In this document: positions 1 through 32,000 of the stretch, one piece after another | Position numbering within the stretch: position 1 is the first letter of the stretch | Layout of the letters: each line of letters begins with the position of its first letter | Assembly: GCF_000698785.1 (NCBI RefSeq) | Contig: NZ_CP007536.1 | Location: forward strand, 1,710,001 to 1,742,000 | Reading direction: 5' to 3' | From: Nitrososphaera viennensis EN76 | Lineage (GTDB): Archaea; Thermoproteota; Nitrososphaeria; Nitrososphaerales; Nitrososphaeraceae | DNA length: 32,000 nucleotides | Notes under the pieces: model-generated | The model's input: the letters and a program-made list of their open reading frames with translations, nothing else | Database searches by the model: none | What the model was told of the DNA's origin: nothing | Made by a program: the position numbers and the translations under genes

Positions 1-2197
1 TTGCAGTGACAAACGTCCTCTGCATCCACTCCGGGATTTCGGCGATGCCTCGCACAGAGCCATAGTTGTTTGCTATCTTGGTCAGTATCTCGTCAGAGTA
101 CAGGCCGTTTTCCTTCAGCACGTTCTCGAACACCTTGTCGGTGTAAAAGAACCTGCCAACAGTAACGCGCTTTTCAAATACAAGCGCAAACACGGGCTCG
201 ACGCCGTTTGCCGTGTCGGCAATCATGGAAAGCGTGCCTGTCGGAGCGATTGTCGACGTCCACGAGTTGCGTATGCCATTCTTCTTTATCTTTTCAATGA
301 GCGTAGCCCAGTCGTACGTGTGCGTCTCTTTTGGCAGCTCGTAATAGCCTGCCACCGGGATTCTGCCCTTGACATAGTCAGTGTCCTTGAACATGGGGAA
401 CGGGCCCCTCGATTTTGCGATCGCCACGGACTCGTCCATGCTCAGATACGACACGGCCTCTGCAAGCTTGTTCATGAACTCATAGCCGTCCTTCGAGTTG
501 TACGGGATGCGGAGAAGGAACAGCAGGTCTGCGATGCCCATGATGCCAAGGCCAATCCTCCTTGTAGCGCGGGTGTTCACCTCTATCTCCTCGACAGGAT
601 ACTTGTTCATGTCGATGATGTTGTCAAGGAACCTCGTGGAGAGCCTTACCGCCTGCTCGTAGCGCTGCCAGTCAAACTCGTACATGCCGTCTGCCTTGCG
701 CTTTACAAAGTTTGCAAGGTTGATGGAGCCCAGGTTGCACGACTCGTACGGGTACAGCGACTGCTCGCCGCACGGGTTTGTGGCGCGCAGCGGCCCGCCC
801 TTTGCCTCTATGCACGGGTTGTACCTGTTGATGTTGTCGAAGAATATGACGCCCGGCTCGGCGCTCTTCCAAGCGGAAAGCGCGATCAGGTCTATCAGCT
901 GCTGCGCGTCGATCTGCCTCATCGGCTCGTGGGTGCGCGGGTTTCTCAGCGTGTATTTGTGGTTTCCGTCCTTGCTGACAAGGGCCTTCCAGAAATCCTC
1001 CCAGATGCCCACCGAGACGTTGAAATTCTCAAAGACGCCCGGCTTGGTCTTGGCCGTGACGAATTTTTCCACGTCGGGGTGCCACGCCTCAAGGATGCCC
1101 ATGTTTGCGCCGCGCCTTTTGCCGCCCTGCTTTACCACGTCGGTGATCGTATCGATTATCCTCATAAAAGACGTCGGCCCGGAAGCGACGCCGGACGTCG
1201 AAGCGACGATGTCGCCCTCCGGCCTCAGGTCCGAGTAGTTGATGCCCACTCCGCCTCCTGACTTGAATATCATCGCCGCGTCAGTCGACGACTTCATTAT
1301 CCTGTTCATGTCGTCGGGCATGTCAAGCACGAAGCACGCCGACAGTTGCCCGAGCCTTGCGCCGGCGTTCATGAGCGTCGGCGTGTTGGGCAAAAAGTCG
1401 CGCGATATCATGAGGTTATAGTATTCCCTTATGCGGTCGCTGTATGTGGCCATCTTGCCCTCTGCCACCAGCCTTAACAATTCTTTAAAGCTGACCTTCA
1501 TCTGGCCCTGCTTTGCGCCGTGGATGTACGAGCGTACCATCGCCTCAAAGTGGTAGCGGTTGAGCCAGTATTCGCCTATCTTTAGCTTCATGTCAAAGTC
1601 GGCAAGCTTGTGGTAGTATTTTGCGGCCTCTTCCGCGTCCTGCACGTGGCCTCCTGCGAGGTTGAACACCTGCGGGTCGTGCATCACGTCTGCGATGCCG
1701 ACAAGGATTGCGACCCTTTCAAACATCTGCTTGGGGCTCTCGACTATCTCGTTGTTTTCGTCGCGCAAAAGGTAACGCGCCGCAAGCACGCGCAGCGAGT
1801 TGATGTCAAAGGCCTTGTCGACCTCGTCCAGGTCCTTCTTGTTCAGGACCTTCATCTTTTCGTCCCTTACCTTCCTGCGCTCGTGCCTGTAGAGTATGTA
1901 GGACTTTGCCGTTTCCGACAGCCCTTCCTCTATCAGTATGGACTCGACCATGTCCTGGACGTCTTCCACTGTGGCGACTGCCTTTTCAGAGCCATAGCCC
2001 TGCTGCGCCATCTTTTGCAGTACCCTTACGCCGAGCCTTTCCGCCAGTGGGTAGTCCGGCTTTCCGGTTGCCACCAGCGCCTTGTAAATCGCGTTTGATA
2101 TCTTGGACTGTTCAAAGCTGACAATGCGTCCGTCCCGCTTTCTGATTTTCGAGATCAGGTTTCCCTGTGAATTATTAAATTCGGTAACTCCCGCCAT
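1..2197 (-). CDS. nrdJ: Class II (adenosylcobalamin-dependent) ribonucleotide reductase with an N-terminal ATP-cone. Partial: the C-terminus lies beyond position 1.
   Basis: Absent from the ORF track because it has no stop inside the window. My reverse-strand translation from the ATG at 2197 is open for 732 codons. It reads MAGVTEFNNSQGNLISKIRKRDGRIVSFEQSKISNAIYKAL (ATP-cone), FLPNTPTLMNAG, SGGGVGINYSDLRPEG, RATNPCGEQSLYPYESCNLGSINL (RNR active-site loop) and TIAPTGTLS. The plus-strand ORFs 320-1261, 684-1238 and 1610-2098 are antisense shadows of this gene. Confidence 0.9.
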   Translation of the reverse strand, partial: MAGVTEFNNSQGNLISKIRKRDGRIVSFEQSKISNAIYKALVATGKPDYPLAERLGVRVLQKMAQQGYGSEKAVATVEDVQDMVESILIEEGLSETAKSYILYRHERRKVRDEKMKVLNKKDLDEVDKAFDINSLRVLAARYLLRDENNEIVESPKQMFERVAILVGIADVMHDPQVFNLAGGHVQDAEEAAKYYHKLADFDMKLKIGEYWLNRYHFEAMVRSYIHGAKQGQMKVSFKELLRLVAEGKMATYSDRIREYYNLMISRDFLPNTPTLMNAGARLGQLSACFVLDMPDDMNRIMKSSTDAAMIFKSGGGVGINYSDLRPEGDIVASTSGVASGPTSFMRIIDTITDVVKQGGKRRGANMGILEAWHPDVEKFVTAKTKPGVFENFNVSVGIWEDFWKALVSKDGNHKYTLRNPRTHEPMRQIDAQQLIDLIALSAWKSAEPGVIFFDNINRYNPCIEAKGGPLRATNPCGEQSLYPYESCNLGSINLANFVKRKADGMYEFDWQRYEQAVRLSTRFLDNIIDMNKYPVEEIEVNTRATRRIGLGIMGIADLLFLLRIPYNSKDGYEFMNKLAEAVSYLSMDESVAIAKSRGPFPMFKDTDYVKGRIPVAGYYELPKETHTYDWATLIEKIKKNGIRNSWTSTIAPTGTLSMIADTANGVEPVFALVFEKRVTVGRFFYTDKVFENVLKENGLYSDEILTKIANNYGSVRGIAEIPEWMQRTFVTA

Positions 2198-2428
2198 CCC
2201 GTCTCTTACCACCAAACCACTCGTACTTATACTCTTTTGTGCTATTTTTACTATCTCGTACATCAGCAAAAATGCACAATTGACTATTAATCCGGGCCGC
2301 GGCGACGAAATCAAACAGAATCGTGTGATATTTCCAAGAAAATCCATGAAACCTTCCGGCAATTTTCCCATGCGCGTATGCTGGCGCAGCCATAAGGTCT
2401 GTAGCTTAACCTCTATCATAAAATTATG

Positions 2429-2464
2429 AAAAAAAGATATGGCGGGCGGCGCAGCTGCGCCGCC
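2429..2464 (-). terminator. Putative terminator of the upstream NrdD-like gene
   Basis: Read on the minus strand just 3' of the stop at 2494. A perfect 20-nt GC palindrome GGCGGCGCAGCTGCGCCGCC (2445-2464) is followed 9 nt later by T7 (plus-strand A7, 2429-2435). Oligo-T tracts are the usual archaeal termination signal. Confidence 0.45.
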
Positions 2465-2493
2465 TTTCCAGATGCGGCGGAAGGCTTGTGCAG

Positions 2494-4629
2494 CTATGCC
2501 GTCGCCAGCATCAGCCGGTGCGGCGACTTGCAGGACTCGCACCTGTCTGCAGATATCTTGTATTTTTTTCCGCACGTTGCGCACACGGCAAGCTTGGCCC
2601 GGGGGCGGAAGAATGCAAGCTCTGCCGCAGAAGCCTCGATTGCGCTCCTGGCTTCGCCGGCGCCAAGGTCGGTGACATCCAAGGCGGCCGCAAGGCCTCC
2701 GTTCAGTATCCTGTCGATGGCAGAGCACTCGGCTACCAGCTGCTTTTTGTCAAGCTCCTTGCCATTTAGCGTCATTCCCTGGGAATAGCTGGCAGTATTC
2801 TGCGACTGGAGGAGCGAGACCTTGCCGTACTTTTCAGAGTCAAGGGCGGCAAAGCGGGCGCCGGAATCGTCAGCTATCATTGCGACGCCGCAAGAGTCCT
2901 CGCCCAGCTGCTTGCCCTGCGCCGCGGCGACCTCGACTGCAGTCTTTAGCACCTTCTGCATCACCTCTGCGCCGCTGTTGGCCTCGTCGTAGCCAAGGAT
3001 GCTAAAGACGGACTCGCGGGCGCCTGTCAGGTTTATGACGATGCTTGAAGTGGCGTGCTGCATAGACTGGGTGGCAACAGAGAACGCGGGGAGGAGCCCG
3101 CGCCTTGCGTTCTCCATGACGGCCTTTTTCCTCATTGCCATCGCCGCAAGCGACGGTTTTATCGCAAGCGCCAGCTTTGCCCGGAAGTAGGTCTCGTCCC
3201 TGTTTGACTCGTAGGCAAGCCTGGGCAGGTTTATCGAAAGCGCCTGGAGCGACATTACAGAAGAAGAAGAGGAATTCTTTGCGCCGGCGGCCTTGCGTAT
3301 CCCGCTTGACGACCTGGCGGCGCTACTATTAATGCTTCCAATCGTTATGATGCCCCCGCTCCTCACCGCCGCTGTGATGTGGTCCAGGCTGTCCTTCAGC
3401 AGCTTGCCTCCGGTGGTTATCGCAAGGCCAGCGCGGGGAACAGGCGTTGCGTCGACGTACCGGCGGTAGCCATCAAGCAGCGCGTTCAGCTGCTTGGCGT
3501 CCATGGCGTCGCCGGGCACCACCAGCGTTGCAAGCGGCTGCTGGCCCGCGCCGGCTGCCGCAGAGGCAGACGACGACGCAAGCGCCCTGGCGAACTTGGC
3601 CGCAAGGTCGTCGGCGTCCTTGGCCCTGGCAAGCGCCGGCGCGACTCCTTCAAGCACGACCTCTGTCGATGCCTCCCTCGAAAGGAGAGCAATGAGGACA
3701 GGAAGGGCTGCAAGCATGTCGTCGGCCGTCTTTATCGACGCCAGCCTTGCCACGGTCGGGTGCCTGCCGGCAAGGTCCAGGCTGCCTCCCTCCATGTCAG
3801 AGAGGTCCACAAACAGCGTGTCAGGCAGGAGGCCCCACGTCCCCGGCTGGGCTATGTGTATCTCGCCGGCAAGGTGCATGTCGGCAATGTCCTTTGGGAG
3901 CGTGTTAAAGATGAGGTATTCTGAAAACACCGAGCCGGCCGTCCTGGCCATTACTCCTGCCGCGCCGCTTCTCGTGGCGTCCTCGCTTGCCAGCATCTCG
4001 GAAATGTCTGACGGCGGGAGGCCGAGGCGCGCAAGCTTGTTTCTGTATTCTTCGTGGCCGTGCTCTATCAATACAGAGTTGACGGTCTCGCGGATGAGCG
4101 ACGACGTCAGGTACGCGGTCTGGAACTTGTAGATCTTGTTTTCCACCTCCTCGGTTATCTTGTGGGCCTGCTCCAGAGGGAGGTTGGCCTCCCTCACCAG
4201 CGACTGTATTATCTTGTGCGAGTTGAACTCCTCTATCGTCTGCCGGCCCGTCCTCACGTACATCTTGCCGCTCTCTATGATAGAGCGCTCCTCGATCTGC
4301 CGGGCAAGGGACAGCACAAGCTTGCCAAGGTTGGTGATAGTGTAGCGGCGTTCGGCCTTGTTCAGCGCGACCAGTAGCTGCCTCAATAGCTTCCTGAGGT
4401 GGTATGCAAACTTGCCCGACTCTTTCTTTGACTTGAAGCCTGCCAGCGCCTTGAGCTCTGAATATGTCAGCGGGCCCTTTGTGTTCAGGATGCGGAGGAT
4501 GTCGATCCTGTTCGGGCTTGCCATGACTGAAAATATCATCCTGACGCGCTTGGATGCCGATTCCAGCACGCCTCCCTTGCGGGACTCTTTTTGCAGTTGA
4601 GAATAGTCAAAACTCGGTTCCGTTTCCAT
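2494..4629 (-). CDS. Winged-helix (ArsR-like) + ATP-cone + anaerobic-RNR (NrdD)-like protein without a glycyl-radical C-terminus; putative nucleotide-sensing regulator
   Basis: 711-aa ORF. The N-terminus SPNRIDILRILNTKGPLTYSELKALAG...YHLRKL is wHTH-like. KMYVRTGRQTIEEFNSHKIIQSL...SLIRETVNSVLIEHGHEEYRNKLARLG is an ATP-cone. LPKDIADMHLAGEIHIAQPG resembles the NrdD N-terminal signature. The protein ends with the ribbon CATCGKKYKISADRCESC and then only 11 more residues (KSPHRLMLATA), with no Gly-radical loop. Confidence 0.8.
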   Translation of the reverse strand: METEPSFDYSQLQKESRKGGVLESASKRVRMIFSVMASPNRIDILRILNTKGPLTYSELKALAGFKSKKESGKFAYHLRKLLRQLLVALNKAERRYTITNLGKLVLSLARQIEERSIIESGKMYVRTGRQTIEEFNSHKIIQSLVREANLPLEQAHKITEEVENKIYKFQTAYLTSSLIRETVNSVLIEHGHEEYRNKLARLGLPPSDISEMLASEDATRSGAAGVMARTAGSVFSEYLIFNTLPKDIADMHLAGEIHIAQPGTWGLLPDTLFVDLSDMEGGSLDLAGRHPTVARLASIKTADDMLAALPVLIALLSREASTEVVLEGVAPALARAKDADDLAAKFARALASSSASAAAGAGQQPLATLVVPGDAMDAKQLNALLDGYRRYVDATPVPRAGLAITTGGKLLKDSLDHITAAVRSGGIITIGSINSSAARSSSGIRKAAGAKNSSSSSVMSLQALSINLPRLAYESNRDETYFRAKLALAIKPSLAAMAMRKKAVMENARRGLLPAFSVATQSMQHATSSIVINLTGARESVFSILGYDEANSGAEVMQKVLKTAVEVAAAQGKQLGEDSCGVAMIADDSGARFAALDSEKYGKVSLLQSQNTASYSQGMTLNGKELDKKQLVAECSAIDRILNGGLAAALDVTDLGAGEARSAIEASAAELAFFRPRAKLAVCATCGKKYKISADRCESCKSPHRLMLATA

Positions 4630-4748
4630 TGCGCCTCATAACCAACATAAATGATTAAAACTCCTTTGTAAAATATTTTTAACTAACAGTACTACTGGCC
4701 CTATGTGGGCCTTTTGACCAAAAGGTCAACCTTTTCAGCCTTGTTCTT

Positions 4749-5366
4749 CTATGCCAGCACTTCTTCCTGCTGTTGCTGCCTTCCTTGTTCTTCCATTCCT
4801 GCTTCTTTTTCGCGGTGCACCGGCATGTTGGCAGGTATCTCGGGCAGCTTGGCCTTTGCCTCGGTCTCTAGCGCTCCCTCTATCTCGTTGAGGATGCTCA
4901 GGGCGTCGGCGTCCATGGGCGTCGAGATTTTTGCGTCGGCGGCGCGGACGTTTGCGCTTGCCAGCACGTCGGCAGTAACGGACGAGACCTCCGACAGCGC
5001 GTCGCTTGCCGCGGGCATGGCCTTTGAGAGCTCTGCCTGGATGCCCTTTATCATGTCGACCGTCGGGTCGATGGTGTCCAGTATCATGGCAAACTCGTTC
5101 ATGGTAGAGAACCGGATCACGAGCGCCTCAAGCGCCATCCCGGTGTGCTGCGTCGTCCTGCGCAGCTTTTTCACGTTTGAGAGCTCGTTTGCCAGGATCC
5201 TTGCCCGAGGGTTGTTGCCGGTCTTGATGCTTGCCGTTATCTGCTGCATGTACAGCGACTCCATCGAGGCAAATTTCTTGTCCAGCATCTTTAACCTGCC
5301 CAGCTGGTTGTAGACAACCGCAGTGGCATTGTTTAGCTGGCTCACTAACTGCTGGCGCTCTACCAT
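4749..5366 (-). CDS. ESCRT-III / Snf7-family (CdvB-like) protein
   Basis: 205 aa and all-helical. It has a basic N-terminal half (KMLDKKFASMESLYMQQITASIKTGNNPRARILANELSNVKKLRR) and an acidic C-terminal half (DADALSILNEIEGALETEAK). Near the C-terminus is a proline motif, LPEIPANMPV, resembling a MIM2 (Vps4/CdvC MIT-binding) motif. Confidence 0.6.
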   Translation of the reverse strand: MVERQQLVSQLNNATAVVYNQLGRLKMLDKKFASMESLYMQQITASIKTGNNPRARILANELSNVKKLRRTTQHTGMALEALVIRFSTMNEFAMILDTIDPTVDMIKGIQAELSKAMPAASDALSEVSSVTADVLASANVRAADAKISTPMDADALSILNEIEGALETEAKAKLPEIPANMPVHREKEAGMEEQGRQQQQEEVLA

Positions 5367-5476
5367 CGGCCTACTCTGCGTTTTTTGCAGCAGGTTTTCA
5401 GGTTAAGGCACAGGGTTGAAGGTTGTGCACCAAAAGCTGCCAAAACAGCTAAGCTACAACAAAAGAAGTGGGGTTT

Positions 5477-5641
5477 TTACCGCTTTGTCGCGGCCACCGA
5501 GAAGTCGGAAGGGTTGAGCGCCGCCCCGCAGACGGGACAGCGGTTGTTCGTGGCGCGCAGCGCGTCTTTCACCGATTTTAACATGCGCATAGTGTAGATG
5601 ACAGAGCCGCACTTGCCGCACACTACGTCAGCAGACATCAT
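5477..5641 (-). CDS. Small zinc-ribbon protein (54 aa), function unknown
   Basis: Below the ORF-track size cutoff. My translation is MMSADVVCGKCGSVIYTMRMLKSVKDALRATNNRCPVCGAALNPSDFSVAATKR, with two CxxC pairs (CGKC and CPVC). Base composition matches neighbouring genes, and an AT-rich tract lies upstream at 5642-5700. Confidence 0.5.
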   Translation of the reverse strand: MMSADVVCGKCGSVIYTMRMLKSVKDALRATNNRCPVCGAALNPSDFSVAATKR

Positions 5642-5744
5642 TTTCCTTTTCTGTGGTTGTTAAAAAAAAGAGAAATAAGAAAAGTTCCCTTGACGTTTTT
5701 TTACCATTGATATGAATAGAGTTAACAAGAAAAATGATCTGTAT

Positions 5745-6116
5745 CTATTCTGAAAGTTCTTCTACTGCTTCCATGAAACGATTCAGCACCAGATCAAGTT
5801 CGTCAATGTCATTGATTATTGTAGAGATGTTATTTTTGAATTCAAGATACTCTTTGTATGCAGCATCCCTTTCGTCCTTCAATCCATTATGTTGTTTTTC
5901 TAATTTTTCCCTTAACGGGAGGTAAGAGACAAGGTTGATCTTGTTTTTCAGCTGATCTAGTTGCTTATTGTAATCCATTACTTTGCGATCGAGAACGATT
6001 TGTGTGAGTTCAAAATCTTCTAATTTATTTCGCAGCCTTTCCTTCAACCGCTCCAGCCTTTCTTTCTTTAGCCTCTCAAAATTGGGCGGGAGAAGTGTAT
6101 TGGCTGGTGGTCGCAT
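5745..6116 (-). CDS. Coiled-coil protein (123 aa), function unknown
   Basis: The ORF has K/E/L/N-rich heptad-like sequence (ERLKKERLERLKERLRNKLEDFEL...DQLKNKINL...EKLEKQHNGLKDERDAAYKEYLEFKNN). It sits in a visibly AT-rich segment. A TATA-like AATACTAATAAG (minus reading, about 6138-6150) lies about 28 nt upstream of the ATG at 6116. Confidence 0.6.
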   Translation of the reverse strand: MRPPANTLLPPNFERLKKERLERLKERLRNKLEDFELTQIVLDRKVMDYNKQLDQLKNKINLVSYLPLREKLEKQHNGLKDERDAAYKEYLEFKNNISTIINDIDELDLVLNRFMEAVEELSE

Positions 6117-6185
6117 CGGCCTTTTAGCTTGATGGTAGCTTATTAGTATTAGCTCGAGCTAACTTGCTTAGGAAGTAGTTCTTTT

Positions 6186-6575
6186 TTACGCCTTCTCAAG
6201 CAGCAGGCCGTGGTGCTGGTCAAAGCCGGCGACCTTTACCTTTGCGCCTACCGGCAGGTCTTTTGGCTCCTTGATGCCGGGAAGGAACCCAGACGCGCGT
6301 ATGTTTGCGTTGTTTATCTTGAACACCACCCACGCGTACGAGCCGGCGTCCTCAAAGCCTGCCGGCGCGACTGCCTGAATAGTGTACGTGACGACCGTGC
6401 CGGCGCCTTCCAGCTCGACGTCCTCGAACTTGCTTGCCGAGCACTTTTCGCAGAACATGACCGTCTCCAGCATGGTGTGGCCGCACTTGGCGCACCTGTG
6501 CGCCAGTATCTTTTTCCTGTTCGCTACCTCGATGAACTTTTCGCGGACTCCGTGTGGTGTATTATTATTGTCCAT
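6186..6575 (-). CDS. DUF35-type OB-fold/zinc-ribbon protein (thiolase-associated scaffold)
   Basis: 129 aa. The zinc ribbon is CAKCGHTMLETVMFCEKC, followed by an OB-fold-like C-terminus (GTVVTYTIQAV...YAWVVFKINNANIRASGFL...GAKVKVAGF). It lies 24 nt downstream of the thiolase gene on the same strand. Confidence 0.85.
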   Translation of the reverse strand: MDNNNTPHGVREKFIEVANRKKILAHRCAKCGHTMLETVMFCEKCSASKFEDVELEGAGTVVTYTIQAVAPAGFEDAGSYAWVVFKINNANIRASGFLPGIKEPKDLPVGAKVKVAGFDQHHGLLLEKA

Positions 6576-6599
6576 TGGCGTATTTTTCCCTCTCTCTTT

Positions 6600-7766
6600 C
6601 TACTTCCTGTCCACTTTTCTGAACAGGTGCACTGCCGCGCTTGCGCCGGTTGCGCCAAAGTTGTGCGTCAGCGCTATTTCCGCGTCTTTTACGGTGCGCT
6701 CGCCTGCCCTGCCGGTGAACTGGTCGAACACCTCGACGACCTGCCCGACGCCGGTTGCGCCGATTGGGTGGCCCTTTGACTTTAGCCCGCCTGACGGGTT
6801 TATCGGGATCTCGCCGTTGAGCCTCGTCGCGCCATCCCTTACCGCGTGGGCCGCCTTGCCCTTGGGGAAAAAGCCGAGGTCCTCGATGTCGATTATTTCA
6901 GCGATTGTAAAGCAGTCGTGCACCTCTGCAAAGTCAATGTCCTTTGGGGTGAGGCCAGCCATCTTGTACGCCGCCCTGGCCGCCGCAACCGTGCTTGGGA
7001 TGGTGGTGATGTCCTCCCTGCCCTGGACGGCTGCCGGAGAGGCGCCACGGCCAGAGCCGATTATCTCGACGTACGGCCTGCCGGACTTTTTGGCAAAGTC
7101 CTCTGAGCAGAGGATGGTTGCGGACGCACCGTCAGAGAACGGGCAGCAGTCCAAGAGTTTCAATGGCGATGCGACCACCGGCGACTTTAACACATCATCG
7201 ACGGTGATCTTTTTCCTCACGTGCGCCTTTGGGTTTAGCACGCCGTTTTCGTGGTTCTTGACTGCCACGTGCGCAAGGTCTTCTTCCGTGGCCTTGTGGG
7301 TCGTCATGTAGGCTCGCGCCATCGACGCAAAGAGCCCGGGGAAAGAGGCGCCGTTTCCGCCCTCGTAGAAAAAGTCAGAGCAGTATGAAAATAGCGTGGT
7401 GCTCTGCGTCGTGCCCGTGTGCGTCACCTTTTCGACGCCGAGCGCAAGGACGCAGTCGTAAAAGCCCGCCGCGACATTGGCGTAGGCTTCCCTGAACATG
7501 ACCGAGCCGGAGCCGCACGCCGACTCTATCGTGAGTCCGGGGACGTGCGATATGCCAAGGTTGCTCATGATGACGGGTGCCATGTGCACCTGCTTGTCGG
7601 CGACACCGAAAACGTTGGAAATGTAGCCGGCCTGGATCTCCTTCGGGGTTATCCCTGCAGACTCGATGGCGTCTTTTGCTGCAGACATGGCGATTTCGAT
7701 GATGCTTTCGTTTAGTTTCCCGTATTTCGTGCTGCCGGCTCCAAGAACGCAAACCTTGTTGGTCAT
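6600..7766 (-). CDS. Thiolase-superfamily protein (acetyl-CoA C-acetyltransferase, archaeal/SCP-x-like type)
   Basis: 388 aa. It shows VCVLGAGSTKYGK at the N-terminus, IESACGSGS (nucleophilic Cys context), a C-terminal THNFGATGASAAVHLF, and GHPIGATGVGQVVE. Confidence 0.9.
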   Translation of the reverse strand: MTNKVCVLGAGSTKYGKLNESIIEIAMSAAKDAIESAGITPKEIQAGYISNVFGVADKQVHMAPVIMSNLGISHVPGLTIESACGSGSVMFREAYANVAAGFYDCVLALGVEKVTHTGTTQSTTLFSYCSDFFYEGGNGASFPGLFASMARAYMTTHKATEEDLAHVAVKNHENGVLNPKAHVRKKITVDDVLKSPVVASPLKLLDCCPFSDGASATILCSEDFAKKSGRPYVEIIGSGRGASPAAVQGREDITTIPSTVAAARAAYKMAGLTPKDIDFAEVHDCFTIAEIIDIEDLGFFPKGKAAHAVRDGATRLNGEIPINPSGGLKSKGHPIGATGVGQVVEVFDQFTGRAGERTVKDAEIALTHNFGATGASAAVHLFRKVDRK

Positions 7767-7794
7767 GTATGTACGAGAAATTACCCGTTTTGCA

Positions 7795-7804
7795 CTATAA
7801 ATAG
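7795..7804 (-). promoter_or_regulatory. TATA-box candidate for the thiolase gene
   Basis: The minus-strand reading is CTATTTATAG, centred about 33 nt upstream of the ATG at 7766. This is compatible with a near-leaderless archaeal mRNA. Confidence 0.4.
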
Positions 7805-7843
7805 CTTGATTACTTTTCCTGTGCAGGAATCAACGCCGGCGTG

Positions 7844-7852
7844 TATAAATAA
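7844..7852 (+). promoter_or_regulatory. TATA-box candidate for topA
   Basis: TATAAATAA lies inside the 5' extension of the track ORF (which starts at 7806). It is about 40 nt upstream of the in-frame TTG at 7890 that opens the conserved TOPRIM N-terminus. Confidence 0.4.
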
Positions 7853-7889
7853 TCTTAATACCACGTGGCGGCAAAAATCGCGTATATCG

Positions 7890-9983
7890 TTGTACACGCT
7901 GGTGGTCTGCGAAAAGCCCGATGCCGCGCGGCGCATAGCGTCGGCGCTTGGCAGCGCAAGGGAGAGCAGGGCTGCTGGCAGCATTTCCGTTTTTGACGTC
8001 ACGTACGCGGGCAGGAACTACAAGGTGTGCTCTGCGTCCGGCCACCTGTACGGGCTTGTTGACAGGACAAAGAACCGGAGCGTCTATCCCGTGCTTGACC
8101 TTGAATGGGCGCCCATTGACGACGGAAAAAAGGGCAAGGGTGCAGCAGCAAGGGCTGCGCGTTTTATCAATGCGATATCTCTGCTTGCCAGAGGCGCCGA
8201 CTCGTTCATCCACGCGTGCGACTATGACCAGGAGGGAGAGGTGATAGGCCACAGCATACTGCAATACGCGTGCGGCGGCAAATATGAAAAATCGTTGAGG
8301 GCCAAGTTCTCGACCCTAACCGACGACGAAGTAAAAGAGGCGTTTGCGACGCTTGCAAAACCGAGCAAGGGGCTTGCGGAGGCGGGCCGGTCGCGCCACA
8401 TGCTCGACTTTATCTACGGCGTCAATCTGTCAAGGGCGCTTGCGCAGTCGTTCAAGGCAGGCAGCAATAACAATGGCTACAGGAACCTGTCGATTGGCAG
8501 GGTGCAGGGGCCCACGCTTGCGTTTGCAGCCGACAGGGAGCTGGAAATCCGGCTGCACGTGCCGGACCCTTACTGGGTGCTGAGCGCAGATTTTGAAAAA
8601 GACGGGCAAGTCGTGCGCGCCCGCTATGAAAAGCCAAGGATAGAGAAACTTGCAGAGGCGCGTGCAATACTTGACGCGTGCATCGGCAGGGACGGCGCCG
8701 TGAGCAAGGTATCCACAAAAAAGGTCGTGCTCCGGTCCCCGACGCCGTTTAACACCGGCGACCTGCAGCGCGAGGCGTACAGGCTGTTCCGGCTCTCGCC
8801 GGGCTACACCCTTGCAATTGCCGAAAAGCTGTACCTGCGCGCGCTCATCTCGTACCCGAGGACGTCAAGCCAGAAACTCCCGCCGTCCATCAACTATGCC
8901 AAGATACTCTCAGGGCTTGCAGGGGTTTCCCTGTACAGCCAGCCGGCGTCAACGCTGCTCTCAAGGGGCCGGCTCGTGCCAAACGAGGGGCCGATGGCAG
9001 ATCCTGCGCACCCGGCGATCTACCCCACAGGCATCGCGCCCCGGCTTTCCGGCCTGGAGTTCAAGGTGTACGACCTGATTGCCAAGAGGTTCCTTGCGAC
9101 CTTTGGCGACCCGGCGGTGACAGAGCGCACGGATGTTTCGATAAACGTGAATAATCACATTTTCCTTGCAGAGGGCAGGGCGGTGCTCTATGACGGCTGG
9201 ATGGCGTTTTACAGGCCGTACGCCAGCAGCCTGGAGCAGTCTACTACCGTGCTGCCGGTGCTGCATGAAGGCGACGTGCTTGCAAACAAGCAAGTGACGA
9301 TGGAGGAAAAATTCACGCAGCCGCCGTGGCGCTACAGCCAGGCATCGCTTCTTGCCAAGATGGAGGAAGAAAAAATAGGCACCAAGGCGACACGGGCCGA
9401 CACGATTGCAACGCTGTTCAAGCGCAACTATATCGCCGCCGCAAAAAGGGGCGGCGGAATCGAGGCGACCGACCTTGGCTTTGCCGTGGTCGAGTCGATG
9501 AGGGAGCACGCGCCGACGATAGTGTCGACGGAACTCACGCGCTTGATGGAGGAGCAGCTGGAAGGCGTGGAGCAGGGAATGAAAGAGCCTGCCGACGTGA
9601 TAGAATACGCTGTGGAAAGGCTGGTCGAGTCGCTTGCCGCGTTCCGGGAGCAGGGCGCCACGATTGGCAGGCAGATTGGAAGCGCCGCTGCAGCTGCGCA
9701 GCCAAACGTTGTTGTCATAATCGGCGGTTGTCCCGTGTGCAAAAAGGGCCAGCTGCGCATCATAAAATCAAGGACCACGAAAAAGCGCTTTGTCGGCTGC
9801 TCGAATTATGCGTCGGGAGGATGCAGGGCCAGCGCGCCGCTTCCACAGAAAGGCGGCATAAGGGTCTCAAAGACGACCTGCAGGTGCGGCTGGCCGATAA
9901 TTTCCGTCGCGTTTGGCAGGGGTAAACGGTGGAATACCTGCGTCAACATGCAGTGCCCTTACAAGGAAGAGAAAAAAGGATAG
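7890..9983 (+). CDS. topA: Type IA DNA topoisomerase (archaeal topoisomerase I/III) with C-terminal zinc ribbons
   Basis: The track ORF is 7806-9983. The TOPRIM start reads (L/M)YTLVVCEKPDAARRIASALG, with DYDQEGEVIG present. The catalytic region reads LYLRALISYPRTSSQKLP. The C-terminus has CPVCKKG...CSNYASGGC and a further Cys cluster. I propose the TTG at 7890 as the start because of the internal TATA box and typical N-terminal length; 7806 remains possible. Confidence 0.9.
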   Translation: MYTLVVCEKPDAARRIASALGSARESRAAGSISVFDVTYAGRNYKVCSASGHLYGLVDRTKNRSVYPVLDLEWAPIDDGKKGKGAAARAARFINAISLLARGADSFIHACDYDQEGEVIGHSILQYACGGKYEKSLRAKFSTLTDDEVKEAFATLAKPSKGLAEAGRSRHMLDFIYGVNLSRALAQSFKAGSNNNGYRNLSIGRVQGPTLAFAADRELEIRLHVPDPYWVLSADFEKDGQVVRARYEKPRIEKLAEARAILDACIGRDGAVSKVSTKKVVLRSPTPFNTGDLQREAYRLFRLSPGYTLAIAEKLYLRALISYPRTSSQKLPPSINYAKILSGLAGVSLYSQPASTLLSRGRLVPNEGPMADPAHPAIYPTGIAPRLSGLEFKVYDLIAKRFLATFGDPAVTERTDVSINVNNHIFLAEGRAVLYDGWMAFYRPYASSLEQSTTVLPVLHEGDVLANKQVTMEEKFTQPPWRYSQASLLAKMEEEKIGTKATRADTIATLFKRNYIAAAKRGGGIEATDLGFAVVESMREHAPTIVSTELTRLMEEQLEGVEQGMKEPADVIEYAVERLVESLAAFREQGATIGRQIGSAAAAAQPNVVVIIGGCPVCKKGQLRIIKSRTTKKRFVGCSNYASGGCRASAPLPQKGGIRVSKTTCRCGWPIISVAFGRGKRWNTCVNMQCPYKEEKKG

Positions 9984-10045
9984 AGCGAGCCTCGCTAAGC
10001 ATTCTGCACAGCCTTGATAAGAAAAATGCGCATTTACGTGCACGT

Positions 10046-10180
10046 ATGAGCTTTGCAAGCGACCACTCGCATATGTGCGAGCACTGCAGCGAGCGCTTCC
10101 CGTGCCCGGTGGAAAAGCATGATTGCAAGATGGAGTGGCGCACAAGCCACAACGACCACTACCTTGCGCTGAGCTGCTAG
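10046..10180 (+). CDS. Possible small Cys/His-rich metal-binding protein (44 aa)
   Basis: This is the sub-ORF of track ORF 9929-10180 beginning at the ATG at 10046: MSFASDHSHMCEHCSERFPCPVEKHDCKMEWRTSHNDHYLALSC (5 Cys and 7 His in 44 aa). The A/T-rich TTGATAAGAAAAA is centred about 28 nt upstream, which is leaderless-type spacing. Its stop overlaps the convergent gene's stop within CTAG. Confidence 0.35.
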   Translation: MSFASDHSHMCEHCSERFPCPVEKHDCKMEWRTSHNDHYLALSC

Positions 10181-10779
10181 ATCTTCTTTAAGAGTTCTTG
10201 CTTCATCTGCAGGAATTCCGCTTCCGACAGCACTCCTTGATCCTTCAGTTTTGCAAGCTTGTCCAGCTCATCTGCAACGGAAGCTTGGTTGTTGTTGACT
10301 ATGGTCGTAGTAGGAGTTTTGGATCTTTGTATTCCCTGGTTTATGGCCTCGACTATTTTTTCTGCCTTGTCTTTCGGGATCGCCTCTATCTGCCCTTCGT
10401 TGCTGTCGTTGCCCATTGCAATCCCGTCAAGCTTTTTTTCGGCTATGGTGCTGAGCCCCGGCGCGCGCAGGATTATGCTCGACGAAAGCACGCCCTGATC
10501 CAGCCTTGCGCTTGTAATCCTGTCGTAGCTGATGTCTTCGATGCTCTGCCGAAGCCCCAGCGAGTGCGGGTCCCGGATTATCAACCTCTTGTCGGTTGCA
10601 AATATTATGTTTGGAGTGGTCAGCGATCCGCCGGGCTTGATCCTCGATTGCCTTGCGACCACCAGAACCGTTTCGTCCTCGTCCAGGTGGTCCGCGATTT
10701 TCTTTATTTCGTTCAGGTCATCCCTGTCGGTCAGGACGGTGTTGAATTTTGCCTTGTCCTTGCCACCAAACAAGGGCAT
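10177..10779 (-). CDS. Bacterial-type PH (bPH/YdbT-like) domain protein with a C-terminal SHOCT domain
   Basis: The PH-like core is DETVLVVARQSRIKPGGSLTTPNIIFATDKRLIIRDPHSLGLRQSIEDISYDRITSARLDQGVLSSSIILRAPG. The C-terminal ELDKLAKLKDQGVLSEAEFLQMKQELLKKI matches the SHOCT pattern. I moved the start to the internal ATG at 10779 (MPLFGGKDK) because the track start at 10839 overlaps the upstream nitrilase gene by 32 nt. Confidence 0.7.
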   Translation of the reverse strand: MPLFGGKDKAKFNTVLTDRDDLNEIKKIADHLDEDETVLVVARQSRIKPGGSLTTPNIIFATDKRLIIRDPHSLGLRQSIEDISYDRITSARLDQGVLSSSIILRAPGLSTIAEKKLDGIAMGNDSNEGQIEAIPKDKAEKIVEAINQGIQRSKTPTTTIVNNNQASVADELDKLAKLKDQGVLSEAEFLQMKQELLKKI

Positions 10780-10807
10780 ACAGAGTACATATTGCAGAAA
10801 ATGCTTC

Positions 10808-11623
10808 TTAACCTTTCTTGCTTGAGAGGGAATAGACATCGGTCCTGCGGTTCTTTAGCAGAGGAAGCGACTGCCTCACCTGTTTCACCTTGCCCATGTC
10901 AAGCTCTACTATCTCCATGCCTTCGCGCTGGCCCATGTCAAGGAGCACTGTCCCGAACGGGTCGATGACCATGCTCCTGCCGGCGTAAATGTTGCCCACC
11001 TGGTCGGGCGCGACGACGTACGAGCCGTTTTCAATCGCGCGGGCCTTTAGCATCGTCTGCCAGTGCTCCTCCTTCATCGGGCCCTGCACCCACCCGGAGG
11101 GCGCGACTAGCACGCCTGCCCCCTTTATCGTCAAGAGCCTCGACAGTTCTGGAAAGCGGATGTCGTAGCATATCATGACGCCAATGTTGCCTACTGCGGC
11201 CGTCTTGGCCGGCTTGGCCAGTTTTTTGCCGGGGATAAGCTTTTTCGACTCCTTGAAGCCGAGCGCGTCGTACAAATGCAATTTGCGGTACACGGACGTT
11301 ATTTCTCCTTTGCAGCTTATCACGACTGCCGTGTCGTAAACCCTGTTGCCTGTGCCCTTTTCGTACATCGCAGCCACTACTTCGATCTTGCCCGCCTTTG
11401 CAGCCTTCCTCAGCGTGGTGACAAAGTTTCCCTGCACCGTCTCTGCAAGTCTTGACAGCTCGGAAGCAGTCTGGGTGCCGGGCGAAAACGCCATCTGGAA
11501 CTCGGGAAAACACACCATGCCTGCCTTGCCGGCTGCCGCCTGCTCTATGTACGCGACTGACCGCTGCAGGTTGTCCTGCTTGTCCTCTGACGACTTCATC
11601 TGCACTACGGCAACTGATACCAA
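10808..11623 (-). CDS. Carbon-nitrogen hydrolase (nitrilase superfamily)
   Basis: 271 aa. The Glu-Lys-Cys triad contexts are visible: VCFPEFQMAF (Glu), VYRKLHLYD (Lys) and GVMICYDIRFPE (Cys). Confidence 0.9.
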   Translation of the reverse strand: MVSVAVVQMKSSEDKQDNLQRSVAYIEQAAAGKAGMVCFPEFQMAFSPGTQTASELSRLAETVQGNFVTTLRKAAKAGKIEVVAAMYEKGTGNRVYDTAVVISCKGEITSVYRKLHLYDALGFKESKKLIPGKKLAKPAKTAAVGNIGVMICYDIRFPELSRLLTIKGAGVLVAPSGWVQGPMKEEHWQTMLKARAIENGSYVVAPDQVGNIYAGRSMVIDPFGTVLLDMGQREGMEIVELDMGKVKQVRQSLPLLKNRRTDVYSLSSKKG

Positions 11624-11662
11624 TCGCTTACACCTTTGCGCTGCCGGGGATAATAAAAGATT

Positions 11663-11839
11663 TTAGAGCTGCTTGCCGGCCTGGAACCAGTTTTCCTTCG
11701 GGTTCTCGTCGTAGACCACGATGACGTGCTCTGCCTTTGTCTTCAGTATGCTGACTGCGGCGTCGGTTATCGCCTTGGCAAACTCGTCTTTCTGCTCTTT
11801 TGTCCTGCCGGGGTACATTGACACCTGGATGAGGGGCAT
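11663..11839 (-). CDS. 4-oxalocrotonate tautomerase-family protein (58 aa)
   Basis: Below the ORF-track cutoff. My translation is MPLIQVSMYPGRTKEQKDEFAKAITDAAVSILKTKAEHVIVVYDENPKENWFQAGKQL. It has the catalytic Pro-1 after the initiator Met and the typical beta-alpha-beta length. It lies 39 nt upstream of the nitrilase gene on the same strand. Confidence 0.75.
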   Translation of the reverse strand: MPLIQVSMYPGRTKEQKDEFAKAITDAAVSILKTKAEHVIVVYDENPKENWFQAGKQL

Positions 11840-11863
11840 ATGTTATACCAGGAAAAGCAGGGC

Positions 11864-12235
11864 CTACGGCTGATTTATAGTTACAGCAGTAGCGCCCGCC
11901 GTTATTGGCTCCGACGTTGCCGTTGCTGCTGTTGTTGTTGTTTCTTCTTCCTCCGCAGGAGGTCTAGAGCCGCCGGACTGTGCCAGATCGTACAGCGCCT
12001 GCAGATAGCGCTTGATAAAGTTGGCCCCGGGAGACGGCCTCCTGCCCTTCTCGTAGTCGCTCAGGACCGAGGGCGTGATTGCCATCTTTTTCGCGAGGTC
12101 GGCCTGCTTTACTCCGAACTTTTTGCGCCAGAACTTTAGCTGCTGCGGCGGGTTGTCGCTCAGGACTACCGCGCCGGCGATCCACGTCAGTTCGCTTGCG
12201 TTGGCGATAGTGCTGCCATTATCGGAACTGGACAA
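11864..12235 (-). CDS. XRE-family helix-turn-helix transcriptional regulator with a low-complexity C-terminal tail
   Basis: The HTH is QQLKFWRKKFGVKQADLAKKMAITPSVLSDYEKGRRPSPGANFIKRYLQAL. The tail is PPAEEEETTTTAATATSEP. The track ORF (to 12430) overlaps the divergent UDG gene and its first 65 aa look non-protein-like. I propose the in-frame TTG at 12235 as the start; this is uncertain. Confidence 0.65.
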   Translation of the reverse strand: MSSSDNGSTIANASELTWIAGAVVLSDNPPQQLKFWRKKFGVKQADLAKKMAITPSVLSDYEKGRRPSPGANFIKRYLQALYDLAQSGGSRPPAEEEETTTTAATATSEPITAGATAVTINQP

Positions 12236-12253
12236 ACGTACACGAAGGTTTCG

Positions 12254-12985
12254 ATGGGTGATAAAAAGATTATTCGTGGGATGATTGCAACTGCCTTCAT
12301 GAATGAGGATGATGATGCCGCTGGCAAGCTGGAGCTCCTGAACAGCAGGGTCGTTGCCTGCAAAAAGTGCCCGAGGCTTGCAAAATACATCCGCGACGTG
12401 GGCAGGGAGAAAAATAAGCCAAGACGGCATTCAGGCGAGAATTACTGGTCAAGGCCGCTGCCAAGCTGGGGCGACCCTGACGCAAGGTTGCTGATAGTCG
12501 GCCTTGCGCCGGCCGCGCACGGCGGCAACAGGACCGGCAGGATGTTCACCGGCGACAGCTCGGGCGACTGGCTCGCAAGGGCGATGCACGGGACGGGGTT
12601 TGCAAGCAAGCCGGCAAGCCGCGCACGGGACGACGGGCTCGTGCTCACCGGCGCGTACATCACCGCCGCGGCAAGGTGCGCGCCGCCGGACAACAAGCCC
12701 ACGCCACAGGAGCTGGCAAACTGCCTGCCGTACCTGCAGGCAGAGCTTGCGGCGCTAAAGAGCGTCAGGGTGGTCCTTGCGCTTGGGAAAATCGCGTTTG
12801 ATGCCTACTGCAGGGCGGTGGGCGCAAGAGGGCTGGCATTTGCGCACGGTGCCCGGTATGACGACAATGTTTCAGGCAGGACGCTCCTTGCCTCGTACCA
12901 CCCGAGCAGGCAGAACACCAACACGGGCAGGCTCACCTGGGAAATGTGGGCAGAAATATTTGCGACCGCAAGAGCGCTCGTTTAG
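12254..12985 (+). CDS. Uracil-DNA glycosylase, Fe-S type (family 4/5; motif resembles family 5 UdgB)
   Basis: It contains CKKCPRLAKYIRDV, LLIVGLAPAAHGGNRTGRMFTGDSSGDWL (an A-P-A type active-site motif) and a C-terminal SYHPSRQNTNTGRLT. The start could instead be the internal Met at 12281 or 12299. Confidence 0.85.
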   Translation: MGDKKIIRGMIATAFMNEDDDAAGKLELLNSRVVACKKCPRLAKYIRDVGREKNKPRRHSGENYWSRPLPSWGDPDARLLIVGLAPAAHGGNRTGRMFTGDSSGDWLARAMHGTGFASKPASRARDDGLVLTGAYITAAARCAPPDNKPTPQELANCLPYLQAELAALKSVRVVLALGKIAFDAYCRAVGARGLAFAHGARYDDNVSGRTLLASYHPSRQNTNTGRLTWEMWAEIFATARALV

Positions 12986-12991
12986 TCGCTA

Positions 12992-13681
12992 TTACTTTTT
13001 CTTCTTGGGCTTTGGCGCTGCAGCGGCTGCCTTTTTGCTGCTGGCCGGCGCCTTGGCCTTGGACGGCTTGCTGCTGCCGCCCTTTTTTGCCTTGGCCACC
13101 TTTTCCTCCGCTTCCTCTTCCTCTTTGGCGGCTTCTTCTGCCTCCTTGTTTGCAGCCGCGTTGGCCTTGGTGTTGATGATGTCGGTGGTTATCTGGTCTA
13201 TCTTGTAGCGCAGGGCCTCCTTGACCCTGCTGTTGTCGACCATGTTGAGCGGGCCCTTGCAGTTGGGGCACTTGAAGAACAGTTCAACCGCCGTGTCGAA
13301 CTTTACCCGCGGGCAGTCGTGGTTGCCGCAGTGGTAGAACTCCGTCGAGTCCTCGTGCTCCAGGCGCTTGTGCAGCCTGTCGAGGATCTTTTTCTTCTGG
13401 TTTTCAATGAAATTGTCGACGTGATCCTGCTTGGCGCGCCAACGGTAGACGAACCAGCCCTTCTTCTCGTCCTTGACCCTGATGCCGGTTATCAGCGCCT
13501 TTCCAAACAGGTCGTACAGGACCTTGCGCACGATGTTTATCTTTAATCCGGTTGCGCTTGCTATCTCTTCATCGGTGACGTCCTCGGTGTTGAGAAGCGC
13601 GCGGGACACCTTGACATACTCCTCTCCCCCTATGAGGCCGGCGATCTTGACAAAAGAATCCTCGTAGTCCATCGCGTGCAT
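12992..13681 (-). CDS. tfe: Transcription factor E (TFE-alpha, TFIIE-alpha homologue) with a Lys/Ala/Glu-rich C-terminal tail
   Basis: The winged helix is EEIASATGLKINIVRKVLYDLFGKALITGIRVKDEKKGWFVYRW. The zinc ribbon is CGNHDCPRVKF...FKCPNCKGPL. The tail is KEAEEAAKEEEEAEEKVAKAKKGGSSKPSKAKAPASSKKAAAAAPKPKKKK. The start may be the second Met at 13672. Confidence 0.85.
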   Translation of the reverse strand: MHAMDYEDSFVKIAGLIGGEEYVKVSRALLNTEDVTDEEIASATGLKINIVRKVLYDLFGKALITGIRVKDEKKGWFVYRWRAKQDHVDNFIENQKKKILDRLHKRLEHEDSTEFYHCGNHDCPRVKFDTAVELFFKCPNCKGPLNMVDNSRVKEALRYKIDQITTDIINTKANAAANKEAEEAAKEEEEAEEKVAKAKKGGSSKPSKAKAPASSKKAAAAAPKPKKKK

Positions 13682-13844
13682 GTTTAGAGATATAATTGCG
13701 TAAATTTCTGATATATAGTTTCTGAAATTTAGTGAGATTGGTGCGGTTTTCGGCTGATACCATTCTCACAAAATGGGGACGCGCATATATATAGTAGGGA
13801 GGACACGCGCACGCGCCGGCGTCATCATTCTCATACTACTACTA

Positions 13845-14423
13845 TTATACTACCTGCACCCTTGCAGAGACCACAGGAGGCTGAATGGGCGTTTTGTTCA
13901 GATCCTCAAGTTTTTGCAAGAAAACCAGTATAGTGTAATACTGATGACTGGCTTTTTGGTCGAGTGGCTTCCAGTACGTCTCAACCGCCAGATTGTTGCC
14001 CGCCCCTGCAAACTTTGCCTGGACGCTAGAGAGGGCGACGGTTTCAGAAGTATCGCCATTGCGTACCTCGATAATAACCAGATAATTATTATTGTTACCA
14101 GCCGGATCTCCCGGGTTTGTAAAATTTGCCTGGATGAATACTGGCTCTCCGGACTTGAAAATCTTGTTGTCTTTTATCTGGCCCAGATAACCGTGGTTGG
14201 AATCGTACGCAGATAAAGACGTAAACTTGATGTTGTTGTCATCATTATTATTATTCTGCATCCCGCCGGCCGCAGAAAGCTGCGGACTTGCAAGCGAGTG
14301 CCCCGGATAGGCTGCTGCTACTATTACTATCATTATTGCCGCTGCTACTCCTGCCAGCAAGCTGGCTGATCTATCATGTATTGTGCTATTACTGCTGCCG
14401 CCGCTGCCGCTCACACTACCCAT
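13845..14423 (-). CDS. Secreted or membrane-anchored protein with a C-terminal beta-rich (CARDB/Ig-like?) module
   Basis: I moved the start to the Met at 14423 (MGSVSGSGG...), followed by the hydrophobic anchor LLAGVAAAIMIVIVAAAYPG. The protein has Asn-run linkers. Its C-terminal module (KSGEPVFIQANFTN...NYLVIIEVRNGD...YWKP...YYTILVFL...PPVVSARVQVV) is shared with the 28244-29188 product. Confidence 0.65.
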   Translation of the reverse strand: MGSVSGSGGSSNSTIHDRSASLLAGVAAAIMIVIVAAAYPGHSLASPQLSAAGGMQNNNNDDNNIKFTSLSAYDSNHGYLGQIKDNKIFKSGEPVFIQANFTNPGDPAGNNNNYLVIIEVRNGDTSETVALSSVQAKFAGAGNNLAVETYWKPLDQKASHQYYTILVFLQKLEDLNKTPIQPPVVSARVQVV

Positions 14424-14514
14424 CTTGATTACACACATGTATGTGTGAATAATAAAGAAGGCGGACTTTGGTCCACCACCGTCTACAGACAGCAAAAAAG
14501 AATCTCTCTTTCAG

Positions 14515-15399
14515 TTACCAGAGTTGATGCCCATTTTTCGTCGTCTCTCCTTCATATCCAATCTTGAATTTGCCGGTGCTTCCCAGATATGTAACGCCAT
14601 AGCTGCTGTTGGCAGGCGAGCAATCCATGAGCAGATATCCGTTCGTCCAGGTGCTCAAGCCGGCCTTGTTGATGTTGTTATTATTATTGCCGTCGTCATC
14701 ATCATCACTGCCTGCTCTGGTGGCATGCTGAATATCCAGCACTTCCACCAGCCCCAGCCTCTGCGTATTGGTGTTGGGAGCGAAACTTCCTGCTTCAACG
14801 AATGTAAAGTAATCGCTCTTGACATTCATTGACGAATGCCCGATGTTTACGATCTGGACTGGTTTTGAATCGTCGAGGTCGTCCATCCATACCTGCCACT
14901 GTTTTGTGCCGCTCTGATCATATAATATCGAGAGTTCAAGTGTGTGGCCGGCAACTACGGGGATGCCTGAAATCCCCCTCAGGATCCCGCCGACCCCCCA
15001 GGCTACTTGAAACTTGGTGGCATTGTACCCTATGTCAGAATCCCTTGACCAGTCTCCATAGTAGATCCCTACCTCGTAGTACAAGCCATCGTCTCCCTCA
15101 AACGCAATGTGGTAGTTGGCGGGCATGTTCGGTTCGCCGGCACTTACGATGTCAGCAACTCCAGGCGGGACTTTGAATGTTACAGACTCGCCACCTTTGT
15201 TCGGGTTCGCACTTGGGAGCTCGATGTTGCAGTTGTGGGGCGTTGTTGAGAGCATGGATACGCCCACTATTCCCATGCCCGCGTTACGGGGGTTTTCTAC
15301 CCAGATAGGCGGATACGCAAGCGCGCTGTTGCCGCTAAAATTCAGCAGCAAGGCCGCGAGCATGACGATGACGGCGGCAATGATCCTTGATCTTCTCAT
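14515..15399 (-). CDS. Secreted protein, beta-rich, function unknown
   Basis: I moved the start to the Met at 15399, giving a classic signal peptide MRRSRIIAAVIVMLAALLLNFSGNSALA. The mature part is rich in G/Y/W/V beta-strand-like sequence and contains a DDDDDGNNNNNINK insert. The first 33 aa of the track ORF (from 15498) are basic and look like junk. Confidence 0.65.
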   Translation of the reverse strand: MRRSRIIAAVIVMLAALLLNFSGNSALAYPPIWVENPRNAGMGIVGVSMLSTTPHNCNIELPSANPNKGGESVTFKVPPGVADIVSAGEPNMPANYHIAFEGDDGLYYEVGIYYGDWSRDSDIGYNATKFQVAWGVGGILRGISGIPVVAGHTLELSILYDQSGTKQWQVWMDDLDDSKPVQIVNIGHSSMNVKSDYFTFVEAGSFAPNTNTQRLGLVEVLDIQHATRAGSDDDDDGNNNNNINKAGLSTWTNGYLLMDCSPANSSYGVTYLGSTGKFKIGYEGETTKNGHQLW

Positions 15400-15547
15400 G
15401 TATAGCGCGCTGCAATAATGTAAAGTCAGTTTTTGTACATAAAGCCGCTTGGTTGCCACTCTATAAACTTGACAGGTGCGCTTTTTCGCTGCTCTCAAAA
15501 GCTGACTGTGCTTAGCGAAGATGTTATGGGTTGTTTTGCTTACCTAC

Positions 15548-16498
15548 CTACTTGCTGCCGTACAGCTTGTAGATCTTGCCGGTATAGTCGCTGACATAAT
15601 CCCACTTTTCGGGGCTCACCTGCACGGGCGCAAACGCCTTCCTGGCCTCATCGCACAGCGCCTCGTACACGAACTGGCCTACCACTATCTGGTCAGGCTT
15701 GGCGATCCCGGTCATCTTGGCAGTCACGCTTATCGTGTACCCGAGGATGTCAAAATGCGGGTGCCTGACCTGCCGGCCGTCCTCAAGCGTCATCGTGTCC
15801 CACCCGTACTGCACCACGACATTGTCGCCCACGTCGATCCCTACGCGCACGTTCAGCTCGGGATAGTCGTACTGGTTGAGGATCGGGTTTACGCCCTGCC
15901 GCATCACCTTTATCATCGCCTGCGCGCACGACACCGCGTTTGCGCACGGCACGCGCAGGTTGTTCCAGTCGGCAAGAAAGAACGCCAGGATGGCGTCGCC
16001 CACGTATTTCAGCACGTACCCGCCGTAGGCGGAAATAAGGATCGACATTTCCTGCGTGAACGCCTGCACTATGGTGGCAAGCCTGTCAGCCGGGACAGTC
16101 ATCGAAAGTTTGGTTGACCCCACGATGTCGACGTGCAGTATCACAAAGCCCACCTTGGACTTGACGAACTTTTCCAGGATGTTGTTCGTCTCCTCTGTCG
16201 AGAGGTTGAACTGCGGCTCAAAGCGCAGGGCGCGCCATACCCGCTCCTGCGCAAGCCTGACTGCCTGCTCGGTGTCCACCACCTGGCCCAGCTCAAACGA
16301 CGAAAACGACGGCGCCCCGGACGTGGCGTTTGCCGAATCGTGCTTGCGCTCCTCCTCTGCTGCAAACTCGGCTATCGTCCTGTCCACCTGCTCCCTGTCG
16401 ATATCAAGCTGCAGGGCGATGATGTCCGGCTCTATGCCGGAGTTGTAGAGGTTGATTATTATCTGCCGCTGCGAGTCTGGCGTGGCAGGATCAGACAT
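15548..16498 (-). CDS. Class III nucleotidyl cyclase homology-domain protein with a small N-terminal HTH-like domain
   Basis: Cyclase motifs are VGFVILHVDIVGSTKLS, GGYVLKYVGDAILAFF, LNVRVGIDVGDNVVVQYG and FDILGYTISVTAKMTGIAKPDQIVVG. The N-terminus is MSDPATPDSQRQIIINLYNSGIEPDIIALQLDIDREQVDRTIAEF. I set the start at the ATG at 16498 (alternative 16540). The track extension to 16753 is Ser/Arg-rich junk antisense to a better plus-strand small ORF. Confidence 0.8.
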   Translation of the reverse strand: MSDPATPDSQRQIIINLYNSGIEPDIIALQLDIDREQVDRTIAEFAAEEERKHDSANATSGAPSFSSFELGQVVDTEQAVRLAQERVWRALRFEPQFNLSTEETNNILEKFVKSKVGFVILHVDIVGSTKLSMTVPADRLATIVQAFTQEMSILISAYGGYVLKYVGDAILAFFLADWNNLRVPCANAVSCAQAMIKVMRQGVNPILNQYDYPELNVRVGIDVGDNVVVQYGWDTMTLEDGRQVRHPHFDILGYTISVTAKMTGIAKPDQIVVGQFVYEALCDEARKAFAPVQVSPEKWDYVSDYTGKIYKLYGSK

Positions 16499-16589
16499 AT
16501 TTATGCCGCAGCTGAAGCGCAGATCGGCTATTAAACTCATTTGTACGGGCGAGATGATTAATAACGAGTGCCGCGCATATACCGGCGGG

Positions 16590-16772
16590 ATGGGCGGAAA
16601 ACAAAGGGAGGAAGAGCATGTGCTTTTGACGCTTCCAAACATAAAGTACCTGGTGGAGGGCCTGGAGGCGCTCCTGATGACCGACCTGGACGGCGACAAG
16701 CGCGCCAAGGTGATAAAGCTGCGCGACGACCTGGCGTCGTACGTCAACAGCATCTTTAGCGACTATTCATGA
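16590..16772 (+). CDS. Possible small helical protein (60 aa), function unknown
   Basis: This is a sub-ORF of track ORF 16452-16772: MGGKQREEEHVLLTLPNIKYLVEGLEALLMTDLDGDKRAKVIKLRDDLASYVNSIFSDYS. Its composition is protein-like, unlike the opposite-strand reading. The TATA-like GATTAATAA (16553-16561) is centred about 33 nt upstream of the ATG. Confidence 0.4.
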   Translation: MGGKQREEEHVLLTLPNIKYLVEGLEALLMTDLDGDKRAKVIKLRDDLASYVNSIFSDYS

Positions 16773-17124
16773 ACGCGGCGCGCACCTTGCGTATAACCTC
16801 GTTCATCGACAGCGGCTCCTTCTTTATGACGTCGCTCCTGTCAAGCGACCCCATCAGCCGGAGGGTGTCGGCCGTCAGGACCAGCATGAACACAAAGCGC
16901 ACCCTCACGTCGTAGGACCTTATCTCGCGGTACAGGTCGATGCCAGTCATGCCGCCATGCATCACAAGGTCGGTCACGACGACGCCGTACTGCGACCTGC
17001 TTGCGTACTCTAACGCTTTTGAAGGGTCCGGTGTGTGGTCCACTTCATAGCCGTCGGCCGTCAGGTACGTCTTGACCAGCTCGGCGGTCGATTGCTTTTG
17101 GTCGACGAGGAGGACTGACCTCAT
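16756..17124 (-). CDS. Stand-alone CheY-like response-regulator receiver domain
   Basis: 122 aa. It has MRSVLLVDQ (acidic pocket), the phospho-acceptor context VVVTDLVMHGGMTG, LVLTAD (conserved Thr) and VIKKEP (Lys-Pro). Confidence 0.85.
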   Translation of the reverse strand: MRSVLLVDQKQSTAELVKTYLTADGYEVDHTPDPSKALEYASRSQYGVVVTDLVMHGGMTGIDLYREIRSYDVRVRFVFMLVLTADTLRLMGSLDRSDVIKKEPLSMNEVIRKVRAAFMNSR

Positions 17125-17251
17125 ACGATATATAGCATAATTTCGCAGGATTTTCCTTTAAGCATTGAGGTCAAAATATCTAGAGCGCCTGTTTCCTGCA
17201 GGCGTGGCAAGGTTAATAATTGGACAAGGGTCAGAAACGCCGCAGAACAGA

Positions 17252-17734
17252 GTGACAGAAAAAAAGACAGAAGCGGCCGAGGAACCCCGGCTAAAGAGGT
17301 CGGTCATCGTCATTTCGTTCATCTCGCTAGGCCTCGTCTACTCGGTCATGCTCATCGGAGTGTTCTTGAGCTCCGGCCCCATCACCGAAAACGGCCTGGC
17401 GTGCACCGACTGGCCGCTGTGCCCAAACGGCTTTGGCGCGCCTGAGGAGCGCTACCTCATGGAATACGTCCACAGGCTGGTGGCAGCAATTACCGCCGGC
17501 TTTGTCTATGCAACTGCGATAATCGTCCCTTCAAGCGTAAGAAGGGCCAAGATGGCAGCGGTAATTGCGGCCGCCATTGTATCGTGGCAGCTTGTGCTTG
17601 GCTTTCTTACCGTGACGACCTTCCTGCACCCGATAGCGGTGGCAAGCCACCTTTCGACCGGAATCAGCGTGTTTGCGTTTGCCCTGCTGACGTTTCTGTG
17701 GGTTGGGATATGGAGGAAGCACTGGCGTTACTAG
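17252..17734 (+). CDS. ctaA: Heme A synthase, short (four-helix, half-size) archaeal form
   Basis: It contains CTDWPLCPNGF (COX15/CtaA Cys pair) and EYVHRLVA (His ligand context), with four hydrophobic segments and a second His in IAVASHLSTG. I propose the GTG at 17252 as the start, because GTTAATAATT (17212-17221) sits about 35 nt upstream. The track start at 17165 remains possible. Confidence 0.8.
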   Translation: MTEKKTEAAEEPRLKRSVIVISFISLGLVYSVMLIGVFLSSGPITENGLACTDWPLCPNGFGAPEERYLMEYVHRLVAAITAGFVYATAIIVPSSVRRAKMAAVIAAAIVSWQLVLGFLTVTTFLHPIAVASHLSTGISVFAFALLTFLWVGIWRKHWRY

Positions 17735-17871
17735 CGCCAGTGCACGCGCGAGTTTTCGAAAAATTCCCTGTCGTCTTCTGCCAGCGCGACTTTTTTGTGG
17801 CAGTCGCCGCAGAGTAGGTATTTTGAATCCGCCGGGAGCTCTTTTTTGCACCTGCCGCAGAACTTTTTCAT
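17731..17871 (-). CDS. Small zinc-ribbon protein (46 aa; 58 aa if started at 17907)
   Basis: MKKFCGRCKKELPADSKYLLCGDCHKKVALAEDDREFFENSRVHWR has CxxC...CxxC. The remainder of track ORF 17731-18207 overlaps the Lrp-like gene in another frame and is Arg-rich junk. Its stop overlaps the ctaA stop by 4 nt (convergent). Confidence 0.5.
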   Translation of the reverse strand: MKKFCGRCKKELPADSKYLLCGDCHKKVALAEDDREFFENSRVHWR

Positions 17872-17996
17872 TGTCTTACTACTACTATTATTATTATGCA
17901 GGGGCATTGCATAAAAAACTTGCCAGTTGCGCAGCCACGCACACACACAAGCGGCAGCAGCAACAGCAGCAGATTTCAGGCGGGCAAAGCAGAGCC

Positions 17997-18746
17997 TCAG
18001 GTAGAATCTATTTTGGAATAAAGCACGTCGCTGTTCTTTCCTATCAACTCTATCGACTCGGTCCAAAAGAGCTCTTTTACTCCGGGCATCATTTTTACCT
18101 TCTCGGAAAAATCGATGATTTCCTTGTTTGTCTTTAGGACCACGTCTGCCTTTATGTCGATGTTGTTGTTGCTCAGCGTCCTTGCCACCGATATTACGCT
18201 CGGCCAAGTCAGGATTTCCTTGGCTATGTTTGTTGACATTCCGTTTTCAGCCGCGATAAAGAACGTGATCGAGCGCAGGTCGAATTTCCTCAGCGCCAGA
18301 GAGCAAGAGACGTCCAGAAACTCTGTGAGCCGCTTGCGCCTTCTCTGGACCGTCGTAAGGGGAATTCCGAGTTCTTTTGACAAGGTCATTGATGAAACAT
18401 CGCCATTTGATGCAAGCAGGAGCTTTAGCATGTGCTTGTCGATGGGCGACAAAATGGCGCCGTCCACGTGCAAAGGGTATCTTTCCTTCTGATTATTGCT
18501 GTGGGAGGAAGAAGAGGTGGACAAGGTTAGCTTGTTCAACCTATTGAAGAGGTCGTGAAGCTGTTCGAGCGTGAGGGACTCTAGCGACTTGGCGTTTATG
18601 CCCAGCTTTTCCATTCCCTGCAAAAGCATGTGCCGTGATGATGACGATGAAGCGCCGGATTCAATCCCGTGGTTATTGTCATGATCTTCTCTGGTCTGAC
18701 AGAGTCCCGCACCATTCTGTCTTTCCTGAAAGGAAGACGAGGACAA
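17997..18746 (-). CDS. Lrp/AsnC-family transcriptional regulator with a roughly 95-aa N-terminal extension
   Basis: The HTH is LSPIDKHMLKLLLASNGDVSSMTLSKELGIPLTTVQRRRKRLTE. A RAM-like C-terminus follows (ITFFIAAENGMSTNIAKEILTWPSVISVARTLSNNNIDIKADVVLKTNKEIIDFSEKVKMMPGVKE). The N-terminal extension is Ser-rich. Confidence 0.8.
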   Translation of the reverse strand: MSSSSFQERQNGAGLCQTREDHDNNHGIESGASSSSSRHMLLQGMEKLGINAKSLESLTLEQLHDLFNRLNKLTLSTSSSSHSNNQKERYPLHVDGAILSPIDKHMLKLLLASNGDVSSMTLSKELGIPLTTVQRRRKRLTEFLDVSCSLALRKFDLRSITFFIAAENGMSTNIAKEILTWPSVISVARTLSNNNIDIKADVVLKTNKEIIDFSEKVKMMPGVKELFWTESIELIGKNSDVLYSKIDST

Positions 18747-19191
18747 GGTCTAACGTATATTCGAATGTATATTTAAATTTTATAGGATCGGTCTCCTAAC
18801 CGCCACAGATTACATATAATATTAGCAGGATATCAAGGGAAATTTTGAGATTATTGAAACAATTGTGCAGAAAAATTTTACCTCGTTTTTATCTGTTAAA
18901 AAGAAGAATGTCTTTGCTGTCCACCACAAAGCTGCTGCAAAAGATGCGCGCGCACTTGAAAGAAGTTCGTGGTACGCGTTTACTATTTTTTCAGGATGGA
19001 TGGGAGGCAAAAAATACTCTGGCAACGAGAGATCCGTCATCATCACCATGATAATATATCATATGCGAGAGATATGGCCTCTGCAGCCGCCGGCAAGCCG
19101 TACCATTACTGTCAAAAAGATACACAGCAAGGGGAAGAGGGGAGGAGAGAGAAATGTAATTAAGGACCGGGCCTGAAAGGAAGGCAGTTTC

Positions 19192-20685
19192 TTGGTACTG
19201 CAAAGTGAGATTGTAAATGCACTGTCGTACGCCACAAGCAAGGGCTACCAGATCCACCCCGACGCGTTTGCCATGCTAAAGGGGCTTGAAACGGACGTAC
19301 TAAAGGCAGTCCAGGAAATAATCAAGCAGAAAAAGCAGACCAAGATGATAGTGGTCGACGACATCAAGAACGTCGTAAACCCGGGAAGGCAGGAAGAGCT
19401 CGTGCCTGTGGAGCAGATTGCCAAGGTGCTAGTCGACCCGACGCCCAACGTCAACACTGGCGAGGGAGTCGACGGCTATGCGTCGCTGTTCAAGAGCAGG
19501 TTCGAGAAGACGATGCGCATCCTGGCGCAAAGGCCGGACAGTAAGCGCATGACCAAGATCTCCACTGTCAAGCAGATGGGAAAGGGCGCCGGCCCAAGGC
19601 CGGCCGCTGCAGGCGAGCGCAGCCTCGGAAGCGCCGGCACGTACGTCGTGTCGGGCCTCTTGATGTCAAGGCGCACCAAGAAAAACGGCATCGAGCTTGA
19701 GGTTGACGATTACACGGGCAGGCTGCAGGTGACTGCCATGTCGGAAGACGCAAAAAAGCAGGCAGCAAGCCTTGCCCTTGACCAGGTGGTGATGCTAGAG
19801 CTGGAAAACGCAAAGGGGATGCCCGGGCTTGCCATAAAAAATGTCTTTTCGCCGGACATACCGGATCATTTGCCGAACAAGAGCAGGTCAGAAGCGTACG
19901 CGGTATTGATATCGGACCTGCATGTCGGGAGCAAGTATTTCATGCAGCAAGAGTTCTTGCGCTTCCTTGACTGGCTGGCGTCCGGAGACGATGATGACGT
20001 TGTTCGCAAGATAAAATTCCTCTGCATCGGCGGCGATTTAATCGACGGCATCGGCATATTCCCAAATCAGGACAAGGAGCTCCTCATGATGAACGCCGCG
20101 GCCCAGATGGCGTACACCACGAAACTGCTTTCAAAAATCCCAAAGCACATCAAGACGTTCATCATCCCTGGAAACCACGATCCCGGCCGCAGGGCCCTTC
20201 CGCAGCCTATATTTCCCGAGGCAACGTCGGGCGGCCTGTACGGCCTGGAGAACTGCACGATGCTTGGCAACCCCGCGTACGTCGAGCTCAATGGCGTCAA
20301 GGTGTTGATGTTCCACGGCCAGAGCCTCGACGACGTGATTGCTACCACGCCGGGCATGAGCTACCAGCGGCCAGCAGAGGCGATGAAGGTCTTGCTAAAG
20401 GCGCGCCACCTGTCGCCAACGTACGGCGGGCGCACGCCGGTCGCGCCGGAAAGCGAGGACATGATGGTAATGACAGAGATCCCCGACATCTTTCACGCAG
20501 GCCACGTGCACGTGACAGATGTTGATAGTTACCGCGGGACGCTTGTAGTGAATTCCGGCGCGTGGCAGGCGCAGACGAAATTCCAGCAGACGATGGGCAT
20601 AACGCCTTCGCCCGGCATCGCAATCGTCGTCAATCTGGCAACGTTGCAGCCGTTCAAGCAGGATTTCAATCTGATGACGACATAA
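19192..20685 (+). CDS. dp1: DNA polymerase D small subunit (DP1), Mre11-like phosphoesterase/exonuclease
   Basis: 497 aa. The calcineurin-like motifs are AVLISDLHVGSKYF, CIGGDLIDGIG, IIPGNHDP, MFHGQSLDD and FHAGHVHV. The N-terminal domain is typical of DP1. The start is TTG. Confidence 0.92.
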   Translation: MVLQSEIVNALSYATSKGYQIHPDAFAMLKGLETDVLKAVQEIIKQKKQTKMIVVDDIKNVVNPGRQEELVPVEQIAKVLVDPTPNVNTGEGVDGYASLFKSRFEKTMRILAQRPDSKRMTKISTVKQMGKGAGPRPAAAGERSLGSAGTYVVSGLLMSRRTKKNGIELEVDDYTGRLQVTAMSEDAKKQAASLALDQVVMLELENAKGMPGLAIKNVFSPDIPDHLPNKSRSEAYAVLISDLHVGSKYFMQQEFLRFLDWLASGDDDDVVRKIKFLCIGGDLIDGIGIFPNQDKELLMMNAAAQMAYTTKLLSKIPKHIKTFIIPGNHDPGRRALPQPIFPEATSGGLYGLENCTMLGNPAYVELNGVKVLMFHGQSLDDVIATTPGMSYQRPAEAMKVLLKARHLSPTYGGRTPVAPESEDMMVMTEIPDIFHAGHVHVTDVDSYRGTLVVNSGAWQAQTKFQQTMGITPSPGIAIVVNLATLQPFKQDFNLMTT

Positions 20686-21880
20686 GGTCTGAAAACGTCG
20701 GGTCGTCCTTCAGCGCGTCCTTTACCGTTGCAAGCGGCACCGCAACCTTGATCTTTTGCGAGCGGCCGTAGCGCCCCTGGCTCACTATGTCCGTCGACAC
20801 AAGGCCCAGCTGGTCAAGCTCGCTTATTATCTGGGTGACCCTGCGCTGCGTGAGAGGCTCCTGCTCTGCCTGCCTGCACAGCGACGAGTAGACCTCGTAC
20901 ACCTCGCCTGTGTTGCCGTTCTTTGATTTTGTAATGGCAAGCATGACGAACTTTGTGTGCGTCGTGGCATTTTTTATCACTTCGAGGTTTGTGTCCTTCT
21001 CTATCTTTTCCTGCGCGGCCCGCACGTGCTTTTCCTCCACCCTTAAGGCGTGCTCCCGCTCTGCCAGCTCCGCCGCCACGCGCAAGAGGTCGATTGCCTT
21101 GCGGGCGTCGCCGTGCTCCCTGCCGGCCATGGCCGCGCACAAGTTGATTGCGGCGTCTGTGATGGCGCCTTCGCTGAACGCCAGTTTTGCGCGCTCTGAC
21201 AGTATCTGCCGCAGCTGCTCTACCGTGTACGGGTTGAACACCGTCTCTTCCTCGGAAAGGCTGCTTCTCACGCGCGGGTCCAGCTTGTCCTTGAACGTCA
21301 GGCTGTTAGAGATCCCTATCAAACTGACAAAGCCTCCCTTGCCCATGCGCTCATTGGCCCTTGTGAACGAGTAGAGCACGTCGTCGCCGTTTCTGTCCAC
21401 CAGTGAATCTATTTCGTCGATGACAAGTATGACGCGCATTTTTTTGTTTTGTATGAACTGCAGGATGCGGTCTGTTGCTTCGCCCATCGAAAGCCCGGTA
21501 AAGTGGACGACCTTCTTTTCCTCCTTGTTCAGGCCGAGGTGCTCCGCGATTTCAAACAGCATCTTGTAGGCGCTGTTGGCAAGTTTTGCGTTGATTATTG
21601 GAACATCTACGGTGATGCCAAGCGCGCCGGATTTTTTAACAAGCCTGTCGACCACGGTTTTCACGACTGCGGTCTTGCCGGTCCCCGGCTTGCCGAACAG
21701 CAGCAGATTCGACGGCCGTGCTCCCTTGAACACGGTCGACAGCGTCTGCGCAAGCGCGGCTGCTTCCTGGTCGCGGAACGGTAGCTTTTCCGGCACATAA
21801 TCGATGGTGAGCGTCTCCCTTTTTTTGACGAGCGACTTGCCGCTTGCCGCCCTGTCAAATATGTTGTCGATGTCGCTCAT
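20666..21880 (-). CDS. cdc6: Orc1/Cdc6 replication initiator (AAA+ with a C-terminal winged helix)
   Basis: It shows Walker A LLFGKPGTGKTA, Walker B ILVIDEIDSL, sensor and arginine regions, and a C-terminal wH (QRRVTQIISELDQLGLVSTDIVSQGRYGRSQKIKV). I prefer the ATG at 21880 (MSDIDNIFDR) over the track's GTG at 21901. The gene is convergent with dp1 and overlaps its 3' end by 20 nt. Confidence 0.92.
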   Translation of the reverse strand: MSDIDNIFDRAASGKSLVKKRETLTIDYVPEKLPFRDQEAAALAQTLSTVFKGARPSNLLLFGKPGTGKTAVVKTVVDRLVKKSGALGITVDVPIINAKLANSAYKMLFEIAEHLGLNKEEKKVVHFTGLSMGEATDRILQFIQNKKMRVILVIDEIDSLVDRNGDDVLYSFTRANERMGKGGFVSLIGISNSLTFKDKLDPRVRSSLSEEETVFNPYTVEQLRQILSERAKLAFSEGAITDAAINLCAAMAGREHGDARKAIDLLRVAAELAEREHALRVEEKHVRAAQEKIEKDTNLEVIKNATTHTKFVMLAITKSKNGNTGEVYEVYSSLCRQAEQEPLTQRRVTQIISELDQLGLVSTDIVSQGRYGRSQKIKVAVPLATVKDALKDDPTFSDLMSSSD

Positions 21881-22145
21881 CTTTTTGTCGTCCACCCGCA
21901 CCCCTACCTTTCCTTTCCAGAATGCAGGCTTGTTAAGGTTGTCTTAACAGTTACGTTAACAGGGCGTTTTTAAACCGTCAAATCAACTTGTACTAGTTTT
22001 AGTGTCAGCTTGTACAGCCGGTAAACCGGAGTTGATGAGGAGGGCCGTGGACAGGAAAGCAAGGGGTGGCGGCACACACCAGCAACTGTCGTTTATAACA
22101 GCCGGTTAACACTGTCGATCGAACAGGAAGAAAAGGACTCAAAAA

Positions 22146-22167
22146 AGACCCCTTTGTTTCCACTGGA
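22146..22167 (-). repeat. Origin recognition box (ORB) copy 1
   Basis: The plus strand reads AGACCCCTTTGTTTCCACTGGA, so the minus strand reads TCCAGTGGAAACAAAGGGGTCT. This is a dyad core (CCAGTGG) plus GGAAA plus a G-string, as in the ORB elements bound by Orc1/Cdc6 at Sulfolobus and Pyrococcus origins. Confidence 0.7.
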
Positions 22168-22207
22168 GCGTTAAGGTGACGGTTAACGCTGTTAACATGG
22201 GCAAAGT

Positions 22208-22229
22208 AGACCCCTCCATTTCCACTGGA
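22208..22229 (-). repeat. Origin recognition box (ORB) copy 2
   Basis: The plus strand reads AGACCCCTCCATTTCCACTGGA. It is 19/22 identical to copy 1, in the same orientation, and 62 bp away start to start. Confidence 0.7.
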
Positions 22230-22397
22230 ACTGGAAAGGGGCGCTGGCAACAACGGAATTGGTAACTGGCATGCCTTGTTAACAAAAACTGCGCGCGTCT
22301 CATGTCAAGCTAACAACAGCTAAGCTGGTTGTTATCAACAGTGGCACAAGCTCTGTTAAGTGTTAAGGTGTTATCAGGTGAACTGCTATTACTTTTC

Positions 22398-22886
22398 ATG
22401 CCGTCGGGAAAGAAAAAGTTCCGTATTGAACTGGAGGACGCCGAGGGGAGCAAGTACAACCTCTCCCTAGAGGGCAACATCTCAAAGGACAAGATATTGA
22501 AGATAGTAGAGTTTATGGACCTCCTCAACATCGAGAATAATAGCGAGGGTGCCACCCACAGCAGCCTCGAGGCCGAATTCAGGGCTCACCCTGCCTCGGT
22601 GGGCGACAGGATATGGGCGCTTGTTGAGGCCAAGTTCCCGTACGGCAGCTTCACCTCGTCTGACATCCTCGAGCTGTACGAGGACACGTACAACGAGCCC
22701 ATAAAACTCAGCATCATCTCGACCTACCTCTCGAGGTACGCCGAGCGTGGCCGCCTCATAAGAAACCGCCAGGGCAAAGAGTGGGTCTACAGGGCAGTCA
22801 AACCTACTGCCGCAGGATCTCGGGTGCCTGAGCAGCAGAAGGCTGCTGCTTTTCCTTCGTCAGTCTCGTACGACCAGCTTCAGTGA
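22398..22886 (+). CDS. Origin-adjacent protein with a C-terminal winged-helix DNA-binding domain, function unknown
   Basis: I moved the start to the ATG at 22398 (MPSGKKKFRIELEDAEGSKYNLSLEG). The C-terminal wH-like segment is GSFTSSDILELYEDTYNEPIKLSIISTYLSRYAERGRLIRNRQGKEWVYRAV. The first 23 aa of the track ORF are hydrophobic junk inside the origin region. Confidence 0.6.
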   Translation: MPSGKKKFRIELEDAEGSKYNLSLEGNISKDKILKIVEFMDLLNIENNSEGATHSSLEAEFRAHPASVGDRIWALVEAKFPYGSFTSSDILELYEDTYNEPIKLSIISTYLSRYAERGRLIRNRQGKEWVYRAVKPTAAGSRVPEQQKAAAFPSSVSYDQLQ

Positions 22887-23496
22887 TGTTGTAGCGAAAC
22901 GGCTTGCTGTTGACGTCCCTGCTCACCAGGCCGCTCTCATGCAGCTTTTTCATGAGGCGGGCGGTGTGCTCCCTGGTCCTGCCTATTGCATGCTGGACCT
23001 CCCTTGAGGTGCGGGGCCTGTCCGCCAACAGTTTCAGGATATAGTCGATAGTGCCGTTGTTCTGGCTGCCCTCGGCTTCTGCAGATGCCGATGCAGTGAC
23101 AGCCTGTGGATGCTGCGTGACTGTTACGGGCTCACTCACGTACTGCGCGTGAGGTGCTTGCTGTTGTTGCTGTTGCTGTGACATGGGCGCTGGCTGCTGG
23201 ACGATAAGGTGAGGTTGTACAAACGCCTGTGTTGTTTTTACCTCAACGATGTCAAGTTTCGTGCGCATCTCGGCTATTACGCGGTCATAGTCTCTCAGGC
23301 GGCGCGTGTATTCGAGCACGACGGCCTCCACCACCGCGTCGTCGGCGTGGTAATTATTATTGTTGTTGTCACGCTTTACGCTTTCTCTAAACCTGCGCAG
23401 CGCCATCACGGTCACAAGGCCGCCTGCGTAAAATAGCACGCCCAATATCACGATTCCAAGGTCGACAGTGATGTCAAGGGGAAGATCCAGGATCAT
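22804..23496 (-). CDS. Membrane-anchored winged-helix (MarR/ArsR-like) protein with a coiled coil and a poly-Gln linker
   Basis: The N-terminal TM segment is ITVDLGIVILGVLFYAGGLVTVMAL, followed by a helical region and a Q7 run. The C-terminal wHTH is TIDYILKLLADRPRTSREVQHAIGRTREHTARLMKKLHESGLVSRDVNSKPFRYNITEAGRTRL. Confidence 0.7.
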   Translation of the reverse strand: MILDLPLDITVDLGIVILGVLFYAGGLVTVMALRRFRESVKRDNNNNNYHADDAVVEAVVLEYTRRLRDYDRVIAEMRTKLDIVEVKTTQAFVQPHLIVQQPAPMSQQQQQQQAPHAQYVSEPVTVTQHPQAVTASASAEAEGSQNNGTIDYILKLLADRPRTSREVQHAIGRTREHTARLMKKLHESGLVSRDVNSKPFRYNITEAGRTRLTKEKQQPSAAQAPEILRQ

Positions 23497-23550
23497 GTCA
23501 CGACATTTGCGTGCAGAAACCGTGATTTAATGTTACGGACTAAACTTGTT

Positions 23551-23925
23551 TTACAATTTGCACACTCTTTTTACCAGCGTGTCCATCACTGACATCACGT
23601 CTTCCATGCGTGCCTGATCGAAAACATCACTACTGCCTTCTGAAGCAAATATCACACCCAGCTGGTCTGCAAGGCGGGCCATCGCGCTCAACGCCTCCGG
23701 CTGCAGGGCCCCCGACGATTGCAGAAGTATTGCGCTGTAAAGGACGGCTATCGCCTTGTCCCGGCACTGCTTTACCTGCCTGTAGTACGCGCCCGAAGTC
23801 ATGTTTGGCGGCCTCCCCCTACCCTGCAGCCTTTTCGAAATTATGGAAACCTGGCGGGGTGTAAATAAAGAATTTGTTATAATTTCCATCAAAAGGTTGC
23901 TAGATTTGGAATCAGCGCCGGCCAT
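23551..23925 (-). CDS. Hypothetical protein, possibly with a sigma-r4/LuxR-like HTH at the N-terminus
   Basis: 124 aa. The segment LFTPRQVSIISKRLQGRGRPPNMTSGAYYRQVKQCRDKAIAVL loosely resembles a three-helix HTH of the Tfx/LuxR kind, but the resemblance is weak. The C-terminal half is helical. Confidence 0.5.
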   Translation of the reverse strand: MAGADSKSSNLLMEIITNSLFTPRQVSIISKRLQGRGRPPNMTSGAYYRQVKQCRDKAIAVLYSAILLQSSGALQPEALSAMARLADQLGVIFASEGSSDVFDQARMEDVMSVMDTLVKRVCKL

Positions 23926-24018
23926 GTCTACTATACAAATCTGTATAGCGCGTCTGATATTAAACTTTGCACGCTGTACGTCAAACTTTAAAATGACTGG
24001 GCCCTTTCAAAAGGAGGC

Positions 24019-24783
24019 GTGGTGGCTGTACCAGCAGTAGGAAAGGTAGAGAACTATCTCAGAGAGGAGATAAAAAAGCACGGGACGATCTGTTTCCCAT
24101 TAATCGACTCTGAAAATTCGACAAATGATGTAGGATCTATCGCCAGGAAGGTGGAGGATGCCGGCGCTTCTGCGATCTTGGTCGGCGGCTCATCAGCAAT
24201 CGACCAGATGGAGCTTGCCAAGGTGGTAAGTGACATCAAGGGAGCGGTCAGGATACCCGTGATATTATTCCCCGGAAATGTCACAGGCGTGTCACCCAGA
24301 GCCGACGCGATACTTTTTAGCTCACTTTTGAATTCTGAAGACCCGTACTTTATCACCGGGGCCCAGGCGCTTGGCGCCCTTGCCGTCAAAAAGCACGGCA
24401 TCGAACCCCTGCCGACCGCTTACATAATAGTGGGAGAGGGGACTGCGGCCTGGTTTGTCGGCAAGGCAAGGGGCATACCGTTCCACAAGCCAAACCTTGC
24501 GGTGATGTATTCCCTTGCAGCGCAGTACATGGGCATGAGGTTCGTCTACCTTGAGGCCGGCTCGGGCGCGTCCCAGAACGTCACGCCCGAGATGGTGGCT
24601 GCGGTGAGAAAGTACTACGAGGGGATCCTCATAGTCGGGGGCGGCATCAAGTCGCCAGAAACGGCAGGTCAGATAGCCAAGGCAGGCGCCGACGTCATCG
24701 TGGTGGGCACGATGATAGAGAAGGACGGCGACTGGCAGCAAAAGTTATCTTCCATGGTAAAGGCTATGCGTCAGGCGCATTGA
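24019..24783 (+). CDS. Geranylgeranylglyceryl phosphate (GGGP) synthase, PcrB family
   Basis: TIM-barrel motifs are CFPLIDSEN, AILVGGSS, PVILFPGN, FVYLEAGSGA, ILIVGGGIKS and DVIVVGTMIE. The start is GTG, and GGAGG lies at 24013-24017 just upstream. Confidence 0.9.
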   Translation: MVAVPAVGKVENYLREEIKKHGTICFPLIDSENSTNDVGSIARKVEDAGASAILVGGSSAIDQMELAKVVSDIKGAVRIPVILFPGNVTGVSPRADAILFSSLLNSEDPYFITGAQALGALAVKKHGIEPLPTAYIIVGEGTAAWFVGKARGIPFHKPNLAVMYSLAAQYMGMRFVYLEAGSGASQNVTPEMVAAVRKYYEGILIVGGGIKSPETAGQIAKAGADVIVVGTMIEKDGDWQQKLSSMVKAMRQAH

Positions 24784-24787
24784 GATT

Positions 24788-27700
24788 ATGATCTCCGAAG
24801 GCGAGGCCCGGCTCAGGGACATCAGGATGCCGGCGTATTACCGGCGGTACCAGCACGACATTCTGGCAAGTGTGCAGAAATACTACGAGCACGCGCTAAA
24901 GGCCCGGCGCAAAGGAATAGACGTCGCCGACGTCGTGGAGCCCAAGATAGCGTTTGACCTAGCAGACAGGGTCGCCAAGATGCACAACATCGAAATCGCA
25001 GAGCGTTTGCGCGCGCTCCTCGGCCAGACCACTAAGGAAAAGGCCGCGCTAAAGATAGCGGAAGAGATCGCCAAGGGCGAATATGGCACGGGCGACCTGC
25101 GCACGCGGCTTGACAACGCAGTCAGGGTCTCGCTTGCCGTGGTGACAGAGGGTGTGACGGTCGCCCCGCTGCAGGGAATATCCGACGTCACGATAAAGAA
25201 CAACTCTGACGGCTCGCAGTACCTGTCGGTGTCTTTTGCAGGGCCGATCCGCTCCGCGGGCGGCACGGAAGCCGCTCTTACCATGCTGATCGCGGACCAT
25301 GCGCGCAAGGTCGCCGGCCTTGACACGTACAAGGCAAATTCGTTTGACGACGAAACCGGCCGGTTCGTAGAGGAGCTCAGGATCTATGAAAGGGAGGTCA
25401 TGGGTTTCCAGTTCAAGGTGCTCGACGAGGACGTCATAAAATGCATCTCAAGCCTGCCGGTGGAGCTCGACGGCGTCGACACCGACCCCGTGGACGTCGT
25501 GGGACACAAGGGCATGAGGAGGATAGCTACAGACAGGGTGCGTGGGGGCGCGCTGAGGGTGATGAATGACGGGCTCATCGGCAGGAGCCGCAAGCTGCTA
25601 AAACTTGTCGAGACATTAAAGCTGGACGGCTGGCAGTGGCTCAAGGAATTAAAGGGCGCTATTCAGACCGGCGACGACGACGCGGCGCACCACAGGATGT
25701 CCGAAGTCATCACCGGCAGGCCGGTGCTTTCAATGGTGAAAAAGGTGGGAGGGTTCCGCCTGCGCTACGGCCGGTCGCCCAACACCGGCTTTGCGACGGT
25801 GGGGATACACCCTGCAGTGCCGGCGCTCTTGAACTATGCCATTGTCGCCGGCACGCAGATCAAGATGGACATACCCGGCAAGGCGTCGACAATAGCGCTT
25901 GTCGACACTGTCGAGCCGCCGGTGGTAAGGATGGACGACGGCCGCGTGCTTGCCGTGCTTTCGGTAGAGCAGGCCGAAAAGATCCGGACAAGGGTGCAAA
26001 AGATCCTGTACCTTGGCGACATGCTGATAAGCTACGGCGATTTTCTTGAAAACAACGCGCAGCTCCCACCTGCAAGCTATGTGGAGGAGATATGGGCGCT
26101 CCAGCTGCGGGCAAAACTCGCAGCTCCCGATGCTTCTTCAATGGACAGCAGCATTGACCGCGATAGGCTGGTACAGCTGGCCGAGCATCCTTTTACAATA
26201 ACACCGACTGTTGACGAAGCATTTGAGATAAGCAGGAAACTCGGCATCCCTCTTCATCCGCGCCACTCGTTCTACTTTGACGTTATCACTGTACAGGAAC
26301 TGCTCTACCTGAAGGAGAGGCTGGCAGGACTGCCAAACGACCCTGAACTCAAGGCAATCCTTGAAAAGCTGGGCGTGAGCCACTCTGTTGCTTCAAATAA
26401 TAATAAAATAGTGCTCGACGACTTGAGCCAGGCAAAATCGCTTTCCATTCTGCTGTCTGGGCCGGCGATAGGGGAAGGAGCCAAGGACGCAATCGAACTT
26501 GTGACAAAATCGTCCGGCATCACCGTGATGCCCAAGTTTGCGTCGTCCATAGCAGTCAGGGTGGGCAGGCCGGAAAAGGCCGCCGAGCGCAAGATGAAGC
26601 CTCCCGTGCACGTGCTGTTTCCAATCGGAACCAAGGGCGGCGCGACGCGGGACATCATCAAGGCCTGCGGCGAAGAGTCGCTCTTTACGCAGATTGCAAA
26701 CCGCTACTGCGAAACCTGCCGTTTGCCGTCGCTTGGCACCCACTGCCGCTCTTGCGGCGCGTCGACGATGCTCCGCAGCCAGTGCCCTATTTGCAAGGGC
26801 GAGGTGGAGGAGGGCGAAAAATGCCCGCGCTGCAACAGGGACGGCAGGACCTATGCGTCGATGAACTTTCCACTCAGGGCAGCGCTCCAGATGGCCGAGA
26901 AAAAGCTGGGCGTCAGGGCGCAAGAGCCGCTAAAGGGCGTGAAATCCCTCATGAGCCGTGACAAGGCCGCCGAGCCCCTGGAAAAGGGAATCCTTCGCCA
27001 AAAGCACGAGCTGCACGCCTTCAAGGACGGCACCATACGCTTTGACGCGACAAACGAGCCGCTGACGCACTTTACCCCGGCGTGGATTGGAGTCAGCGTC
27101 GACAAGCTGAAAGAACTGGGTTACACCCGCGATTACCTCGGCCGCGAGCTGTCATCATCTGACCAGCTGGTGGAGCTGATGATGCAGGACGTCATCATCC
27201 CCCGCGACTCTGCCAAGCACCTTGTCAAGGCGGCAAAATTCATCGACGAAGAGCTGGAAAAGCTGTACGAGCAAGAGCCGTTCTACAACGTCGACCGTAT
27301 AGACGATCTTGTGGGCCACCTGGTGGTGGGCCTTGCGCCCCATACGTCGGTCGGCATCATGGGCAGGATAATAGGCTTTACCGATTCGCAGGTGTGCCTC
27401 GGCTCGCCGATATGGCACTCGGCCAAGCGCCGCGACTGCGACGGCGACGCCGACTCGATAATGCTGCTCATGGACGCCTTTCTGAATTTCTCGTTTGACT
27501 TTTTGCCGGACAAGATAGGCGGGCTCATGGACGCGCCGCTTTTGATCCAGCCTACCGTCCTTCCCCACGAGGTGCAGCGACAGGCCCACAACGTCGACAT
27601 CGCCTCCTCGTACCCGCTGGAATTCTATGAGGCGACGTGGAAGCAGGCCAAGGCGGCAGACGTGGCAAGCATGATAGAGATAGTGAAGAGCAGGATTGGA

Positions 27701-28192
27701 GAGGAGACGCAGTTTTTCGGCTACGGCTTTACCCATCCCACCGCCGGGCTGACGACAAGGGAGCAGAGGAGCGCCTATTCGACATTGAACACGATGGACG
27801 AGAAGCTAAAGATGCAGTTTGACACCGCAAAACTCATCAGCGCGGTGGACGCCGACGAGGTCGCCGCCATGGTGCTGACCACGCACATACTGCCGGACAT
27901 CATGGGCAACATGCGCTCGTACTCTTCGCAGACGTTCCGGTGCACAAACTGCGGCGAGAAATTCCGCAGGATGCCGCTTGTGGGCAAGTGCACGGAATGC
28001 GGAAACGGCCTGACGCAGACGGTGACAAGAGGGGCGGTGGAAAAGTACCTCGGGATTGCGACCGGCTTTTGCCAGGAATACAAGATAAACGAGTACCTGA
28101 AGAGCAGGGTGGAGTCGATATCGGCAGAGCTGAAGCTGATATTCCAGGAAGAAAAGAAGGTGCAGTCGAGCCTGACCGAGTTTATGGCGTAA
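24788..28192 (+). CDS. dp2: DNA polymerase D large (catalytic) subunit DP2
   Basis: 1134 aa. It contains GPIRSAGGTEAA, FRLRYGRSPNTGFATVGIHPA, HAFKDGTIRFDATNEPLTHF, VGLAPHTSVGIMGRIIGFT, KRRDCDGDADSIMLLMD, and zinc modules (CETCR...CRSCG, CPICKG...CPRC, CTNCGEKF...CTECG). The length shows no intein. The start is 4 nt after the GGGPS stop. Confidence 0.95.
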   Translation: MISEGEARLRDIRMPAYYRRYQHDILASVQKYYEHALKARRKGIDVADVVEPKIAFDLADRVAKMHNIEIAERLRALLGQTTKEKAALKIAEEIAKGEYGTGDLRTRLDNAVRVSLAVVTEGVTVAPLQGISDVTIKNNSDGSQYLSVSFAGPIRSAGGTEAALTMLIADHARKVAGLDTYKANSFDDETGRFVEELRIYEREVMGFQFKVLDEDVIKCISSLPVELDGVDTDPVDVVGHKGMRRIATDRVRGGALRVMNDGLIGRSRKLLKLVETLKLDGWQWLKELKGAIQTGDDDAAHHRMSEVITGRPVLSMVKKVGGFRLRYGRSPNTGFATVGIHPAVPALLNYAIVAGTQIKMDIPGKASTIALVDTVEPPVVRMDDGRVLAVLSVEQAEKIRTRVQKILYLGDMLISYGDFLENNAQLPPASYVEEIWALQLRAKLAAPDASSMDSSIDRDRLVQLAEHPFTITPTVDEAFEISRKLGIPLHPRHSFYFDVITVQELLYLKERLAGLPNDPELKAILEKLGVSHSVASNNNKIVLDDLSQAKSLSILLSGPAIGEGAKDAIELVTKSSGITVMPKFASSIAVRVGRPEKAAERKMKPPVHVLFPIGTKGGATRDIIKACGEESLFTQIANRYCETCRLPSLGTHCRSCGASTMLRSQCPICKGEVEEGEKCPRCNRDGRTYASMNFPLRAALQMAEKKLGVRAQEPLKGVKSLMSRDKAAEPLEKGILRQKHELHAFKDGTIRFDATNEPLTHFTPAWIGVSVDKLKELGYTRDYLGRELSSSDQLVELMMQDVIIPRDSAKHLVKAAKFIDEELEKLYEQEPFYNVDRIDDLVGHLVVGLAPHTSVGIMGRIIGFTDSQVCLGSPIWHSAKRRDCDGDADSIMLLMDAFLNFSFDFLPDKIGGLMDAPLLIQPTVLPHEVQRQAHNVDIASSYPLEFYEATWKQAKAADVASMIEIVKSRIGEETQFFGYGFTHPTAGLTTREQRSAYSTLNTMDEKLKMQFDTAKLISAVDADEVAAMVLTTHILPDIMGNMRSYSSQTFRCTNCGEKFRRMPLVGKCTECGNGLTQTVTRGAVEKYLGIATGFCQEYKINEYLKSRVESISAELKLIFQEEKKVQSSLTEFMA

Positions 28193-28202
28193 TAATAATG
28201 AC

Positions 28203-28233
28203 GATGATGATACTTGCGGCATCATCTTTTTTT
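28203..28233 (+). terminator. Putative dp2 terminator
   Basis: A GATGAT...ATCATC stem (28203-28208 and 28221-28226) is followed immediately by T7 (28227-28233), 11 nt after the dp2 stop. Confidence 0.5.
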
Positions 28234-28243
28234 GTTGGCGCCC

Positions 28244-29188
28244 CTACTGGACCACGACTGCCATCACGTTTGTATCTGAAAGCGGCACTGGATTTTCGCC
28301 GACCCCGCTCCAGACGATGGTCTTGATTGTACACACGGCCGGGCCATTGGGCTTCCATACCTTGAACCAGTCGACGTACCCTCCGCTCTCGACCACGTCT
28401 ATGGCCCAGCCGACATCCAGCGTGACACCGTCCTGATCCACTATCTGCGTTATCAGCGCGTACCTCTGTTCTTTCTGCTGCAGGTTCTTGTAGCTGGCCG
28501 CTATCTTGATGCTGTCGCCAGGCTTGGCACTGGAGACAACATTGCCTTCTTCATCAAGGATCAGATATCTTTGCAACTCCATCTTTCTCAATGGCCTGTC
28601 GGAAAAATACGAGTCTGGATAGGTATCTTCCGGGTAGCTTTCTTCTTCCTCCAGAGGAAGACTTTCGGCCTGCTCGTCATCTTTCTGCTGCACTTCATAT
28701 GCAACAGGTATGCCCTGTGAATCGCTGCTGCTATCGCCATCGTTGTCGTCTTCGTCATCACTGGCTGGAGTTTCTTCTTCATATTCTTGGCTGTCTGCAG
28801 CGCCGTCGCCCTCGCTGCTATTATTATTACTACCGCCACTGTCACTGTTTGTAGTAGCGGTATCGCCGTCGCCCGAGTTGCCTTCATTACCACTACTACC
28901 ACTGCTGCTACCTCCATCGCTGCTGCCGTCACCGCCATTTTCATTACCGTGTTTGTGATCGCCGCCTTTTCCGTTATTATCATGACCATTTCCTTTACCA
29001 CCTTCATTCTTGTCGGCCAGATAAACGGGCGAGGACGCAACCTTGTCCAGCAGATGCGTCGAAAAATTATCTTCTTCTGCATTGGCAGCAGCTGCTGCCG
29101 CCATCAATGCTGGCGATCCGACCAATAACACAATCATATTGGCAGCCAGGATCCCGGCCCAATGAAGGTTCGATCTGCGATTCGCCAT
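28244..29188 (-). CDS. Secreted protein with a signal peptide, a long acidic Gly/Ser/Asp/Asn/His-rich linker and a C-terminal beta-rich module
   Basis: The N-terminus is MANRRSNLHWAGILAANMIVLLVGSPALMAAAAAANA. The low-complexity linker is about 130 aa (GGKGNGHDNNGKGGDHKHGNENGGDGSSDGGSSSGSSGNEGNSGDGD...DDEDDNDGDSSSD). The C-terminal module (KPGDSIKIAASYKN...RYALITQIVDQDG...VWKP...CTIKTIVW...PVPLS...MAVVVQ) is paralogous to that of 13845-14423. Confidence 0.7.
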   Translation of the reverse strand: MANRRSNLHWAGILAANMIVLLVGSPALMAAAAAANAEEDNFSTHLLDKVASSPVYLADKNEGGKGNGHDNNGKGGDHKHGNENGGDGSSDGGSSSGSSGNEGNSGDGDTATTNSDSGGSNNNSSEGDGAADSQEYEEETPASDDEDDNDGDSSSDSQGIPVAYEVQQKDDEQAESLPLEEEESYPEDTYPDSYFSDRPLRKMELQRYLILDEEGNVVSSAKPGDSIKIAASYKNLQQKEQRYALITQIVDQDGVTLDVGWAIDVVESGGYVDWFKVWKPNGPAVCTIKTIVWSGVGENPVPLSDTNVMAVVVQ

Positions 29189-29294
29189 CCCGGTTTGATC
29201 TCCTTATAGAGAATATCTCCGGAATTGTTAATACTATTTAACTATTAGGTGTGACTTGGAAAAATATGTAAGAGCGGCGTTTATTTCAGTAATT

Positions 29295-30626
29295 CTAGCC
29301 ATTTTTTATGAAATTATTGTAAACAGCTACCGCTTCTTCTTCGTCTTTTGCGCCTACTATGGTCGCCGCGCCGCTCGACAAAAAGCTCACCGACATCCTG
29401 CTCGCGTTTGTCGCCGTGATGCCAAGCGTGCCCCGCGTCCTGACCTGGTAGCCGAGCGTCTCGGCCGTCTTGCTGATGCCACCAAGGTTGACTGGCACTG
29501 GGTTTGCCGGCGTTATGGTCCACGTCCTCTTGCCACGGTCCCTGCCGCACAGCTCTTCTATTATCAGCTCCTTTGCGGTTACCTGCTGGCCGTTTATCGT
29601 CCTTGCCGTGCCGCAGGCCGGGCACTCGTCCTGCCTTGCGATCTGGACCTTTTCAAACGACAGCTCGTTGAGGTCGACGTACATCAGCTTGTTGACAAGC
29701 GTCGGCTGCTGGCCCGTGATTATCTTCACCGCCTCTGACACCTGTATGCCGCCTACGAGGTACAGTATCGACGGGTGTACGCCTTCCGTGCTGCACGCCG
29801 GCATCTCGTCCTCGTTGAGCGCCGGGAACAGGCATCTCAGGCACGCAGTCTTGTTCGGGATTATTGTGGTTACAGAGCCGAGCATCCCAATCGCGCCCGC
29901 GTAGATGAGCGGGATGTTGTGCTTGATGCACGCGTCGTTTAGCGCATAGCGTGCATCGACGCTGTCGAGCGCGTCTATGACAAGGTCAAAGCCCTTGACG
30001 ACGCTTTCTGCGGTGTATTTCGTCACCGACGTGGGCACCGGCTCGATTTCCACGCCGGGGTTCATCTTGCGCAAGCGATCAGCAGCAGCTTCGACCTTTA
30101 CCCTGCCGATGTCCTCTTCTGTGTAAAGGTGCTGCCTGTGCAGGTTCGTGATTTCAATGACGTCCCTGTCGACTATGCGGAGCTTGCCGACGCCCATTGC
30201 CACCAGTTGCGTCACCACAGGGTTTCCGATCCCGCCTGCGCCGACCACGCACACCTTGGCAGCGCGGAGCTTTTCCATTCCCTCAAAGCCTATTTCTTCA
30301 AGCATCACCTGCCTAGAGTAGCGCTGCAGTTCCTCGCTTGTCAGCTCGGCGCCACCGGCAACCGCCGGCAGTATGTAGACGTTGTCGCCGTCCTTGAGCG
30401 CAGTCGTCATGCCGCCTGAAAAGCGCATGTTCTTGCCGTTCACGTAGATGTTGATGAGCGAGCGGGGCTTGCCGTTGTGGTCAAACACGCGGCGCTTGAA
30501 ATCGTCGCCCATCTGCTCCGACACCTTGTTAAAGGCGTCCTGGAGATCCGAAGCGTCTATGGGGAGCTTTTTCTCTCCCTGGCCCTTGTTCAATACCGAC
30601 GGGACTGTAAATTCCACTTTTGCCAT
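29295..30626 (-). CDS. Fusion of a ThiS/MoaD-like ubiquitin-fold domain (ending Gly-Gly) to an E1-like ThiF/MoeB adenylyltransferase, plus an unassigned C-terminal domain of about 100 aa
   Basis: Residues 1-92 are MAKVEFTVPSVLNKG...INIYVNGKNMRF...LKDGDNVYILPAVAGG, a beta-grasp sulfur-carrier pattern with G91-G92 at 30351-30356. The E1 part follows: LQRYSRQVML, VCVVGAGGIGNPV, DRDVIEITNLHRQ, and the zinc-binding pairs CLRC and CPAC. Residues 341-443 contain no rhodanese-type CxxGxR loop. Confidence 0.88.
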   Translation of the reverse strand: MAKVEFTVPSVLNKGQGEKKLPIDASDLQDAFNKVSEQMGDDFKRRVFDHNGKPRSLINIYVNGKNMRFSGGMTTALKDGDNVYILPAVAGGAELTSEELQRYSRQVMLEEIGFEGMEKLRAAKVCVVGAGGIGNPVVTQLVAMGVGKLRIVDRDVIEITNLHRQHLYTEEDIGRVKVEAAADRLRKMNPGVEIEPVPTSVTKYTAESVVKGFDLVIDALDSVDARYALNDACIKHNIPLIYAGAIGMLGSVTTIIPNKTACLRCLFPALNEDEMPACSTEGVHPSILYLVGGIQVSEAVKIITGQQPTLVNKLMYVDLNELSFEKVQIARQDECPACGTARTINGQQVTAKELIIEELCGRDRGKRTWTITPANPVPVNLGGISKTAETLGYQVRTRGTLGITATNASRMSVSFLSSGAATIVGAKDEEEAVAVYNNFIKNG

Positions 30627-30636
30627 GTGCCTATAA

Positions 30637-31854
30637 TCACCCGATCATCGCCGAGACAGCGGCTGCGTCCGGCTTGACAGCGGTAAGTTTCGGCAGCACC
30701 CCTATAATTGCTTCTGTGGCCTTTAACCCGTTGCCGGTGACGTAGCAGACTACCTTTTCGTCCTTGTCTATGTTGCCTTCGTCCACCAGCTTTTTCAGCA
30801 CGCCCACTGAAACCCCGCCGGCCGGCTCTGTGAATATGCCTTCTGACTGCGCAAGCATCATGATGCCGTCCCTTATCTCCTCGTCGCCTACTTCCTCCGC
30901 AAGGCCGCCGTACTGCTTCAACCTCTTTAGCACGTAAATGCCGTCGCCCGGGTCGCCGATTGCGAGGCTCTTGGCTATCGTCTCAGGCCTTTCCACCGGG
31001 ATAACCTCGTCAGAGTTGCGCTTGAACGCGTCGACCACCGGCGCGCACCCGTGCGGCTGCGCCGCCACTATCTTGAGGTTCTTGACGCTGCCGACAAGAC
31101 CGAGCGCGTGCAGCTCTTCAAAGCCCTTGCAAATCGCGTTGAGCATCGCGCCCGAGCCGACAGGGATTATCAGCCTGTCAGGCACCTCCCATCCAAGCTG
31201 CTCGGCGACTTCGTACGCAAGCGTCTTTGACCCTTCCACGTAGTAGGGCCTCATGTTGATGTTGACGATGCCGTAACCCTTGGAGTCGCCGATTATCGAG
31301 GCGACCCTGTTTGCGTCGTCGTACGTGCCCTCTACGGCGACAAACTCGGCGCCGTACGAAAGCGCCTGCGCTATCTTGACGTGCTCGATGTCAGAGGGCG
31401 CAAAGATGTAGCAGGGAAGGCCTGCCTTTGCAGCATGCGCGGCGGTGGCGGAAGCAAGGTTGCCCGTCGACGCACATCCTACCGCCTTTAGTTTCGTCTC
31501 CTTGGCCCTTGACACCGCGACGCCGGCGGGCCTGTCCTTGAACGAAAACGTCGGGTTGACCGAGTCGTTCTTGATGTAAAGGTTCTTCAATCCCAGTCGC
31601 TCGCCCAGCTTGTCTGCGTGCTGGAGCGGCGTCAATCCTGCGTTGAGGCTGACAACGTTTGCCTTGTCCGTGATGGGGAGGAGCTCGAAATAGCGCCAGT
31701 AGGTCTTTTCCCTAAGGTCAAACGTGTGCCTGTTTATCGACGCCTCCCTGTACGTCACGTCCAGGGGGCCGAAACACTCTTCACAAACGTACCGGAACTG
31801 CGGCTCGTATTCCTTGCCGCATTCTCTGCACCTTAATGACTTGATACTTCCCAT
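30637..31854 (-). CDS. thrC: Threonine-synthase-family PLP enzyme with an N-terminal zinc ribbon (ThrC or a ThrC-like sulfur-incorporating paralogue)
   Basis: 405 aa. The ribbon is CRECGKEY...CEECFGPL. The PLP lysine context is NPTFSFKDRPAG. It also has GCASTGNLASATAAHAA, IIPVGSGAMLNAI and CYVTGNGLK. Its stop is 10 nt upstream of the Ubl-E1 start on the same strand. Confidence 0.88.
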   Translation of the reverse strand: MGSIKSLRCRECGKEYEPQFRYVCEECFGPLDVTYREASINRHTFDLREKTYWRYFELLPITDKANVVSLNAGLTPLQHADKLGERLGLKNLYIKNDSVNPTFSFKDRPAGVAVSRAKETKLKAVGCASTGNLASATAAHAAKAGLPCYIFAPSDIEHVKIAQALSYGAEFVAVEGTYDDANRVASIIGDSKGYGIVNINMRPYYVEGSKTLAYEVAEQLGWEVPDRLIIPVGSGAMLNAICKGFEELHALGLVGSVKNLKIVAAQPHGCAPVVDAFKRNSDEVIPVERPETIAKSLAIGDPGDGIYVLKRLKQYGGLAEEVGDEEIRDGIMMLAQSEGIFTEPAGGVSVGVLKKLVDEGNIDKDEKVVCYVTGNGLKATEAIIGVLPKLTAVKPDAAAVSAMIG

Positions 31855-32000
31855 GATTTATTTAACGCCCTTTCTCTGAAAGCTAATTATTAGAACATCT
31901 CTAAGCACATTTTAAGTATTGCTTAACTTTCTAGTGCATTGATATTGTAATACTTAACAGGAAATTTCCTGCAAATTTTCATAGTTTTGACAGCAGGCGT

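Follow-up and report, generated by a model that had tools for sequence, protein, structure and literature searches.

The 711-aa product of a gene in Nitrososphaera viennensis EN76, here named X, combines a winged helix-turn-helix (wHTH), an ATP-cone and a dead NrdD body. Judged by its sequence, X is a paralogue of NrdD, the catalytic subunit of class III ribonucleotide reductase (RNR), that has lost the radical chemistry and gained an ArsR-type winged helix, and on balance we lean towards reading it as a transcription factor that senses nucleotides and governs dNTP supply. Since the bacterial-type regulator NrdR is rare in archaea (PMC9110341, PMC12176259), this role is open there. Nothing on the X architecture was found in the literature searched, including the RNR phylogeny and the NrdR papers; the X family is undescribed. 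The window referred to below is the whole 32-kb stretch of DNA that was analysed.

Domain architecture and spread of X

The gene was assigned from domain profiles, an AlphaFold2 model and matches to solved structures, and its parts are as follows.

2494..4629, (-) strand: gene X, an open reading frame of 711 aa
4312..4536, (-) strand: ArsR-type wHTH, residues 32-106, with recognition-helix motif SGKFAYHLRKL (DUF7347 and HTH_20)
4045..4263, (-) strand: ATP-cone, residues 123-195, with hairpin V125-R126-T-G-R129 (Pfam ATP-cone)
2590..4014, (-) strand: predicted NrdD-derived alpha/beta barrel without catalytic residues, residues 206-680 (Foldseek and profile against PDB sequences)
3841..3897, (-) strand: NrdD N-terminal signature PKDIADMHLAGEIHIAQPG, residues 245-263
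2530..2583, (-) strand: Cys4 zinc ribbon CxxC-x10-CxxC, residues 683-700 (Cys 683, 686, 697 and 700)
2494..2529, (-) strand: 11-residue tail KSPHRLMLATA and stop codon, in the place of the glycyl-radical domain

An earlier note on this DNA had read four parts in the protein, and translation and Pfam profiles confirmed their order: ArsR-type winged helix, ATP-cone, NrdD-like body and C-terminal Cys4 ribbon. The three profiles that it had proposed to search (ATP-cone, NRDD and HTH_20) all scored above their Pfam cut-offs. HTH_20 matched residues 36-88 (E 1.8e-7; 31.5 bits against a cut-off of 27), the ATP-cone PF03477 matched residues 123-195 (E 6.3e-11; 43.1 bits against 25.8), and NRDD matched in two stretches, the best being 451-703 (E 2.8e-15). 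DUF7347 matched residues 32-106 (E 2.3e-10), likewise above its cut-off.

X had been treated as a local oddity; it is in fact one of a very large family that spans the TACK and Asgard archaea. There were 1011 X-family clusters at E<1e-3, and members were found in Nitrososphaeria, Aigarchaeota, Bathyarchaeia, Thermoprotei, Methanomethylicia and Asgard archaea. An intact reading frame was found in 80 genomes and hundreds of metagenome clusters. For X as a whole dN/dS was 0.10-0.19; it fell to 0.00-0.03 in the winged helix and to 0.00-0.07 in the ATP-cone. X is under strong purifying selection, strongest in these two domains, and the sequences point to a functional gene and not a relic.

A predicted NrdD barrel without an active site

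The AlphaFold2 model of X (pLDDT 89.6, pTM 0.83), a prediction that the earlier note had called for, folds as NrdD, with a complete class III RNR barrel. The best 35 Foldseek matches were all NrdD structures, with E down to 4.6e-17. They included TmNrdD (4col), T4 NrdD (1hk8), StNrdD (9dca) and PcNrdD (8p2s), and the TM scores against TmNrdD and T4 NrdD were 0.60-0.66. The family profile searched against PDB sequences reached StNrdD at 3.3e-39. The model thus predicts the ten-stranded alpha/beta barrel and the Cys4 ribbon that define NrdD. The middle of the protein had been described as degenerating into Ala/Ser-rich low-complexity inserts. That region was modelled as part of the barrel, with pLDDT mostly above 85 but falling to 72-80 around residues 351-360 and 451-460, and its dN/dS of 0.20-0.41 indicates purifying selection. 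Its Ala/Ser richness coincides with a G+C content of 62% at 3001-4000, compared with about 55% for the whole window.

Several NrdD features are retained. The signature PKDIADMHLAGEIHIAQPG of X aligns with MPEHIADAHMSGLIHIHDLEYW of a catalytic archaeal NrdD, and D250, H252 and G255 within it are invariant or nearly so among 62 sequences. The Asn of INLPR is invariant in the family and the R592/D597/G602 motif nearly so. The ribbon aligns with its counterpart in catalytic NrdD, which marks it as an inheritance from NrdD, and 55-56 of the 63 family members have it. Its spacing is CxxC-x10-CxxC, not the CxxC-x9-CxxC given before.

The catalytic residues are missing. The finger-loop QCCR, which carries the thiyl-radical Cys, falls in a 5-residue deletion in 63/63 family members, X included, and in the profile alignment the Cys loops of TmNrdD and StNrdD are insertions relative to the X family. 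Pairwise phmmer alignment with TmNrdD would put the Cys loop at residues 420-423 of X, while the profile and MAFFT alignments, which were preferred, put it in the deletion near residues 433-443; neither placement has a Cys in X. The second active-site Cys, on the top face of the barrel (HCAGGQG in archaeal NrdD), is Ala in X and V/A/I/L/T in 62 of the 63 members. Catalytic NrdD paralogues carry the radical Gly within SRVTGYY or SRITGYY, 13-15 residues past the last ribbon Cys, and continue for about 25 residues beyond it. X has 11 residues after Cys700, with neither a Gly nor an RVxGY motif. The Gly column is truncated in 29 of the 63 members and mostly non-Gly in the rest. As the QCCR is deleted, the top Cys replaced and the glycyl-radical domain cut off, X cannot be an enzyme. 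The same conclusion had been drawn earlier from the ribbon ending 11 residues before the stop, a tail that is Gly-free and indeed leaves no room for the radical loop; the deleted Cys loop and the replaced second Cys now strengthen it, there being no thiyl Cys in any of the 63 members examined.

The winged helix and the ATP-cone are the persistent module

In the winged helix, 62 sequences show no variation at G72, F74 and H77 and hardly any at K73, Y76 and L78. The NCBIfam HTH_metalloreg subfamily scored 21.9 against a cut-off of 55. The alpha3 or alpha5 Cys/His ligands of an ArsR/SmtB metal site were not found in X; all of its Cys are at residues 580, 635, 683, 686, 697 and 700, with none in 1-579. 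The sensor of X is presumably the cone together with the barrel.

In the ATP-cone, V125, F135 and I140 are invariant and R126, S128 and E133 nearly so (62 sequences). R126, R196 and R201 are nearly invariant, and at position 129, where X has R, most members have R/K. A VR(T/K)SK hairpin and the Arg residues of the last helix are common to the X cone and catalytic NrdD paralogues. The profile match and these basic residues, suited to a triphosphate, suggest a genuine PF03477 cone. The hairpin of X itself reads VRTGR, where the canonical form is KRDG, a difference that was counted against the sensor reading.

Members from Aigarchaeota, of 526-605 aa, keep the wHTH and the cone, whereas NRDD scores below the Pfam cut-off. 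In these most degenerate relatives, the two domains are the only parts still intact, indicating from sequence comparison that the wHTH and ATP-cone are the persistent module of the family.

Gene neighbourhood and promoters of X

The elements around X in the window are listed below.

1..2197, (-) strand: nrdJ-type RNR gene (ATP-cone, all-alpha domain and barrel), cut by the window edge
2198..2493, (-) strand: X-nrdJ intergenic region
2445-2464: GC hairpin, 3' of the X stop (RNA fold)
2429-2435: U7 run, 3' of the X stop (spacer sequence)
2225-2240: BRE/TATA-like ACAAAAGAGTATAAGT, ahead of nrdJ (motif in the spacer)
4646..4691, (-) strand: nearly invariant promoter block TACTGTTAGTTAAAAATATTTTACAAAGGAGTTTTAATCATTTATG, upstream of X
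within 4646..4691, (-) strand: TATA-like TTTTAATCA, about 22 nt before the X ATG

As the earlier note had it, X lies head-to-tail upstream of nrdJ, which has its own ATP-cone. The gene lies 296 bp downstream on the same strand, and its profile matches (ATP-cone 7e-19, Ribonuc_red_lgN 1.4e-23, Ribonuc_red_lgC 3.8e-131) are those of a class II-type RNR. The synteny proposed for checking was found in part. A nrdJ gene adjoins X in most Nitrososphaera loci and, more widely, in Nitrososphaerales, Nitrosocaldus and one deep thaumarchaeon, a convergent RNR adjoins it in Conexivisphaerales, nrdD in Bathyarchaeota and one unassigned contig, and dcd (dCTP deaminase) in Thermoprotei, at gaps of 17 bp and 97 bp. 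On the other hand, no RNR or dcd neighbour was found on five distant contigs (Lokiarchaeia, Verstraetearchaeota and three others examined) or at about ten Nitrososphaeraceae loci. Moreover, the whole neighbourhood is syntenic in Nitrososphaerales, so the local X-nrdJ linkage alone says little. The genes flanking X are cdvB and nrdJ, and some 18 kb away lie orc1/cdc6, with ORB-like repeats, and the PolD genes. Its ancient neighbourhood is unrelated to nucleotides, with thiolase-DUF35 upstream and NAC-PUA-TFE downstream; the orders thiolase-DUF35-X and X-NAC-PUA-...-TFE are kept from Asgard to TACK. Where nrdD is the neighbour, the pairing could date from the tandem duplication that gave rise to X. 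Neither an NrdG radical-SAM activase nor an NrdD partner was found in the 32-kb window.

The hairpin and U7 run after the X stop and the BRE/TATA-like element before nrdJ suggest that X and nrdJ are probably separate transcription units. A riboswitch or other RNA in the long spacer was considered and rejected, as Rfam gave no match there at E<=1. Upstream of X, most columns of the promoter block are >=90% identical over 75 loci, where the proteins are only 55-100% identical. The block is almost invariant across the ammonia-oxidising orders and recognisable in Nitrosocaldus and Nitrosomirales, and its exact core occurs once per locus, always ahead of X. Such near-invariance is as expected for a tightly, perhaps auto-regulated gene.

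Weight matrices of 23, 35 and 10 nt from the block were scanned over the nrdJ upstream regions of 60 loci, with random 200-nt windows from the same loci for comparison. No X-block site was enriched upstream of nrdJ beyond AT-richness (median empirical p 0.06-0.34), and no operator common to the two promoters was found. The similarity ACAAARGAGTWTWART between the X and nrdJ promoters, picked out by eye in this window, is largely BRE/TATA and lacks conservation. In metagenomes, 46 of 120 motif matches lay directly upstream of X and about five more at contig ends adjoining cdvB; the remaining matches were AT-rich chance or fell inside one unrelated conserved coding sequence. The core was elsewhere found only in unrelated sequence, and the motif search revealed no regulon of X.

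Proposed function and mechanism

In catalytic NrdD, dATP pairs the cones and ATP separates them (StNrdD, PMC12662201; PcNrdD, PMC11226230). X may likewise dimerise and bind ATP or dATP through its cone. In the model, each winged helix is joined to its cone by one long helix (residues 100-120); as this helix would couple the two domains, repositioning of the cones would move the two DNA-reading heads together or apart. The dATP/ATP ratio could in this way switch DNA binding, with the adjacent nrdJ and the deeply conserved promoter of X itself as likely targets. The NrdR-like regulator put forward in the earlier note gains from the wHTH and cone being most constrained and kept in Aigarchaeota and from neighbours that are nrdJ, nrdD or dcd; the missing operator common to X and nrdJ and the patchy linkage count against it.

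A wider version, which we regard as tentative and rather improbable, makes X the missing master regulator through which TACK and Asgard archaea would control dNTP synthesis, working as a multi-input sensor. The cone would read the dATP/ATP ratio. The former substrate and specificity sites of the dead barrel, which retains the INLPR Asn and the R592/D597/G602 motif, may still bind (d)NTPs. Transcription of RNR, dcd and X itself would then follow how large and how balanced the entire dNTP pool is.

Alternative explanations

X may sense nucleotides and bind DNA, and yet act mainly on genes other than RNR, for instance on those of replication or the cell cycle, or on X alone. Its adjacency to RNR or dcd would then reflect history, left over from the nrdD duplication and from an old conserved neighbourhood. 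The lack of a common operator, the loci without linkage (five distant contigs and part of Nitrososphaeraceae), the position between cdvB and nrdJ near orc1/cdc6 and PolD, and the gene orders conserved from Asgard to TACK all agree with this. However, the slot after X is filled by three different dNTP genes (nrdJ, nrdD and dcd) across lineages, which an inherited duplication does not explain; we consider a non-RNR regulon possible but unlikely. More doubtful still is that X does not bind DNA and is a non-catalytic, nucleotide-binding partner or scaffold modulating RNR or another enzyme, its winged helix being a protein-interaction or dimerisation module. A complete barrel and zinc ribbon retained under selection would suit such a role, and the conserved INLPR Asn and R592/D597/G602 hint at a retained ligand or partner surface. 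But X is most constrained in its wHTH, whose recognition helix is typical of ArsR, the barrel decays in Aigarchaeota while the wHTH and cone stay, and the RNR beside X in these aerobic ammonia oxidisers is of class II type, with no NrdD partner in the window.

Two further explanations were rejected and have next to no probability. Database naming and the NRDD match above the Pfam cut-off speak for a genuine, divergent anaerobic RNR, but X lacks the thiyl Cys, the second active-site Cys and the glycyl-radical domain, scores 47.6 bits with the NCBIfam NrdD equivalog TIGR02487 against a cut-off of 326.35, and has no radical-SAM activase in the window, while Bathyarchaeota hold a real NrdD with all motifs right beside X. 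That the gene is a decaying pseudogene or an assembly or annotation fusion artefact, as its Ala/Ser-rich stretches and truncated C-terminus might suggest, is refuted by the intact reading frames, the low dN/dS and the confident full-length model. The reading that we prefer remains a nucleotide-sensing transcription factor for dNTP supply.

Comparison with known systems

X and NrdR have in common a DNA-binding module fused directly to an ATP-cone (residues 32-106 and 123-195 in X) and a gene that often adjoins RNR genes. In NrdR, the ATP/dATP load of the cone sets the oligomeric arrangement and so DNA binding (PMC9110341, PMC12176259), and by analogy the same logic would be expected in X. However, NrdR binds DNA with an N-terminal Zn ribbon, whereas X has an ArsR-type winged helix there and its sole Zn ribbon is C-terminal and NrdD-derived. 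X also carries a whole dead RNR barrel of about 500 aa, has a cone derived from NrdD and not NrdR, lacks NrdR boxes, and is archaeal (TACK and Asgard) and known from sequence alone. Most likely, X resembles NrdR in function and is built from different parts, an analogue and not a homologue.

Like class III NrdD (StNrdD 9dca, PcNrdD 8p2s, TmNrdD 4col, T4 NrdD 1hk8), X has an ATP-cone, a predicted ten-stranded barrel and a C-terminal Cys4 ribbon, and by sequence it is closest to archaeal NrdDs, some of them products of the adjacent gene. It differs by the extra N-terminal wHTH and by the loss of the Cys loop, the top-face Cys and the glycyl-radical domain. With ArsR/SmtB proteins (HTH_20 / HTH_5; DUF7347), X shares a wHTH with an xxHLxxL recognition helix. 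Those proteins are metal-sensing dimers of about 100-120 aa, whereas the wHTH is one sixth of the 711-aa X, whose sensor would by analogy be a nucleotide-binding domain. In trigger enzymes and pseudoenzyme sensors such as BirA, PutA and NadR, an enzyme fold is reused as the ligand sensor of a DNA-binding protein. Such examples mostly keep catalysis, whereas X retains none of the chemistry and descends from RNR itself.

Significance

For the control of RNR transcription in archaea, where NrdR is rare, the X family offers a concrete and widespread candidate, one that ammonia oxidisers in culture, N. gargensis among them, possess. Most database records, hundreds of them, name these proteins "anaerobic ribonucleoside-triphosphate reductase"; this name wrongly credits aerobic ammonia-oxidising archaea with making dNTPs anaerobically and would mislead metabolic reconstructions. 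If the proposed function is true, an essential allosteric enzyme was converted to an allosteric transcription factor that reuses the cone movement of NrdD, and an RNR was turned into a regulator of RNR by an evolutionary route independent of bacterial NrdR. As the family is also found in Asgard archaea, it could bear on dNTP control in the lineage ancestral to eukaryotes.

Domain composition and loss of catalytic residues

The domains of X, the 711-aa winged-helix (wHTH), ATP-cone and NrdD-like protein, and the RNR gene beside it were located as follows.

2494-4629, (-): X, open reading frame, 711 aa
X residues 32-106: ArsR-type winged helix, DUF7347 (Pfam E 2.3e-10)
X residues 36-88: winged helix, HTH_20 (Pfam, score above the HTH_20 cut-off)
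X residues 123-195: ATP-cone (Pfam E 6.3e-11)
X, two stretches: NRDD (Pfam E 2.8e-15)
X residues 245-263: signature PKDIADMHLAGEIHIAQPG
1-2197, (-), same strand as X, downstream: class II-type RNR (nrdJ) with its own ATP-cone, truncated by the window edge

The earlier note had divided X into four parts, and this layout was recovered: the Pfam winged helix, ATP-cone and NRDD matches are followed by a Cys ribbon near the end. The ribbon reads CxxC-x10-CxxC, correcting the x9 spacing given there, with 11 Gly-less residues after it to the C-terminus; the only cysteines are at positions 580, 635, 683, 686, 697 and 700. The RNR with its own ATP-cone lies where the note had placed nrdJ. The gene upstream of X encodes a CdvB/Snf7 homolog, and the window, part of a Nitrososphaera chromosome, also holds topoisomerase, UDG, TFE, PolD DP1 and DP2, and orc1/cdc6 genes. 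No radical-SAM or NrdG gene was found in the 32-kb window. The G+C content of the mid-X gene (window 3001-4000) is 62% versus ~55% for the whole window, which goes with the Ala/Gly/Ser-rich composition of this part.

The AlphaFold2 model of X, built from an input alignment of 62 sequences, was confident (mean pLDDT 89.6, pTM 0.83). This included the Ala/Ser-rich middle, previously read as degenerate inserts. The top Foldseek matches in the PDB were class III RNRs only, namely NrdD of S. thermophilus (StNrdD; 9dca, E 4.6e-17), T. maritima (4col, TM 0.62-0.64), T4 (1hk8, TM 0.66) and P. copri (8p2s). By sequence, the X-family profile matched StNrdD at 3.3e-39 (profile positions 221-693), and the NCBIfam NrdD equivalog scored 47.6 bits on X, against a cut-off of 326.

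Because a catalytic nrdD gene adjoins the X homolog in Bathyarchaeota, close catalytic paralogs were to hand and were used as comparators. Their motifs in the alignment are 'HCAGGQG', 'QCCR' and 'SR(V/I)TGYY'. 'QCCR' is a five-residue deletion in all X-family sequences aligned (63/63), and the first Cys (the 'HCAGGQG' position) is V/A/I/L/T in 62/63. The radical Gly column is truncated in 29, all of the Nitrososphaeria type, and mostly non-Gly in the remainder. The four ribbon Cys are retained in 55-56/63 and the Asn of 'INLPR' in 63/63. X residues 1-579 contain zero Cys, so the conclusion of lost chemistry holds whatever the alignment details. Judged from its sequence, X cannot perform radical ribonucleotide reduction; the absence of Cys from this stretch, the deleted 'QCCR' and the missing Gly region all bear out the earlier view that it is no working glycyl-radical enzyme. 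X is homologous to NrdD, but falls outside it in each test of the catalytic motifs. In X the NrdD body is whole yet catalytically dead.

Selection and conserved residues

The dN/dS of the X gene was estimated against eight orthologs (Nei-Gojobori). The value was 0.10-0.19 for the whole protein, 0.00-0.03 for the winged helix, 0.00-0.07 for the ATP-cone, 0.08-0.24 for the N-terminal NrdD part, 0.20-0.41 for the middle, 0.10-0.22 for the C-terminal barrel and 0.16-0.48 for the ribbon plus tail. X is functional, and its N-terminal third (winged helix and ATP-cone) matters most. Among 62 diverse members, the invariant or nearly invariant residues form three clusters: the recognition helix (G72, K73, F74, Y76, H77, L78), the cone (V125, R126, S128, E133, F135, I140 ... 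Y195, R196, R201) and a small number of motifs in the barrel. The cone hairpin VR(T/K)S(K/R) and the Arg residues of the last helix are identical in the X family and the catalytic archaeal NrdD paralogs, indicating that the cone of X is no more degenerate than that of working enzymes.

Extent of the family

At E<1e-3 an exhaustive HMMER search returned 1011 cluster representatives, of which 161 passed E<1e-30. Members were named in Nitrososphaerales (including N. gargensis Ga9.2), Nitrosocaldus, Conexivisphaerales, Aigarchaeota (Caldarchaeum, HR01, Geocrenenecus), Bathyarchaeia, Thermoprotei, Methanomethylicia/Verstraetearchaeota and Asgard archaea (Lokiarchaeia, Freyarchaeota, Jordarchaeum). 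They are called 'anaerobic ribonucleoside-triphosphate reductase', 'ArsR family transcriptional regulator', 'helix-turn-helix domain-containing protein' or 'hypothetical' in databases. A vestigial, mostly Gly-less glycyl-radical domain persists in the 740-800-aa forms of Bathyarchaeia, Thermoprotei and Asgard archaea, the Nitrososphaeria forms end directly after the ribbon, and in the Aigarchaeota forms (526-605 aa) wHTH and ATP-cone are clear and the NrdD part is below the Pfam cut-off. This stepwise decay of the enzyme part indicates that the constant module of the family is wHTH plus ATP-cone.

Gene neighborhood

The order topo-thiolase-DUF35-cdvB-X-nrdJ is mostly kept in 80 species-level Nitrososphaerales genomes, and ~10 loci with sufficient flank have no nrdJ after X. 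Since the whole region is syntenic across Nitrososphaerales, the local X-nrdJ linkage alone is weak evidence, and distant lineages are more telling.

Genes beside X in distant lineages
Nitrosocaldus: class II-type RNR, same strand, 67-bp gap
Deep thaumarchaeon: class II RNR, same strand
Conexivisphaerales: RNR, convergent, 5 bp apart
Bathyarchaeota and contig L087: catalytic nrdD; in one, nrdD then a thioredoxin-like gene
Two Thermoprotei-type contigs: dCTP deaminase/dUTPase, 97-bp and 17-bp gaps

No dNTP gene was found beside X in Lokiarchaeia, Verstraetearchaeota and three other contigs. The synteny with nrdJ stands for most Nitrososphaerales, Nitrosocaldus and the deep thaumarchaeon, and fails in the ~10 loci and several distant lineages. 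The slot is taken by three different dNTP-supply genes across lineages, which simple inheritance fails to explain. The association of X with dNTP-supply genes is recurrent, not universal.

An old neighborhood, HMG-CoA synthase/thiolase/DUF35 upstream and NAC-PUA-...-TFE downstream, extends from Asgard to TACK. The mevalonate-pathway pair thiolase + DUF35/ChsH2 (window 6186-7766; loci L093, L094, L096, L097) is immediately upstream of X homologs in Lokiarchaeia, Verstraetearchaeota and contig L097, preceded by HMG-CoA synthase in the first two, and lies a few genes upstream in Nitrososphaera and Nitrosocaldus. This synteny is unusually old and without obvious nucleotide link. X is also associated, though more loosely, with nucleotide synthesis through pyrB and pyrI (aspartate carbamoyltransferase), which lie downstream of it within a few kb in L087 (X then nrdD), L095 and L096 (Nitrosocaldus).

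Promoter and spacers

The 119-bp cdvB-X spacer holds a conserved block of ~45 nt (window 4646-4691), with most columns at least 90% identical across 75 loci whose proteins there are only 55-100% identical. It occurs once per locus, always before X, and is recognizable in Nitrosocaldus and Nitrosomirales as TTTTACAnAGTnnnTTTAAT. Its 3' part, ~22 nt before the ATG, is BRE/TATA-like, as in other window promoters. A GC hairpin and U7 run follow the X stop, indicating that the X and nrdJ transcripts are probably separate. No site common to the X and nrdJ promoters was found, and the spacers matched no Rfam family. The examined loci held no further copies of the motif, and the copies in metagenome contigs stood either before X or in unrelated sequence.

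At 240-300 bp in most Nitrososphaera loci, and 878 bp at most (locus L018), the X-nrdJ spacer (window 2198-2493) is a long one by the standard of this genome; it has no conserved ORF and a poorly conserved 5' half. Two palindromes lie just 3' of the cdvB stop.

4714-4729, (-): hairpin/palindrome TTGACC-TTTT-GGTCAA
4696-4710, (-): hairpin/palindrome GGCCC-ACATA-GGGCC

In other loci the loop of the former flips from TTTT to AAAA, with apparently compensatory stem changes (TCGACC...GGTCGA/AGTCGA); it could terminate cdvB transcription or be bound by a protein ahead of the X promoter. The 19-nt promoter core also occurs within conserved coding sequence (…VNCFTKKF…-like frame; ORFs of 143-225 aa) on G+C-rich soil metagenome contigs unrelated to X (L119, L133, L137, L148, L151, L168, L177, L183, L200, L216), which looks like coincidence.

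Other features of the window

20666-21880, (-): orc1/cdc6
22140-22167 and 22202-22229, intergenic: two 28-nt direct repeats upstream of orc1/cdc6, 62 nt apart
16756-17124, (-): response-regulator receiver
15548-16753, (-): adenylate/guanylate cyclase catalytic domain, directly downstream of the receiver gene

The repeats follow the pattern CAAA..AGACCCC....TTTCCACTGGA, and their 3' part reads, on the opposite strand, as the core of the archaeal origin recognition box (TCCAGTGGAAA). The region is probably the replication origin, ~18 kb from X and nrdJ. The receiver and cyclase genes may form a cyclic-nucleotide signaling pair in this ammonia-oxidizing archaeon.

Proposed function of X

The cones of catalytic class III RNRs are positioned differently with ATP than with dATP, and dATP brings them into pairs (PMC12662201, PMC11226230). 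DNA binding by NrdR depends on its oligomer, which is set by the ATP/dATP load of the cone (PMC9110341). In the AlphaFold2 model of X, a single long helix (residues 100-120) joins the wHTH to the cone. We propose that X would dimerize as NrdD does, and that repositioning of the cones would alter how the two wHTHs are placed relative to each other, so that DNA binding would follow the dATP/ATP ratio. X would then control nrdJ (nrdD or dcd in other lineages) and probably also its own gene. With the 'INLPR' Asn and R592/D597/G602 motif retained, the former substrate or specificity sites may still bind nucleotides.

With dNTP-supply genes recurring beside it, we consider it reasonably probable that X is a nucleotide-sensing regulator of such genes. 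A regulator working as proposed on a different regulon seems rather unlikely; the nrdJ-less loci and the lack of a common site in the X and nrdJ promoters stand on its side, and the repeated RNR, nrdD and dCTP deaminase/dUTPase neighbors on the other. A role without DNA binding would fit the complete NrdD barrel and ribbon kept under selection, and with the recognition helix nearly invariant it appears quite improbable.

As a candidate regulator of dNTP-supply genes, X would fall among the ATP-cone-based RNR regulators. It shares with NrdR the logic of a DNA-binding domain plus ATP-cone (Zn ribbon in NrdR, wHTH in X), and by analogy its mode of action may be NrdR-like. However, X lies outside the NrdR family, with another DNA-binding domain, a cone of other origin and a dead RNR body. 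On archaea, NrdR reviews say no more than that NrdR is rare there (PMC9110341, PMC12176259), and no description of the X architecture was found in the literature searched. These results set right a widespread misannotation of the family and make X relevant to specialists in RNR and in archaeal transcription.
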